A model generated the notes under the pieces. That model was not told the origin of the DNA. It saw only the letters and a program-made list of their open reading frames with translations, and did no database searches. This document shows positions 1-64,000 of a stretch of 64,000 nucleotides of DNA, piece after piece; position 1 is the stretch's first letter; each line of letters begins with the position of its first letter. A program made the position numbers and the translations under genes. The stretch is from contig OY969559.1 of the NCBI GenBank assembly GCA_963701075.1, positions 352,001-416,000 on the forward strand, given 5' to 3'. Source of the DNA: an uncultured Nitrososphaerota archaeon (GTDB taxonomy: Archaea > Thermoproteota > Nitrososphaeria > Nitrososphaerales > Nitrosopumilaceae).

Positions 1-1
1 G

Positions 2-148
2 CGAAAAGGTGTGCAGATGGCATTTTCACTCTCAGAGTTACCAGAGCCAGGCGAGGTAGAAAATCTTGGCAAGAGATGGAGACCATACAGAAGTATAGCT
101 ACTTGGTATCTCTGGAAAAGCCTACAAAAATTTGACAAGATCGGATGA
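2..148 (+). CDS. alkA: DNA-3-methyladenine glycosylase (AlkA/HhH-GPD family), 3' end only
   Basis: Manual translation RKGVQMAFSLSELPEPGEVENLGKRWRPYRSIATWYLWKSL...*; WRPYRSxAxxYLW is the AlkA C-terminal signature; truncated by the window edge. Confidence 0.85.
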   Translation, partial: RKGVQMAFSLSELPEPGEVENLGKRWRPYRSIATWYLWKSLQKFDKIG

Positions 149-162
149 TCTTATTAGGAAGG

Positions 163-454
163 GTGACCAAAGTAGGCCACGACCTCTATCAATCCTGATA
201 CAGAGGAAGCCATACGACAGAGAGCGGAATTCTACAATAGTGAGAGTGTAGACAATTTTATCAAAAAGCATGGTGTGCCAAAAACTCGACAGTCACTACG
301 AGGCTTGGTGGAACTAAAAATGAATAAAAAAGATGATGCGGAGATGGAGAAAGCGGTTGAGCTCCTGGGGCATGTATATTTTCAGGTTCATCCACAACAG
401 GTCAATATAAGAGACAAGGCAAACGGGAAACTAATTGTTTCCATCCGAAAATAA
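163..454 (+). CDS. Small hypothetical protein (~96 aa); probable 1-nt indel near 175
   Basis: Open frame TTSINPDTEEAIRQRAEFY...LIVSIRK* ending at 454; GTG at 163 is one base out of frame with it; not in the ORF track. Confidence 0.5.
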
Positions 455-520
455 ATCAAGATCCATTCCAATGAATTAAGTAGTGCCAGCCTAGCAGGAT
501 TCTATCAAACTGAAAAAAAG

Positions 521-2218
521 ATGACTGCGGTTGTAGAATATTTCCCAGAGGAATTTGAGCCAAGACGGATACAGAAGGACATATTGCGTGGCATAGAGCA
601 GCAGCTCAAGTCAGGATACAAGATTGTTGTTCTTTCTGCACCTACAGGAGTTGGCAAGTCACTCATTGCCGCTACACTTGCACGATACTATGGTAAATCG
701 TTCATAATTACTGCCTCAAAACAACTCCAGGATCAGTATTCAAAAGATCTCAAGTTTCTCAATCCTGTCAAGGGAAAATCCAACTTTGCATGTCTTAAAT
801 TAATGGAACACCAGGGAATAGAAAAATTAGATGTAAAGCAAGCCATACAGAGAGGACTGACATGTGAGAAGGGATTATGTGAAGAGACAGTCAAGGTAAA
901 AGGAAAGGAGGTCAAGGAGAGCTGCAAATTCAAACCTAAAATTGGTGAATTGCAACCCGACTCGAAGAATCCACAGTGCATTTACTATGAACAAAAATAT
1001 CGTGCCCTAATTTCTGATCATTCTATTTGGAATTATGCATCTTATTTTCAGCTTATGAGATTTGGCAGAAAGGCATATGCAGATTACATCAGTAAACCAG
1101 TTGCAATCTTTGATGAGGCCCACAAGATAGAAGACCAGATAATTCAGTTCATTGGTGTGGATATTTACAATGGGCAGATACAGGAATGCGAAATTGACAT
1201 CAAGAGTTATTCCCTCAACGACATGGAACATGTCATTTTATTGCTTGACGATCTTGCAAGATCATATTCAAAGCAAATCAAGGGTCTTCAGGAAAGTAGG
1301 TCGTTTCAGACAAATCCAGATTACATGCTGCTCGCAAAACTTGAATCTCGATATGAAAAGATGGCAAATGCCCGAGTCGAACTTGAATCAAACAAGGAGA
1401 ATTTTGTCCTAAATGACCCTTACTTTGATGAGAGGGGAAATTTTAGATCGCTTTCAATAAAACCACTTGATATTTCAAAATATGTCAAGGCGTTCTTTGA
1501 CATTGAGACGCAGATCTTCATGTCAGCTACCATAGACAAGGCAAGTTTTTGTGAAAATACGGGTCTTGAGCCCTCAGATGTTGCTTTTGTAGATACGCCC
1601 AAGTCGCCTTTCTTGCCTGACAAAAGAAGAATCAATTTTCTAAACATTAGAAAGCTCAGCTATTCATCAAGTAAGGATGACGAGCTTGCAGTGATATCCA
1701 AGATTGATGAGATATTATCACAGCATGCCAATGAGCGAGGCCTTATACTTACTTCCTCTGAGAAAAAATGCTTTGATATACGAAATCATCTCTCAGAGAA
1801 GAACAAAAGTAGAATTAGAATTTGTCACAGCAGAAATGAAAATGGCATGACCCAAGATGAAGTGATTCAAGAACACGCCATGGATGAAAATGGTGTGCTA
1901 CTTTCATCTTCATTATGGGAAGGCGTTGATTTGAAGGATGATTTGTCAAGATTTCAGATAATAGCAAAGGTACCATATCCTAACCTGAGCGAAAAAAGAA
2001 CGAAAAACAAGATGCAGAAATTTCCCTTGTGGTATAAATCGCAGACGCTTGTAAAACTATTGCAGGGCTTTGGAAGGTCAATTAGAAGCGAGCAGGACTG
2101 GGCCGTGACATATGTGCTCGATACTGCAGCATATGACCTGTTGCTTCAATGCAAATCAATGGTACCAAAATCATACCACGATGTATTGGGATTTCCAAGT
2201 TATCCAGGATCTACCTGA
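521..2218 (+). CDS. DinG/Rad3-like (helicase C2) ATP-dependent DNA helicase
   Basis: Walker A APTGVGKS, DEAH box, SAT motif III, WEGVD, QGFGRSIRS motif VI; Cys cluster in the N-terminal half. Confidence 0.9.
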   Translation: MTAVVEYFPEEFEPRRIQKDILRGIEQQLKSGYKIVVLSAPTGVGKSLIAATLARYYGKSFIITASKQLQDQYSKDLKFLNPVKGKSNFACLKLMEHQGIEKLDVKQAIQRGLTCEKGLCEETVKVKGKEVKESCKFKPKIGELQPDSKNPQCIYYEQKYRALISDHSIWNYASYFQLMRFGRKAYADYISKPVAIFDEAHKIEDQIIQFIGVDIYNGQIQECEIDIKSYSLNDMEHVILLLDDLARSYSKQIKGLQESRSFQTNPDYMLLAKLESRYEKMANARVELESNKENFVLNDPYFDERGNFRSLSIKPLDISKYVKAFFDIETQIFMSATIDKASFCENTGLEPSDVAFVDTPKSPFLPDKRRINFLNIRKLSYSSSKDDELAVISKIDEILSQHANERGLILTSSEKKCFDIRNHLSEKNKSRIRICHSRNENGMTQDEVIQEHAMDENGVLLSSSLWEGVDLKDDLSRFQIIAKVPYPNLSEKRTKNKMQKFPLWYKSQTLVKLLQGFGRSIRSEQDWAVTYVLDTAAYDLLLQCKSMVPKSYHDVLGFPSYPGST

Positions 2219-2267
2219 AAAATTTCAGAATTAGACTAGATACATTGCTTTTAGCTGAAAATAAAAT

Positions 2268-2573
2268 TTAGCACGCAATCTCGTGTATTGGGTTTTCAAG
2301 TTCTGCAAGCGTAAATACAAACCTGGAACCCTCAAATTCTGTTGTGCCTTCTCGTTCCCAGTTTACCTTGTATGTCTTTGTCACATGCCCCCCGACAATT
2401 GAGATTGTCTGTGGTACTGCCTCATACAGTTTTTCCACCTTATCTTTATCTCGTGTCATCAGCAAGGATCTACGCCTTTTCATGAGATATTTGATGGCTA
2501 CGTTTTTGTGTTGATGGCCCTCGACTTCTATCTTCTCACTACCAAGGTCTATGACAAATTTTCTTTTTACCAT
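2268..2573 (-). CDS. Conserved hypothetical protein (MVKRKFVIDLG...)
   Basis: ORF track; start moved to ATG 2573; no recognisable motif. Confidence 0.7.
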   Translation of the reverse strand: MVKRKFVIDLGSEKIEVEGHQHKNVAIKYLMKRRRSLLMTRDKDKVEKLYEAVPQTISIVGGHVTKTYKVNWEREGTTEFEGSRFVFTLAELENPIHEIAC

Positions 2574-2678
2574 GCCTCTAAATGGAGATTTTCTACAAAA
2601 GATGGAATGACAAATCAGAGCTAGCATCTACATTAAAAATTATGACAAAATCTCATGAGACAGATGGTTTGTGAAAAT

Positions 2679-3362
2679 TTAAGGGGAATAAGTATTAGGC
2701 CCATAGCCATTGGACGGAAGGTCTAGGTGATATCCCTGGCATACGAAATTTGTAACTTCCCTGTATTCTGATTGATCCTCAGAGGCCATTCTGTAATCTT
2801 GTTTGTTACTATCATCATACACCCAGTATGCATTTACTTGACATTGATCATACTCAAGTGTGTACAGTAGCGTCCCATCACCTGTAATCAAATCAATCTT
2901 GGTATCAAAAACTGGGTTTATTTCTTGGTTGTTGTTATTGGTTCCAAGAATCTGAATTGATGTAGATACCAACTGATAAAATTGAGTTTTATCTTTACTT
3001 GGCAAATCTACAAGTTGAAATTGAGACTCTACATTACTGGAGATACGTGGTGTGGTTCTATAGTTTTGAACTGTTTGAGAAAACCCAACCAGTCTTTGAA
3101 ATGAGTTTATTGTTATTTGTGAGTCCACTCCAATTGGGTTATTTTGAATATTAACAAAGTGTACCACTATTGATGTAACACGATCATCATCGCTTGGAGT
3201 ATTGTCCGTTGCGGTAACCTGTGAGATTGGAACTTGATCTAATCGTTGTTGTGTCATATACTGTACTCCCTTTAGAAAATCAGCATGAACAGTTAATGTA
3301 AACATGACAGCAGTCAAGGAAAAAGATACGATTATCACTATCAAAAGCAGCTTAATTTTCAT
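2679..3362 (-). CDS. Secreted hypothetical protein, possible Hcp/tail-tube-like beta fold
   Basis: N-terminal signal peptide (MKIKLLLIVIIVSFSLTAV...VHA); beta-rich body with two Cys. Confidence 0.7.
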   Translation of the reverse strand: MKIKLLLIVIIVSFSLTAVMFTLTVHADFLKGVQYMTQQRLDQVPISQVTATDNTPSDDDRVTSIVVHFVNIQNNPIGVDSQITINSFQRLVGFSQTVQNYRTTPRISSNVESQFQLVDLPSKDKTQFYQLVSTSIQILGTNNNNQEINPVFDTKIDLITGDGTLLYTLEYDQCQVNAYWVYDDSNKQDYRMASEDQSEYREVTNFVCQGYHLDLPSNGYGPNTYSP

Positions 3363-3418
3363 GAAATATTTATGGCAACTTTACTATTAAGCTCTTCATA
3401 TTTTAGATCCCCTAGAAA

Positions 3419-3495
3419 TGGTGGGACCGGCCGGACTTGAACCGGCGACCTCTAGCACCCCAGGCTAGCATCATACCAAGCTAGACTACGGTCCC
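3419..3495 (-). tRNA. tRNA-Pro(GGG), CCA encoded
   Basis: Reverse complement GGGACCGTAGTCTAGCTTGGTATGATGCTAGC-CT-GGG-GT-GCTAGAGGTCGCCGGTTCAAGTCCGGCCGGTCCCACCA folds as a cloverleaf. Confidence 0.97.
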
Positions 3496-3566
3496 TCAAG
3501 TTGCTGGGAATTGTTGAAATTATTAAATGGTAGGATTAACTTTTGTACAAAAATTTGGCCTGATTG

Positions 3567-4709
3567 CTACAGCCACTTGTCAAGTCGTTCTTTTTCAAAC
3601 TTTTCCTTTTCTATAAAATAATCAGGTGATGAGGCATCTAGCTCAGTTATAGGAGCTGGAGTTGCATACATATCAACTCGAATGTACCCTGCAGTCTTTT
3701 TTCCTGTTTCCAAGAAACAACCTCCCTTGCCATCAAATATAGCAGCTTCCTGTTCTTTCTTGATTTTAGATATGATGTTTCTTGCAACAGTTATTCCTTC
3801 GTTCTCTGCAAATATTCCTGCCTTTGGAACTGCTATCTTGTCTGTTACCATTATCTGATTTACGTCACCTATCGCGTATACATTTTCAAATTTTGTCTTG
3901 CATGCTCTGTTCACTTCGATAAACTTGCCTGGCTGCGCAAGCCCGCAATCAACTGCAACAAGAGGCACCTTATGAGGAGGGACTGTAATTAGTAAGTCAA
4001 AGTCTGCTTCTCCAGATTCAAATTTGAGTTTGTTTTGTTCTACTGATATCGTCTTGTGGTTTCCGTGAAACTCTATATTTTTTGATTTTAAAATCTGCAA
4101 GATTTCCTCGCTTACCTTAGGGCCTCCAGCTGGAAGGGTGATGGGAGTAGGGCTGTAAAAGTCCATTTGAGTGGAATTGCTGGCCCCGGTCTCTTCAAGA
4201 ACTGATCTTATCAAAAGTGCTGCTTCAAATGGCGCTGGAGGACATTTGTATGGCAGGCCCGTAATTGCAATAGATATCTTGCCTGATTTTATATGACGTA
4301 TTGCATCTCGAATCTTTGGAACGTCATTTAGGTCATATAATACCAAACTGTTTTCCTTTAGTCCTGGAATCTGCTCTGGTGCTAGCTCAACACCCAGTGC
4401 AATTATCAGATAATCATAATGTAGTCTTCGATAGCTTGTTCTTACGATTTTGTTCTCAAGGTCTATCTTGACTGCTTCTTCATTGATAAATTCAATTCCC
4501 TTTTTTGTAACAGTTTCAAGTTGTCTCTTTGAGGTCTCAAATTCTCTCAAACCTGTAATTATCCAGAGCTTGACTAGGTCCATCATGAACCAGTCCTTTT
4601 TGTCAACTATTGTAATTCGGGTATCCTGAGTAAGGCCCTCACGAAGCTCGTTAGCAGCGGCAAGCCCGCCAAATCCTCCACCCAAAATTACTATGTTCGT
4701 TGGTCTTAT
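3567..4709 (-). CDS. FAD-dependent oxidoreductase, sulfide:quinone oxidoreductase/FCSD-like
   Basis: IVILGGGFGG dinucleotide motif (frame open upstream of 4685, true start uncertain), YKCPPAPFE, VYAIGD, PKAG, C-terminal GGCF. Confidence 0.8.
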   Translation of the reverse strand: MRPTNIVILGGGFGGLAAANELREGLTQDTRITIVDKKDWFMMDLVKLWIITGLREFETSKRQLETVTKKGIEFINEEAVKIDLENKIVRTSYRRLHYDYLIIALGVELAPEQIPGLKENSLVLYDLNDVPKIRDAIRHIKSGKISIAITGLPYKCPPAPFEAALLIRSVLEETGASNSTQMDFYSPTPITLPAGGPKVSEEILQILKSKNIEFHGNHKTISVEQNKLKFESGEADFDLLITVPPHKVPLVAVDCGLAQPGKFIEVNRACKTKFENVYAIGDVNQIMVTDKIAVPKAGIFAENEGITVARNIISKIKKEQEAAIFDGKGGCFLETGKKTAGYIRVDMYATPAPITELDASSPDYFIEKEKFEKERLDKWL

Positions 4710-4725
4710 GCCAAAACGCCACTCA

Positions 4726-5469
4726 TTATCTTTCTTGGGTTGTTGGCCTTATGGTTATTTCGTTTACGTTCATGTGTGATGGCGATTCTATGGCAAACAG
4801 TATAGAATTTGCAATGTCTTCTGACTTGAGGGCCTGCATTGTCTTTGCAGATTTTACAAATGTTTCAAGCGATTTATCAGTAATAGTATTTGTAAGTTCG
4901 GTATCCACTACTCCAGGCTCTATTGTTGTAACTCGAATATTGTTTCTTGTAGAAAGCTCTTGTCGCAACCCTTCACTAAATGCCCTGACTGCATATTTTG
5001 TTGCACAATATACACTTCCTGCAGGGAAGACCACTTTTCCTGCAACTGATGAAATATTTACAATGTGACCAGAATTTTGCTTTAGCATGTGAGGGAGTGC
5101 AGCAGCTGTACAATACAAGACGCCCTTGATGTTTACATCGACCATTTGTTCCCATTCATCAACTTTGAGATTCTTCACAAAGCTCAATGGCATAAGACCT
5201 GCATTGTTGACAAGAATGTCCACTCTGTTCCATTTTTTTATTGCAGCATCAATTAGATTATCACAATCACCGCGTTTTGTAACATCACATGATATCGCAG
5301 TGCATTCACCCCCAACTTTTTCAATTTCTTTTTGCAGTTGTTCTAGCTTGTCTTTTCTTCGTGCACCAACAACAACCTTGGCACCAGCCTTTGCTATTGA
5401 TAACGCAGTGGCATAACCAATCCCACTGCTTGCACCGGTCACTACAGCAACTTGACCTTTTATTGTCAT
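4726..5469 (-). CDS. Short-chain dehydrogenase/reductase (YdfG-like)
   Basis: TGASSGIG, NNAG, catalytic YCATK. Confidence 0.92.
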   Translation of the reverse strand: MTIKGQVAVVTGASSGIGYATALSIAKAGAKVVVGARRKDKLEQLQKEIEKVGGECTAISCDVTKRGDCDNLIDAAIKKWNRVDILVNNAGLMPLSFVKNLKVDEWEQMVDVNIKGVLYCTAAALPHMLKQNSGHIVNISSVAGKVVFPAGSVYCATKYAVRAFSEGLRQELSTRNNIRVTTIEPGVVDTELTNTITDKSLETFVKSAKTMQALKSEDIANSILFAIESPSHMNVNEITIRPTTQER

Positions 5470-5589
5470 GCTAAAAATCATTTTTCATCAGTGTGCATTG
5501 CGTAAATAAGTCTTGTCAATTAATTCCAATAATTATAGAAATTAACTTTGTTTCTTAACACTAAATTAGGATCAGATGTGATTTAAACC

Positions 5590-5817
5590 ATGGAGCAATT
5601 TGACTGTGCATATTGCGGAGAAAAGCAGGACCTTCCGTTTCAATGCAATTACTGTAACGACAAGTTTTGTGCAGAACACAGATTGCCAGAAGATCACAGG
5701 TGTGTCAAGCTACACCAGATAAGAACAAGAAGATTTGGAGAAAACAAGGTTCAGAGAAGAAAGGGGATTGGAAGACAGGGCTTCATAAAACGAGTATTTG
5801 GCAAGTTTGGTCAGTAG
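5590..5817 (+). CDS. AN1-type zinc finger protein
   Basis: CAYC...PFQCNYCNDKFCAEHRLPEDHRC pattern. Confidence 0.9.
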   Translation: MEQFDCAYCGEKQDLPFQCNYCNDKFCAEHRLPEDHRCVKLHQIRTRRFGENKVQRRKGIGRQGFIKRVFGKFGQ

Positions 5818-6083
5818 AGAGCTTTTTGTGGATTAAATTTTGATAGTTTTGCTTGATAAAACAGGGCAATTGCCAAAGCTAACAACACGCCTGCAGTCAA
5901 CCAGTTAGACACTTGCATGACAAGATAAGCTATTCCAAATCCAACACACATTAGTGCCTGAGTTAGTAGCTTTATCCAGTTTGATATCTTGGCTGTTCTG
6001 CTAATCATTTCTATGACAAGCATGCCTACAACAGGATACAGTATGATTTCAAAGTAAACATAAAGGTCTGTCTCATTAGGCAT
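5811..6083 (-). CDS. Small membrane protein (3 TM)
   Basis: Three hydrophobic segments; directly follows GINS. Confidence 0.7.
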   Translation of the reverse strand: MPNETDLYVYFEIILYPVVGMLVIEMISRTAKISNWIKLLTQALMCVGFGIAYLVMQVSNWLTAGVLLALAIALFYQAKLSKFNPQKALY

Positions 6084-6110
6084 ACCATGTCACACTGTGT
6101 TGTCTAATTT

Positions 6111-6675
6111 CTAGTCTTCCCAACTTATCTTTACTGCTACCTTTTTGGCAATTAGGGCACGCGCGTTCTCAAACGGTAAGGTTGCAACATCTTCAGCTTC
6201 AAATGGACCATATGTCTGAAGATCCGTTCCCACAATCTGGTCTATTGACTTGAGAAATCTCACAACAATAGTTCTAGACCTATGATTTTTTGCTACTGTC
6301 TCAAGAAGCTTTAATCTTCCATTTAATGTTGCAGAGAGAATGGTCTCCTTTCTCTGCCTTCAGCTCATCTTCAGAATCTAGAATGAATCTTTCTTCATCA
6401 AGAAGATTTGAGTAATCAATCTCTTCCAAGCCCGTTGCTTTCTCAATTCTTATTTTTAGAAGAAGTGATGTCATTTCGGTTATCATTTTTACAAGCGAGT
6501 CTTTGATCTTTGATTCAGCTCCGTCATAGTCTTGGTTTTTTAAATTTCCAAGAAATTCTGCAATGTTGTTATACAGTTTAGAATCTAGCTCTTGTACTGA
6601 ATCGTTTTCTACTTCTCTAACAAGCAAGGCATACAATGAATTTGCATCAATTTTTTTTATTTCTGACATTTCCAT
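6111..6675 (-). CDS. gins51: DNA replication complex GINS subunit (Gins51-type); apparent frameshift at 6361
   Basis: Helical A-domain (ORF 6301..6684) joins B-domain IVVRFLKSIDQIVGTDLQTYGPFEAEDVATLPFENARAL when C6361 is removed. Confidence 0.85.
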
Positions 6676-6728
6676 ACCCAACAATACTTAAATCATAGAC
6701 TCCTTTGTGTTATGATCAAGGTGCAAAA

Positions 6729-8191
6729 TTGCCATATAAAGTGATTGGTGGAGAACCAGTATCAGTTTCTTATTCAGCTGATGAAGTTTTTGCAAAGATA
6801 AAAAACGAACAGATAAAATTCATTGATTTACAATTTACAGGTCTTAGGGGAAGATTTCATCATACAACAATTTCAGCTAACTTGTTTACTCCTCAACAAA
6901 TGCAAGATGGTTTACCAAAGGCTGAGATGGATCTTCAATTGTAGGATTTGCCTCTGTCCAAGACTCGGACATGATACTCAAGCCAGATCCTAGTACATTT
7001 GCGGTAATTCCCTGGATGAAAAATTCCAAGACAGCCAGGTTGATTTGTGACATATATTGGGGGTGGGGAAAAGGCAGGCTAGAATCTGACCCAAGAGGCA
7101 TAACGCAAAAGGCAGAAAAGTATCTCACTACACAGGGTTTTGATACAAGTTATTGGGGTCCAGAGGTAGAGTTCTTTGTTTTTGACAAGATCCAATGGGA
7201 TGTGTTAACGCCATACAAGGGCCAGTCATATTCAATTGAGTCAAAAGAGGCCCCATGGAGCCAAGAGGGAAAAGGATACCCAATGGCACTAAAGAAGGGA
7301 TATTATCCTAGTACCCCTGCCGACACTTTGACAGAATATAGAAATGATTGTGTAGAGTGCTTGAGCGAGTATTTTGGAATTTTATGTGACAATCATCATC
7401 ATGAGGTAGCAACTGCTGGACAATGTGAGATCGACATAAGATATGACACCATGACAAACGCTGCAGACGGCGCACAAACTTACAAGTATGTTGTAAGAAA
7501 CATTGCCACAAAATATGACAAGGTTGCCACCATGATGCCAAAACCGATTTCTATGGATTCGGGCTCTGGAATGCACACCAATGTAAGCTTGTGGAAGAAT
7601 GGCAAGAACATGTTCTATGACAAAGATGACAAACAAGAGATAAGCCAAGTTGCAAGGTATTACTGCGGTGGAATCATGAATCATGCACGAGCGTTGTCTG
7701 CAATTGTTGCACCCACGACAAATTCCTACCACAGATTGGTTCCAGGATATGAGGCTCCTGTGTATATTGCATGGAGTGCAAGCAACAGATCTGCAATAAT
7801 TAGAATTCCTGCTCATTTCAAGGGAGAAAAATATGAAAAGATTAAGAGATTAGAGTTTAGGGCTCCTGATCCATCTTCAAATCCATATCTTGTATTTGCA
7901 GCAGTTCTTGCTGCAGGACTTGATGGAATTAAAAAGAAGACAGACCCAGGAGATCCAGTTAACGAAGACATTTACAAAATGACTAAAGTTCAGCGTGATG
8001 CAAAGGGAATCAAGGACTTGCCTGCCACGTTAGGAGAAGCGCTTGATGAACTTGAAAGTGACAGGGAATTTCTCAGTCCAATATTTTCAAATGATACCAT
8101 TGACAAGATAATCGAGGTAGAAAGGGCAGACGACCATGAGATCTCAATAAGACCTCATCCTCACGAGTTTTATCTCTATTTTGATATCTAG
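6729..8191 (+). CDS. glnA: Glutamine synthetase type I; apparent frameshift at ~6921-6925
   Basis: FIDLQFT, DGSSI, HHEVATAGQCEI, MPKP...GSGMH, NRSA, RLEFRAPDPSSNPY; split over two ORFs. Confidence 0.96.
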
Positions 8192-8467
8192 ATTCGTCCT
8201 ATTGCGGCATATACTAGAAACAGCGCTAGTGCCAGAACAACTAGACCGATGATAAGATAGGCTCTCCTGTGACGTTCGCCAGAACCTGCCTTGTAAAGAG
8301 AGACGGCACCTGCCAGACCTACAAAGAGAATCAATGTTCCCACTATGACGGGGTCCCAAGCACTATGAGTAATGACAGGATAAAAAGTCTCCAGAGAGCA
8401 GCGCAAAGAAAACCGCCAAGTAGACGTATTTTGCACCAGCCAAGATTTTGTTGCTGCCTAGCTGCAT
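8188..8467 (-). CDS. Small 3-TM membrane protein; apparent frameshift at 8388
   Basis: MQLGSNKILAGAKYVYLAVFFALLSG joins FYPVITHSAWDPVIVGTLILFVG... when one base is removed. Confidence 0.65.
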
Positions 8468-8520
8468 AGGATTGCCTATCTAGATTAGTCAAATAAACCT
8501 TTGAGAAGAAAAAATTCTTT

Positions 8521-10216
8521 TTATTCCATGCCCATAGGTGGCATACCCATACCACCCATGCCGCCCATTCCTTCCATACCGCCCATACCACCCATTCCTC
8601 CCATGCCGCCTGGAGGTCCACCGGAAGTTTTGGTTACTGAAATCACATCATCAATTCTTAGAATCATACATGCGGCCTCTGTTGCAGATGAAATTATCTG
8701 GTTTTTTACTGCCAATGGTTCAAAGATATCTGTGGCGTGCATGCTTGCTACCTGACCTTTCATGACATCAATGCCAGTCCACTTGTTTCCTTTCAATTGT
8801 TTTGATCGCAAGGAAGCAAGGGTATCAATTGGATCCATTCCTGCATTCTCGGCAAGCGTGATTGGAATTACTTCAAGAGAATCGGCAAATTTTTCCACCG
8901 CTAGCTGCTCTCTTCCTTCAAGTGATTTTGCCCATTCTCGAAGCTTTGTTGCAGCATAAGTCTCTGGAGCACCCCCGCCAGCTACTATCATTGGGTTTTC
9001 CATTACATCTTTTACAACCATTAATGCGTCATGAACAGACCTTTCAACTTCATCAACAACTCTTTGAGAGCCTGCTCTTACAAGAAAAGTTACTGCCTTG
9101 GGATGCTTGCATCCTTCAACGAATACCCATCTGTCACTTTCGATCTTTCGCTCTTCTACTAGTTCAGCAGAGCCAAGATCCTTTTCAAATAAATCATCAA
9201 GATTTGTAATCATTCTTGCACCAGTTGCTTTTGCAAGTTTTGCCATATCACTTTCTTTTACTCTCCTAACAGTAAGAACTCCTGCTTTTGCAAGATAGTG
9301 TTGTGCCATGTCATCTATACCCTTTTGACAGAACAGAACATTAGCGCCAGATGCAACTACCTTGTCAACCATGTTCTTGATCATTCTGCCTTCTTCGTCA
9401 AGAAATGACTTCATCTGTTGTGGGTTCTGTATGTTTATCTTGGCATCAAATTCCGTCTTGTCAATCTCAAGTGCGTTGTTTATTATGGCAATCTTTGCCT
9501 TTTCAATCTTCTTTGGCATTCCGCTGTGGACAACTTCTTTGTCAAGTATGATTCCTTTTGTAAGGCTAGAATCTTTTATCGAGCCACCGGCCTTTTTTTC
9601 TACCTTGATATCATCAATGTCTACTCTGTATCCGTCCTCGGTCTTTTCTGCAACTGCTACTACTGCCTTTACTATCATGTCTGCCAAGTTTGCAGAGTCT
9701 CTTCTGACAAGTTTTGTCTGCATTGATGTCCTTGCTATTCTCTCAAGAACATCTTTGTCAGTAGGAGAAACCTTATCTGCTATCTTTTCCAAAAACTCTT
9801 TTGCTTTGTGGGCAGCCTTTCTGTAACCATCAACTATTATTGTTGGATGAACATCCTGCAAAACAAGAATTTCGGCATTTTCTAAAAGTGCACCTGCAAG
9901 TATTACGGCAGAGGTTGTTCCGTCTCCTACCTCATTATCGGTTGCCTTGGAGATCTCAACTAGCATCTTTGCTGCGGGATGCTGGACATCAATTTCCTTT
10001 AAAATAGTAGCACCGTCGTTTGTAATTGTAACATCGCCAAGTGAGTCTACAAGCATCTTGTCCATTCCACGCGGACCAAGGCTAGTATGAACGATCTCTG
10101 CAATCAGACTTGGCTGCCGAGATGTTATTTTTCTGGGCGTCACGGCCCTTGGTCTGCGTTGCACCGTCTTTTAGTATAACAACTGGAATTCCTCCCGATG
10201 AGGCTTGAATCGACAT
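8521..10216 (-). CDS. ths: Thermosome (group II chaperonin) subunit; apparent frameshift at 10108
   Basis: [27 protein letters not shown] tail; N-terminus [18 protein letters not shown] lies in the adjacent frame. Confidence 0.96.
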
Positions 10217-10336
10217 ATTTTAGCTGAGATCGATTTTCCCTTATTATTTCTTTATGTAGACCAAAACCCATGATCTACCGAATTTTTGATAATGCAGAAC
10301 GATGTTTTTAAATTAGGAAAAGTGAGCGAACAATGC

Positions 10337-11660
10337 ATGTCACGTATATCACCACGTGTTGCTTACAATGAGGTATTATCGCTGCTCAAGACACATAACC
10401 AATGGTTTGCAAATTCGATTCCATTAATTGCAAGTGAGAACATTCCAAGCCCCGCAGTTAGGGAAGCAATTGCTTCTGACTTTGCAAATAGATATGCAGA
10501 AGGTTGGCCGGGTGAACGTGTCTATGCTGGATGCACCTACATAGACAAGGTAGAGTTTAGGTGCATGGAACTTGCCCAGAGGTTATTCAAGGCAGAGTTT
10601 GTTGATGTAAGGCCAATCTCTGGTGTTGTTGCTAACTTGGCAATCTATTCTGCATTTACCAATCCAGGAGATGTAATGCTTGCACCGTCGATTCCATCTG
10701 GCGGCCATATATCACATGGCAAGAAGGAACATGCAGGTACTGCAGGACTTGTCCATGGACTAGATATCGAGTTTTATCCATTTGATGCCGAAGAGATGAC
10801 AATTGATGTGGACAAGACAAAGCAAAAGGTGCAAGAACTTGAAAAGGCAGGCAAGACCCCAAAGCTTGCTATGTTTGGTGGCTCGGTCTTTTTGTTCCCT
10901 CATCCAGTAAAGGAACTAGCAGATTTTCTCAAAAGTTACAAGATGTTCATAAATTATGATGGAGCACATGTTGCAGGACTAATTGCAGGCGGCCAGTTCC
11001 AAGAATCCTCTCAGAGAGGGTGCTGATGCAATGACCATGAGCACCCACAAGACCTTGTTTGGTCCTCAGGGAGGTATGATATGTTCATTTGACAAGTATA
11101 GTGACGAAATCAAAAAGGCAACTTTTCCAGGAATGACAAGCAATCATCATTTGCACCACATGGCTGGAAAGGCCATTGCGTTTGCAGAGATGCTAGAATT
11201 TGGCAAAAAATATGCAGTCCAAGTAGTCAAGAATGCAAAGGCCCTAGCAGAAGCCTTGAGCTCATCTGGTTTTATGGTACTTGGAGAGAAACGAGGATTT
11301 ACAAAATCACATCAAATTGTAGTAAATGTTCTTTCATTTGGAGACGGTGGCACCATTGAAGCTGATCTAGAAAAAGCAAACATCATCATAAACAGACAGC
11401 TTATTCCTGGGGATATCAAGGCAGGACGTAACTACTTCCACCCTGGCGGCATGCGACTTGGGGTTGCCGAACTAACAAGACTTGGCATGAAAGAATCTCA
11501 AATGAGGCAGGTTGCAGAATTTATCAAAAATGTAGTTGTTGATAAAAAAGACAAAAAGAAGATTGCACTAGAGGTCAAGCAGTTTAGAAAAAAATTCCAG
11601 AAGGTTCACTATTGCTTTGAGAGCAAGATTGGCGGATACGACTATGTCAAGATTCGTTAG
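10337..11660 (+). CDS. glyA: Serine hydroxymethyltransferase; apparent frameshift at ~11003
   Basis: LIASEN, RYAEG, GGHISH, DGAHVAGLIAG, STHKTLFGPQGG (PLP Lys); split over two ORFs. Confidence 0.96.
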
Positions 11661-14600
11661 GCGTAATCTGTAAGCAAGGCCTGGCTACCATCTTCTTTAC
11701 CAAATACAAGTTCAAGCTCGTCAAGTAAAGAGAGGACCCTGCCTCTCAGGTATGGCTCAATTCTATACTTGCCAAGCATTCTTTTTGCAAGCTTGAGATA
11801 TTTTTGAACAGACGGCCTTGTCATTGTTTGAATGAGTTTGTTTTCACACTCTAGACATTTTCCTGCAAGAGGAATTCTTCTATAACTTGCACCGCATGAC
11901 GTACACCTAAATGATTGGCCTGAATATGCCCTAAGGTTTCCCATGATGTCAGGCAAAAGGTGGGTGGTCATTACCATAGAGACCACCTCGCTTGGGTCTA
12001 CCGCATTGATAATATCTGCAGTCCTAATTTGCATGTCTAGTTTTTCAAGAAGTGATCCTAGCGTAGAATATGCGCTGCGCGATTTTGATGTGGTAAGGGT
12101 GCTGGTACTGTGCGTGAATCCATAGCCATAGAATTGTCTTTCAGTCTCCAGCCTTGATTTTAGAATTTCAACGCCTTTTATCTCACTTGCTTTTTCTTTT
12201 TGTAGCGTCGCCTCAAAAAATGACAGAGGGTAGCTGTTTGCTATCTCAAAGTTGTGAGCTTGTCTTTGGACTTCTTGCGGTATAACGATTGGCTGCACAA
12301 GCAGTGGTGCATCCATCAGCCCTCCAATTCTGTCAGACAGAAACAATCTTGAAAAGTTAAGCAGGCTGTCCATCAATAGCATGATCGAGTCTGCGTCACC
12401 ATCGGCATCCCTTCTTTTTGCCGAGTGCCACACGGCAGTACCAAGACAGACTTGGGTATTGGTATAGCCAATGATTCTTCCCACAATTCCAACAGATGTG
12501 TGCGGCGCAAGCCCAATTATCAGGTGACCGACCAAGTCATCGGTCTTTTTTGCATTATAGTATGTAGGATGGGCAAATAATTTTACAAGTTCCCTGTCCA
12601 AATATTGGCAAACTAGAACCAAGATTTCTCCACACTCTCTTGGAATTATGACATCCTGAGTTTTCAACTCAATTAGCTGGTCTTGGTTTACAAGCGGTTT
12701 GCCTTCAGTATCATGTGTATATCCAAGCTCTACAAGTTTCTCAGGTGTTGTGCCAATCCATGACGGCTTGAAGTGTGAGAGGGGTGCGTTTGTTGCATCG
12801 AATCTGATTGTGCCGTCCTTGAATACATTAAGATTCAAGCTCTGTCGTATGAGCCCTTTTTCCAGTGGCTCTGGCACGCGGTCTTGGTTGATAAGTTCCC
12901 TTACTCCCTTGAATGGTTCCTGAGCCCTAACGCCTGTTCTTTCCTGTGCAGAATACAACAGTTCCTTGAGGGGAAATGCGCGATATGAGTGAGCTGACGC
13001 CCTAACCTTACACTTGGGGCAGCGAGCCTCTTCTAGCTCATCGCGACATTTTGGACAGACAAATGTTACAACAGTCTTGGTCTTGCATCGCTGGCATATT
13101 ATACTAATTGAAGGCAGATTGCAGTTTTTGCACATTCTGTTATTGATGTTGCAGTAAAAGTTGGGTTGTTTTATTGCCTTGAGAAGATCGCGTGATGCAC
13201 CACCCTTACTTCCAACCGGAAAGAGTGTATGCACTGGAGGCTTCATCTTTCTAAGTGATGCCTTTTCAGGCCTGCCGACCCTTACACCTACTGCCGTTGA
13301 GAACTTGGGCCTTATCTTGATTCCTGATGAGATGGAGATTATTTCTGGAACTGACAGTGTCTTGTCCAATTGAATTGGCTTTCTAAAAAGCAAGTAAGAG
13401 AAAATTTTTGCCTCGTCGTCTTTTAGCATGATTGTGTCGCCTGCCAATTCGTGAGGCACGCCAAGTTTTTCCAAGATCTCTTTTATGTCTTTTTGATAAA
13501 CTATTAGATCTGATTCTATCTTGTCTGGATTGAGGATCTTTTCTAGTTCTTCAACTGTAATCTGGTCCCAATAATACAGATAGTGGGGGTGGAGTCCGAT
13601 TCCAAAGTTAAGTGATATTCTAAATGCCTCTTCAAGATCTGGAATCTTGTGTATGTTACTTAATAGATCAGGGTCGTCTGGTTCATACTTTGCAACCTTT
13701 TCTTTTAGTTCCTCAATCCAGAACTCCTCAACATATCCTGTTGGGACAAGCTCTGCGTTGTTCTCAAGAAAGTCGCCATAGCTTATGAGAATGTCTCCAA
13801 GATGTAGAATTTTTTCAATGTGAGGCTTTAACTGAATCCCGTGGGAGGTGTCCCTTATCTTGACTACATTTCCATTGTCTAGCCTGACAACTGGAGTATC
13901 AATTGAATCGACAAATGCAATAGTTGAGGCTTTTCCTGGGATGTCAAGTTTTATCTGGGTGCCAACTGCAATAACGTGATCTAAAATTTCTGCAACGACT
14001 GGATGAACCCCAACTGATGCAAAGCCTGTGTTGCATGCCCGTCCATATCGTAACCTAAACCCGCCAAGTTTTTTTGGCATCGAAAGAACAGACCTGCCAG
14101 TAATTACCTCTCTCATTCTATGTGCTGCTGCATCCTCGTCTCCAGTCTGGATGGCGCCCTTTAGGTCCTTGAGCCACTCCCAGCCATCTAACTTGAATAA
14201 ATCAATGAGTTTTAGCAGCTTGCGAGACCTGCCAATGAGCCCATCGTTGAGTACACGAAGTGCCCCTCCCCTAACTCTGTTGGTGTTTATTCTTACCATG
14301 TTTCTGTGACTTACAATCTCTACTGGATCGGTATCTATGCCGTTAAGCTCCACAGGAAGGTTGGAAATGGTAGTTATCACATCTTCATCAGGAACATGGA
14401 ACTGAAAGCTTCCTACTTCTCTCTCATAGAGACGTAATTCCTCTACAAATCGGCCCGTCTCATCATCGTAGGAGTTGGCTTTGTACTTGCCAAGTCCGGC
14501 AATTTTGCGTACATGGTCTGCAATAAGTATGGTAGATGCTGCTTCCGTACCCCCTGCAGAACGTATGGGTCCTGCAAATGATACTGACAGATAGTCAGAG

Positions 14601-15031
14601 CCATCGGCGTTCTTCTTTATCTTAACCTCACTTATTCCCTGAAGAGGGGCTATTGTCACGCCTTCAGTCACTATTGCAAGTCCCACACGCACCGCCAAGT
14701 CAAGCTTCTCTTGCAGCTCTGTCTCAGGACCGGAATACTTGCCCTGGGCTATCTCTTCTGCAAGTTTGAGTGCCGCTAGCTCCTTTGTTGTTGTCTGGAT
14801 GAGGTTTCGGAGATTTTCCGTGACGTCAATGTCGTGCATTTTGGATACTCGATCAGCCAAGTCAAACGCTATCTTGGGCTCCACCATTCCAGAGGAATCT
14901 GCCAGTGTAGCCTTTGCAGCGGCAGCTTTTTCAAAAATAGAAAAGACCTCATTTGATAGATTACTGTAATATTCAAAATATGACTCTGGCATTGGGACTT
15001 CCTTGAGTCTCAATGCAATATTTTCAGACAT
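11657..15031 (-). CDS. polC: DNA polymerase D large subunit DP2
   Basis: AGPIRSAGGT, GGFRLRYGR, GRPEKA, FKDGTIRFDATN, HSAKRRDADGDAD catalytic motif, Zn fingers. Confidence 0.97.
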   Translation of the reverse strand: MSENIALRLKEVPMPESYFEYYSNLSNEVFSIFEKAAAAKATLADSSGMVEPKIAFDLADRVSKMHDIDVTENLRNLIQTTTKELAALKLAEEIAQGKYSGPETELQEKLDLAVRVGLAIVTEGVTIAPLQGISEVKIKKNADGSDYLSVSFAGPIRSAGGTEAASTILIADHVRKIAGLGKYKANSYDDETGRFVEELRLYEREVGSFQFHVPDEDVITTISNLPVELNGIDTDPVEIVSHRNMVRINTNRVRGGALRVLNDGLIGRSRKLLKLIDLFKLDGWEWLKDLKGAIQTGDEDAAAHRMREVITGRSVLSMPKKLGGFRLRYGRACNTGFASVGVHPVVAEILDHVIAVGTQIKLDIPGKASTIAFVDSIDTPVVRLDNGNVVKIRDTSHGIQLKPHIEKILHLGDILISYGDFLENNAELVPTGYVEEFWIEELKEKVAKYEPDDPDLLSNIHKIPDLEEAFRISLNFGIGLHPHYLYYWDQITVEELEKILNPDKIESDLIVYQKDIKEILEKLGVPHELAGDTIMLKDDEAKIFSYLLFRKPIQLDKTLSVPEIISISSGIKIRPKFSTAVGVRVGRPEKASLRKMKPPVHTLFPVGSKGGASRDLLKAIKQPNFYCNINNRMCKNCNLPSISIICQRCKTKTVVTFVCPKCRDELEEARCPKCKVRASAHSYRAFPLKELLYSAQERTGVRAQEPFKGVRELINQDRVPEPLEKGLIRQSLNLNVFKDGTIRFDATNAPLSHFKPSWIGTTPEKLVELGYTHDTEGKPLVNQDQLIELKTQDVIIPRECGEILVLVCQYLDRELVKLFAHPTYYNAKKTDDLVGHLIIGLAPHTSVGIVGRIIGYTNTQVCLGTAVWHSAKRRDADGDADSIMLLMDSLLNFSRLFLSDRIGGLMDAPLLVQPIVIPQEVQRQAHNFEIANSYPLSFFEATLQKEKASEIKGVEILKSRLETERQFYGYGFTHSTSTLTTSKSRSAYSTLGSLLEKLDMQIRTADIINAVDPSEVVSMVMTTHLLPDIMGNLRAYSGQSFRCTSCGASYRRIPLAGKCLECENKLIQTMTRPSVQKYLKLAKRMLGKYRIEPYLRGRVLSLLDELELVFGKEDGSQALLTDYA

Positions 15032-15032
15032 G

Positions 15033-15782
15033 CTATTTCCTTACGGACTGGATGGTTTTTACTATATCTGCTATTGTTTTGAAACTTCCGCCTTTTTCAA
15101 TAAATGTGCCAATGACTATGGCGTCAGCACCTGCCTTTACGATCTCGCCAGCAGTATGGGTATTTCGAATTCCTCCACCAACTATGAGAAATCCCTTGAA
15201 GAGTTTTCTAACAGCTGCTACCATCTCTGGCCTGACGTTTGATTTTGCGCCAGAACCTGCTTCAAGATATACAAATCTCATACCCATGAATTGCGCGGAC
15301 AGGGCATACATGGCTGCCAAGCTTGGTTTGTCAAACGGGATGGTTCTTGCAGAACCGACATGCCATACTGTTGTGCCCTCACCGATTATGATATAGGCTG
15401 TTGGCAGAGGCTCGAGGCCAAATCTAAGTACATTTGGAGCCCCCAATGCCTGAGCTTGAGAGATAAAGTATGGGTTATCAGAGTTCAATAGAGAGCTGAA
15501 CAATATGGCATCTGCTCCAGGAACAACGCCCGTAACATTTCCTGGAAATAGTATCACGGGAATCTTGACAGATCTTTTGATGTTTTTGACGGTTTCTGTC
15601 ATGGCTATCTGGTCAGTTGCAGATGAACCTCCAACCAGAATGATTGAGGCGCCACTTTTTTCTGCATCCTTGGCAAGCTGTGATGCAGAATTTTTTCCGT
15701 CATTTTCAGAGTCAATTAATACGAAGAGTAAAGCCCCTTTCTTCTTTCTGGAGGCGTTTAGGTATCTTTCTACATTTTGCAT
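15033..15782 (-). CDS. Geranylgeranylglyceryl phosphate synthase (GGGPS)
   Basis: LID, VGGS, ILFPG, SLLNS, YLEAGSGA, VGGGIR motifs. Confidence 0.93.
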   Translation of the reverse strand: MQNVERYLNASRKKKGALLFVLIDSENDGKNSASQLAKDAEKSGASIILVGGSSATDQIAMTETVKNIKRSVKIPVILFPGNVTGVVPGADAILFSSLLNSDNPYFISQAQALGAPNVLRFGLEPLPTAYIIIGEGTTVWHVGSARTIPFDKPSLAAMYALSAQFMGMRFVYLEAGSGAKSNVRPEMVAAVRKLFKGFLIVGGGIRNTHTAGEIVKAGADAIVIGTFIEKGGSFKTIADIVKTIQSVRK

Positions 15783-15846
15783 ATGACTGGTTGATAACTA
15801 TTCGTTAAAAGTTTAATTGAATAAAGTTATACAGATATGTATAGCT

Positions 15847-16209
15847 TTGAGCACACTTCCAGACGATAATTTGAATAATATAATAAAACAAATTATAAAA
15901 AAATCATCGTTTACAGAGCGCCAAATTGAAATTATTTTAAAAAGGCGGAACCTATCAGACTCGCAGTTTACCATAACTAAGGGGGCTTTCTACAGGCAGG
16001 TTGGGCAGTCTCAGGAGAAGTTCCAGGCGTTATGCTATTCTTGGATACTGCTCAAATCGCTAGGCATTCTTCGTGAAGAGGATATGGATGTGATAAATCG
16101 CCTCTCAGAGCAGGTTTCTGTGATAAAAAATAGTGATGTTTTTCCTGAACGTGAGGAACAAGTCATCACTGTGATACAAGAGTTACTAGCACGAATGTGT
16201 AAACTGTGA
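15847..16209 (+). CDS. Conserved hypothetical protein with putative HTH
   Basis: SSFTERQIEII...ITKGAFYRQVGQ resembles a terminal HTH; divergent from GGGPS. Confidence 0.65.
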   Translation: MSTLPDDNLNNIIKQIIKKSSFTERQIEIILKRRNLSDSQFTITKGAFYRQVGQSQEKFQALCYSWILLKSLGILREEDMDVINRLSEQVSVIKNSDVFPEREEQVITVIQELLARMCKL

Positions 16210-16442
16210 TTTTTTATGCGTGTGAACATGTTTGCACGAATAATTTGTGATAAATGTATTTATGATTGATGTGCATTGTGTAAAATTATTTTACTCGAAC
16301 ATGATAAATCACATTAGCTTATGATATGTAGTGATGTTAGTAGACATAGACGTAGAAACGATTTTGGGCGTGATAGTCTCGTTTGTGATTGGTGTTGTAT
16401 GCATAGCAGTATACAACAAAGTTAAACCACGTCTAGGTTCAC
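16073..16442. repeat. Dense array of GTGA/TCAC (core TGTGAT) motifs
   Basis: TGTGAT at 16089, 16119, 16170, 16205, 16246, 16384 and ATCACA at 16308; 15 GTGA/TCAC in ~370 bp by manual count. Confidence 0.6.
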
Positions 16443-16891
16443 AGAGTAACGATCTAAAAATTTTGGTAGAACGACTGCAATATTATGAAAATTTACTAAT
16501 AGATATGAAAATAAAGTTAGATTCATTAGAACTGGCCAAAGAACCTGAAGAACTTGTGCAGGCACAGATTCCAAAGCCAAAGGAGCAGAAGCAAGAGCCG
16601 GCCATAGTCATGGAGGTAAAAGAGGAGAAACCAAAGGAAAGAGTACACAATATGAGTTTTGGAAGCGCGATAGAGTATGTACTGCGATTAATCACAGAAA
16701 AACCCATGACATCACGTGACATCCAGGTCACAATAGGAAGGACCCGGGAACATACATCACGCATGATGAAGAAGCTCTTTGAGGAGGGTTTGGTTGAACG
16801 AGACATGCGGACAAAGCCCTTTACTTACAAGATAACTGAAAAAGGGCTCATTAGGATAGGGTCGCTAAAGGCTCCAACAGTAGAAAGCTAG
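16331..16891 (+). CDS. Membrane-anchored winged-helix (MarR-like) protein: TM - coiled coil - linker - wHTH
   Basis: TM ILGVIVSFVIGVVCIAVY; heptads LQYYENLLIDMKIKLDSLEL; wHTH MTSRDIQVTIGRTREHTSRMMKKLFEEGLVER...YKITEKG. Confidence 0.85.
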   Translation: MMLVDIDVETILGVIVSFVIGVVCIAVYNKVKPRLGSQSNDLKILVERLQYYENLLIDMKIKLDSLELAKEPEELVQAQIPKPKEQKQEPAIVMEVKEEKPKERVHNMSFGSAIEYVLRLITEKPMTSRDIQVTIGRTREHTSRMMKKLFEEGLVERDMRTKPFTYKITEKGLIRIGSLKAPTVES

Positions 16892-17062
16892 TAGGGTTTT
16901 GATCCTGGTCTGATCAGGTTCTTTGATTCTTGTTTAGAAGTATTTTGATTGCTACAAAACCATCCAAATGGGTTTTTGGGTCAAAAATAGAGAAAAATTA
17001 GCATAAATTATTAATCTTATTTTATTATAAAATCTTAAATTATTGAACTTATAATAAATGGT

Positions 17063-17218
17063 ATGTCAGGCGTGGAACAGCTCATAAAGATTACCTCTGC
17101 AGGCACAATCTCAATCCCGAAGGACTTTAGGAGATATCTTGACCTTCAGAAGGGAGATTATGTTAAGGTAACAGTCGAGGGGGATCGTTTGGTTGTCAAA
17201 AAGGCAACAATTTCCTAA
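17063..17218 (+). CDS. AbrB/MazE/SpoVT-family DNA-binding protein (51 aa)
   Basis: Manual translation MSGVEQLIKITSAGTISIPKDFRRYLDLQKGDYVKVTVEGDRLVVKKATIS*; below the ORF-track cutoff. Confidence 0.88.
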   Translation: MSGVEQLIKITSAGTISIPKDFRRYLDLQKGDYVKVTVEGDRLVVKKATIS

Positions 17219-17610
17219 GTCGTAGGCCGTTCTCTTTGGGCTAGTTTGAGTATCTGGTAACTCCATTCCTTTCCGTTTCTCTCTCTTCCAACTCTTCCTT
17301 TAAGAGCAAACCTTGAGAGGTATGTGGATATCACACTTAGTTTAATTGGCTCCTCATACTCGTCCTCATATTTTTCAAGGATCATTGAAGAGGTAAACTT
17401 GCCCATTGGGAAGTGCTTGTCCACAATATTCCATATTTTGGCCCTAATGGTATCAAGGTGTACTGATTCCTCTGGCTCCTCTATATTCATCAAATCCATT
17501 AACTCGAATATCTTTAGCATCTTTTCACGGGTAACATTGCCCTCTAGGCTAAGGTTGTACTTGGCGCCTTCTGCATCTTCTAGGTCTATTCGTATTCGTT
17601 TTCGGGCCAT
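17215..17610 (-). CDS. Hypothetical protein with N-terminal beta module and C-terminal winged helix
   Basis: FTSSMILEKYEDEYEEPIKLSVISTYLSRFALKGRVGRERNGKEWSY fits a wHTH; divergent from cdc6 across the origin. Confidence 0.75.
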   Translation of the reverse strand: MARKRIRIDLEDAEGAKYNLSLEGNVTREKMLKIFELMDLMNIEEPEESVHLDTIRAKIWNIVDKHFPMGKFTSSMILEKYEDEYEEPIKLSVISTYLSRFALKGRVGRERNGKEWSYQILKLAQRERPTT

Positions 17611-17764
17611 TGTGATCGATCAGGTTAACACCTTAACACTTGAACAGATCATAGAAGAATTGTTAACAATCAAGTTTGTTAACATTCACTGCGTAACCCA
17701 GGCGTGGGCACTTTTCCCATCTTAACAGGCTTCCCCTTGCTTTTATCCAAAGGTAGGCCAAAAC

Positions 17765-17790
17765 CATGCCTAGAGTGGAAATAAAGGGGT
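17765..17790 (+). repeat. Origin recognition box (ORB) copy 1
   Basis: CATGCCTAGAGTGGAAATAAAGGGGT; resembles the archaeal ORB (..CAGTGGAAA..AAAGGGG) with G-string. Confidence 0.88.
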
Positions 17791-17826
17791 CCATTTAGGC
17801 ATATTAACAATGTTAAGGACCATCTT

Positions 17827-17852
17827 CATGCCTAGAGTGGAAATAAAGGGGT
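17827..17852 (+). repeat. Origin recognition box (ORB) copy 2
   Basis: Identical 26-mer, 62 bp after copy 1. Confidence 0.88.
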
Positions 17853-17925
17853 TATTTTGGGCTTTTCGTGGCTCTATCTTAACACCAACTTCACTGATTG
17901 TTAACCAGTTCTAGGAATACCCACA

Positions 17926-17945
17926 CACCTATTCTTCCACTCTAG
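17926..17945 (-). repeat. Inverted ORB-like element
   Basis: Reverse complement CTAGAGTGGAAGAATAGGTG shares the 11-bp core CTAGAGTGGAA. Confidence 0.75.
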
Positions 17946-18082
17946 CTTTATTAAAAATAATTTTTTTAAGAAAATAAAAATAATTAATGATATACTAAAT
18001 TTGAATTAGTTATTCTGTTCTAATCTAATTAGTATGGTAGAGTCCATATGTGGACAGAGAAGAAACGATGGTGTGTGGGTTG

Positions 18083-19291
18083 ATGACACGAGATCCAATT
18101 GATAAATTACTTGATGATGCAGCAAGCGGCAAATCATTATTCAAGAATAGAGAGGTATTGCATTTTACATTCATACCAGACATGGTACTGCATAGAGATG
18201 ACGAACAAAAAAAAGTTACCCAGTCACTTATTCCATTATTGAAAAAAGCTAGGCCATCAAACCTATTGATATATGGAAAGCCAGGCACGGGCAAGACACT
18301 GGTTGTAAAAAAAGTACTAGACAAGATCCAAGAGCGGGTCAAGGACGGCTCATTTCCAATACAACTACTATATGCAAATGCAAAAGAAGAGACCACACTA
18401 TACGGCCTTTTGGTAAAATTTGGCCGCCAGTTGGGGCTTGCATCACAAAAGGAGCTACCGACAACCGGACTATCAATCAGTGAAGTCTTCAATAGGCTAA
18501 TAACAGTAATCGAAAAGAATGCCCTCAATACAGTCTTCGTAGTAGATGAGATTGATTATCTGGCAGAACTAGTATCAAAGACAGGAAAGGATGTCTTTTA
18601 TTCATTAACACGAGCAAATGAGAGACTGAAAAAGGGCTCACTTACCTTGATTGGCATATCAAACGACCTGACATTCAAAGAAAGGCTAGACCCACGAGTT
18701 CTAAGCAGCCTAAGTGAGGAAGAGGTTGTCTTTACCAACTATACAGTTAACCAGATCAAAGAGATATTGATAGACAGAATCAAGGAAGCCTTTATTCCAA
18801 ATATAGTGGACCCGGCAGCCCTGAATCTGTGCGCTGCAATGTCAGGCCAGGAACATGGCGATGCCAGGCGGGCAATAGACCTACTTCGTGTGGCAGGCGA
18901 GATAGCAGAACGAGAGCAGTCTGATATTGTAAAAGAAGACCACATTCGCAGAGCATCATTGAAGATGGAAGAGGATAAGGAGACAACAGCACTCAACTCA
19001 TATCCCCTCCATGAAAAATTACTCATACTTGCAGTAATGAAGGCAAACGGCAACAGTACAGGTGAGATATACCAGTCCTACAAGAATCTCTGCAAGGTTA
19101 CTAGACAGAAGGAGCTCACACAGCGCAGAATAACCCAAATGCTAAGTGAGATTGAGATGACAGGGCTAATCTCAGGCAAGATAATCCACCAGGGCATGCA
19201 TGGAAGAACAAAGAAATTTGCTTTGACACTAAATCCAGATACTGTAAAAAAGGCATTCAAGGAAGACTTGGCCCTAGAAGATCTTCTGTAA
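18083..19291 (+). CDS. cdc6: Orc1/Cdc6 replication initiator
   Basis: LHRD, YGKPGTGKT, VVDEID, LIGISND, GDARRAIDLLR, C-terminal wHTH. Confidence 0.96.
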   Translation: MTRDPIDKLLDDAASGKSLFKNREVLHFTFIPDMVLHRDDEQKKVTQSLIPLLKKARPSNLLIYGKPGTGKTLVVKKVLDKIQERVKDGSFPIQLLYANAKEETTLYGLLVKFGRQLGLASQKELPTTGLSISEVFNRLITVIEKNALNTVFVVDEIDYLAELVSKTGKDVFYSLTRANERLKKGSLTLIGISNDLTFKERLDPRVLSSLSEEEVVFTNYTVNQIKEILIDRIKEAFIPNIVDPAALNLCAAMSGQEHGDARRAIDLLRVAGEIAEREQSDIVKEDHIRRASLKMEEDKETTALNSYPLHEKLLILAVMKANGNSTGEIYQSYKNLCKVTRQKELTQRRITQMLSEIEMTGLISGKIIHQGMHGRTKKFALTLNPDTVKKAFKEDLALEDLL

Positions 19292-20722
19292 CTAATCTTC
19301 TTTCTCGGTAAAGTCTTTTGTAAAGACCTTCATTGTGGCCAAGTTGATAATTATAGCTATTCCAGGTGTTGGCACTATGCCGCCACTTGCTTGATAGTCA
19401 GTCTGGCTCTGCCAGGCCCCGGAATTGACTATCAACGTTCCCTTGTACATGTCAAGGTCGACAACATGAACATGACCGGAATGAAAGATATCTGGAACTT
19501 CATTTATCACCATAAAATCTTCAAGCTCAGGTGCAATTGGAGTACGCTTCCCATAAATCGGGCTGAGATGCCTTGTCCTCAACAATGCCCGCATTGCCCT
19601 TGCTGGCTGTGCATAGCTTAGGCCCGGAGTAGTTCCTACTACATCATCAAGGCTCTGACCGTGAAACATCAACACCTTTACGCCATTGAGATCCAAAAAG
19701 GCAGGATTTCCTAACATGAAAAAGTTCTCTCTATTCCACAAACTCATATTGTGTTTTTCCGGTATGGCAGGCTGGGGAAGAGCCCTTCTACCTGGATCGT
19801 GGTTGCCAGGAATTATGAATGTCTTGATGTGTTTTGGAATCTTGTCTAGCATTTGGGCAGCCTTTGCCATCTGCTCGTCCATATCCATGATAAGCAACTC
19901 CTTGTCTTGATTTGGAAAGATTCCAATCCCATCAATTATGTCCCCACCTATCAAGAGAAACCTGACCTTTCTTGCTACTGGATCGGGGCTTGAAAGCCAG
20001 GAAATAAAATCTGTAAACTCCTTTTCCATAAAGTACTTGCTACCTATGTGAATATCTGATATCAGGACAGCATACGTCTCAGTCTTTGAGCGATTTGCTA
20101 TATGATCTGGGACGTCTGGGACTAGAAGCTCCTTTGCGATAAATCCGCCATTTTTGCCATTTGTAACGCCCACCATTACAAACTGGTCCATTAAAAGCGA
20201 GTTTGCAGTCTCCTGCAATTCTTGATTCCACACTAGAATCTCTACAGAACCGGTAGGATCATCTACTACTATCTTGGTTACATCTCGCTCGATCTTTCTG
20301 TCCATCAGAAGGCCTGCAACAAACGTCTCCTCGCCAAGCTTACCATCTGTCACATTTTTAATTGGCGTAAGTTTCTTTGCCTGTGATCTCTGCATCATTA
20401 TTTTAAGTAGTTTTGAGTATCTGTCAGAAAAAAGCGCTGTAAAACCATCTATTCCCTCTGCCGACGTGATCTTTTTTGTAGGATCAAACAATATCTCATG
20501 CCTATCCTCAACACTACCATCAACTTCTGACTCTACAAACATTTTGAGGTCGCTCTGATTTATCAAAAACAAGTTTTGCTTTGCCTTTTCACGAACAACC
20601 TGTTTAATTATATTCTGGAGTTCCTTCACATCTATCTTTTCTAATATCTTAAAAGCATCAGGATGAATCTGAAATCCTCTACTTAGGGCATATGTTACTG
20701 CTGAGGACACCTCTTCTTTCAC
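19292..20722 (-). CDS. polB: DNA polymerase D small subunit DP1 (proofreading exonuclease)
   Basis: OB fold with DDPTG; SDIHIGS, GDIIDG, PGNHD, FHG, HLSP, GHVH calcineurin-like motifs. Confidence 0.96.
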   Translation of the reverse strand: MKEEVSSAVTYALSRGFQIHPDAFKILEKIDVKELQNIIKQVVREKAKQNLFLINQSDLKMFVESEVDGSVEDRHEILFDPTKKITSAEGIDGFTALFSDRYSKLLKIMMQRSQAKKLTPIKNVTDGKLGEETFVAGLLMDRKIERDVTKIVVDDPTGSVEILVWNQELQETANSLLMDQFVMVGVTNGKNGGFIAKELLVPDVPDHIANRSKTETYAVLISDIHIGSKYFMEKEFTDFISWLSSPDPVARKVRFLLIGGDIIDGIGIFPNQDKELLIMDMDEQMAKAAQMLDKIPKHIKTFIIPGNHDPGRRALPQPAIPEKHNMSLWNRENFFMLGNPAFLDLNGVKVLMFHGQSLDDVVGTTPGLSYAQPARAMRALLRTRHLSPIYGKRTPIAPELEDFMVINEVPDIFHSGHVHVVDLDMYKGTLIVNSGAWQSQTDYQASGGIVPTPGIAIIINLATMKVFTKDFTEKED

Positions 20723-20798
20723 AAACTGTCATAATACAACTTTTAATTAAATCTGTTCGAGCTGTCAACCCTCAAATAACTCCCTTAAAACAAACTCG

Positions 20799-21338
20799 TT
20801 GTTGGTAAAAAGACGAATCTTAATTTTTCTGATCTTCATTGCAATATTTTCAGTTTCATATTCTATTGGCAGTGAAAGCAACATATCCGAAGAAGATTCC
20901 AAGTCATTTGTTAAAGACTTTCAACATACTGTAGAGGGAATCGACGCAATAGGGATTTTTACTCATAACACAACTGTTGCATTGCCCATGTTCCTGCCAG
21001 GCTTTGGAATAGCTTGGGGTTCCTTTGCTGCGTGGTCAACTGGGCTGGCCTTTAAGGCATTGGTATCTACCACACCAGCACTTGCAAAACTTCCACCACT
21101 TGCAATAATCTACCTCTCACCTTTTGGCGTAATGGAGCTAATTGCCTATTCCATTGGAATGTCAAGAAGCTTCATTCTCATCAATACAATACTGAGGAGG
21201 GGAAACCTCAGAGAAATGCTGCGTCCAACAGCAATTGAAATAGGAATTGTGGTTGCATTGTTACTGGCCGCAGCATTCATTGAATATGCCATGATTCAAG
21301 AATTTGGATCGGCATTGGTTCATCCCAAAACGCACTAG
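20799..21338 (+). CDS. SpoIIM-family membrane protein
   Basis: IFTHN, PFGVMEL, LLLAAAFIE motifs; multiple TMs. Confidence 0.8.
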   Translation: MLVKRRILIFLIFIAIFSVSYSIGSESNISEEDSKSFVKDFQHTVEGIDAIGIFTHNTTVALPMFLPGFGIAWGSFAAWSTGLAFKALVSTTPALAKLPPLAIIYLSPFGVMELIAYSIGMSRSFILINTILRRGNLREMLRPTAIEIGIVVALLLAAAFIEYAMIQEFGSALVHPKTH

Positions 21339-21373
21339 ATTCATTTTTATTTTAAAACAAAACAGTCAAGGTA

Positions 21374-22108
21374 ATGCTCGGTCTTAAAATTCACACACTT
21401 CCAAAACTAAACAAGCCCATAATGATAACTGCACTTCCAGACATGGGAAACGTTGCTGGAATTGGAATGGATTTTCTTGTAAAAAAACTAAAAGCAAAAC
21501 TATTTGCAGAGATCTATGCGTTCTGGCCGCCAGCAGTCTCATATGAACAAGGGCTGATAAAATATGATCAATCAAGCTACAAATTTCATTATTCACAAAA
21601 GGAAAACATTGTGTTCTTTTCAGGAGAGTTTAATCCCTCTGATCCCCGACGTCTTTACGAACTGTGCTATGAGGTAGTTGGCATGGCAAAAAAACTCAAA
21701 GTAAGTACGCTTTATTCCATTGGAGCTATCTTGAGGCAACCAAGTCCTGCCGAACCAAAATTATTTGCTGCCGCAACAACACCAAAATACCTAAACTTGT
21801 TAAAGAAGAAAAATTTAGAACTGCTCAATACGCAAGGCCAGATAACTGGCTTCAATGGGTTGGTATTAGGAATTGCAAAGGAAAAGCAGCTTGACAGCAT
21901 TTGCATTCTGGGAGAAATAGACAATCCAAACGTCATTCAACCAAGGTCAGCTAAACTAATACTTGCAAAACTTTTGCAAGTTCTAGAGCTTGGACCGCTG
22001 GACATGAAAGAACTAGACGAGGAGGAAAAGAGAAAACAGTTCATGGAACAACAAATGAGCTACATGAATGGACTAGCGAAAAGAGATAATCAACCGGGAA
22101 TTGCCTAA
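21374..22108 (+). CDS. Proteasome assembly chaperone (PAC2 family)
   Basis: ALPDMGNVAGI, GQITGFNGLVL, ICILGE, PRSA motifs. Confidence 0.85.
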   Translation: MLGLKIHTLPKLNKPIMITALPDMGNVAGIGMDFLVKKLKAKLFAEIYAFWPPAVSYEQGLIKYDQSSYKFHYSQKENIVFFSGEFNPSDPRRLYELCYEVVGMAKKLKVSTLYSIGAILRQPSPAEPKLFAAATTPKYLNLLKKKNLELLNTQGQITGFNGLVLGIAKEKQLDSICILGEIDNPNVIQPRSAKLILAKLLQVLELGPLDMKELDEEEKRKQFMEQQMSYMNGLAKRDNQPGIA

Positions 22109-22147
22109 TTGTTTGAAGAAATTATACCCAGCCATTAAATACGAGTT

Positions 22148-23869
22148 TTGAGTTTAGCTAATCAAATGAGGTCCAGTGTACTATCGCTAATTGCAATTAC
22201 GGGATTTCTAGTCATACTCTGCTTTCCTTCTAACGCATATTCTGATTTTGTATCTAGCGATGCATATCTGATCCAGGCCACAGGTTTTGTAGCCGGGACA
22301 CAAAACATTCTTGATTCCACATTTGACATACAACTAACTGCGGGCACTCAAAGTGGAAGCAGCATACTTTCTACACTAGATAATGGCATTGTTACAATTA
22401 ATGGCGATAACTATCTCAATTCTGGTAATTGGACAACCACCCTGTTACGAGATGGAAAATTTTTGCTTCTTAAAGGAAATGCACAGGACCAGAACGGCAA
22501 TACCATACAGATCAATCTCTTTGGAAGACAGATACAAAGCAATCAAAACGGTGTTGTTTACAGCATTACTGGCAAGATAATAGGTTCAGAGACATTCAGA
22601 GTTATTTACAGCGCAAAAATAATCGCTGCTGGAACATACACCCCGCCTGTCACTTCGCCAACCTCACAAACAACACCCACGCCACAACAGAATCAAACAC
22701 AATCAAATGTTGTGAGAATAAGTATAGTTTCTGGCGCATCCAATCCAACTAACCAGCTCTTCTTCTCTCCCTCAGTTACCACAGTAACTCCCGGCACTAC
22801 AATAATTTGGACCAACAATGACAACGTACCTCATACAATAATGAGCGGGGTGGCATCTGTTAATGGTGGGAATGCTTCCGCGCCAACATTTACTTCTGAC
22901 GGAATGATAAACAGTGGCACCATAGCTCCTGGCAAATCTTTTCAATACACCATAACCAGTTTTAATCCCAAAGCCTATCTTAGTGCATCAGCAGCACAAT
23001 ACCTGAATTTACCGGCAGATCAAACTACTGGCGATATCACATTCTTTGATCCTAACTATACATGGATGATAGGAGTGATAAGCCCCATGTCAGTCTCAAC
23101 TCAAACACAAACAGTCCAGATCAACATATTGCCGGGGGCATCAACTGCCACAACTAATCAATACATATCTCCATCTTCTGTACAAGTTACACCAGGCTCT
23201 ACAATTGTTTGGGTAAATCAAGACTCTGTTGCACACAGAATCTTGAGCGGTCAACAACAATCTACAACATTTGGTACTACTGGAAAGCCGATCCTCACAG
23301 CGCCAGCATTTAATCCTGATGGACATATTGACACTGGCACCATAGCTCCGGGCCAAAGCGTCAAGATCACAGTATCAGGAACAGGCCAATTTGCTTTTTA
23401 CGATCCATCAAATACATGGCTAAATGGTAACATTCTTTCGGTTTCACAAATACCCTCATCGTCAATACCGCCAGTGCAAGTAAGCATTTTACCGGGATCA
23501 TCAACAGCCCAAGGATCTTCCTCCCAACAAAATCAAAACTATGTTAATGGATATTATTCTCCTGACCAAATCCAGATTGTACCAGGCACTACAATAATTT
23601 GGACAAACAATGACTCTATTGCTCATTCAATATGGAGCGGTACCGCCACCTACAGACCAATTAATCCATACGTTCCAGACGGCAAGATAAAGAGTGGCTC
23701 AATAGCTCCGGGCCAAACCTTCCAGGTCACCATTAATGATACTGGAATCACTAGGTTCTATGATCCGTCATATACATGGATGAATGGTATGATTGTCTCA
23801 CTCCCATCCACGCAAACTCATACCCTCAACTCTGCAACATATACGGGCCCAACGCCAGTCCTTCACTAG
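22148..23869 (+). CDS. Secreted protein with three degenerate plastocyanin/cupredoxin-like domains
   Basis: Signal peptide; three repeats of I..GAS...SP...V.PG.TI.W.N.D...H.I.SG...DG.I.SG.IAPG. Confidence 0.85.
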   Translation: MSLANQMRSSVLSLIAITGFLVILCFPSNAYSDFVSSDAYLIQATGFVAGTQNILDSTFDIQLTAGTQSGSSILSTLDNGIVTINGDNYLNSGNWTTTLLRDGKFLLLKGNAQDQNGNTIQINLFGRQIQSNQNGVVYSITGKIIGSETFRVIYSAKIIAAGTYTPPVTSPTSQTTPTPQQNQTQSNVVRISIVSGASNPTNQLFFSPSVTTVTPGTTIIWTNNDNVPHTIMSGVASVNGGNASAPTFTSDGMINSGTIAPGKSFQYTITSFNPKAYLSASAAQYLNLPADQTTGDITFFDPNYTWMIGVISPMSVSTQTQTVQINILPGASTATTNQYISPSSVQVTPGSTIVWVNQDSVAHRILSGQQQSTTFGTTGKPILTAPAFNPDGHIDTGTIAPGQSVKITVSGTGQFAFYDPSNTWLNGNILSVSQIPSSSIPPVQVSILPGSSTAQGSSSQQNQNYVNGYYSPDQIQIVPGTTIIWTNNDSIAHSIWSGTATYRPINPYVPDGKIKSGSIAPGQTFQVTINDTGITRFYDPSYTWMNGMIVSLPSTQTHTLNSATYTGPTPVLH

Positions 23870-23880
23870 ATGGTATAGTG

Positions 23881-24582
23881 CTACTTGAAGTTGATATATG
23901 ATTCCAGCCTTGTCTGATCAAATACCATTACGGAAAGATCAGAGAACTGCTTTCCTTCCAAATCTTTTACGGTTCCAACAAAACAAGTCTCCTTCTCGGT
24001 TGTGAGAAATTCAAAAACATGCACCTTCATACTTGAGGTGTCAAACCCGTGATTTTTCAGGTAAACTGCAATTTCTGACTGCATAAAGTGCTTGGATGGT
24101 TCCTTAGGCCATGGGCGTGGTACCAGCACCACGCTCAATCCATCTATTAGCGCTTTTTGGAGTTCAAGTTTCTTCTCTTCAATGCTTGTTGATATGTGCA
24201 TAGTTATGACTCTGCTTTTGTCCAGTGGCACTTTTGCCTTTGATGCAGCTACCTGCACTGAGCTTATACCTGGAATCACCTGCACATCCCCAAAAATCTC
24301 AATTAATCTGTCAACAACCTCTGATTCGGAAAAGTTCACATCTCCTGTAAATGGCACAACACAAGTCTTGGTTCCAAGCGATTTTGAGACCTTTTGATAC
24401 ACATCTTCTTGGTCTTGCATCGTGATCTCATGTACTTCTTTATTTTTTGTTAGCTCTTCAATTGTTTTGAGCGTGTACTTGTAACCTATTATGATATCGG
24501 AATTTGTTACAATCTCCTTTACTACATCTGTAACATATTTTGGTGAGCCGGGCCCCACTCCCACTGCAAAAACCTTTCCCAT
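23881..24582 (-). CDS. cbiE: Cobalt-precorrin-7 C5-methyltransferase (tetrapyrrole methylase)
   Basis: VGVGPGS, TGD, IPGISSVQVAAS motifs. Confidence 0.8.
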   Translation of the reverse strand: MGKVFAVGVGPGSPKYVTDVVKEIVTNSDIIIGYKYTLKTIEELTKNKEVHEITMQDQEDVYQKVSKSLGTKTCVVPFTGDVNFSESEVVDRLIEIFGDVQVIPGISSVQVAASKAKVPLDKSRVITMHISTSIEEKKLELQKALIDGLSVVLVPRPWPKEPSKHFMQSEIAVYLKNHGFDTSSMKVHVFEFLTTEKETCFVGTVKDLEGKQFSDLSVMVFDQTRLESYINFK

Positions 24583-24666
24583 TGTGACATCTTTTGCAAC
24601 GTTCAATATAATTCACAATTTGAGAATCACAGTTAGCTTTTATTTGCCGGTCCAAAATATTTATCA

Positions 24667-25342
24667 TTGAATGCCAGAATAATCTCAGCCGTTTTCTTTT
24701 TACTCCTAGTTCAGCTTTGTTCCAGATTCCTTTGCTGCATCACAAAACTCTACACTAGACTCTGAGGGAAACTATGCAAATCCATCCCTTGGTATAACAT
24801 TTCAGGCTCCCGGCGGCTGGACAGTAGAGGAGCCGAAAAAATCCCAACCCAATGCGCCAGACATTGCAGTGATAACTCCTTATTCAAATGGATTTCCATC
24901 CTCGATCTCATTTAATGTTGAGAAGGCAAATGGAACGTCACTTGATGATTATGTCCAAGATAAAATTAATCAATTGACCAGTGGCAACCAATCAAACAAC
25001 ATTGCAGTTCTGTCAGAGCAAAATGGAACCATAGACGGGTTTGCTGCCAAGACATCAATGCTCCAAGAAAATTTTACTCTACAAAATGGCAGCAATGTTA
25101 TAAAATTCAAGCAAGTAATTGTGCTGGCAAATGATGAATTTTATACAATAACCTATGCAAATGAGGCAAAAAACTTTGACAGCGATCTGGCAAGCTATGA
25201 CCAGCTATTAGGCTCCATCCAGTTTGTAAACAATGACACGTCTTCCTGGCTTGACTATGTTTCTATTGGCATAGCAGCTGGCGCGCTAATTGTGGGCCTG
25301 GTCTTGATTAAAAGAAAAAGAAAACAATTGCAAAAAAACTAG
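24667..25342 (+). CDS. Surface protein, PsbP/DcrB-like, with C-terminal TM anchor; apparent frameshift at 24712
   Basis: Signal peptide joins YANPSLGITFQAPGGW...FYTITY...LLGSIQF; TM followed by KRKRK. Confidence 0.7.
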
Positions 25343-25517
25343 GCAACCTGCATTTATAAAAACCCCTGAAAAATCCATTTTTTCATTGTAATAAAAGATC
25401 GGGCGCGCTAGATTTGGGCCAATAAACGGGTCTTCTAAAAAGGCCTTGTATCTACAATCATTCCAATCCTCTGTAAATGAGCGAAAGATAAAATACCGTA
25501 TTGTGGAGAAATAGAGT

Positions 25518-25838
25518 ATGAAGAAAGAGTACATTGTAGTAAGGATCGAGGGTTCTACCGACGGTGCGCCGTATGTAGTGATCTCACTGTCCTCATCTAA
25601 AGAATTCAAAGAGCAAAACAGTACTCCAATGTCCCCCTTTGGCTCTGGTGTTATGGGGTTTACCAACATGGATGACATGATAAAAGGCCTCAACAAAATG
25701 ATGGCAGGAGGAATGGGAGCCATGGGTGGCGGAATTACCTCTATTAAACTAGATATGCACGAATACAAGGAACTAAACCTATCAGTAGGAGACAAGGTGT
25801 ATCTGGAAATAACAAGAGCAGAGTCTCTTGGAATCTAG
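25518..25838 (+). CDS. Conserved hypothetical protein, arcadin-1-like
   Basis: Beta hairpin - Met/Gly-rich insert - SIKLDMHEYKELNLSVGDKVYLEI. Confidence 0.55.
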   Translation: MKKEYIVVRIEGSTDGAPYVVISLSSSKEFKEQNSTPMSPFGSGVMGFTNMDDMIKGLNKMMAGGMGAMGGGITSIKLDMHEYKELNLSVGDKVYLEITRAESLGI

Positions 25839-25854
25839 GAATCGGCACTAGTTT

Positions 25855-26517
25855 TTATCTGGAGATCTCTCCGCGCAAGATCTCATATGCCTTTGCAGCG
25901 TCCTTTTCATGCAATACCAGAATGATATCGTCCTGGCCAAAAAAGGCATTAACAAGTTCAATTCCGTTATCATGAAGAATTTCTGATACGTACGATACTA
26001 CGTCTGATTCATTTCCAGACTGAGGGATGTGAATGCTTATCTTTGCAAGCCCGGTTTGGAAGAAATTCTTGTGTGAAGAAAAGGATTCAAGCAATTTTCT
26101 GACATCACTAATGTCTTCAGTTAAGAACCTAAACGAGTCTGTAAATCTGAAAAATTCGTAATCTGGATCAATTCGAGTAAATCCATCCATTAACGCCACT
26201 GCGTCCTCCATCGCAAAATCCTGTGAGGAGAATTTGATATCTAGTATTCCATCTGTAAGCGAGAGCCTGGCATTTTTTAGCGCAGACTCGCTTTGTACGT
26301 CGTCCTTTTTCTCAAAGGAATCTGCATATCTTTTGATTGCCACAACAATCGTGTTGAGGTTTACAGGGCCGCCCATCTGGGCTTCCACTTCTTTTTGGAT
26401 TTTGACAGCAAGTGCTGTATAATTTACCAGGTCCATCTTGACACAATCGTAAATTGATCTATTTTTTGTGATTATTTCTCGTACCGTATCGGGAACCGAA
26501 AGACTAGCTGTACGCAT
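25855..26517 (-). CDS. ACT-domain regulatory protein
   Basis: N-terminal LVNYTALA...IVVAIKRY; C-terminal ACT-like SEILHDNGIEL...IILVL..DA.KAY. Confidence 0.75.
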   Translation of the reverse strand: MRTASLSVPDTVREIITKNRSIYDCVKMDLVNYTALAVKIQKEVEAQMGGPVNLNTIVVAIKRYADSFEKKDDVQSESALKNARLSLTDGILDIKFSSQDFAMEDAVALMDGFTRIDPDYEFFRFTDSFRFLTEDISDVRKLLESFSSHKNFFQTGLAKISIHIPQSGNESDVVSYVSEILHDNGIELVNAFFGQDDIILVLHEKDAAKAYEILRGEISR

Positions 26518-26592
26518 ACAATGAGATTTATTACTGTCAGCTATATTAGTTTATGTAATAATTGGGCATAGAAATCTCATAAACTTTATATA

Positions 26593-27129
26593 ATGTCAGA
26601 GGTATTACATACCATGGGAAATTATGACATGATAGAATCAGACGAGTTCGACAACCTCTTCCAAAGAATGATGCGACCTTTCAAAGAACTAGACGATGTA
26701 TGGAACGAGATGCAAGATTCTTCAAACATGCAGACATTTGGTCCGTATTACTATGGTTACTCTGTAACAGTAGGGCCTGATGGCAAACCTGTAGTAAAAG
26801 AGTACGGAAACGCAAGACCAAGTCTTCTTCCAACCGCAGAGACAAGAGAACCTCTTGCCGATGTAATTGTAGATGACAAAGAAAAGGCCCTGAAAATTGT
26901 GGCCGAGATGCCAGGCGTTGAAAAGAAAGACATCAAGATCGAAGTAGTAGGACGCACGATCTTAATCGATGCAGAACACGAAGAAAGAAAATACCATACC
27001 AAGATACCCATCAAACACAAGGTCGATGAAAATTCTGTCAAGGCAACTTATGCCAACGGAATTCTTGAAGTAAAATTCCAGCTAAAGGAAGAGGAACGAC
27101 CAAAAGGAAAAACTGTGGAGGTTGAATAA
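26593..27129 (+). CDS. hsp20: Archaeal small heat-shock protein Hsp20 (start may be downstream)
   Basis: GPYYYGYSVTVGPDGKP, EPLADV, AEMPGV, ATYANGILEV. Confidence 0.93.
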   Translation: MSEVLHTMGNYDMIESDEFDNLFQRMMRPFKELDDVWNEMQDSSNMQTFGPYYYGYSVTVGPDGKPVVKEYGNARPSLLPTAETREPLADVIVDDKEKALKIVAEMPGVEKKDIKIEVVGRTILIDAEHEERKYHTKIPIKHKVDENSVKATYANGILEVKFQLKEEERPKGKTVEVE

Positions 27130-27159
27130 ACTTCCTTTATTTTTTATGGTGATTAAATT

Positions 27160-29301
27160 ATGAGCGAAATAACATTAAGAATAGCAGAGGCGTCACAGAG
27201 ACATGTAGGTAAAGGCATTGCCGTAGTTGATCCTAAAGTTGTTGAAGACAACAACTGGGAACCCGGCAATATCTTGGAACTGGTGGGAAATAGGAAAAGT
27301 CATACAAAACTATGGCCTGGCTCTTCTGAACAATATGGGACTGGAATAATAAAGATAGATGGAACTACAAGACAAAACATTGGTGCAGGAATTGGCGAAA
27401 AAATTTCTGTAAAAAAAGTTGACGTGCAGCAAGCAAAACAAGTAACAGTATCTCCAATTGAAAAACTCAGTGCAGAAGGCTTGCAAGAATACATGCAGGC
27501 AAACTACATCGGCCATGTACTAACTATTGGTGACACCCTTATAGTGACAACACAACTTGGTGGAAAAACCCAGCTTGTGATAACAAGTGCTACACCATCT
27601 GGAAAACCTGTTGTGGTCACAGAGGAGACTGAATTCAAACTGGGCTCTATGACTAAAGCCATTGACAACTCTGTACCTAGGATTACATATGATGACTTGG
27701 GAGGCCTCAAAAATGAGGTGCAAAAGATACGTGAAATGATAGAACTTCCCATGCGACATCCGGAATTATTTGAGAAAATTGGAGTTGAGGCGCCAAAGGG
27801 AGTTTTACTTTATGGACCACCAGGAACAGGAAAGACGCTCATTGCAAAAGCCGTTGCAGGCGAGACCAATTCTCACTTTATCTCAATTAGCGGTCCTGAA
27901 ATAATAGGTAAATTTTATGGTGAGAGCGAGGAAAGACTGCGTGAATTATTCAAGCAGGCAGAAGAAAATACGCCAAGCATAATTTTCATAGATGAAGTTG
28001 ACTCGATTGCTCCAAAACGAGAGGAAGTAACAGGCGAGGTAGAAAAAAGAGTGGTATCTCAGTTATTGACATTAATGGACGGAATGAAATCACGAGGAAA
28101 AGTTGTAGTAATTGCCGCCACCAACAGGCCTGACTCAATTGATCCTGCGCTTAGAAGGCCCGGAAGATTTGATCGTGAAATTGAGATAGGAATACCAGAT
28201 GCAGCTGGAAGAAAAGAGATACTTGATATCCATACACGAGGAATGCCGCTTGAAAAGAAAGTCAACTTGGAACAAATTGCCAGGGTGACTCATGGATTTG
28301 TCGGAGCAGACCTTGAGATTCTTGCAAAAGAAGCTGCAATGAGATCCCTGCGAAGAATATTGCCTGACATTGATTTAGAAGAAGAAAAGATTCCCGCCGA
28401 AGTTTTACAAAAGATTGTGATTACTGAGAGCGACTTTAAGGATGCACTAAAAGAGGTAAGGCCATCTGCACTAAGGGAAGTTCTAGTCCAAGTCCCCAAT
28501 GTTACATGGGAAGATGTTGGCGGGCTGGAATCACTGAAGGATGAACTTCACGAGGCAGTAGAGTGGCCTCTAAAACACAAGGAGGCATTTGAATATACAG
28601 ATCTAAAAGCACCAAAGGGAGTTTTACTTTATGGACCGCCAGGAACAGGAAAGACGCTAATTGCAAAGGCAGTAGCACATACAACAGAATCTAATTTCAT
28701 AAGCATCAAGGGACCCGAACTATTATCAAAGTGGGTTGGGGAATCAGAAAAAGGCATACGTGAAGTCTTCAGGAAAGCACGCCAGGCTGCCCCATGCATA
28801 ATATTTCTCGATGAGATGGATTCTCTTGCCCCAAGCAGAAGCTCTGGCGGCTCTGACTCGCATGTTACAGAAAGAATAGTATCTCAACTCTTGACAGAGA
28901 TTGACGGTCTTGAGGAATTGCACAATGTGTTGGTGATTGGAGTGACTAACAGAGTAGACTTGATAGACAGTGCATTGCTAAGGCCTGGAAGATTTGACAG
29001 GATATTGGAAGTACCATTACCAGACTCTAAAGGCCGTGAGAATATCTTTAAGATACACACCAAAAACAAGCCGCTTGCAAATGGTATAGACATTGCAAAA
29101 CTTGTAGAACTTGCTGATGGGTTCAGCGGTGCAGAAATTGAGGGCGTATGCAACAGAGCTGCGATGAGTGCAATAAGGAGATACGTCAACAAGGCAGAAA
29201 AATCTGTCAAGTCGATCAAGATAACTCAGGAAGACCTTGAAAACGCAATTGAAAAATTACGACCAGGAAAGGTCACGCCGCGCCAAGCTGTTACATTATA
29301 G
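27160..29301 (+). CDS. cdc48: CDC48/VAT AAA+ ATPase
   Basis: N domain plus two AAA modules, each with GPPGTGKT, Walker B and RPGRFD. Confidence 0.96.
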
Positions 29302-29320
29302 CTTATATGATTAAATCGAG

Positions 29321-30391
29321 TTGATACAAGCAACGGCAAAAGAAGCAGTCCTTTATCAGAAACTACCTGATGATAAGGTAAGATGTACAGCTTGCGCTAG
29401 GTATTGTGAAATTGGAAAAAACCAGATAGGTCTTTGCGGTATAAGGGCAAACAACAACGGCAGACTTGATCTTTTGGCATACGGCAAAGTAATAACTGGT
29501 CATGTTGATCCAATCGAGAAAAAACCTGTAACTCACTACAGGCCGGGGTCTAGCATATTTTCAATTGCAACCACTGGCTGCAATTGGCTTTGCAAATATT
29601 GCCAGAATTATGATATCAGTCAGCGAAGAAAAATCGAGGGAGTTGACATGACCCCCGAAGAGGTAGTAAATCTTGCCGTAAGCTCAGGCTCTCAAGGAAT
29701 TGCCTACACATACAACCAACCATCAATATTCATCGAGTTTGCAAGAGACTGTGGAGTCATTGCAAGAAAAAATGGGTTATTCAATATCTTTGTATCAAAT
29801 GGCTATGACACTCCAGACACCGTAAAGATGATGGATGAGTTCCTTGACTGCATAACGGTAGACTTTAAGGGAAATGCAGAACCGCAATTTACTCGAAAAT
29901 ACATTGGTGTTCCAGATCCACAACCAATCTTTGATACTCTCAAGGAAATAAGGAACAAGACCAAGATTCATGTGGAGATAACTGACTTGGTGGTTCCCCA
30001 AGTAGGTGATAACCTGGAATATGCAGCTAAACTTTGCAAATTTATCTACAATGAATTTGGACCTGACATGCCAATTCACTTTCTAAGATTTCATCCAGAT
30101 TACAAGATGATGGAATTTGAATCAACACCGATTAAGACACTTGAAAAACACCATGAAATAGCAAAAAAAGAGGGTCTCAACTATGCGTATCTGGGAAATG
30201 TTCCAGGACACCATCTTGAGCATACATACTGCCCAGAATGCAAAAAAATTGTGGTAAAAAGATATGGCTTTGATATTCAAGAGTACAATCTTGACGATAA
30301 CAATAACTGCAAATTCTGTGGCAATAAAATAGCAATAGAAGGAAAGCTGGCAGAAAATTACAAGCAAAATAGATTTCAGTTTGTACTCTAG
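29321..30391 (+). CDS. amrS: AmmeMemoRadiSam-system radical SAM enzyme (PflA-like)
   Basis: CTACARYC, DPIEKKP, CNWLCKYC, RFHPDY, YLGNV, C-terminal CxxC pairs. Confidence 0.85.
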   Translation: MIQATAKEAVLYQKLPDDKVRCTACARYCEIGKNQIGLCGIRANNNGRLDLLAYGKVITGHVDPIEKKPVTHYRPGSSIFSIATTGCNWLCKYCQNYDISQRRKIEGVDMTPEEVVNLAVSSGSQGIAYTYNQPSIFIEFARDCGVIARKNGLFNIFVSNGYDTPDTVKMMDEFLDCITVDFKGNAEPQFTRKYIGVPDPQPIFDTLKEIRNKTKIHVEITDLVVPQVGDNLEYAAKLCKFIYNEFGPDMPIHFLRFHPDYKMMEFESTPIKTLEKHHEIAKKEGLNYAYLGNVPGHHLEHTYCPECKKIVVKRYGFDIQEYNLDDNNNCKFCGNKIAIEGKLAENYKQNRFQFVL

Positions 30392-31029
30392 ATTGCAACT
30401 GCCCTAACAGGAGATCCTGTGGCATCCTTTAGCTTGAGGGGCAACACTATCAACATAAAACTGGTTCTTTGAATTTTGTCAAGATTGCAGAGATTCTCCA
30501 AAATCAAGATTCCACTCTTCAATAAGACATGATGGGCAGAAAATTTTGAATCCTTACCCATGTCAATGCTAGGTGCGTCAATGCCTATCAGGCTAACCCT
30601 CTTTTTTGACAGGTACTTTGCTGCACCTGCTGAAAGCCCTGGGTTTTTGGTGAAATAGTCCTTTCTTGCTAGATTTTTTGACCAGCCGGTCCCAAAGATT
30701 ACGGCTGAACTAGGCGGTATCTTGCCATTTCTTGCTTCAAAGCTGACTATATCATTTTGAGTGATTGGCGTGTTGGGGCCCTTTCTTATATTGCATAAAA
30801 TTGCACTTGTGATCAATCTGTTGAGAGGAATCCTGTCTATTTTGATCCCTTTTTCTATGAAATGATACGGTGCATCAAGGTGGGTTCCAGTATGCGAGCT
30901 TAGGAAAATCAGCTCAAGATTGTATCCATCAGATTTTTTGTCTGCCCATGAAATGAATTGGGGACGTGGAGAGCCTGGAAAACTTGGAAGCTTGTTTGAA
31001 ATCTCAAGTGTCAGGTCAATTGGTTCCAC
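30388..31029 (-). CDS. Cyclase family metal-dependent hydrolase (kynurenine formamidase-like)
   Basis: HTGTHLDAPYH, GIDAPSID, ENL, GSPVRA. Confidence 0.88.
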   Translation of the reverse strand: MEPIDLTLEISNKLPSFPGSPRPQFISWADKKSDGYNLELIFLSSHTGTHLDAPYHFIEKGIKIDRIPLNRLITSAILCNIRKGPNTPITQNDIVSFEARNGKIPPSSAVIFGTGWSKNLARKDYFTKNPGLSAGAAKYLSKKRVSLIGIDAPSIDMGKDSKFSAHHVLLKSGILILENLCNLDKIQRTSFMLIVLPLKLKDATGSPVRAVAI

Positions 31030-31108
31030 AAAGTTAGTTGGAATCGGTAATAAATCAATTTTGATGTTCATAACCAAAAGTTAAATATTGTCAACAGAAA
31101 ATTATCTC

Positions 31109-31366
31109 ATGCCAACTACTTACATACTGATAAACTCTGATCTAGGCTCTGACGTCGAGATAATTCAGAAAATCAAGGAAATACTGAACAAAGAAAGCGG
31201 CATAAAATACGAAGTTCAAGGGGTCTATGGTGTTTATGATATTATAGTCAAGATCACCGCTGATTCAATGGATCATCTAAGGAGCATCATTACCAATAAC
31301 ATACGAAAGATAGACAAGGTCTATTCCACCCTGACAATGATGGTAATAGAAGAGCAGGAAAAGTAG
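31109..31366 (+). CDS. Stand-alone Lrp/AsnC ligand-binding (RAM) domain protein
   Basis: YILIN...VYGVYDIIVKI...IRKIDKVYSTLT; no HTH. Confidence 0.88.
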   Translation: MPTTYILINSDLGSDVEIIQKIKEILNKESGIKYEVQGVYGVYDIIVKITADSMDHLRSIITNNIRKIDKVYSTLTMMVIEEQEK

Positions 31367-32515
31367 CTAATTTCTTCTCAATGCGTCAATTACCCGCAAA
31401 ATCTCTGATTCTGTGTTAAAAAAGTGCGGCGAAGCCCTGATTATTTTCTTGGAAAATATCTCTCGCACGGCAAGTATCATGTTTTCCTTCTCTAGCCTTT
31501 TGACTATAAACTCGGGATTCTGGTCTTTAATGGCAAACGAGACTATGCTTGTTCTTTTTCTCTCTTCTTGGGGGCCAAACAGGACTATGCCAGGTATCTT
31601 TGCTAGCTCTTCGCGCATCAAGTTTGCAAGTTTGACATTTTGATTCCTTATCTTTTCGATTCCTGTCTTGAGAAGAAAATTGATGGATGCCTCAAGCCCG
31701 GCTGCTCCTGCCCAATTGCGAAACCCTGCCTGAAATCTCGCAGGCATTTCCTTGTGAATTATTTTATTATCGTGTAAAATTGCAGACTCGCCACCTATCT
31801 GCAGCGGCTCTATCAATTCGCTTGATTCTTTTTTACAGAAAAATACCCCGATGCCCATTGGACCGCAAAGCCACTTTGATCCGTTAAAGGACATGAAATT
31901 ACATTTTATCTTGTTTACATCGACATCGCTGATGCATCCAACTGTTTGTGCAGCATCAATAAAGTAAGGTATGCTCTTTTCTGCAAGGTACTCACCTATC
32001 TCTTCCACTGGAAGAATTGCTCCAGTGTTAAACAGGGCATGGCTTAGGACAACAAGTTGGGTCTTTTCATCAACCATCTTTTTTAACGAATCAAACTGGA
32101 AATATCCAGTTTCATCAATAGGCATCTCTCTTAACCCTGTTTTTTGGCCTGCCCTTACCCAGGGGTAATGATTTGCAGGGTGCTCATGATTTGAGCCGCG
32201 TGTTATGATGTTAGAGTCTTGCTTGAATTTCATGCCACTAGCTACAAAGTTTATTCCGTCAGTCACGCTTTGTGTTAGAACTACTTCTTCTTGTCTGCAC
32301 TTGATTAGCTGAGAAATTAATTTACGTAGATTGTTAAGTCGCTCTTTTACAAAATTGTCTGATAGTTCAGAATCGGGACCATACTCGTTATATTTTATCA
32401 GAAAATCATTCATTGTCTGTATGCTAGTCTTTGGCATTCTGGATGTAGATGCGTTGTTTAGGTAGATTCTATCCGTGTAAGGAAATTCTTGTGAAAAATC
32501 AGAACTCAAGTTCAT
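31367..32515 (-). CDS. Class V PLP-dependent enzyme (cysteine desulfurase-like fold)
   Basis: IYLNNAS, EHPAN, DAAQ, SKWLCGP, IRASPHFFN. Confidence 0.85.
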   Translation of the reverse strand: MNLSSDFSQEFPYTDRIYLNNASTSRMPKTSIQTMNDFLIKYNEYGPDSELSDNFVKERLNNLRKLISQLIKCRQEEVVLTQSVTDGINFVASGMKFKQDSNIITRGSNHEHPANHYPWVRAGQKTGLREMPIDETGYFQFDSLKKMVDEKTQLVVLSHALFNTGAILPVEEIGEYLAEKSIPYFIDAAQTVGCISDVDVNKIKCNFMSFNGSKWLCGPMGIGVFFCKKESSELIEPLQIGGESAILHDNKIIHKEMPARFQAGFRNWAGAAGLEASINFLLKTGIEKIRNQNVKLANLMREELAKIPGIVLFGPQEERKRTSIVSFAIKDQNPEFIVKRLEKENMILAVREIFSKKIIRASPHFFNTESEILRVIDALRRN

Positions 32516-32583
32516 TGTTGCCAAGATATTTTCACTACACAAACTGGTTATAATTTTTGGCTATGGAAAACTAGTTACTCATC

Positions 32584-33121
32584 TTACTTCATCTTAGATG
32601 GTAGTTTGATTGTCTTTCCGGCCACCATGAAAGCGCCTTTACCGCGGTGATGGACAGGCCGGGGATCTTTTTTAGAACGGTCAATCCACGCCTTCAGAAC
32701 CTCCAAGATAAAAATATTATATTTATTGACCAGTCTTGTATCGATAACCTTGCATTCAAGGCTGGCATAGCATTCATCAATTAGTGGTGCCATGACGACC
32801 GAGGCGGCAACAGGCGTCAGGCCGAAAGTTTTGAACTTGTCGGTGTTACGCCCGGAAGTATTGCCGCAGCCAACCACTTTTTTCACTCAGCTCCACTGTC
32901 GGAATATTGATCACGCATTCTTTGGTTTTTCTTAGAATATCAAATGTATAGTCCCGGTTGCTGACGACACAGCCGACAATAGGTGGTTCAAAATCGATCA
33001 TCATGTGCCACGACATGGTCATGACATTTGCACCATGCCTGTCAGCAGTTGTAACCATCACCACCGGTCCGGGCTCGAGCAAGCGGTAGACCTGAGATAA
33101 GGGTAAAGGTGTTTTTTTCAT
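32584..33121 (-). CDS. Flavin reductase-like (RutF/DIM6) protein; apparent frameshift at 32888
   Basis: YRLLEPGPVVMVTT, NVMTMSW, ECVINIP joined to CGNTSGRNTDKF, LECKV, HHRG. Confidence 0.85.
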
Positions 33122-33243
33122 ATCTTTTCTACAGCGATATCCCATTTATGATTAGCCCGGCGGCAGATAATATTGTAGCAGGTTTCAAATTATGATTCGT
33201 AATTTAACTTCATTATTATATTACGCTCTGGCTACTTGTTGTA

Positions 33244-33855
33244 TTGTTTAAAAATCATGATGAATCTGAGAACTTGGCTCCAAAATTAAAAGACATTCTT
33301 TCACAAGTACAGATTAATTCTGTTTTGTATTCTGATCCTTTTGTAAAAGCAGGCTTTATATCAAAACTTGTCAGCGAGGTAAAAACTAGCGTACTGTACT
33401 TGGATCTTGATTTGTTGTATAGTGGATATGTGGTATCAGGCACAATTCCTTCACAAGACAATCTCACTTTGTATCAACCTTCTAAAGAAACAATTAGTGA
33501 TATGCTGACAGAGATACTGGTCAAGGCAAGTACGTCTCAGGTGCTGGTCGTAATAGATTCAATCAATGGCCTTTTCAACATGTTACATCACAAAAAAGAT
33601 GTTGGAAGGGTGGTAGCCTCAATTGTTGTGTTGCTTGCAAGCATTACCCGTGTCACCAAGTCATATATCGTCATATCAAGCATGGCAAGATACAAGAAAG
33701 AAGAGGGCTGGGTTTTGTCACCAACTGGGAAACGATTCATTGAGACAAAAAACAGCAAGAAAATACTGCTTGAACAAGGAAAGGAAGGAATTATTGTGAG
33801 CCTCTTGGGAGATTCAAGCAAACTGCTGCTTCCAGCAAACTCTATTCCGATCTAG
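33244..33855 (+). CDS. Hypothetical protein, degenerate RecA-like fold
   Basis: VLYLDLD and VLVVIDSING strands; no intact Walker A. Confidence 0.6.
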   Translation: MFKNHDESENLAPKLKDILSQVQINSVLYSDPFVKAGFISKLVSEVKTSVLYLDLDLLYSGYVVSGTIPSQDNLTLYQPSKETISDMLTEILVKASTSQVLVVIDSINGLFNMLHHKKDVGRVVASIVVLLASITRVTKSYIVISSMARYKKEEGWVLSPTGKRFIETKNSKKILLEQGKEGIIVSLLGDSSKLLLPANSIPI

Positions 33856-34133
33856 TCTAGTCTCTTGATGATGTGATATCCAAACTGTGTTTTTACAATA
33901 TCGGAGATCTGTCCCTTTTCTAGTGCAAACGCAGCTTTTTCAAATTCCTTTACCATTGCACCTCTTCCAAAAAGACCCAGGTCTCCGCCTTTTTTCTTTG
34001 AAACATCTATGGAATACTGTTGGGCAAGTTTTGAAAAGCTCTCACCGCTTGATAATTTTGTTTTGATCTCTTGGGCCACACTCAACTTTTCTACCAATAT
34101 GTGCGAACAATGAATTTTGCTTACCACGATCAC
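33852..34133 (-). CDS. Parvulin-type peptidyl-prolyl isomerase
   Basis: CSHILV, GGDLG, MVKEFEKAAF, TQFGYHII. Confidence 0.95.
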   Translation of the reverse strand: MIVVSKIHCSHILVEKLSVAQEIKTKLSSGESFSKLAQQYSIDVSKKKGGDLGLFGRGAMVKEFEKAAFALEKGQISDIVKTQFGYHIIKRLD

Positions 34134-34300
34134 AGGTTGTTGACAAATTATAAAAAAACGTCGGTCCGAGAATCGGCTCTTATTCTAAGAATTTAGAATG
34201 AGCTGATCAAAGTCTAACACTGTTATAAAATTTCTAAACGCCGTTATAACATCGATCTTTTCAGCAAGTTATATTAAGATCATTTAAAGTAATACTGAAC

Positions 34301-34600
34301 ATGCCAGTTGGAATTATTCCAGATATCGGCGAACAAATGTGCATAGGATGTGCACTCTGCGTAGAGATTTGTACATCACTAGGCCCAGACGTACTAAGAG
34401 TAAAACCAGTAGAAGGCTGGAAGAGAGGTAAAGCATTTGTATTTTATCCAGAGAGATGCATCTCAGACGGTGCATGCATCGGCGTTTGCCCAACAAAGGC
34501 AATCTTCTGGATGAGACCAATGGACTTTACTCCAGGACAACCAGTACCACTGTATAGAAACTCTATATTCGTCAAAGGTTGGACTGAACTAGCCGAATAA
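34301..34600 (+). CDS. 4Fe-4S dicluster ferredoxin
   Basis: CIGCALCVEIC and CISDGACIGVCP (second cluster has Asp in place of one Cys). Confidence 0.92.
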   Translation: MPVGIIPDIGEQMCIGCALCVEICTSLGPDVLRVKPVEGWKRGKAFVFYPERCISDGACIGVCPTKAIFWMRPMDFTPGQPVPLYRNSIFVKGWTELAE

Positions 34601-34680
34601 AAGTTCAACATTAACTCCTTTTTATTATTCTCACCCTAACCTTCGGTTTCTAAATATATGGAATGCAACCATCTCTAGCA

Positions 34681-35175
34681 GTGAGCAAACCCGGTAATCT
34701 CTGGAGAAAAATGCATGGCAAAATTACAAAGAAACCTACTAACTTTAGTTGGCTGCTTGACAACAAACTTGCAGGCAGTGGAATGCCAACCACACATTCA
34801 GAAATTGACTGGGTGGTAAAGCAGGGAGTCAGGTCAATAGTTACAATGACAGAAGAGTCATTACCGGATTTGTGGGTAAAGGATGTCAAGTACTTGCATG
34901 TACCAACAGAAGATTTTTCTGCACCTGACATGGAACAGATTGATCAAGCAGTAGAGTTCATCGACGAAAGAATCCGAAATAACGAACCCGTCATGGTTCA
35001 CTGTGCAGCTGGAATAGGAAGAACTGGGACCATTCTTGCATGCTATCTTGTAAAGTATCAAAAATTATCTGCAAAAGGCGCCATAGAAAAAGTACGAAAA
35101 GAAAGACCGGGTTCGATCCAATCCGAATCTCAGGAATTAGCAATCAGCTTGTATTACAAGCATGTACACAACTAA
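34681..35175 (+). CDS. Dual-specificity/PTP-like phosphatase
   Basis: VHCAAGIGRTG active-site loop; D loop; RPGSIQ. Confidence 0.92.
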   Translation: MSKPGNLWRKMHGKITKKPTNFSWLLDNKLAGSGMPTTHSEIDWVVKQGVRSIVTMTEESLPDLWVKDVKYLHVPTEDFSAPDMEQIDQAVEFIDERIRNNEPVMVHCAAGIGRTGTILACYLVKYQKLSAKGAIEKVRKERPGSIQSESQELAISLYYKHVHN

Positions 35176-35331
35176 TTATTCTGGTATTGATGTAGTTACC
35201 ATCTTTCCATTTTCAAGTTTGATGAAGAGGAATCTGTTGTCTTTGAAGATCAAGGTTATCTCATTGTCTCTTTCAGACTTGTCTTCAACTTCAAGCAATT
35301 CCTGTCCTCTAATACCATCGAATTTTGCCAT
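35176..35331 (-). CDS. Small hypothetical protein (51 aa)
   Basis: Manual translation MAKFDGIRGQELLEVEDKSERDNEITLIFKDNRFLFIKLENGKMVTTSIPE*; fills the gap exactly. Confidence 0.7.
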   Translation of the reverse strand: MAKFDGIRGQELLEVEDKSERDNEITLIFKDNRFLFIKLENGKMVTTSIPE

Positions 35332-35360
35332 GACGTTACTCTGATAATTCCATTTATATC

Positions 35361-35903
35361 CTATTTGGTGATTTCAATTTCTATTTCTTTAGAGCTAGTC
35401 TTGCCATCAAATTCTTCAGCATAGTCATGCTTGAACCAAGAGACATAAACTTCTGCACCAATCTTGTGCTTTCCTGGGCCAAGCTCAGACGCCTTGAAAT
35501 CTATTTTTTCGTCAAAATCAAGCAATAGCTGTTGTGCTTCTACTTGGTTCATCGGAATGTGTGGCTCAAAGTTCTTGGATATCTGGACCCAGATCTTCCT
35601 TTCTGCCATCTGGGTAAGCTTTGGGTTTCGTGTCCAGAAAAGAGCGGCCTTCTTGTACGTATCCAATGGTGTTCCCACCTCACGCTTTCTTAATCCGCCG
35701 GAATAGAGCTTAACGCCATATTTGAGCTTGAATACATTATCATGTTTGTTGTATGCGCGTTCCCAATTTTTTTCATTGAATGCTTCACGAAGTCCTCCGG
35801 TTACAGAGAATTTCACATTTATTGCAATGTTATCATTTACGCTGAATTTATCAACAGATTTTTCTAACAAGACCTTATCTATTGTGTTTTTTTCGTTTGC
35901 CAA
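35361..35903 (-). CDS. Conserved hypothetical protein
   Basis: 180-aa ORF with native-like composition; no recognised motif. Confidence 0.7.
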   Translation of the reverse strand: MANEKNTIDKVLLEKSVDKFSVNDNIAINVKFSVTGGLREAFNEKNWERAYNKHDNVFKLKYGVKLYSGGLRKREVGTPLDTYKKAALFWTRNPKLTQMAERKIWVQISKNFEPHIPMNQVEAQQLLLDFDEKIDFKASELGPGKHKIGAEVYVSWFKHDYAEEFDGKTSSKEIEIEITK

Positions 35904-35948
35904 CTCTTCGTAATGATTTATATCATCAATAAGTATTTTTTGACTTAG

Positions 35949-36230
35949 ATGGATGTTCAGGTCAAAAAGTCTTCTACAAAGGAAGTTCTCCTAGATATAA
36001 GAAAATCTGACATTAGTACACTATACATTGTACAACATGAATTGCTCAAGGATCCTACAGTGGAATTTGCAGCCGTAGTGCTAAAACATCCACTAACCAA
36101 GGAATACGCAATGCGCGTAAACACATCCAAGGGCAACCCGATCAAGGAAATTGAAAAGGCCATCAAGGTTGCAATAAGCTACTCTGATGAACTAAAAAAG
36201 GCGATTAACTCAAAAATTAAAGGTGCATAG
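35949..36230 (+). CDS. rpoL: RNA polymerase subunit L (Rpo11)
   Basis: ELLKDPTVEFAA...HPL; rpoL-tfs-pcn gene order. Confidence 0.88.
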   Translation: MDVQVKKSSTKEVLLDIRKSDISTLYIVQHELLKDPTVEFAAVVLKHPLTKEYAMRVNTSKGNPIKEIEKAIKVAISYSDELKKAINSKIKGA

Positions 36231-36546
36231 ATGAAATTTTGCCCCAAATGTGAAGCTAGGCTTAAGCTCAGCTGACTCAGAGTCTGAATTTGTATGTCCT
36301 AAATGTGGTTATAGCGAGAAAGGCACCAAGGCAAAAAAGAAGGCAAAGGCAGAGGACCGTTCTACAATTAACATACTTGATGAAAAAGAGAAAAAAGAAA
36401 CACTGCCTGTCATAAAAATTGAATGTACAAAATGTGGTAACAATGAAGCAGTATGGTGGATGCTTCAGACTCGAAGTGCTGATGAGCCCACCACACAATT
36501 TTACAGATGTGTAAGTTGTAGTTTCACTTGGCGAAATTACGCATAA
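36231..36546 (+). CDS. tfs: Transcription factor S (TFS/RpoM); apparent frameshift at 36269
   Basis: MKFCPKC...CPKCGY; C-terminal CTKC...QTRSADEPTTQFYRC. Confidence 0.93.
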
Positions 36547-36660
36547 AGACTTTCACGCAAGTTTATGGTTCATTATATCATGTCGTCGAAAGTTATTGTA
36601 AAATAACCTTGCAGATCTCGCATAAGGTTTAACTTGAACATGCTAGACATGTGAATAAGT

Positions 36661-37407
36661 TTGGTATTTTCTGCAAAGACCGGAGGCTCTGATGAATGGA
36701 AAGCAGTGATATCTGCTATCTCTACATTGGTAGAAGAAGCAACCTTTGAGGCCACGGGCGAAGGAATTGCTTTCCGGGGAATGGATCCTTCTCATGTTGC
36801 ATTAATTGATATTACATGGCCCAATTCTGCATTTGAAAAATATGTCTGCGATGCAGATGTAAAGTTTGGTGTAAGAATTGATGAGTTTGCCAAGCTAATC
36901 AAGAGAGCTGACAAAAAAGACAACATAGAGATCAGCATTTCAGAGGAAAAATTACTACTTGTTACTATTGGCAAAAATAAGAAATACAAAATGAGGCTGA
37001 TAGAAAGTTCTGCAACAGATACTCCTTTGCCAAAAATTACCTATAGTGCAAAGGTTGCTGTGACTTCAACTGAATTTGATAGAATCCTAGGCGACATTCA
37101 GGTGGTTTCAGAATATCTCTCAATCACTGCCAGCCCCAACAAGGCAGAATTTTCTGGCAGGGGTGACTCGGGTGAGGCAGTGATTACACTGGAGAAGGGA
37201 GCGCCTGAGATGCCAGAAATTGAAGTCAAAGAAGACAGTACGGCAACTTATAGTCTTGACTATCTTAACAGCATTGTAAAAGCAGTAGGAGCTGCAGCAG
37301 GTACGGTTGTATGTGAATACTCTACCAAAATGCCACTTCGACTAGAGTTTAAGGTTGCAAATATAGGTAGAATTCATTTCTATCTGGCTCCAAGAGTTGA
37401 AAGTTAA
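36661..37407 (+). CDS. pcn: DNA sliding clamp PCNA
   Basis: MDPSHVALI, YSLDYL, FYLAPR. Confidence 0.96.
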   Translation: MVFSAKTGGSDEWKAVISAISTLVEEATFEATGEGIAFRGMDPSHVALIDITWPNSAFEKYVCDADVKFGVRIDEFAKLIKRADKKDNIEISISEEKLLLVTIGKNKKYKMRLIESSATDTPLPKITYSAKVAVTSTEFDRILGDIQVVSEYLSITASPNKAEFSGRGDSGEAVITLEKGAPEMPEIEVKEDSTATYSLDYLNSIVKAVGAAAGTVVCEYSTKMPLRLEFKVANIGRIHFYLAPRVES

Positions 37408-37444
37408 AAGCATTTTAAGGATATTATAGTCAGGTAATACTGGT

Positions 37445-38845
37445 TTGAAGCTAGTCCTAAAGTTTGGTGGAACATCAATTGCTTCTGCAGCAAACATTCG
37501 AAATGTAGCCAACTTGATAAAATCACTCTCAAAAGAAAACAAGATAATTCCAGTCTTTTCAGCAATGAGCGGCGTTACGGACGACCTGATTAGGATAACA
37601 AATCACATCAAAGACAGGAACACAGAAGCTGCCAATTCTCTGGTAAAAAAAATTATCAAGATGCACATGGATATTTCTCATCAATGTGTGAAAAATCCAA
37701 AAATCCGAAAGGATCTAGTAAACAAAATGAGAGCTGACCTCGATGAGCTTGAGGAACTACTACATGGCATGTTGCTTCTTGGTGAAGTGACCCCGCGATC
37801 TTCTGACTATTTGATTTCATTTGGAGAAAGATTATCAGTTAATCTGATTGCATATACATTAAATGACATTGGCGTCAAGGCAGTGCCCCTTGCAGGAAAA
37901 GATGCTGGAATTGTCACCGATTCAAATTTTGGTGAAGCAAAGCCATTAATGGATACCACAAGACTGCACGTATCACATAAAATTGAAAGTCTTTCACAGA
38001 AGAAGATGATGCCAGTAATTGGAGGTTTTGCCGGCGCGGATCAGCATGGCAACATAACCACGTTTGGTAGGGGAGGATCTGACTATACTGCCACAATAAT
38101 TGCATCCAGCATAAAGGCTGATGAAGTGTGGCTGATGAGCGACGTGGATGGACTGATGACAACAGATCCAAAGATTGTAAAAAATGCCAAACTGATCAAA
38201 GAAGTATCATATGTTGAAGCCATGGAGATGGCTCTATTTGGCGCAAAACAGATTCATCCAAGAGCTCTTGAGCCACTGGTTGCAAAAAAAATCACACTAC
38301 GAATCCGAAATACGTTTAACATAAAAAATCCCGGCACGCTTGTAACAGCAGACCCGCAAGCTCACACACAAGAGACAGTAAAGTGTGTAAGCGCAATAAG
38401 GCACACGGGATTGATTGATGTGCGGGGAGGAAGCATGGTAGGTGCTCCCGGCACTGCGGCTACAATATTTTCTACTCTTGCAAAAGCTGGAGTCAATGTA
38501 ATGATGATCTCTCAGAGCCCGTCTGAATCAAGCATATCAATTATTGTAAAAAAGAATGACATGGATAAAGCTGTTAATGCACTTGAGATGAATCTGCTTG
38601 GCAAAATAATCAAAAAAGTAGACGTTACTGTAGATGTATCCATTATAGCACTAATTGGATCTGGAATGAGAGGAATAGCTGGCGTTGCCTCTAAGGTATT
38701 TACTGCAGTAGCAAAAAAGGGCATAAACGTAATAATGATTGCACAAGGCTCATCTGAACTTAACATTGCTTTTGTTGTCAAGGACTCGGACTGTAATGCG
38801 GCAGTACAAGCATTGCATGATGAATTTGATTTGGCAAAAACTTAG
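37445..38845 (+). CDS. lysC: Aspartate kinase
   Basis: KFGGTS, SAMSGVTD, GRGGSDYTA, two ACT domains (QSPSE, QGSSE). Confidence 0.95.
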   Translation: MKLVLKFGGTSIASAANIRNVANLIKSLSKENKIIPVFSAMSGVTDDLIRITNHIKDRNTEAANSLVKKIIKMHMDISHQCVKNPKIRKDLVNKMRADLDELEELLHGMLLLGEVTPRSSDYLISFGERLSVNLIAYTLNDIGVKAVPLAGKDAGIVTDSNFGEAKPLMDTTRLHVSHKIESLSQKKMMPVIGGFAGADQHGNITTFGRGGSDYTATIIASSIKADEVWLMSDVDGLMTTDPKIVKNAKLIKEVSYVEAMEMALFGAKQIHPRALEPLVAKKITLRIRNTFNIKNPGTLVTADPQAHTQETVKCVSAIRHTGLIDVRGGSMVGAPGTAATIFSTLAKAGVNVMMISQSPSESSISIIVKKNDMDKAVNALEMNLLGKIIKKVDVTVDVSIIALIGSGMRGIAGVASKVFTAVAKKGINVIMIAQGSSELNIAFVVKDSDCNAAVQALHDEFDLAKT

Positions 38846-38895
38846 GCACGTTTTACTGAAAGCATATTTATGCTGAGCAGGCATTTTGAAGCACT

Positions 38896-40356
38896 ATGAA
38901 TAGGCTACTTGTTGCAGTAATTATTGCAGTTGCAGTAGGTATCATATTTTCAATTCCCTTGTTATCTAATAATTTAGCTACTGCGGGAACTATAAAAAAA
39001 ATACAGTTTACTCAAACCCTTACATCATCGCAGGACCCCGGACTGGGAGACAGTAACGAACAGCTTGCAATGATACTGCTGCCAAATAATGGAACCCTTT
39101 ACGCTGGTACGCTAACATATACTGCAAGCGAGCCTGTTCAGGTTGTAATTTTACATCAAATAGATAAAAGCGACTCAAAAGGCCAGCCTGTGTGGACAGT
39201 TGACAATAACACAATTTACGCTGAAACCATAATTAATTCAGACTCTAATGGCGGAACTCTTGACTTTACAGGATCGGCAATTGGACTTCATTCCATAAAC
39301 TCGACTCAATTTACGGTAACAGCAAGCCTTGATGGATGGATAAGGGGCACAACGCCAGAGTTTTTGCAAAATAATACTCAAGTTATTTCTGAAAACAATC
39401 TGAAATCATCCAGGGCGGAAATTTCGGTAAAGATACCCATGCACAAGGGACTATACAATGGAAGCCCTGTTTACTATATCATAACTGATTCAAGCAACAG
39501 CATGGAAGCCAGTCAAATATCTACCGAACAAAACTGGAAGGTGCAGCAATCTCCTCTCTTGGCGCAAGCTCCACAAAAATTGCTCAGCAAGATGTATGTG
39601 TTTACAAATGGAGTAACCGGGGATGGGACACAGAAATACCAAGACGAAGTGTTTTCAGATACGCCATCTGATACACGCTATACGCCAGTCAGTCTGGTAA
39701 TCCAGGCCACATGGAGTCCAGGAAAAATCCCGCAAGTTCTAAACTCTACAAAAGATATTCTTGATGCAAATACAACAGGCGCGATAACACTAACCAACAC
39801 TGGAGATGTAGTCAATACTCCTCAAATAGTTTGGCCGGGAGGTCAGCTGGCTGTTAGAAACAATACGGAAATATCTGATCAAACAGCCTATGCCGGAAGC
39901 CAGGTACTCAATATAGATAACGCAAGCAAGTCTGTTACATTTGTAGCCCATCGGGGATGGGGTCCGGATGGAAAGACAGTTTATTATATAATTACAAGCG
40001 GTACACCTGATGGTCCTGCAAAAATGATGGGATTGGAAAACACGCCAGCATTGTCGATACTTTCATCTGCTGCAAGAGATCTTTACAACTTTGCCAACGG
40101 CATCAAGAGCGGCGGGTCATTTGGCTTTCAAGAAGGAATTTCTAGTGCGCAACTTGGCGATGCCAAATATTCTCCCATCTGCAATATATCGATGGTAACA
40201 TGGGCAAATCCCCAAAATGCAACATTGTTACAAAACATGAATGACATTAACTTTGAAGAATCTCAGGGAACAATCACTGTACAACCTGCCCAAGTATTCA
40301 ATAGCAACTACATGCTTGATTGCCCAATCATTGAGATTCCAAAAAGCAACCCATGA
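38896..40356 (+). CDS. Secreted hypothetical protein with an internally duplicated C-terminal module
   Basis: N-terminal signal/TM; repeats G..VYYIIT...Y.F.NG....G...Q..V......Y[TS]P. Confidence 0.75.
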   Translation: MNRLLVAVIIAVAVGIIFSIPLLSNNLATAGTIKKIQFTQTLTSSQDPGLGDSNEQLAMILLPNNGTLYAGTLTYTASEPVQVVILHQIDKSDSKGQPVWTVDNNTIYAETIINSDSNGGTLDFTGSAIGLHSINSTQFTVTASLDGWIRGTTPEFLQNNTQVISENNLKSSRAEISVKIPMHKGLYNGSPVYYIITDSSNSMEASQISTEQNWKVQQSPLLAQAPQKLLSKMYVFTNGVTGDGTQKYQDEVFSDTPSDTRYTPVSLVIQATWSPGKIPQVLNSTKDILDANTTGAITLTNTGDVVNTPQIVWPGGQLAVRNNTEISDQTAYAGSQVLNIDNASKSVTFVAHRGWGPDGKTVYYIITSGTPDGPAKMMGLENTPALSILSSAARDLYNFANGIKSGGSFGFQEGISSAQLGDAKYSPICNISMVTWANPQNATLLQNMNDINFEESQGTITVQPAQVFNSNYMLDCPIIEIPKSNP

Positions 40357-40390
40357 AAAGGGATAAATTTACTCTAAAAATTTCTTACTG

Positions 40391-41176
40391 TTGATGACTG
40401 GTAAATTATACATTGTAGGCGTAGGACCGGGTCATCATGACCACATGACTTTTCGAGCTAAACAAGTAATTGAAGAAAGCAATACAATTGTGGGATACGA
40501 GACATACGTAAACTTGGTAGAAGATCTCATTGACGGAAAGGAAGTTCATAGGTATGCCATGACACAAGAAGTAGAGCGTGCTCATCAATGCATCGAGCTT
40601 GCAAAGGCAGGCAAGATAGTTTCTCTGGTATCAAGCGGAGATCCGGGCATTTATGGCATGGCAGGCTTGATCTACGAAGTTCTAGCAGAAGAAGGCTGGG
40701 ACAGAAAAACTGGCCTATACGTTGAGATCATTCCAGGAGTTTCCTCTCTTAACTCATGTGCGGCACTAGTTGGCTCGCCACTCATGACAGATTTTGCAGT
40801 AGTTAGCATGAGTGACTTGCTTGTACCCTGGGAAATTATAATAAAAAGAGTTGAAGCGGCAGCACAAGGAGATTTTGTAATTGTGATATACAATCCTGCA
40901 AGCAAGAAAAGAATTCACCAACTACAAGATACAAGAAAACTTTTGTTAAAATATCGCGCCCCAAACACTCCAGTAGCTATAGTCAAGGGGGCATACAGAG
41001 AATCACAAGAAGTTGTTTTGACTGATCTTGAAAACATGGAAAGTCATCAAGACAAGCTAGGAATGATTACTACTGTGATAATAGGCAACTCTTCTACGTA
41101 CAGATACAAGGACATGATGGTAAACCCTCGTGGATACACATCAAAATACAATATTGCAGAACCTCAGGCACGCTAA
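40391..41176 (+). CDS. cbiH: Precorrin-3B C17-methyltransferase
   Basis: VGVGPG, SSGDPGIYGMAG, SMSDLLVPWE, IYNPAS, NPRGY. Confidence 0.93.
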   Translation: MMTGKLYIVGVGPGHHDHMTFRAKQVIEESNTIVGYETYVNLVEDLIDGKEVHRYAMTQEVERAHQCIELAKAGKIVSLVSSGDPGIYGMAGLIYEVLAEEGWDRKTGLYVEIIPGVSSLNSCAALVGSPLMTDFAVVSMSDLLVPWEIIIKRVEAAAQGDFVIVIYNPASKKRIHQLQDTRKLLLKYRAPNTPVAIVKGAYRESQEVVLTDLENMESHQDKLGMITTVIIGNSSTYRYKDMMVNPRGYTSKYNIAEPQAR

Positions 41177-41183
41177 AAATAAC

Positions 41184-42164
41184 ATGATGCCAATCCAGGT
41201 AGGCCTTACCTTACCGCAAGGGTGGCTAGATGAATTTCCTACAAAGAATTCTCATGAGCAATTCCTCTTTTCCAAAAACGTTGCATTAAAGGCTGAAAGT
41301 CTTGGCTATGCTGCAGGATATGTTTATGATCATTTCATTCCACACTATGGAAACAACAGCAGTGGGCCATTTTTTGAAGCCTATACTCTGCTTTCCGCTA
41401 TTGCATCTGTCACATCAAAATTAAGGATTGGCCAGGTGGTTACATGTAACTCTTACAGGCATCCGTCTCTTCTTGCCAAAATGACATCTACGATTGATGC
41501 AATTAGCAACGGCAGGCTTGAGTTTGGCATAGGCGCAGGGTGGTTTGAATACGAGTATGATTCCTATGGCTACAAATTTCACAATGCCGCAACAAGAATA
41601 GAGCAACTTGATGAATCTCTGACAATCATTAAAAAAATGTGGCAAAACAAGAGATCAAGTTTTACAGGCAAGCACTATTTCATCAAAAACGCAATCTGTA
41701 ATCCAAAACCCATGCAAGATCCCCATCCTCCCATAATGGTGGGAGGTGCTGGAAGCAAGCTAATGGAGGTTGTGGCAAGACATGCCACGAGATATAATCA
41801 CCCATTTGGCACTCCTGAGATATTGCAGGAGAAGATCAACCTGCTAAAGACAAAATGCAAGTTGGTAAAGCGAGACTGCAAAGAGATTGAAAACTCTGTT
41901 CTTTTACGGGTACTTGTCGGTAAAGACAGCGATGACGTAAAGAAAATCATTTTGGGACTAAAGAAGAAAAATGAATCAATAGCAGATTTTCTTCTTCGCT
42001 CAAAAGACAGTATTGCTCTTGGTACTCCTGAAGAGGTGGCTGCATATCTTGGGCGCTATCAGAAAATTGGCATTAATTATTTTATAGTTAATTTTGTGGG
42101 CCTGACAAAATCACTTGATATGCTTTCAGTATTTTCCAAAAAAGTTATTCCGCTTCTTAGGTAG
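41184..42164 (+). CDS. Luciferase-like monooxygenase (LLM) family, probably F420-dependent oxidoreductase
   Basis: YDHF, YRHPSLLAKM, GRLEFGIGAGW, PKPMQDPHPPIMVGG. Confidence 0.9.
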   Translation: MMPIQVGLTLPQGWLDEFPTKNSHEQFLFSKNVALKAESLGYAAGYVYDHFIPHYGNNSSGPFFEAYTLLSAIASVTSKLRIGQVVTCNSYRHPSLLAKMTSTIDAISNGRLEFGIGAGWFEYEYDSYGYKFHNAATRIEQLDESLTIIKKMWQNKRSSFTGKHYFIKNAICNPKPMQDPHPPIMVGGAGSKLMEVVARHATRYNHPFGTPEILQEKINLLKTKCKLVKRDCKEIENSVLLRVLVGKDSDDVKKIILGLKKKNESIADFLLRSKDSIALGTPEEVAAYLGRYQKIGINYFIVNFVGLTKSLDMLSVFSKKVIPLLR

Positions 42165-43212
42165 TTGCTTTGATTGATTCGTAGAGCTCTGGAGACAAGA
42201 CCAGCTTCTCCCCTATTGGCCTTACTATATCGGATACATATTTTCCTGCGCTAGTTTTCAGGTCGGAAGGATGTATCTTTTTTTCTGAAAAGTCCTTTTC
42301 TAGCTGTTGATAGCTAGTGTAGCTAACATTGCCGCCAAATTTCTCTGGCCTTTCTATGGTAATTTCGTTGAATTGATGAAATATGACATACCTGAAAATT
42401 TCAAGGATGGGGTTTTTCTCCACTATTCCTTCAGGACACCAAGCTTTTTTGAATTTGGATCTTATCTCTTCTTCTGAATCATGGATAAATATTCCTGATG
42501 TTGCCTTTGATTTACTCATTTTACTTGAGATAACCTGTGAATCAGAATCAGTTCCAGTCTCTGGCTCGCCCAGGCCTGCAAGTATGTGGTGGTGGACTGC
42601 CACCGGTACCTTCCACTTCATCTTGGGAAATATTTCTCGCACCAGCATGTGTATTTTTCTTTGATCCATTCCTGCATGTACTATATCCAGATCCATGGAA
42701 TGAATGTCAACAGCTTGCATGGGTGGATAGAAGAGCTGGCCCAGCTCGATCTTGTCCTTATCGGCACTTCTTCCCATTATTGTAAGCGAGCGCATTGTTC
42801 TGTCAAGCGACATATTTTTTGCAAACTTGACCAAATCCATCCAATAGTCCTTTCTTGACTCGTAAAGTTCAGAGCCTCCGACAATTTCTACACCTGGACA
42901 GAAGAGCTTGAAAGCATCAGCATAGTATTTTGAGACTGTCTTTATCTTGTCCCAGTCTCCTCCCAACTTGTTATTGATGTAGGTGTGCCAGTCTGCTAAA
43001 AATACGGTACACTTTACTCCAGCTTTGATGAAATCATTTATCTTAAATCCCGTCAGTATCAAACTTCCAAGATGCAAAAATCCGGAAATTTCCAACCCGA
43101 TGTAATGCTTGGGGCGTGCATTTGTGTTAAACAGATGAAGCAGTTCTTCTTGCGTAACTACTTCTTCAGTAGGGTCTCTTGTAACAAGGTTGATTTTTTC
43201 TGTAACGTCCAC
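42157..43212 (-). CDS. tyrS: Tyrosine--tRNA ligase
   Basis: YIGLEISGFLHLG, ADWH, YPPMQAVD, GMDQRK, KMSKS. Confidence 0.96.
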   Translation of the reverse strand: MDVTEKINLVTRDPTEEVVTQEELLHLFNTNARPKHYIGLEISGFLHLGSLILTGFKINDFIKAGVKCTVFLADWHTYINNKLGGDWDKIKTVSKYYADAFKLFCPGVEIVGGSELYESRKDYWMDLVKFAKNMSLDRTMRSLTIMGRSADKDKIELGQLFYPPMQAVDIHSMDLDIVHAGMDQRKIHMLVREIFPKMKWKVPVAVHHHILAGLGEPETGTDSDSQVISSKMSKSKATSGIFIHDSEEEIRSKFKKAWCPEGIVEKNPILEIFRYVIFHQFNEITIERPEKFGGNVSYTSYQQLEKDFSEKKIHPSDLKTSAGKYVSDIVRPIGEKLVLSPELYESIKATT

Positions 43213-43263
43213 TTCGAGTCAAATCTTCCCTTGTGATGCTATAAAGTTACGGGTTCTCTCAAG

Positions 43264-43827
43264 TTATGCATCAATATCATCTAGTTTCTTTCTTGGCCTT
43301 GTGCTAAGATATAGCGCGTGTGAGCTTATGACAACGGCAGCAAGGAACATTTTTGTTGCAAAGTTGAGGTTCCATGGTCTGCTAGGATCAGGATAAGCTA
43401 TTGTTAAAGAGTCTATATCAGGAACCTTTCCATTAACAATTCCAGCTGTAATCTGTGCATTAAGAACAACAAAGTTGTAAATTGCCTCATACAGGCATAT
43501 TGCTGCCAGTCCTGCCAACATTAGCTGTACCAGTGAGAGTTGCCAAGAGGGAACCCCCACTGTTCTCTTCCAGCCAATTCTTGTCACGCAATACCAGCCA
43601 ATTATTGTAGAAAAGAAGAGCCACGAGGTTAGCTTGGCAAAATGGGCCGTAGGAAACTCGGTCTTTTCTAATATCTCGCCCATCACATATGTTCCATTTT
43701 TTTGCCATTCTTGGGTCATCCCATAAATTCCATAGAAAGTTATGGATACCATTATGAATCCGCATGCGTAGAAAATGTAAAGATATACTTTGTATCCTGA
43801 CTGTTCCTTATCCAAACCAATCTTCAT
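43264..43827 (-). CDS. Membrane protein (4 TM)
   Basis: Hydrophobic segments; divergent from the DegT gene. Confidence 0.7.
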   Translation of the reverse strand: MKIGLDKEQSGYKVYLYIFYACGFIMVSITFYGIYGMTQEWQKNGTYVMGEILEKTEFPTAHFAKLTSWLFFSTIIGWYCVTRIGWKRTVGVPSWQLSLVQLMLAGLAAICLYEAIYNFVVLNAQITAGIVNGKVPDIDSLTIAYPDPSRPWNLNFATKMFLAAVVISSHALYLSTRPRKKLDDIDA

Positions 43828-43917
43828 TAAACTACGATTGATCCCGCCTGAAATATAAGAATTGGTTTTATTTTCATTCGGAAGTTTAATTATAGTATAA
43901 AGTTTGGTAATACATAA

Positions 43918-45006
43918 TTGAAAATTCCAATAAACGTTCCAATAATAGAAAAGGAAGAGATCAGTGAAGTACGAGATGTATTACTGGAAAGATCGTTAAC
44001 ATCTGCTTCAAATTCTGGAGGCAAGAGAGTTCAGGAATTTGAAGGACTATTGTCATCATATACTGGATCAAGATATGCAGTAGCAGTAAATTCAGGAACT
44101 GCAGCGCTGCAAGCGGCTCTTTATGCCCTTGGCATAAAAAGTGGAGACGAAGTCCTTCTTCCATCATTTACCTTTGTAGCCACTGCAAACTCTGTCATGT
44201 CAGTTGGGGCAAAGCCAGTGTTTGTTGACGTGGCCCCGGATAATTATACAATGGATCCTTATGACCTAAAGAAAAAGATTACAAAAAAATCAAAGGCAAT
44301 AATGCCTGTCCACCTGTACGGAAATTTTTCATACATGGATGAGATCTCTGAGATAGCAGACAGGCATAACCTCGATGTAGTCGAAGATGCTGCACAGTCA
44401 CTGGGAACTACATACAAGAAGAAACAATCCGGAACATTCTCGCAACTAGGATGCTTTAGCATGTATGCTGCAAAGGTAATGACATCAGGAGAAGGTGGAG
44501 CAATTGTTACAAACGACAAGGAGGTCTTTGAAAAACTGCGTAAAATAAGAAACCATGGAATGCTGCATGGATACGATACTAGAATTTTAGGGCTAAATCT
44601 CAGGCTTCCAGAAATATCTGCTGCAATAGCCAAGATCCAAATGAAAAAGCTTCCCAAGTTTCTCAAAAAAAGAGAGAGCAACGCCAAAATTCTAACAGAA
44701 CTTTTGGGTGACTTGGACTTTATCTTGCCGATAGAAAGGGCCGGCGTCAAAGTAAATTGGTACCTTTATACAATTTCTACAAAGAACCGCAACAAGCTGG
44801 CAAAACAACTAAACGAAAAAGGAATTGGCGCGACTGCTTATTACTCAATTCCTGTACACAAAACTCCATTTTACAAAAGTAAAACAGAATTACCGATGAC
44901 TGACTGGGCGGCTTCAACCGTTCTGAGCTTGCCGGTGCATCCCCTTGTTACAGAAAATGATCTTCATTACATCTCCAAAACAATTCATCAATTGATTGAA
45001 AAATGA
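43918..45006 (+). CDS. DegT/DnrJ/EryC1/StrS PLP aminotransferase
   Basis: NSGTAAL, TFVATAN, PVHLYG, EDAAQS, K.MTSGEGG, GLNLR. Confidence 0.93.
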   Translation: MKIPINVPIIEKEEISEVRDVLLERSLTSASNSGGKRVQEFEGLLSSYTGSRYAVAVNSGTAALQAALYALGIKSGDEVLLPSFTFVATANSVMSVGAKPVFVDVAPDNYTMDPYDLKKKITKKSKAIMPVHLYGNFSYMDEISEIADRHNLDVVEDAAQSLGTTYKKKQSGTFSQLGCFSMYAAKVMTSGEGGAIVTNDKEVFEKLRKIRNHGMLHGYDTRILGLNLRLPEISAAIAKIQMKKLPKFLKKRESNAKILTELLGDLDFILPIERAGVKVNWYLYTISTKNRNKLAKQLNEKGIGATAYYSIPVHKTPFYKSKTELPMTDWAASTVLSLPVHPLVTENDLHYISKTIHQLIEK

Positions 45007-45482
45007 ATCCAATAGCAGAGATGGTAGGGGAATTATGCAAAATCCTGCTTCCAATTGAGGACAGGGTTTACTTTGGCAATTCTGAATCTGGTATAGCAGT
45101 ATGCACCTTGTCTAGCATGGAACTGCTTGGCAAAATTGTAAACTCTGCACTCATGGCCCAAGTTAACATTGCTGGAAGATTACTTTCAGAAAACAAGGGA
45201 ATTGATTTACTTGTTAGGCATGTAATATCCGATAGGAAAATTTGCACCATCGTTCTATGTGGCAAAGATACGATAGGACACAGGCCGGGGCATTCGTTAC
45301 TTTGTTTGCACCAAAATGGAATAGACTGTGATGGGAGAATAATTGGCTCCCAAAGTCCAGATCCTATTTTATCATTGACAAATGGAGAAGTATTAAAATT
45401 TCAAAACCAAGTAAGAATCATTGACAAGATGGGAGAAACTGAGATCTCAAATCTCAGGCCAGAAATTAGCAGCAAAAACTGA
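45003..45482 (+). CDS. mtrA: MtrA-like corrinoid protein (soluble, no TM tail)
   Basis: IAVCTLSS, SENKGI, LCGKD..GH..G.SL, NGI...IIG...P. Confidence 0.85.
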   Translation: MNPIAEMVGELCKILLPIEDRVYFGNSESGIAVCTLSSMELLGKIVNSALMAQVNIAGRLLSENKGIDLLVRHVISDRKICTIVLCGKDTIGHRPGHSLLCLHQNGIDCDGRIIGSQSPDPILSLTNGEVLKFQNQVRIIDKMGETEISNLRPEISSKN

Positions 45483-45484
45483 TT

Positions 45485-45817
45485 TCAATAACCGTCAAGC
45501 TGTCTTTGTTTGTTAACCTGGTGTTTCTTTTGATATTCCTTTAGTATGTCCTCTGGAGTCATCTTCAGTTCCAGCGATGCCTGGACCACAAAGTGCCATA
45601 TATCAATAAGCTCCTCTCGGGCTGCTGCCTCATCAAATTCTGTTGGTTTTTTCCACCACTTCCAATTAGTTGTCCGCTGTAACTCCACTGCCTCATGAAT
45701 TATGGCAGTACACAGTGAAGAGATTTTTCCTTGCGCGTCCTTTGGATAACGCTCTAGATTCATCATCTTTTCTAAATTCTTTTGTAGCGCAAAAATTGTG
45801 TCCAGCTTGTCTTCCAT
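45485..45817 (-). CDS. All-alpha dimeric dUTPase / MazG-like NTP pyrophosphatase
   Basis: HEAVEL...WKWWK...EELIDIWHF...K..VN..R. Confidence 0.85.
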   Translation of the reverse strand: MEDKLDTIFALQKNLEKMMNLERYPKDAQGKISSLCTAIIHEAVELQRTTNWKWWKKPTEFDEAAAREELIDIWHFVVQASLELKMTPEDILKEYQKKHQVNKQRQLDGY

Positions 45818-45851
45818 GGGCTCTTTTTCTATTTGATATCTATAACCTTTG

Positions 45852-46745
45852 TCAGAAGTGAACCATTTTTCTATAATGCCTGAACCTGTTCTGGATCTGT
45901 GGCTTTCTTAGTTTGACCAAGCCTGCAATTCCGTATTTTTCAACGGCAAATGAGCCCATCACATTTCCATACACTGCCGCCTCTCTGATTGTTGACATCT
46001 TTGTACTGTTTTTACTGGCCATATATCCAATCATGCCTCCAGCAAAAGAATCTCCTGCTCCTGTTGGGTCTACGATATTTTCAAGTGAAAAGGCAGGCGA
46101 GGGAAAGACAATATCGTCATAAAATAGCAGGGATCCGTGCTCTCCCTTCTTTATGATTACAAATCTTGTGCCCCATTCCATGATCTTTTTTGCCGCCTTG
46201 ATTAGGTTGTGAGTCTTTGTAAGCAACTTGGCCTCTTCGTCATTTATAACAACAGAATCTACTGCCCCCATCATCTTTATGACATCATTTCTTTTCGTAG
46301 AGATCCAGAAATCTATGGTATCACACATGGAAAACTTGACTCTGTCAAATTCCTTGATTATCTTTGTATTTTGGGCGGGATCATTGTTTGCAAGGTAAAC
46401 AAATTCTGATCTTCTGTATTCTTCGGGAACTATCGGTCTGAAATCCTTCAATACGTTTAGTTCAGTCTTGTTGGTTGTCCTGGAACTTAATGTCAGGTCA
46501 TAGCTTCCATCATATCGGAAGGTTCGTCCGTTTGCATGTACTACACCTTTGATGTCTACGAACCTGTTCAAGATCTCTTGATATTTTTTTGGAAAATCAT
46601 GGCCCACCACTGCAATAAGGCCGGGTTTTTGAAAAAAACTTGCAGATACTGCCGCATATGTGGCAGCACCCCCCAGTGCATTTTTAATTACTCTGGAAGG
46701 AGTCCTAATGGTATCTATCGCAACAGATCCAAAAACCGTCAGCAT
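45852..46745 (-). CDS. PfkB-family sugar/nucleoside kinase
   Basis: GGAATY, NDEEA, KKGEHG, DPTGAGDSFAGG. Confidence 0.92.
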   Translation of the reverse strand: MLTVFGSVAIDTIRTPSRVIKNALGGAATYAAVSASFFQKPGLIAVVGHDFPKKYQEILNRFVDIKGVVHANGRTFRYDGSYDLTLSSRTTNKTELNVLKDFRPIVPEEYRRSEFVYLANNDPAQNTKIIKEFDRVKFSMCDTIDFWISTKRNDVIKMMGAVDSVVINDEEAKLLTKTHNLIKAAKKIMEWGTRFVIIKKGEHGSLLFYDDIVFPSPAFSLENIVDPTGAGDSFAGGMIGYMASKNSTKMSTIREAAVYGNVMGSFAVEKYGIAGLVKLRKPQIQNRFRHYRKMVHF

Positions 46746-46757
46746 ACTTTGCTGTTT

Positions 46758-47228
46758 TTAGGTACCGTCTATAAACGCTTTAGATTCGTCCTGTGTCGGA
46801 TAGTATGTGAATGGAATGCTGACAGTTGTAAAGAGGACGTCATACTGACTTGTTCCTGTTAGCTTTAGACTGGGAACATTGTTGGTATTGTTATACTTGT
46901 CCAATACTGCCGTGTTAGCAAGAAACGGAGTCTGAGCAACCGTCTTTCCCATTGCTGGAATAACTGATGGCTGCAATACTCCATTGCCAAGATTCTCTCC
47001 GTTAGCAGCCACTGCAAAACTGGTTCTTCCAACGGTTAGAAACAACAGTGAGGGATTGTTGAATTGAAGCTGAAGGTTATAGAGTGTACCCAGGCTAGTC
47101 TTATCTACAACCTTGCTTTGAATAATGGAAACATGTAGCTGAGACACTAATAGATATTGGCTAACCCCAAAGATGCTTACAGCCGCAACAACGATGCTTA
47201 TGACTATGATTTTGGTTCTTTTCTCCAT
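46758..47228 (-). CDS. LEA_2/WHy-domain membrane-anchored protein
   Basis: N-terminal TM; NP motif followed by NG..LGNG. Confidence 0.7.
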   Translation of the reverse strand: MEKRTKIIVISIVVAAVSIFGVSQYLLVSQLHVSIIQSKVVDKTSLGTLYNLQLQFNNPSLLFLTVGRTSFAVAANGENLGNGVLQPSVIPAMGKTVAQTPFLANTAVLDKYNNTNNVPSLKLTGTSQYDVLFTTVSIPFTYYPTQDESKAFIDGT

Positions 47229-47366
47229 GCTGAAGAAGATATAAAATCCCTTTTTAGCACAGGTAGGAAAAAAATCCGAATAACTTGTTTAAACTTTTTG
47301 ATCTGTTTTTAAAGCTACTTAGAGCTAACAGAATAAATCAAAATAGAGAGGAGTGAATATTACAAA

Positions 47367-47840
47367 ATGGCCAGAATCAGAATCAGATATGGACAAAATG
47401 AGATTGAGATCGAGTCCAAGGATTTCTATATCGACAATCAAAGTGTGGATCAGGTAATAAACAACCTCTCAGTACACGTCAAAGATTACAGCGCAAGCAC
47501 ACTTCAGTATGATTATTCATACGGCCAACCTGCCCAAGGCGCCGAAGTCCTAAACATGCTCAATGACGCAGAGATTCACGAGCCAGAATTTGTCAAGCCA
47601 ACATTCCTTGATAAGGCGCAAATAAAGAGCAAGATTCGAACACTTGCTGAGGATGCGTTTTTTGACCAACCACGAACAACCTCAGAGGTTGTTGCTCAAT
47701 TACATGAATACGGATGGGCAGCGGTTCCACTTGATGTATCCAAAGCACTAACAGACATGGCCTTTGGCAATGAACTCCAAAAAGACCTACGAGAAAAACG
47801 CAATTACTACTCCCTTGCCAAGATGATAGAACTTAACTAG
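47367..47840 (+). CDS. Hypothetical protein with N-terminal beta hairpin and C-terminal winged helix
   Basis: ARIRIRYGQNEIEIE; FFDQPRTTSEVVAQL...VSKAL...YY. Confidence 0.7.
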   Translation: MARIRIRYGQNEIEIESKDFYIDNQSVDQVINNLSVHVKDYSASTLQYDYSYGQPAQGAEVLNMLNDAEIHEPEFVKPTFLDKAQIKSKIRTLAEDAFFDQPRTTSEVVAQLHEYGWAAVPLDVSKALTDMAFGNELQKDLREKRNYYSLAKMIELN

Positions 47841-48018
47841 TTTTATAGCCACACTTGCTGCAGGAATCAAACACATCTCCTTCCAAGTGATCAAAATGAG
47901 TATTGCACTTTAGGCACGTGTGATGCATGTCAAAATAGCCGTCATTTTCAACTTTTCCAACGCGATTGGACTGCAACTCAATGCTCCCGCATTTTATACA
48001 ATGGCATTCGCATTGCAT
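47833..48018 (-). CDS. Small Cys/His-rich zinc-binding protein
   Basis: CECHCIKC, HHTCLKC..H..H, CSKC. Confidence 0.7.
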   Translation of the reverse strand: MQCECHCIKCGSIELQSNRVGKVENDGYFDMHHTCLKCNTHFDHLEGDVFDSCSKCGYKTS

Positions 48019-48040
48019 GGAACCAAGTGAATTTTTACTA

Positions 48041-48964
48041 TTAATAATCTAGGCGGAAATTCAATCTATTTGAAAATCTCAGAGCAACGACTGCCGAAAT
48101 TGCAATAGCTAATGGTACAAACATTGGAAACTCTGGGATTGAAGTTGTTCCTGTGATCTGCAGCGTTCCATTATGGACAGGGTTCATTCCTATCCAAGCA
48201 TATGTGCCATTGTCATTAAATAGATTAGTAAGAGTTGCATTGGAATTCATTGTTGCTTGGTATGGGCCCCACAAAAGCGCCTTGGGCATTATCACTGTGA
48301 CATAAGAATTTGGTTGGTCAACATTAAATGCATATGAGTTTGCTGATTGATTAAAAGTGGGCTGTCCTACGTTTGCCAGAGTTCTTATTCCAACATTGAA
48401 TGTCTGGTTCTGCCACTGTACTGTTTGAACACTTTCAGGTTCGTTGATGACATATGCAAGGGCCATGCCATTTCCAATTTGTCGGAGGCCTGGCTTGTCA
48501 CCTAGATAAACTGGTCTGTCTTGGGACCAAATCATATCTACTCCTTTAGGAAAATAAAAATCAGTAAAGACCGCATCGCTTGGAGCATAGTAAGCCCATG
48601 TCCATACTCCGTTATTGTCAGTTACTGCGTTAGGTATGTCATACTTGATCAGCGTTACATTTCTTTGAGTAGGCAACAATAGAATAGATACTGGATTTTG
48701 GCTAATTGTGGAATATTGTACAGAATTATTGAATTGATCAGTAACTGAAAAGTTGGTAAGATTGCCGGAAATCATGCCAACATGAACTGCACTGGTAGCA
48801 TTTCCTCGCACTTCATGAACTACATGAGCTGTTCCATTGTCATCAAGTGATACTCTGATATCTTCAATAGGGAACCCTCCCATCGATATCTGGCCAAATG
48901 CCGCTGTGGTTGAGAAAATTGTTACGGCTATCACGCAAGCGATGAGGAGTTTTAACATAGGCAT
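48041..48964 (-). CDS. Secreted surface protein with PEF-CTERM-type sorting signal
   Basis: Signal peptide; C-terminal IPEFP + TM + basic residues; many N-x-S/T sequons. Confidence 0.8.
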   Translation of the reverse strand: MPMLKLLIACVIAVTIFSTTAAFGQISMGGFPIEDIRVSLDDNGTAHVVHEVRGNATSAVHVGMISGNLTNFSVTDQFNNSVQYSTISQNPVSILLLPTQRNVTLIKYDIPNAVTDNNGVWTWAYYAPSDAVFTDFYFPKGVDMIWSQDRPVYLGDKPGLRQIGNGMALAYVINEPESVQTVQWQNQTFNVGIRTLANVGQPTFNQSANSYAFNVDQPNSYVTVIMPKALLWGPYQATMNSNATLTNLFNDNGTYAWIGMNPVHNGTLQITGTTSIPEFPMFVPLAIAISAVVALRFSNRLNFRLDY

Positions 48965-48965
48965 T

Positions 48966-49445
48966 CTATTCTGAGATCGTTACGCGTAGAATCTTGGCTT
49001 CTTGATTAGGACAGTCATTTTTGTCTCTTGGAAGATTTACTATCTTGTCAGCAACATCCATACCCTTCACTACCTCTGCAAATGCGGTATATTGTTTGTC
49101 AAGAAATGTACTATCGGTAGTAACTATGAAGAACTGTGAGCCCGCACTGTTTGGGTCGGTCACTCTTGCCATTGAGACAATTCCCCTCAAGTGTGACCTT
49201 GAATTGAATTCTGCCTTTATTGTGTAACCAGGTCCGCCCATGCCCCATTTGCTTTTGTTTGGTGTTTTGGTATTGGGATCGCCGCCCTGAATCATAAACC
49301 CGGGTATTACTCTGTGGAATAGAGTCCCGTCATAGAAATTACTTTTTGCAAGCTTGGTAAAATTTCGTACCGTTTCAGGAGCAATATTTGGAGATAATTC
49401 AAAGACAATGTTTCCAAAATTAGTCTCTAGAGTTGCTCGTGCCAC
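48966..49445 (-). CDS. Cyclophilin-type peptidyl-prolyl isomerase
   Basis: FYDGTLFHRVIPGFMIQGGDP, SAGSQFFI. Confidence 0.95.
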   Translation of the reverse strand: MARATLETNFGNIVFELSPNIAPETVRNFTKLAKSNFYDGTLFHRVIPGFMIQGGDPNTKTPNKSKWGMGGPGYTIKAEFNSRSHLRGIVSMARVTDPNSAGSQFFIVTTDSTFLDKQYTAFAEVVKGMDVADKIVNLPRDKNDCPNQEAKILRVTISE

Positions 49446-49726
49446 CTTTCACAACCCGACATTTTATCATAATAACCTTTCTACACAATTTTACTTTTTC
49501 AGTAAGAGGTTCCTTTGATTGTTCTATTGTAATCAATCAAGTACGATAAAAACATTTTATCTTGAATAAAATTAATTGGAAAAAATTCTGGAAAATTTTG
49601 AAAATTATGATACAAACATAAGATTAGAGGACTTTGTCAAAATACAAAACCGAATTTTTGTATGTGTCATGTTATTACAAAAACCATAGTAACAGTCTTA
49701 TATAGAAGATCTGAAAAATAAAAAAC

Positions 49727-49969
49727 GTGAATCGTACTACCCAAAGCACAAATATCAAGCAAGCAATCAACAGCCTGCTTGACAAAGGTCTTACAGATAA
49801 ACAAGATATCTACACAAAAGTTGTAGAAGAACTCGGGGTTCCAAGACCGACAGTAAGGCGGGTTGCAAGAGATCTTAGAAACGAACTTTTACAGAAAATT
49901 AAGATTTTGCAGTCTGAGGTTCCAGAATTAGAGGTAGATTCTAAGTCTGCTGCTAAAAGCAGTGACTAG
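49727..49969 (+). CDS. Small HTH protein
   Basis: IYTKVVEELGVPRPTVRRVARDL. Confidence 0.7.
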   Translation: MNRTTQSTNIKQAINSLLDKGLTDKQDIYTKVVEELGVPRPTVRRVARDLRNELLQKIKILQSEVPELEVDSKSAAKSSD

Positions 49970-50052
49970 TAAAATCCCTCTATTTTTATAAACACATTTT
50001 CTAGTTTGGAAATTTCCATTACTGTTATATTCTGCCACTGAAGAGTAAATTT

Positions 50053-50511
50053 ATGGGAAATATACCCACTATTGTAACATCTTGTCTCGCAATTGCGCTG
50101 ACCATAGTGTATGTTATAGTTTCAGATCAGGGCAAATTCACGTTCATGATATTGTCAGCAGCCGCCTGGTTTCTAGTTATAATATGCTGGATGGCTGACA
50201 AGAGTGAAAAATACATGCACAAACTTGGGGCTCATGACCAATCTCATGACGAAAAAAAAAAGCTAGCCACTAATTTTAGTCAGCAACAAAATACTGTTCA
50301 GATAAGCTCTAGTGAATTAAGCTACGCCAAAGCAGAACTTAGTGCTGATTTGGATGAACTGCAAAGCTCACTGAAGAACAAAGATGCAGAGATTGAAAAC
50401 CTCAAGGCAGAGATTGCAAGTCTTCATACTCTAGTTGAGATAGAGAAACTGAGGACAGACTTGGCAAATCTCAAAGCGCTTGCAGCCAAAGAAAGTGCCA
50501 AGAAGAAATAA
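50053..50511 (+). CDS. 2-TM protein with C-terminal coiled coil
   Basis: Two TMs, then heptads LDELQSSLKNKDAEIENLKAEIASL. Confidence 0.7.
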   Translation: MGNIPTIVTSCLAIALTIVYVIVSDQGKFTFMILSAAAWFLVIICWMADKSEKYMHKLGAHDQSHDEKKKLATNFSQQQNTVQISSSELSYAKAELSADLDELQSSLKNKDAEIENLKAEIASLHTLVEIEKLRTDLANLKALAAKESAKKK

Positions 50512-50688
50512 ACTACTTACAGTGAGAGCATCCGTGCTTTCCATGATTTTCTTTACACGAAGGACAACTAATGGCCCCTCCATAGTGGCAGTCACATCTG
50601 CAACCGTCATTTAGCTTTTCTTCTGTTATCAACTGATTAATGAGAATCAGACGTCATCTTAATATTTAACGATGTAAAATTACGAAAT

Positions 50689-51132
50689 GTGAGGTATATC
50701 ATAACCACAATGCTGGCAATGACCGTACTTTTAGTTTCAGGCTTTGCGCTTCCAGCTTCACAGGCAGCGGCACCTACACAAAACTTGGTTTCTCAAAGTA
50801 GTGTTGTCATGCAAAAATCTGTAATCAGCATGAACATTCCACCTGATCCAAAACTGCCGTATGGTTGTGTCTGGGGAACGGTACAAAATGCTGCACCAGG
50901 TTATCCAGTTGACATTGAAATTTACCAAAATGGCAAACCAGTTTACGTTGCACAAGCCAATGTAACTTCCGACGGTTCATATCAGAAATATTTCAGAGTC
51001 ATGAACGTTGATAGTACAGGACATGAAACCAACATTTTTGAGGGAGATTACACAGTTGACATTTTCAAATATGTTCTAAACTCTACATCTAGCGCTACAT
51101 CCGGCACTACATCTAGCACCACTTCTACCTAA
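50689..51132 (+). CDS. Secreted Ig-like hypothetical protein with Ser/Thr tail
   Basis: Signal peptide; WGTV...PV.I.IY...GSY...F...GDYTV. Confidence 0.7.
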   Translation: MRYIITTMLAMTVLLVSGFALPASQAAAPTQNLVSQSSVVMQKSVISMNIPPDPKLPYGCVWGTVQNAAPGYPVDIEIYQNGKPVYVAQANVTSDGSYQKYFRVMNVDSTGHETNIFEGDYTVDIFKYVLNSTSSATSGTTSSTTST

Positions 51133-51167
51133 ACAAGATTAAGAACAAAGATTCAGCTTCAGAATAA

Positions 51168-51998
51168 TCAAGTTTTTGTCCATCCGCGCTCTTCCAATAT
51201 TTTTGCAGTTCCAGGCGTCACGCAAGCAGGTGTTCCGCCATCTGACTTTATTATGAGGACAAAAGATGCATTGCATTTTACCTTCTGTATTGGCGTACCT
51301 TCTTTAATCTGCTGCAATGGCAAAAGCGGTAACAGCTGCGATGGTTGTACTGGAGGGCAGATGTTTCTTACTTGGTTGCCATAAGGGACAAAGCCACTGA
51401 AAACACTACTACAATCATTGTCTATGGTACCATTGTTATTGTGAATCATGCCGCGCCTGTCGTCAATGATGCTGCCATTGTAGTTGTATATTGTACCATA
51501 GTTGTAGGTACTGCCATAATTATTGATGGTTCCATTTAGGTTGTAAATTGATGCATAATTATTGATGGTTCCATCGCTGTCTGTGAGCGTGCCGTGGTTG
51601 TAAATATTGCCGCCATTGATATTGTATATGACACTAAATTCATCATTTGTGATGGTGCCGTAATTGTATATGGTCCCGTCGTTATTGGTTATGATGCCAG
51701 TATTTTCAAGATGTATGTCAGGACCGACCACTAGCTTGTCTGTATTGCCAAGCTGTAGCGCCCCACTGATTACACATGTTATGAAGAGTGGATTCCAACT
51801 TCCATTCATTTCCTGGCATGATGCCTTGTCCATTATGCTGTAATTTGTTGCCTTGACCTCTTGGATGGGAAGATAAAGAACAGAAAATAACAAAATGAAA
51901 GATACCGGGAGAACAAGGCTGTTTGTCTTTCTGTACACACTTCTCTTAGTGAAGATCTTATAAAAGATGATCCAGTACAGAATTGATAAAAAAATCAA
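51168..51998 (-). CDS. Secreted Asn-rich repeat (beta-helix-like) protein
   Basis: About 12 GTI.N[YN]-type repeats; C-terminal C...PACV...L..RGW module. Confidence 0.7.
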   Translation of the reverse strand: MIFLSILYWIIFYKIFTKRSVYRKTNSLVLPVSFILLFSVLYLPIQEVKATNYSIMDKASCQEMNGSWNPLFITCVISGALQLGNTDKLVVGPDIHLENTGIITNNDGTIYNYGTITNDEFSVIYNINGGNIYNHGTLTDSDGTINNYASIYNLNGTINNYGSTYNYGTIYNYNGSIIDDRRGMIHNNNGTIDNDCSSVFSGFVPYGNQVRNICPPVQPSQLLPLLPLQQIKEGTPIQKVKCNASFVLIIKSDGGTPACVTPGTAKILEERGWTKT

Positions 51999-52027
51999 GC
52001 TCTTCTTTGGGTGGTAAAGTAAATAGG

Positions 52028-52121
52028 CGGGCTCGGAGGGCTTCGATCCCTCGGCCTGTAACTTAGGAGGCTACCGCGCTATCCAAGTTTCGCGTCATTA
52101 AAGACTCTGCGCCACGAGCCC
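52028..52121 (-). tRNA. tRNA-Arg(CCT) with a 19-nt intron in the D-loop (52088-52106)
   Basis: Reverse complement GGGCTCGTGGCGCAG[AGTCTTTAATGACGCGAAA]CTTGGATAGCGCGGTAGC-CT-CCT-AA-GTTACAGGCCGAGGGATCGAAGCCCTCCGAGCCCG. Confidence 0.9.
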
Positions 52122-52146
52122 TATGAAAATCAAACTTGGTAACAAT

Positions 52147-52857
52147 TTAAGCGTAATCGAGATTTGAAATTATCATCTCATGAATTTGCTGCCAATTTGG
52201 ATCACTGGCGTTATTCCATCTCTCATAGTATACAACATCCTTCAAAGCAAGTCTGTCAAGCCAACCTGCCTTTTCCAAGTCTGGTTTTTCAGCAAAGCCT
52301 GTAACATGCCCAAGACACAGATATGCAACAGGGATAACATGCTCCGGAATGTCAAGAATTTTTTTGAGATCATCGTTTGAAAGTATGCTAACCCAGCCAA
52401 CCCCTATATCTTCGGCTCTTGCTGCAAGCCAGAGATTTTGTATGGCACAACAAACGCTATAAATTCCAGTCTCGGGTATGCTGGACCTTCCTATCACAAA
52501 AGGTCCAAACTTGGAAGGGTCATAGGTAACACAGACATTTAGTGCAGAATCCAAGATTCCTTCAAGCCGCAATGCAAGATATTTTGATCTCTTGGGATCT
52601 TCTATCAGATTAGAGGAACGCATTCTTTCTTTGTCAAAAGAATCTTTTACCTTTCTTCTTGATTCTTTATCTTTGATTAGAATAAAGTTCCATGGCTGTG
52701 AAAAACCCACTGAAGGTGCATGATGAGCTGCATTGAGTATTCTTGATAAGGCCTTTTCATCTATTGGCTCAGAAGTAAAATGAGACCTTACATCCCGTCT
52801 TGAAAATACTGCTTTGTAAAAGCCATCTTTTTCTTCTGGTGAAAAATCACCATTCAT
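52147..52857 (-). CDS. bluB: 5,6-dimethylbenzimidazole synthase
   Basis: RRDVR, APSVGFSQPWNF, LEGI, SVCCAIQNLWLAARAE.IGVGWVS. Confidence 0.93.
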   Translation of the reverse strand: MNGDFSPEEKDGFYKAVFSRRDVRSHFTSEPIDEKALSRILNAAHHAPSVGFSQPWNFILIKDKESRRKVKDSFDKERMRSSNLIEDPKRSKYLALRLEGILDSALNVCVTYDPSKFGPFVIGRSSIPETGIYSVCCAIQNLWLAARAEDIGVGWVSILSNDDLKKILDIPEHVIPVAYLCLGHVTGFAEKPDLEKAGWLDRLALKDVVYYERWNNASDPNWQQIHEMIISNLDYA

Positions 52858-52938
52858 AGGTATCAACCCAGAATGTTCGCATATTACTCTTGTTTTTTTA
52901 AAACATTAATAACATGTGCAACAAGGTCGTATTTCATT

Positions 52939-53012
52939 GGGCCGATGGTCTAGCCTGGTAGGATACCCCCCTGACACGGGGGTGGTCGAGAGTTCAAATC
53001 TCTCTCGGCCCA
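52939..53012 (+). tRNA. tRNA-Val(GAC)
   Basis: GGGCCGATGGTCTAGCCTGGTAGGATACCCCC-CT-GAC-AC-GGGGGTGGTCGAGAGTTCAAATCTCTCTCGGCCCA cloverleaf. Confidence 0.96.
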
Positions 53013-53257
53013 TATTATTACACTTTACGGGCATCGTTACGATCTGAACTGCATTAGAAGTGAGATAATGACTGGTTGAATCCTCTGCGCGATCAGAGAA
53101 TTATCTTCCAATCTTGCTGTATACAGTTGGCAAGGATTACGTTGTAAGACAGTGTGTTCCTACTCGATTTATCTCTCATACGCGTAATTATGGCATGTCA
53201 CGACTTGTACGCAAAGGTAGCCGTGGATCTGAGTGGTATGTGAGTAGAAGAAACTAC

Positions 53258-53942
53258 ATGAAGATAAAACTCGCAGTTGGTGTGGTAGTAGCTTTGATGA
53301 TGATCCCAGTAATAGCTCAGCACAGCTATGCAGATGGTGACGTGGTAGCCAAGGATTGCACTGCTGTCAATCTGCAGTACAATGAATTTCTCTACAAAGA
53401 AGATATCAATGGAATTAATCAGGCAGCCAGCCTCTATGTTGAAGCATATCCTCACTATAGCATGGGTAAGTTAGCCGGCTATATGGATAATGTCTACCTC
53501 AATCAGCCAGTAGAACTTGCTCAATGTCTAAACGAGTTGGCAATAAACCCTGCATCAGTCAGCTCAACTATCTCCATTGGCATATGGTGCATTGGTGTAC
53601 GACAAAGCACAACTGCAGGGCTACTCGCCTAATTTTCTAAAAGAAATACCTACGCCACAAGTTGATACGATACAAAACGTAGTACAACATCAGGCACTAC
53701 CTGTACAGAAGGAAATTGTTCAAGATCAAAGACAGTCATCTCCTGCAGAGCCAAATCCTGTGCAGGCAGCAGTCAAACCAGTACAGGATACGTCTGTAGC
53801 TATACAGGAAAACCAACAGCAAATTCCTGCAGAATATGTCTCTGTGGCAGTTGTTGCAGCAGTAGCTCTGGGAATAGCCATAGTCTTCTTTGACAAAATA
53901 GCCAAGGATCTAGTTCTGCTTGGACACCACAGAGCATTCTGA
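53258..53942 (+). CDS. Surface protein: signal peptide, Gln/Pro-rich stalk, C-terminal TM; apparent frameshift at 53560
   Basis: MKIKLAVGVVVALMMIPVIAQHSYA; two ORFs join when C53560 is removed. Confidence 0.7.
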
Positions 53943-53999
53943 AAAACCCGCCTCTTTCTAGCCCATTTCTTTTTATTTTAATGTCACATGTAGAGTGCT

Positions 54000-54398
54000 A
54001 TGGTAAAATTTACTCCAAAAGAGATCAAGTTTCTAAAGGAAAATGAAGGATGCAGGGTTGCAACAAGCCTGGATGACCATCCACACATAGCTCCTGTAAC
54101 ATGCTACTTTGAGGATGGATGGTTTTATTTTGCAACTGACTATGACACAAAAAAGTATTCAAATCTAAAAAAGAATAAAAATATTGCAATATCTGTTGAT
54201 ATTTACAATCCTGGAAAGCACAAGGGAGTAGTGGTACAGGGCTTGGCAACCTTCATCGAGAAGGGAAGCGAGTTCAAGCGGCTGTATGACATATTTTACA
54301 AAAACTATGCATGGGTAAGGGCCATGCCGTGGAAAGAAGGCGAAGCTCCTTTTGTGAAAATTGTTCCTAAAAAGAAAGTAAGCTGGGGTATCGGCTAG
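54000..54398 (+). CDS. Pyridoxamine 5'-phosphate oxidase-like split-barrel (FMN/F420) protein
   Basis: CRVAT...PHIAPV...T...TKK..NL...IAISVD...SWG. Confidence 0.88.
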   Translation: MVKFTPKEIKFLKENEGCRVATSLDDHPHIAPVTCYFEDGWFYFATDYDTKKYSNLKKNKNIAISVDIYNPGKHKGVVVQGLATFIEKGSEFKRLYDIFYKNYAWVRAMPWKEGEAPFVKIVPKKKVSWGIG

Positions 54399-54895
54399 CC
54401 AAGCGTTACATCAAAGTTTTTAGTGATCAAGGTAAGGGTTGATTCTATTGTAACTTGACCTTTTACCTCATACTTGATTGAAGATCCGTTTACTATTGAA
54501 TTGTAGATATCAGATATGTTGGGTGAATCCACAAGCTGGAAACTAGTGTCTGGAACTGTCATGTTGCTTTCTGGGAACAATGCAGGTCTTCCAGCCATTG
54601 GAATGTCCTCTACACTGTAGTGACCCTGACCAACATCTTGGCCGTTTGCATACAGGTCATAATCAATTGTTGAAATGGTAGAGGTGATTGATGTTGGATT
54701 ATAGAGAACGTAATCAAGTTCAAGATTTGCACGGTTGTTGATCTTATCTACGCTAAGCACTTTGATAGTTTGAACACTGACTGTTATCTGTTCTAGTTGT
54801 GGTTGGTATGAATCTGCATATAGAAAGAAGAAAAGCATGAGTGCGCCTAAACCTGCAAAAGCTGCAACCAGTACTGCCTTTTTTGTGTTAATCAA
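54395..54895 (-). CDS. LEA_2/WHy-domain membrane-anchored protein
   Basis: TM; YNPTS...IDYDLYANG..VGQG. Confidence 0.75.
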   Translation of the reverse strand: MINTKKAVLVAAFAGLGALMLFFFLYADSYQPQLEQITVSVQTIKVLSVDKINNRANLELDYVLYNPTSITSTISTIDYDLYANGQDVGQGHYSVEDIPMAGRPALFPESNMTVPDTSFQLVDSPNISDIYNSIVNGSSIKYEVKGQVTIESTLTLITKNFDVTLG

Positions 54896-54994
54896 TCTAA
54901 AAGCTACGGGACTTATTGAATTAAAAAACCTTCTCAGATGAATTATTGCTTAATCATGATAATAGATATTATGAGTTAGCTTTGGTATAGAGAC

Positions 54995-55489
54995 ATGCCA
55001 ATTTCTGATGCATTAATTATGTGGGCGCATCTTGTTGCTGCGTCAATTTGGGTCGGGGGCTCCATATTCATAGGAATAGTTCTTGCTCCACTTCTCAAGA
55101 CAATGTCAGACACTGTGGAGGGAAGATTGTCAATTATGATTCGCGTGGGCAGGAAATTCAACAAAATCGCCATTCCTTCTCTACTAATACTCATTGTAAC
55201 TGGAATCTATAATTCCAGCAACTTGCTGGTCAGGCCATCGCTAATACTTTCAACAACATATGGCCAGATCCTTGTAATCAAAGTCATTCTTGTCATAATT
55301 TTACTGGTAACATTTGCAATACATGTAAGGCTGATTCGAGTTGAAATAGAACAAAAGATCGAATCAAGACAATTTTCAGAAGAACTTGTACAGAAAATTC
55401 GCTCAAAAATCATTGCCTTGGGAAGGATTACTGTAATAGTGTCTATTGCCATACTTCTCATGGCTGCGTTATTGCATTCCGGAGTCTGA
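54995..55489 (+). CDS. copD: CopD-family membrane protein
   Basis: WAHLVAASIWVGG, TGIYN, YGQILVIK. Confidence 0.8.
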   Translation: MPISDALIMWAHLVAASIWVGGSIFIGIVLAPLLKTMSDTVEGRLSIMIRVGRKFNKIAIPSLLILIVTGIYNSSNLLVRPSLILSTTYGQILVIKVILVIILLVTFAIHVRLIRVEIEQKIESRQFSEELVQKIRSKIIALGRITVIVSIAILLMAALLHSGV

Positions 55490-56499
55490 ATTTCCAGTAT
55501 TCGTACTTCAAACCCAGAATCAAGCTTTCCTATTCCATATTTGCAGTTTGTTATCTTTGATGCAACAAAGAGGTTTGTCTCTAAATGTTTTGTAATTTGG
55601 TTTACTCGAAAGACCGAGGTCTTGGGAATCAATGAGAGTGGAACAACTAGCATGTCTGACAGAGAAAGGTCTACTCCTAGGCTTGACTCTATGAATTTTT
55701 CTGCAACAGTTTTTCCTATTACTGGTATGTTTTTTTGATAAATTATATCCGATCCAATCACTGATGTATCATCGTGTGAAAATACCAAAATTGAACATCC
55801 CCTGTCTAGGGCATTTTCTTCATTGATAAAATGATCAACCTTGAAACCATTCTCTTCAAGAACTTTCCTGGCACCATCTACCTCTTGCTGTACGACATCC
55901 TTTGGTATGCCGTGGTATGAACAGAGCACCTTTGCAGATTTTGCTGTGCGCCCAAGAAGTGACACCGCCTTGGTGTTTTTACAAGGAAAAATTTCTGTCT
56001 CTATTAATCCTCCGCCCTTTGGATAGTATCCGCGTTTTTTGATCTCAAGTGAAAAATTAATCCCAATCCTAGAAAATGCCTCACCTAGCACAAGTTTTGT
56101 ATAGTCTGCAGTAGGGCTCCACGGCACATCGGTTCCACCGGTAATGGAGATCTTCAATCTCTTTTTAAGAAGTGAAACGACAGGAATCAGAACCTGTAAA
56201 ATTAAAGGAACACTTCCGGCAGTACCTACATCCTCCCTGAGCTCCGTGTCAATCACATCTGATGGAGAAAACCTTAGACTGGTAGAGCCAACATGCAAAC
56301 CCTCTACCTTTGCCTGACAAATTTTTGATAGAATTTTTACTCCTAGCACGTGTTGGGGTCTCAAGCCTGGGACTTTTCTATTGCTGCGAATATTTTCTAT
56401 CTCGACTGGCTTGCCAGTTATTGTGGACAGCGTTACTGCGCTTCGAATTACCTGTCCTCCTCCCTCTCCAAAAGAGCCGTCTATTCTTACTGGTTCCAT
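55469..56499 (-). CDS. rtcA: RNA 3'-terminal phosphate cyclase; apparent 1-nt deletion at ~55497 creates a spurious 3' extension
   Basis: DGSFGEGGGQ, IR..R..PGLRPQH, GGTDV, GYYPKGGG, HLETN; restoring one base gives ...RIAGNSDSGMQ* ending at 55469. Confidence 0.92.
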
Positions 56500-56606
56500 G
56501 TAGAGTTTGGTGGAATTTACGAATTTAATTGATGGTTCTGTCTATTCTACGGTTGATGGCCGCCAGACAAGCTGCTTTGTGATAAAAATTTGTCATTAAC
56601 TACAGA

Positions 56607-56807
56607 TTAGGCAGAATCTGGTTTATGATCTGAAATGTCGTCTCTTATGGCTGACTTTACCTTCAGCAATAACTCCGGCGGTATTTCAAAATAACCGTGT
56701 GCTTTTGCATGGCTCTCTACCATTACCATAAGTTCTCCTTCTGTTGCTGCTGCGGCACGCCAATCGCAGTTGACTCCTACATCGGAACATCGAATGCTTT
56801 TTGTCAT
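56607..56807 (-). CDS. Small metal-binding protein (DUF1059-like)
   Basis: IRCSDVGVNCDW...A.TE.ELM....HA..HG. Confidence 0.8.
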   Translation of the reverse strand: MTKSIRCSDVGVNCDWRAAAATEGELMVMVESHAKAHGYFEIPPELLLKVKSAIRDDISDHKPDSA

Positions 56808-57001
56808 TGAAGTAATTGCCTTGTAGTGTGATTTGTCCCTATGGCACATAGATTATGTAAAAATCGATTACATATGAAAAAAATTCCAAAGTATGTTTGT
56901 ACCAGCTATCTATAGAGGACTGTAATCTTGGCCAGACAAATTATGGAATAACCGTAAAAACCATTGACAATTTTTACATTCATAAAAAAGATAACAAAGC
57001 C

Positions 57002-57295
57002 ATGCAAAAATTATCACAAGTCAGTCATACTCACAAGATAGCAACTGCTCATCTCATCATAAAGTGCAGATCTGGGAAGGAAAATTGCGTCATTGAACAA
57101 TTAAAAAATATAGATGCCGTCAAAAGTGTCCAGAGAACGATTGGGGAGTTTGATATTTTAGTAAAGGTGGAATCAGATGATTCTGATTCGTTGAGAAGGC
57201 TGATCAAGTGGAAAATAATGAAAAATGATAAAATTCAGTCTATTACCACCTTGATGTGCACTAGAAGATCGTTGTGTGTGATTGTCGAGGAATAA
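57002..57295 (+). CDS. Stand-alone Lrp/AsnC ligand-binding domain protein
   Basis: GKE..VIEQLK.I..V.....TIGEFDILVKVE...ITTL. Confidence 0.8.
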   Translation: MQKLSQVSHTHKIATAHLIIKCRSGKENCVIEQLKNIDAVKSVQRTIGEFDILVKVESDDSDSLRRLIKWKIMKNDKIQSITTLMCTRRSLCVIVEE

Positions 57296-57460
57296 AATGA
57301 AAAAGGAACAAAATGCAAGCAAGAGAAAAATCTATGAAAGGCCGCCTTTTCTTGGCCTGACAACAGTCACGTGGGTGTATGGTGATCTCTACATCAAATT
57401 TGTCAATTCTGCAATACCAGTATAACAAGCACAAAAAGAGAACTTGAGAAATATATTGAA

Positions 57461-57898
57461 TTATTTTCTATAGGACGGCAAGTTAAATTTTATTATGATG
57501 TGAGCAATTTTTGTGGCAAGCGATATGGGGCTGATGTTTTTTGTTGCTGTGACAACGACAAGATTTTCACTGAGAGGAAAACTGAACATGACAAAATTAC
57601 TTTTTGAAAAATGATATTGTATGGGACCGTAAAGGTCATCTAATTCTTCACCTAATGATATATCGAAAAGACATCGACCTAAATTCCTCTCGCTTCTTTC
57701 TTCCCTGCTTATCTTTATGATTCTATCAGAGCCTAGTTTTCCAAGCGTTGAACCCTGCTTGCTGATTATTTCTACTGACTGGATGTTGTTGTTGGAATTG
57801 ATTACTGATCTGCATAGTTTGTCTAGACTAAATGATTTTGTGGTAGAATACACGTTATTCCTATTATTTCCACTCTTTAAAAAGAATGATCGTCTCAA
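57461..57898 (-). CDS. Roadblock/profilin-like thaumarchaeal protein (DUF6659-like)
   Basis: LC..V.....IQSVEIISKQG...LDDLYGPIQY...FSFPL...VVV; paralog of 60890..61297. Confidence 0.6.
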   Translation of the reverse strand: MRRSFFLKSGNNRNNVYSTTKSFSLDKLCRSVINSNNNIQSVEIISKQGSTLGKLGSDRIIKISREERSERNLGRCLFDISLGEELDDLYGPIQYHFSKSNFVMFSFPLSENLVVVTATKNISPISLATKIAHIIIKFNLPSYRK

Positions 57899-57942
57899 GT
57901 CATGACATGTAGCGATCAGGTTTATCTTTTTTGAATTTTGCT

Positions 57943-58323
57943 TTATCTAGATTTAGACCATTTTTTCATCCATTGCAAAAGGCTTATCATGGATTCTACA
58001 AGTTCTTGTCCCTTGCTTGTCAGTCTATATTCTACTCTAGGCGGGATCTCATTGTACGATAATCTTTCCAACACTCCACTTTTCTCCAATTCCTTTAATC
58101 TTGTTGCCAGAGTCCTGCTACTCATTCCCTTCAAGGTGTCCTTGAATTGTTTATGTCTCACGGGTTTTGTGGTACAACATAAAGGAATTAGAATCTCAAG
58201 TGTGCCTCTTTTGGTAATTATTTTCCTTATCTTGGCAGTCTCTGCCATGAGAGACAAGGCATCATATCCTTCAAAACCGCACACGTCTTGAATGATAGGA
58301 ATTGTTTTTCTTTTAGTTTCCAT
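57943..58323 (-). CDS. HxlR-family winged-helix regulator
   Basis: LKGMSSRTLATRLKELE..G...R..Y.EIPPRVEYRLT.KG. Confidence 0.92.
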   Translation of the reverse strand: METKRKTIPIIQDVCGFEGYDALSLMAETAKIRKIITKRGTLEILIPLCCTTKPVRHKQFKDTLKGMSSRTLATRLKELEKSGVLERLSYNEIPPRVEYRLTSKGQELVESMISLLQWMKKWSKSR

Positions 58324-58396
58324 CTTTACACCAACTGTAATTGTTTCTCCTTTACAACTTAAATGGTTTACTATCTAAACTATTATCAGAATTAAA

Positions 58397-58819
58397 ATGG
58401 GGTTGTTTGGAAAGCCAAAGCCAAAAAAGAAAGTATTGTTTGCCTGCATAGAAAATGCAGGACGAAGCCAGATGGCAGAAGGTTTCTTTAGAAAATATGC
58501 TCCAGAGGGATGGGACGCAGTAAGTGGCGGAACAATTCCCAAGTCATATGTCAATCCGCTTGCTATACAAGTAATGAAAGAAGTTGGAATAGATATTAGC
58601 AATCAAAAGGCAAAGATATTATCTGAAGATCAAATTCGAGCTGCAGATTTGAAGGTGAATATGGGATGCATAGATACAACAAATTGTCCTTCTCTTGTTC
58701 TAGGTAATTATGCAGATTGGGGAATTGATGACCCTAAAGACAAACCAATAGAGAAAGTCAGAGAGATAAGAGATCAAATAGAAATCAGAGTGAAAGAACT
58801 TGTCAAGGGATTAAAGTGA
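58397..58819 (+). CDS. arsC: Arsenate reductase ArsC (LMW-PTP fold), copy 1
   Basis: FACIENAGRSQMAE, GC...CP, W.IDDP; ars context. Confidence 0.88.
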   Translation: MGLFGKPKPKKKVLFACIENAGRSQMAEGFFRKYAPEGWDAVSGGTIPKSYVNPLAIQVMKEVGIDISNQKAKILSEDQIRAADLKVNMGCIDTTNCPSLVLGNYADWGIDDPKDKPIEKVREIRDQIEIRVKELVKGLK

Positions 58820-59574
58820 GTGATACAATAAAAGAAAAGGTAAAGGAAAGATACGGCAAGATTGCATTAACTGGAAACTCCGACTGTTGCTGTATGCCTG
58901 GAGAATGCAGTACAAATGATTCTCCTATTGATGCTACAAAAATAATTGGCTACGATCCAAAAGAGTTGGAATCAATCCCACAAGAATCCATTTTAGGTGT
59001 AGGCTGCGGTGCACCAATAAAATTTGCAGATCTCAAAGAAGGTGAAACTGTTTTAGATCTTGGTTCAGGTGCAGGAATAGATGCATTCCTGTCTGCAAAC
59101 AAGGTATCAAAATCAGGCAAAGTGATTGGCATTGACATGACTGACGAAATGTTAGAAAAAGCAAAGACAAATGCACGCAATGGCAATTATACCAATGTAG
59201 AATTTAGAAAAGGGGACATTGAGAAAAATATCCCAGTAAATGATGATACCATTGATGCAGTAATCAGTAACTGCGTGATTAATCTTACTGCAGACAAGAC
59301 AAGTGCATTCAGAGAAGTTTACAGAATTTTAAGAAAGGGCGGAAGAATGGTAATTTCTGATCTAGTAACAGACAAAGAACTAGAACAAGACCAGATCAAT
59401 GCAGAACAATGGTGTAGCTGTATTGATGGAGCATTGACACAGGAACACTATATTGAAAGTATCAAGGAAGCTGGCTTTCATGATGTTAGTGTTCTAGACC
59501 AGAGAGTGTACATGGAAGGCGAGAAGGTAGATGGCAGAAAAATCACCAGTCTTGTAATTAAAGCAATAAAGTGA
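58816..59574 (+). CDS. arsM: Arsenite S-adenosylmethionine methyltransferase
   Basis: VKERYG, CCC, LGVGCGAP, LDLGSGAGID, SNCVIN, WCSCIDGA. Confidence 0.92.
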   Translation: MSDTIKEKVKERYGKIALTGNSDCCCMPGECSTNDSPIDATKIIGYDPKELESIPQESILGVGCGAPIKFADLKEGETVLDLGSGAGIDAFLSANKVSKSGKVIGIDMTDEMLEKAKTNARNGNYTNVEFRKGDIEKNIPVNDDTIDAVISNCVINLTADKTSAFREVYRILRKGGRMVISDLVTDKELEQDQINAEQWCSCIDGALTQEHYIESIKEAGFHDVSVLDQRVYMEGEKVDGRKITSLVIKAIK

Positions 59575-60002
59575 GTGTTATGAATTTTTTCGAGCAGTCA
59601 AAGGACCAAAAAAAGATCCTATTTGTTTGTGTTGAAAACGCAGGACGAAGCCAGATGGCAGAGGGTTTCTTTAGAAAGTATGCTCCAAATGGATATGAGG
59701 CAATAAGTGCTGGAACAAAACCCACACCAGAGATAAATCCTGTTGCAGTAGAGGCAATGAAAGAAATTGGAATCGACCTTAGCAAACAGAAACCAAAGAT
59801 GCTAACTAGTGAAATTATTTCAGATTCAATTCTGAGCGTAAATATGGGCTGCATGGATAAAATTGAGTGCCCTGCAGTTTTTATGAAAAACTCTGTTGAC
59901 TGGGATATCGAAGACCCCAAAGGAAAGCCCATTGAGAAAGTGCGCGAGATAAGAGACCACATTGAACTAAAGGTAAGACAACTTTGCAAAACTCTAGAAT
60001 AA
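59571..60002 (+). CDS. arsC: Arsenate reductase ArsC, copy 2
   Basis: FVCVENAGRSQMAE, GCMDKIECP, WDIEDP. Confidence 0.88.
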   Translation: MSVMNFFEQSKDQKKILFVCVENAGRSQMAEGFFRKYAPNGYEAISAGTKPTPEINPVAVEAMKEIGIDLSKQKPKMLTSEIISDSILSVNMGCMDKIECPAVFMKNSVDWDIEDPKGKPIEKVREIRDHIELKVRQLCKTLE

Positions 60003-60667
60003 CAAATAGGCTGTCCTCTAACCAAAAGAGGTTTTTTGCTGAGATCATTGGCACATTTGTAATAGTTGTCGCTGCAACAGGCTCTGTAGTTCTTGACGCA
60101 AAATATGTTGGCACATTTGGCTTGTGGTTTGTAGCACTTGCTCCCGCTGTTGCAGTTGCTCTGATGGTCTATGCGTTTGGAAAAATATCCCTGGCTCACT
60201 TTAATCCTGCTGTCACGGTTGGATTTTTAATTACAAAACACATGCCAAAAAGGCTTTTAGCTTTGTATTTTGCAGCTGAAATAATCGGTGCCTTGCTTGG
60301 AAGTGTCTTTGTAAAATATGCAATAGGTACAGAGGCAAACCTCGGCGCAAATTCACCAGATTATCATTTTCCAATTCCACTCATAATTGGCACTGAAGCT
60401 CTGGCTACTGCACTATTGATGGCAGTGATTCTGGCAGTTGTTCACACAAGGGGGCTCAAGGGCTTTGGCGGAATTGCAATAGGGGCTATGATAGGACTTG
60501 ACATCTTCTTTTTGTCATTTATCTCAGGTGCCTCAATGAATCCTGCTAGATCTTTGGCACCAGCCATAGTGTCTGGATATATCAATGATCTATGGCTATA
60601 CTTGACTGCAACTTTCATAGGAGCTGGCATAGTAGCTTGCATCTACCGAAGAAGATTTGTAAAATAA
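59984..60667 (+). CDS. MIP-family aquaporin/aquaglyceroporin (likely arsenite channel)
   Basis: HFNPAVT and SMNPARS; overlaps the arsC stop. Confidence 0.92.
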   Translation: MQNSRITNRLSSNQKRFFAEIIGTFVIVVAATGSVVLDAKYVGTFGLWFVALAPAVAVALMVYAFGKISLAHFNPAVTVGFLITKHMPKRLLALYFAAEIIGALLGSVFVKYAIGTEANLGANSPDYHFPIPLIIGTEALATALLMAVILAVVHTRGLKGFGGIAIGAMIGLDIFFLSFISGASMNPARSLAPAIVSGYINDLWLYLTATFIGAGIVACIYRRRFVK

Positions 60668-60700
60668 CAGTCAAAAAAATCAGAATTTTATCTTATGAAA

Positions 60701-60753
60701 TATGGGGGAGTAGGTCTACTGGATAATAAAATGGAAAGTGATCACAGTAGACC
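60701..60753 (-). ncRNA. Putative structured ncRNA / repeat element, copy A
   Basis: 9-bp stem GGTCTACTG/CAGTAGACC; inverted near-copy at 63909-63962; strand inferred from the flanks. Confidence 0.5.
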
Positions 60754-60889
60754 ATACAACCATCTCGTGTCATAATTATCTAAGGATATGCTATAGTTTT
60801 TCGTATACTTCATAGATCTATGTAACTATCATAGGTGGATACGTTCTATACGGTGAACCCTTTTCATAGCCAAAATCAACTCTATAGAT

Positions 60890-61297
60890 ATGACAACAGA
60901 AACTCTTGAACATCAACAGCCATTGGATATTCTCTGCAAGCAAGTTTCAAGTATTGATGATCGCATTGAGCTAGTAGCCATCATAAATCGCAAGGGCAGA
61001 GTTATAGAAATGACTGCCAGAGATGATGGAATAAACAAAGATCTAACACCACACAAGAGAGAGATGTTGTTCATGGAGTTTGTGCTCCAGGCATCCATGA
61101 ACGGGGAATATGATGATGAATTTGGCAAAGTCAAGGGCCTGATTTTACAAAGAGAAAAGGTATCGGCATTCTCATTTCAGATATATGACTGCCTTTTGAT
61201 AGCCATAACCAAGCCGGTGCCTGAGCCAACAGTGATACAACAAAGGATTGCAGAAATAATTTTCAACCATACCAAATTAGAGTTGCCAGTAAACTAG
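60890..61297 (+). CDS. Roadblock/profilin-like thaumarchaeal protein (DUF6659-like)
   Basis: LC..V..IDDRIELVAIINRKGR...FMEFVL.....EYDDEFGKV.....REKV..FSF. Confidence 0.75.
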   Translation: MTTETLEHQQPLDILCKQVSSIDDRIELVAIINRKGRVIEMTARDDGINKDLTPHKREMLFMEFVLQASMNGEYDDEFGKVKGLILQREKVSAFSFQIYDCLLIAITKPVPEPTVIQQRIAEIIFNHTKLELPVN

Positions 61298-62065
61298 CTA
61301 GGCATTAGAATAATTCTTGAGAACACAAACAAGGCAACTGCAACTAGCACAATTCCGATGATGGTCTTTAGTTTTCCTGCACTGAATTTGTTTGTAAATT
61401 TTGCACCGATATCAGCTTCCCATCATGGCAGTAGGGCCCATTACAGCTAAAGTGAGGTAGTCGACCTCGTTATGTATGAGATGACCCAAAAGGCCAAATG
61501 CTCCCATTATGGTAGCTGCAGCAAGATTGGTGCCAACTGCAACTTTGGGCTCCATTTTTAACACTGAAATCATTGCTGGCATACGAATACTTCCCAATAC
61601 CAATCCAACAAGACCCCCAAGAAATCCAATTCCAAAACCGATGAGACACTCGATGAAAATGGAATGTCTTTTCTGATTTTCATTTTGCTTTTTTTCTTTT
61701 CGAGAACCTGAAATTAAGACATAGGCTTCATACGAAACAATTATTCCAATTATTGAGAGCAACAAGTTTACGGGTGCAAGCTTGGTGACAAGGGAGCCAA
61801 GAAAGGCACCAACAGCACCTGTTGATGCCATGATTGCAAAGATCTGAAGATGAATGTTGTTTTGTCTCCAATGCCTTACTGCTGCAGTAAGGGCTCCAAG
61901 CGTACTTATGCCTATGTTAGTTCCGGCAGTAACACTTGCTGAAATCTCGGTTCCCAAAATTAGAGGAAAACGAACAACTCCTAAGACCAGTCCTGCAAGA
62001 CCTCCAACAAAACCTATGACAAGGCCTAGGACTCCAAGAAGAATCAGTGGAAAAGCGTCAGTCAA
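61294..62065 (-). CDS. Sulfite exporter TauE/SafE family; apparent frameshift at 61413
   Basis: Duplicated GF.GGL.GLVLG..R.P...A.GTN; C-terminus YIGAKFTNKFS...LMPS* in the adjacent frame. Confidence 0.88.
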
Positions 62066-62113
62066 TTTTGTAACCTGTTGTAGAACCTAATTTAAAAATA
62101 AAGAAGGGGGAGT

Positions 62114-63721
62114 TTAGTTGTATGAGTTTGTTGTAGGGCAAAGACCAGAGACTGGAGTTACTACTGTTCCGACATCTCCAGCTGCAGGAGGCGCACCGCC
62201 GTGACTATACTGATCACTAACGCTCAAGCACACTTTTGGAGTGCTACCATGGTTGCCAAAGTCAAACATATCATCTACTGAACCAGCTATGGTGTCATAT
62301 GATCTCTGGCCAAATGTATCGGGAACGCCGCTTATTTGCCAGTTATCCTCGATGAATTTCAGAGGGGATGTTTGATCTATGACATTGTGGGAGATGTAGT
62401 CTGATTTTGCATATGATGATATCACCAAGAATGGTAGTCTTGCACCATAACCGCATCTGTCATTTGCATTACCCAAGCCCAAATCCTTTGTATTCTTGCT
62501 GCCGCATGTCGGAGCATAGTCATTGACTGGGTCATTGGAGTGATTCACGACTGGAGGATAGACGTGATCATACCAACCATCAGAGTCATCCCATAAGACG
62601 AACACTGCAGTGTCTGACCAATCCGGGCTATTCTCTATGCTGTTTGTGAGATTAGCGAGGAAGTGTCCTTCATCTATTGGATCAGAGTTCGCTGGATGAC
62701 CATTGCCTGCCTTGTATGCCTTGATGTAGGTTACTTGTGGTAACTGACTACCACCAACACCGCTTAATGCTGCCCAAAAGTAATGGAGATCATACTGATG
62801 ATTTGCCTGACCATTGTGTCCTATCTCGGCAAGAGTTGCAGGAGGCAAATGGTGAGGATTTGCAGTTGAGTTATAGTACTCAAATGGTTCGTGGTGTGGA
62901 ACATATGCTGTCTGAGATCCAGCAACAATGCTTGGAGTTTTTGTACCACATACTGCTTTTGTATGTGTCACTGGATTGTATGGCGTTGATGGAGCAAATC
63001 CGCCTTGGAACCAGCCCCATGTCATACCTTTCTCATTGAGTACGTCTCCAATGTTCTTTCCACTCATGGATAGCAATGTTTCTGATGTGGAAGCGCAGTC
63101 ATCATATAGCGGGTCATCATCTGAAATTACAGCACCGCCACCTACCGCATCTTCACTAGCACCAAATGTCTGACCTGAAATGACGTCAACTGCACCTGGT
63201 GTTGAAGGCCCAAACTCTGTATCAAATGAGCGGTCGCTCATGGCAAAGTTTTGAGCAAGATTCCATTGTGCCGTAGCGTTCTGTCCATCATAGTAACCCA
63301 TCACAGAGCTTCCGTTTGGATTGCATCCTGAACCACTATCACTTGTAAACTGAACAAACTTGTCGGCCAGTCCTCCATCATATGCTTCTTGTTCTGGAAG
63401 GTAATCGTGATCCTGATCACAAGTTAGTGCATTGCTTAGAAGGAAGGGAGGGAACAAGTTTGGATTGGCTGATATTAGGTTTGGGTGTGCGATGTAGTTA
63501 TCAGAAGCCGGAGTGTTTGCATTTGCAGTAAATCCTGGAGCATTAGGATACACACCAAAGTAGTGATCATAAGTTACGTTTTCTTGGAATACTATGACCA
63601 CGTGTTTGATTGGTGTTTTTGTATCTGGTACTGTTGGGTCACTAAATGCCCAACCTGTGCTGCTCAGGACAAGAGATGTTATTAGAAGTCCTACGAGAGT
63701 TGTTGTTAGAATTTTTGTCAT
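62114..63721 (-). CDS. Secreted phospholipase C / acid phosphatase (phosphoesterase family)
   Basis: Signal peptide; PIKHVVIVFQEN..YDHYFG, GPSTPG, WDDSDGWYDHV, GYGARLP, FIEDNW. Confidence 0.92.
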   Translation of the reverse strand: MTKILTTTLVGLLITSLVLSSTGWAFSDPTVPDTKTPIKHVVIVFQENVTYDHYFGVYPNAPGFTANANTPASDNYIAHPNLISANPNLFPPFLLSNALTCDQDHDYLPEQEAYDGGLADKFVQFTSDSGSGCNPNGSSVMGYYDGQNATAQWNLAQNFAMSDRSFDTEFGPSTPGAVDVISGQTFGASEDAVGGGAVISDDDPLYDDCASTSETLLSMSGKNIGDVLNEKGMTWGWFQGGFAPSTPYNPVTHTKAVCGTKTPSIVAGSQTAYVPHHEPFEYYNSTANPHHLPPATLAEIGHNGQANHQYDLHYFWAALSGVGGSQLPQVTYIKAYKAGNGHPANSDPIDEGHFLANLTNSIENSPDWSDTAVFVLWDDSDGWYDHVYPPVVNHSNDPVNDYAPTCGSKNTKDLGLGNANDRCGYGARLPFLVISSYAKSDYISHNVIDQTSPLKFIEDNWQISGVPDTFGQRSYDTIAGSVDDMFDFGNHGSTPKVCLSVSDQYSHGGAPPAAGDVGTVVTPVSGLCPTTNSYN

Positions 63722-63908
63722 TGAGGCACAAAACAACACACGTCAATTTGATCATGTTGTAATTAGATTTCGTTGTACTACTTGTAAAACATTGTCACAA
63801 GAAAAATTTCTTTCTTCTATGTAGATTATTCGATCAAATTCAGAGATATGGTTCAAACAAAATCAATATAGTAAACCTTTAGATGGAAAAAAAGTATGTG
63901 ATTGCACA

Positions 63909-63962
63909 GGTCTACTGTGATCACTTTCCATTCTTATGATCCAGTAGACCACTCCCCACATA
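63909..63962 (+). ncRNA. Putative structured ncRNA / repeat element, copy B
   Basis: GGTCTACTGTGATCACTTTCCATTCTTATGATCCAGTAGACCACTCCCCACATA; 24-nt perfect match to the reverse complement of 60730-60753. Confidence 0.5.
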
Positions 63963-64000
63963 ATTTTATGGATCATTTTTAATTGACCATGTTAGAAAAA

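Follow-up and report, generated by a model that had tools for sequence, protein, structure and literature searches.

A Conserved Gene Cassette Flanking the Replication Origin of Ammonia-Oxidising and Related Archaea, with a Candidate Membrane-Anchored Reader of a TGTGAT Array

Introduction

Noc and RacA are sequence-specific DNA-binding proteins that link defined chromosomal sites to the bacterial membrane. In the plasmid ParR/parC system, the centromere-binding protein is an autorepressor that occupies multiple sites in its own promoter. For the archaeal SegAB system, SegB sites are located upstream of segA, according to the accessible text of the report (PMC5120986). Reviews, in their accessible portions, describe SegAB only in Crenarchaea and Euryarchaea, with nothing for Thaumarchaea. 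Sulfolobus origins contain a short non-ORB motif, ucm, which is bound by UBP, an accessory protein needed for origin activity; as far as the accessible text goes, UBP is a small nucleoid protein, β-rich and shaped like a saddle, that has hundreds of sites (Dhanaraju et al. 2025, PMC12141716). Among the winged-helix transcription factors, residues of the Arg180/Glu181/Arg185 type in CRP are described as reading the T-G-T-G-A half-site (excerpts of PMC11253593 and PMC2677863), and the operator of BlaI/MecI/CopY is given as a TACA..TGTA dyad, TACANNTGTA (excerpt of PMC7253601).

Here we report on a window of 64,000 nucleotides (genome positions 352001–416000) from an uncultured archaeon of the Nitrosopumilaceae, which contains oriC and the Orc1/Cdc6 initiator gene. 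A preliminary description had interpreted four small genes beside this origin as a module of DNA-binding proteins for tethering or segregation of the chromosome, an interpretation that as a whole is partly supported by the following analysis. No description of the cassette genes was found in the literature, in which a mention by Pelve et al. 2013 (N. maritimus origin) or in supplements is possible.

Results

Organization and Conservation of the Locus

The coordinates compiled in Table 1 bear out the arrangement in which O1, O2, AbrB, and O4 are situated between GGGPS–DP2 and oriC–cdc6–DP1. The TGTGAT array around O1 and O2 and the TTAAC-type repeats through the origin were likewise recovered as first described. 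Again in agreement with that description, the window holds no ParA/SegA-type ATPase, as judged from AAA_31 and CbiA (ParA-type) matches, of which five are present elsewhere in the genome.

Table 1. Features of the origin region (positions within the window).
Feature	Position	Strand	Remarks
DP2 gene	11657–15031	−	
GGGPS gene	15033–15782	−	
Palindrome TATACAGATATGTATA	15828–15843		Candidate operator; directly upstream of the probable O1 start
O1 gene	15847–16209	+	Small helical protein, orphan family; TTG 15847 is the probable start, in an ORF open from 15817
Seven TGTGAT/ATCACA boxes	16089–16389		O1 3′ end, O1–O2 spacer, and O2 start; 16089, 16119, 16170, 16205, 16246, and 16384 on +, 16308 on −
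O2 gene	16331–16891	+	Predicted TM, heptad helix, linker, and CRP-type wHTH
AbrB gene	17063–17218	+	AbrB/SpoVT-type 51-aa protein; PF04014 and TIGR01439 matches
O4 gene	17215–17610	−	N-terminal module and BlaI/CopY-like wHTH
oriC	17611–18049		Three ORBs, 11 TTAACA/TGTTAA, and an A/T-rich tract
TTAACA/TGTTAA (×11)	17624–17905		Interspersed with the ORBs
ORB repeats	17765–17800, 17827–17862		Inverted copy at 17925–17945
A/T-rich tract of oriC	17946–18035		
Orc1/Cdc6 initiator gene	18050–19291	+	Pfam Cdc6_lid 3e-24, Cdc6_C 6e-21
DP1 gene	19292–20722	−	

A lack of origin linkage in relatives had been set beforehand as a refuting outcome; such linkage was found across the order, the class, and the phylum. 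O1, O2, and O4 flank cdc6/oriC in every sampled family of the order, in further orders of the class, and in part of the phylum beyond it, and constitute an ancient origin-flanking cassette. At most 3 kb separate O4 and Cdc6 in 13/13 genomes from the order's other families, and the two are neighbors in 19/19 loci that could be evaluated from further orders of the class. Among 20 loci from the phylum's other classes, they adjoin each other in 12 and not in 8, all of these counts including related genomes, i.e., non-independent samples. The O1–O2 pair is located 2.6–11 kb from the origin in the f23 genomes and at loci L055, L064, and L066.

AbrB was matched by PF04014 (MazE_antitoxin/AbrB; 7.6e-11, 42.2 bits vs. 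a cut-off of 24.7) and TIGR01439 (4.3e-11, 42.3 bits vs. 28.3). As the preliminary description had stated, no toxin gene (PIN, MazF, etc.) adjoins it, the neighbors being only O2 and O4, and likewise in 13 genera. The gene was found in 13/16 other genera of the family and in none of 14 loci of other families; it is a family-level addition to the cassette, and the possibility that it is genus-specific was rejected. Of the module of four, three genes are hence conserved, and AbrB does not share that depth.

O2 and the TGTGAT Array

The N-terminus of O2 consists of a hydrophobic 19-mer (Kyte–Doolittle 2.66), which is followed by a heptad stretch (residues 39–66) with a score reached by 0/100 shuffles in a crude test. 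A variable, charged linker joins this heptad helix to a C-terminal wHTH that matches Pfam HTH_27, a MarR-like winged helix (residues 117–172, 25.8 bits vs. a cut-off of 22.2). These elements correspond to the TM segment, coiled coil, linker, and wHTH originally assigned to this protein. Among 56 O2 homologues, a TM-like segment was detected in 49 and a positive-inside charge in 47, and just 4–12 residues precede the membrane helix. The residues R139, E140, H141, and R144 are invariant as R, E, H, and R in 32/32 sequences. When the profile of this wHTH was compared with the PDB, the closest of the best 60 of 91 matches were Vfr (3.5e-4), CooA (1e-3), and E. coli CAP (0.01). An ungapped alignment was obtained between O2 profile positions 12–42 and CAP 167–197, in which R139, E140, and R144 fall on CAP Arg180, Glu181, and Arg185. 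CRP relatives were found by the profile search alone, and a single-sequence short PDB search with the O2 helix gave no match. The scores of O2 against Pfam HTH_Crp_2 (21.9 bits) and Crp (15.7 bits) are under the cut-offs of 27 and 21, respectively, and no cNMP_binding domain was matched in Pfam at E ≤ 1, the N-terminus being composed of the membrane and heptad helices. The likeness of O2 to CRP that these comparisons suggest is modest.

The seven TGTGAT boxes form the densest such cluster in the whole 1.9-Mb genome, as the next densest 320-bp stretch contains three, and they lie 1.5 kb from the ORBs. At least two boxes were located within −150 to +50 of the O2 start in 40/55 loci, with a mean of 2.73. 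The same number was reached at the starts of O1 in 1/53 loci, O4 in 1/70, Cdc6 in 0/57, GGGPS in 1/32, and DP1 in 0/35, and at 51/1400 random positions. In 7/55 loci there were zero boxes at O2, with the recognition helix unchanged. The boxes sit between a TATA-like box and the O2 start codon, often as TGTGAT-N0-3-ATCACA palindromes, and they remain with O2 at L055, L064, and L066, where O2 lies 2.6 kb from O4. Since they cover the O2 promoter and start and move with O2 but not with the origin, they behave as an autoregulatory operator. The array is conserved in the genus and in the family, where it comprises 7–9 boxes over 300 bp; the deep lineages possess only 2–6. A search for a dispersed O2 regulon of paired boxes showed none, as the genome contains 39 pairs of boxes vs. 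37.8 expected. The sites predicted for the TM-wHTH protein would accordingly be concentrated at its own locus rather than at dispersed promoters, there being no other TGTGAT cluster in the genome. Because the boxes follow the O2 gene and its helix triad aligns with that of CRP, the evidence favors the pairing of O2 with TGTGAT put forward in the preliminary description, at the minimum in the form of an autoregulatory operator. O2, which is predicted to be membrane-anchored, thus probably binds the array at its own gene.

O4, O1, and the Origin Repeats

O4 is a 131-aa protein that comprises a conserved N-terminal 45-aa module and a single C-terminal wHTH (residues ~69–120), and it is transcribed away from oriC, divergently from cdc6. 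The O4 of the window scored 14.6 bits against Pfam Penicillinase_R (cut-off 22.6), a wHTH family matched by 16/17 O4 relatives at E ≤ 0.1 (best 1e-7), in keeping with its initial assignment as a second wHTH protein transcribed out of the origin. The O4 profile matched 2k4b in the PDB (E 0.006). With regard to tandem winged helices of the WhiP/Cdt1 type, no CDT1 was present among the Pfam matches of O4 and 16 relatives. The O4 gene is single-copy in 110/111 high-quality genomes of the class.

O1 had been regarded as an HTH protein, which was unsupported: neither Pfam nor NCBIfam contains a family that it matches, and a credible Pfam match was obtained for 0/24 of its distant members. The O1 family comprises 425 clusters at 50% identity. 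The ESM Atlas record for O1, which begins at residue 11, gave Sigma70_r4 at 0.81 as the only lead and nothing usable; the PDB profile search gave only designed helical repeats, and comparison with O2 by hhalign again gave nothing usable. To regard O1 as an HTH or DNA-binding protein would be a guess. Its gene is kept adjacent to O2 in relatives. The palindrome upstream of O1 has the form TATACA-N4-TGTATA, and its region is almost invariant in the genus. In 26/53 loci the 5′ end of O1 carries the strict pattern TA[TC]AC-N4-9-GT[AG]TA, vs. 0.013 expected per 180 bp.

The 11 TTAACA repeats within the 439-bp oriC are the top cluster of the genome. They are not unique to the origin, as the genome has two further clusters, one of 9 and one of 8. 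TGT[GT]AA was enriched at z ≥ 3 in 43/58 O4–Cdc6 spacers, a pattern chosen from these same spacers, and dinucleotide-shuffle controls support the origin repeats. Both these repeats and the TGTGAT array are conserved in relatives, as had been anticipated. The whole-genome skews have their minima off oriC (~369,700), namely at 279,665 for RY and 124,605 for GC skew. The UBP chain was absent from the PDB profile matches of O1 and O4 (E ≤ 10) and of full-length O2 (E ≤ 1), and from the best 60 of 91 matches of the O2 wHTH profile (E ≤ 5).

Discussion

The helix of O2 (S-R-E-x-x-x-R-x-L-K-x-L) carries the R-E-x3-R triad of the CRP/FNR family (CAP, Vfr, and CooA), and its TGTGAT boxes include TGTGA, the CRP half-site in the accessible literature. 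In contrast to this family, O2 is archaeal and has a membrane helix and a heptad helix in place of the cyclic-nucleotide-binding β-roll; its half-sites lie side by side (N0-3) or as direct repeats, whereas the CRP dyad is separated by N6. O4 resembles BlaI/MecI/CopY in that the wHTH of 16/17 relatives, though not that of the window protein at the Pfam cut-off, matches the Penicillinase_R family, and in that the O1 palindrome has the TACA/TGTA form. However, the wHTH of those proteins is N-terminal and followed by a dimerisation/sensor domain, whereas that of O4 is C-terminal after a novel module, and O4 has no BlaR/MecR-type partner. O4 would be the most probable candidate to read the TGT(T/G)AA repeats and/or the O1 TACA-N4-TGTA palindrome, the basis of this pairing being only adjacency and the dyad known for the Penicillinase_R family. 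The ucm motif offers a precedent for TGT(T/G)AA repeats lying between ORBs, though UBP differs from O4, a wHTH protein whose gene is located at the origin; the accessible text on UBP does not report an origin-linked gene.

With regard to segregation systems, O2 is small, predicted to be dimeric, and has several candidate sites in its own promoter, like ParR/parC and SegB. By analogy with these, such multiple sites in its own promoter suggest that a single array could act as both operator and anchoring site. Unlike ParABS and SegAB, O2 has no ParA, ParM, or SegA partner adjacent or in the window and no homology to them. The role proposed for O2 would share the tether concept with Noc and RacA. 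These differ in using an amphipathic helix or a DivIVA partner instead of an integral membrane helix, and many dispersed sites instead of one site cluster, and their sequences are unrelated.

We propose, with a probability of roughly one half, that the locus represents an ancient set of small regulators flanking the origin, in which every regulator has a cis element of its own, O2 being paired with TGTGAT and O4 with the origin repeats and/or the O1 palindrome. The N-terminal helix would hold O2 in the membrane (N-out, C-in), a dimer would probably be formed via the heptad helix, and the flexible linker would let the CRP-type winged helix reach the boxes over its own promoter and start codon. 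O2 would then be, at the least, an autoregulated, membrane-fixed DNA-binding protein. As the sole dense box cluster is so near the ORBs, its occupancy by O2 would also keep origin-proximal DNA at the membrane, from which we infer a possible role as an origin-to-membrane tether or in segregation. A licensing of initiation by O4 and AbrB, as suggested in the preliminary description, would be a further hypothetical function. O4, presumed to be a soluble BlaI/CopY-like winged-helix protein, may link the expression of the cassette to the origin and the cdc6 control region by reading the TGT(T/G)AA repeats and/or the O1 palindrome. In a further-reaching version, which we consider unlikely, O2 grips the array and O4 decorates the origin for archaeal origin-to-membrane attachment, so that in SegAB-less lineages the two proteins would jointly position or segregate the single origin or set its timing.

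A different view, possible but on the unlikely side, sees in O2 an ordinary transcription factor that is tethered to the membrane and controlled by a signal, inactive at the membrane, perhaps freed by proteolysis, self-repressing, and with its own regulon; O1, O4, and AbrB would be unrelated to it, and its proximity to the origin would stem from an inherited order of genes or from the gene dosage that goes with early replication. Overlap of the boxes with the promoter and start of O2, as in a classical operator, and their movement with O2 rather than oriC accord with such a factor, as do the low box numbers of the deep lineages and the lack of an ATPase partner within the window. GGGPS and DP1 also remain in the block in many lineages, indicating that plain conservation of synteny occurs at this locus. 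Nevertheless, the order of the three tiny genes is held across classes in which cdc6 is only 40–50% identical, O2 is nearly devoid of an extracellular sensing part, signs of a regulon (a second cluster or an excess of pairs) are absent, and the array grows to 7–9 boxes over 300 bp within the family, all of which argue against it.

That the reader of the boxes is O1 or O4, with O2 binding something else, is quite improbable. As O1 runs in the same direction as O2 and is almost always its neighbor, the association of the boxes alone cannot separate these two proteins, and several polar residues of O1 (Q36, R60, and Q64) are conserved. However, no DNA-binding domain is detectable in O1, the O4 start region almost never has two boxes, and it is the O2 helix that bears the triad reading TGTGA in CRP. 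The view that the arrays are a functionless by-product of coding sequence or base composition is scarcely credible and is largely refuted by the conservation data. Three TGTGAT boxes do coincide with O1 codons for x-Val-Ile, and the hexamers are short. Against this stand the genome maximum of seven vs. three, the invariance of third-codon positions (4/7 inside the boxes vs. 24/123 outside), the retention of the boxes across classes in non-coding DNA, and the shuffle controls of the origin repeats.

The cassette supplies three named candidates for origin control or segregation in ammonia-oxidising and related archaea, of which O4 occurs almost universally in the class as a single copy and has no family assignment. 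It also comes with a predicted protein-to-site code, in which O2 would recognize TGTGAT through the key residues R139, E140, and R144, and O4 would recognize TGT(T/G)AA and/or TACA-N4-TGTA. If the attachment system is true, it would be a molecular form of the membrane attachment site of the replicon model, ancestral to much of Thermoproteota. Even if its proteins are only regulators, the cassette marks origins in uncultured Thermoproteota.

Organization of the Origin Locus

The genome is a single 1.916-Mb contig (38.6% G+C, window at 352001–416000) encoding archaeal AmoA, and near-identical O4 and O2 proteins carry the name Nitrosotalea at NCBI. Gene order was obtained from the ORF listing and Pfam, as listed in the table. 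The preliminary description had placed a set of small genes between GGGPS-DP2 and oriC-cdc6-DP1, overlain by two short-motif arrays and with no ParA-type gene in the window. This was confirmed by the gene order, by seven TGTGAT copies in one array (at most three in any other 320-bp stretch of the genome) and eleven TTAACA copies in the O4–Cdc6 spacer, and by the absence of AAA_31 and CbiA matches within the window. The spacer also contains an A/T-rich tract.

Features of the origin locus (window coordinates)
Feature	Position	Strand	Basis
SHMT, two overlapping ORFs	10286–11026 and 10983–11660 (span 10286–11660)		
DP2	11657–15031	-	ORF + Pfam
GGGPS	15033–15782	-	ORF + Pfam
O1	15817–16209	+	ORF listing
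Palindrome TATACA-N4-TGTATA at O1 start	15828–15843		
TGTGAT array	16089–16389		
O2	16331–16891	+	ORF + Pfam
AbrB	17063–17218	+	ORF + Pfam
O4	17215–17610	-	ORF listing
O4–Cdc6 spacer (oriC)	439 bp, between O4 and Cdc6		
ORB-like direct repeats, in spacer	17765–17800 and 17827–17862		
ORB-like inverted copy, in spacer	17925–17945		
Cdc6	18050–19291	+	ORF + Pfam
DP1	19292–20722	-	ORF + Pfam
SpoIIM-like, PAC2-family and multi-cupredoxin genes	20799–23869		

The serine hydroxymethyltransferase (SHMT) gene is split by a frameshift or assembly error, its two ORFs covering SHMT profile positions 6–216 and 218–399. The genes downstream of DP1, for a SpoIIM-like membrane protein, a member of the PAC2 family and a multi-cupredoxin protein of 573 aa, form an ordinary context. 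Outside the window, at genome 1177990–1179141, lies a further Orc1/Cdc6 paralogue, divergent at 30% identity, and several relatives carry similar ones.

Conservation of the Cassette

Thirty-five of 41 relatives yielded O2 and equally many yielded O4 (22/22 of high quality for each); O1 was detected in 29. The full O1-O2-O4 order is kept by 15 of 16 further genera of this genome's family, and 13 of the 16 have AbrB. In the 13 genomes sampled from the order's other families, O4 lies within 3 kb of Cdc6 in all, O2 is directly convergent on O4 in 12, and AbrB occurs in none. In three genomes of a family without O1-O2 at the origin, the pair is found elsewhere on the cdc6 contig, 4–11 kb away from that gene. 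For other orders of the class (20 loci), O4 diverges from Cdc6 in 19/19 evaluable cases and O1 and O2 are present in 14; for other classes of the phylum (20 loci), O4 adjoins Cdc6 in 12, O2 belongs to the locus in 12 and O1 in 10. Essentially single-copy, O4 was detected in 136 of 151 genomes of the class (110/111 of high quality) and in 164 of 251 across the phylum, where eight families (at least 2 genomes each) were wholly negative. Three unpublished genomes (G011, G012 and G019) contribute to the genus-level counts and the 151-genome tally but not to the cross-family box counts and spacer-repeat statistics. This synteny indicates that O1-O2-O4 is the core and AbrB a family-level insertion, so that the proposed four-gene module stands for three of its members; their expected origin linkage held in every sampled family of the order, in other orders of the class and in 12 of the 20 other-class loci.

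In three loci from other classes of the phylum (L055:2142–4677, L066:5318–7892 and L064:2159–4673), two ORFs of ~520–540 and 330–340 aa lie between O2 and O4. A Pfam scan of L055 and L066 identified the larger as a HerA-like ATPase (DUF87) and assigned the smaller to no family; such a DNA-pumping ATPase might be relevant to the idea of segregation. One family has a PIN-domain gene (L017:3206–3586) inside a 1.2-kb O4–O2 gap.

O1, O4 and the Origin Repeats

O1 is a small helical orphan, probably starting at TTG 15847, where its Atlas record begins. Searches of Pfam, NCBIfam and PDB matched it only to designed helical repeats, and none of 24 distant members had a credible Pfam match, leaving its earlier "HTH" label without support. 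The AbrB-type assignment was borne out by a clear SpoVT/AbrB domain. O4, described as a second wHTH protein transcribed out of the origin, indeed diverges from Cdc6, and 16 of 17 relatives matched Penicillinase_R (BlaI/CopY-type wHTH); O4 itself matched no Pfam family, its conserved 45-residue N-terminal module gave no matches, and all 4641 database relatives are named hypothetical.

The TTAACA count of the spacer is the highest in the genome, where other clusters of 9 and 8 exist. The top non-A/T hexamer of O4–Cdc6 spacers varies by lineage (TGTTAA, or else TGTGAA or ATTCAC), and TGT[GT]AA, a pattern picked after seeing the same data, exceeded dinucleotide shuffles at z ≥ 3 in 43/58 spacers. 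The repeats track the origin, since the O4 upstream region mostly lacks them where cdc6 is not adjacent. The 9-copy stretch (genome 730388–730700; L071:2089–2400) is intergenic, contains TTAACATGTTAA palindromes and precedes a 298-aa ORF without Pfam family; the 8-copy cluster (genome 289162) lies within a Laminin_G_3 ORF. Because of these clusters, the origin motif may be the site of a general factor. The palindrome at the O1 start was found under a strict pattern in 26/53 loci (0.013 expected per 180 bp). It holds the TACA..TGTA dyad that the available text of PMC7253601 gives as typical of CopY/BlaI operators, which makes O4 a candidate reader, though only as a lead.

O2 and the TGTGAT Boxes

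Boxes (TGTGAT/ATCACA) were counted from −150 to +50 of each gene start, using one locus per genome (70 loci). At least two were present at 40/55 O2 starts (mean 2.73), 1/53 O1, 1/70 O4, 0/57 Cdc6, 1/32 GGGPS and 0/35 DP1 starts, and at 51/1400 random positions. The boxes thus belong to O2, where they lie between the start codon and a TATA-like element, often as TGTGAT-N0–3-ATCACA palindromes or tandem copies. They are near-absent from O4–Cdc6 spacers, and O2 keeps them in L055, L064 and L066 even though two genes separate it from O4. Within the family of this genome the array has grown to 2–9 boxes, reaching into the O1 3' end, where third-codon positions of O1 are invariant at 4/7 sites inside boxes versus 24/123 elsewhere. 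No dispersed set of paired sites was visible genome-wide (39 pairs within 30 bp, 37.8 expected). One perfect TGTGATATCACA palindrome at genome 1208247, away from the cassette and outside the window, is a possible second O2 site. In five loci (L013, L014, L019, L022, L023), all from families of the order, a second cluster of 2–4 boxes lies within O2 at codons 59–99, over the heptad-helix end and linker; two clusters 200–300 bp apart suggest looping or spreading. An HTH_3 + CBS-domain gene precedes O2 in L056:5835–6467 and L060:5930–6562, with boxes in L056 at the shared promoter facing O1.

The membrane-anchored wHTH architecture predicted for O2 was supported by its sequence. A hydrophobic N-terminal 19-mer is followed by a heptad stretch (residues 39–66; 0/100 shuffles reached its score in a crude test), a variable charged linker and an HTH_27 winged helix above the Pfam cut-off. 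The TM-like segment is kept in 49/56 homologues (L051, L052, L061 and L068 lack a membrane helix), and charge is more positive after it than before in 47/56, which fits a predicted N-out, C-in topology. Against solved structures, the O2-domain profile ranked CRP-family proteins first (Vfr 3.5e-4, CooA 1e-3, E. coli CAP ~0.01), and its positions 12–42 aligned with CAP 167–197 without gaps. R, E, H and R of the winged helix are invariant in 32/32 sequences phylum-wide, and R139, E140 and R144 align with CAP Arg180, Glu181 and Arg185, residues that touch the T-G-T-G-A half-site according to the accessible parts of PMC11253593 and PMC2677863. From this alignment, O2 is likely the reader of the boxes. 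Membership of the CRP family was ruled out, as O2 has no nucleotide-binding domain and Crp Pfam models stayed below threshold.

Proposed Mechanism

The favored reading, at a probability of about 0.5, is that O2 is fixed in the membrane, probably as a dimer, and that its CRP-type HTH binds the boxes that overlie the O2 promoter. Since the sole box cluster is only 1.5 kb away from the ORBs, its occupation would also bring the DNA near the origin to the membrane; O4 would be the likeliest binder of the origin spacer or O1 operator. Whether such tethering is itself selected, for segregation, positioning or timing, is a separate matter. It is favored by the extreme conservation of position, an O2 without sensing ectodomain, a box cluster unique in the genome, and three of the four TM-less homologues, a small and non-independent sample, which are neither beside cdc6 nor preceded by boxes. 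Against it, the boxes move with O2 rather than oriC, their number falls to few or none in some lineages, and linkage to a motor protein is absent. Overall, a selected tether appears unlikely. The main rival treats O2 as an ordinary membrane-bound regulator that controls its own expression and owes its place near the origin to inherited gene order; it seems possible but rather doubtful.

Noc and RacA are among the nearest concepts, with CRP-type HTH proteins, SegB-like centromere-binding autorepressors and Sulfolobus ucm/UBP; O2 shares recognition-helix residues with the CRP type, but the whole cassette is homologous to none of these systems. A literature search found no description of the O1, O2 and O4 cassette genes, and the available part of a 2024 cell-cycle review is silent on thaumarchaeal segregation factors. 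SegB is presented as a centromere-binding autorepressor in the accessible text of PMC5120986, and ucm/UBP as an accessory origin element in that of PMC12141716. The present analysis contributes the likely link between O2 and TGTGAT, the resemblance of the O2 helix to that of CRP, the palindrome at O1 and the extent of the cassette across the phylum.
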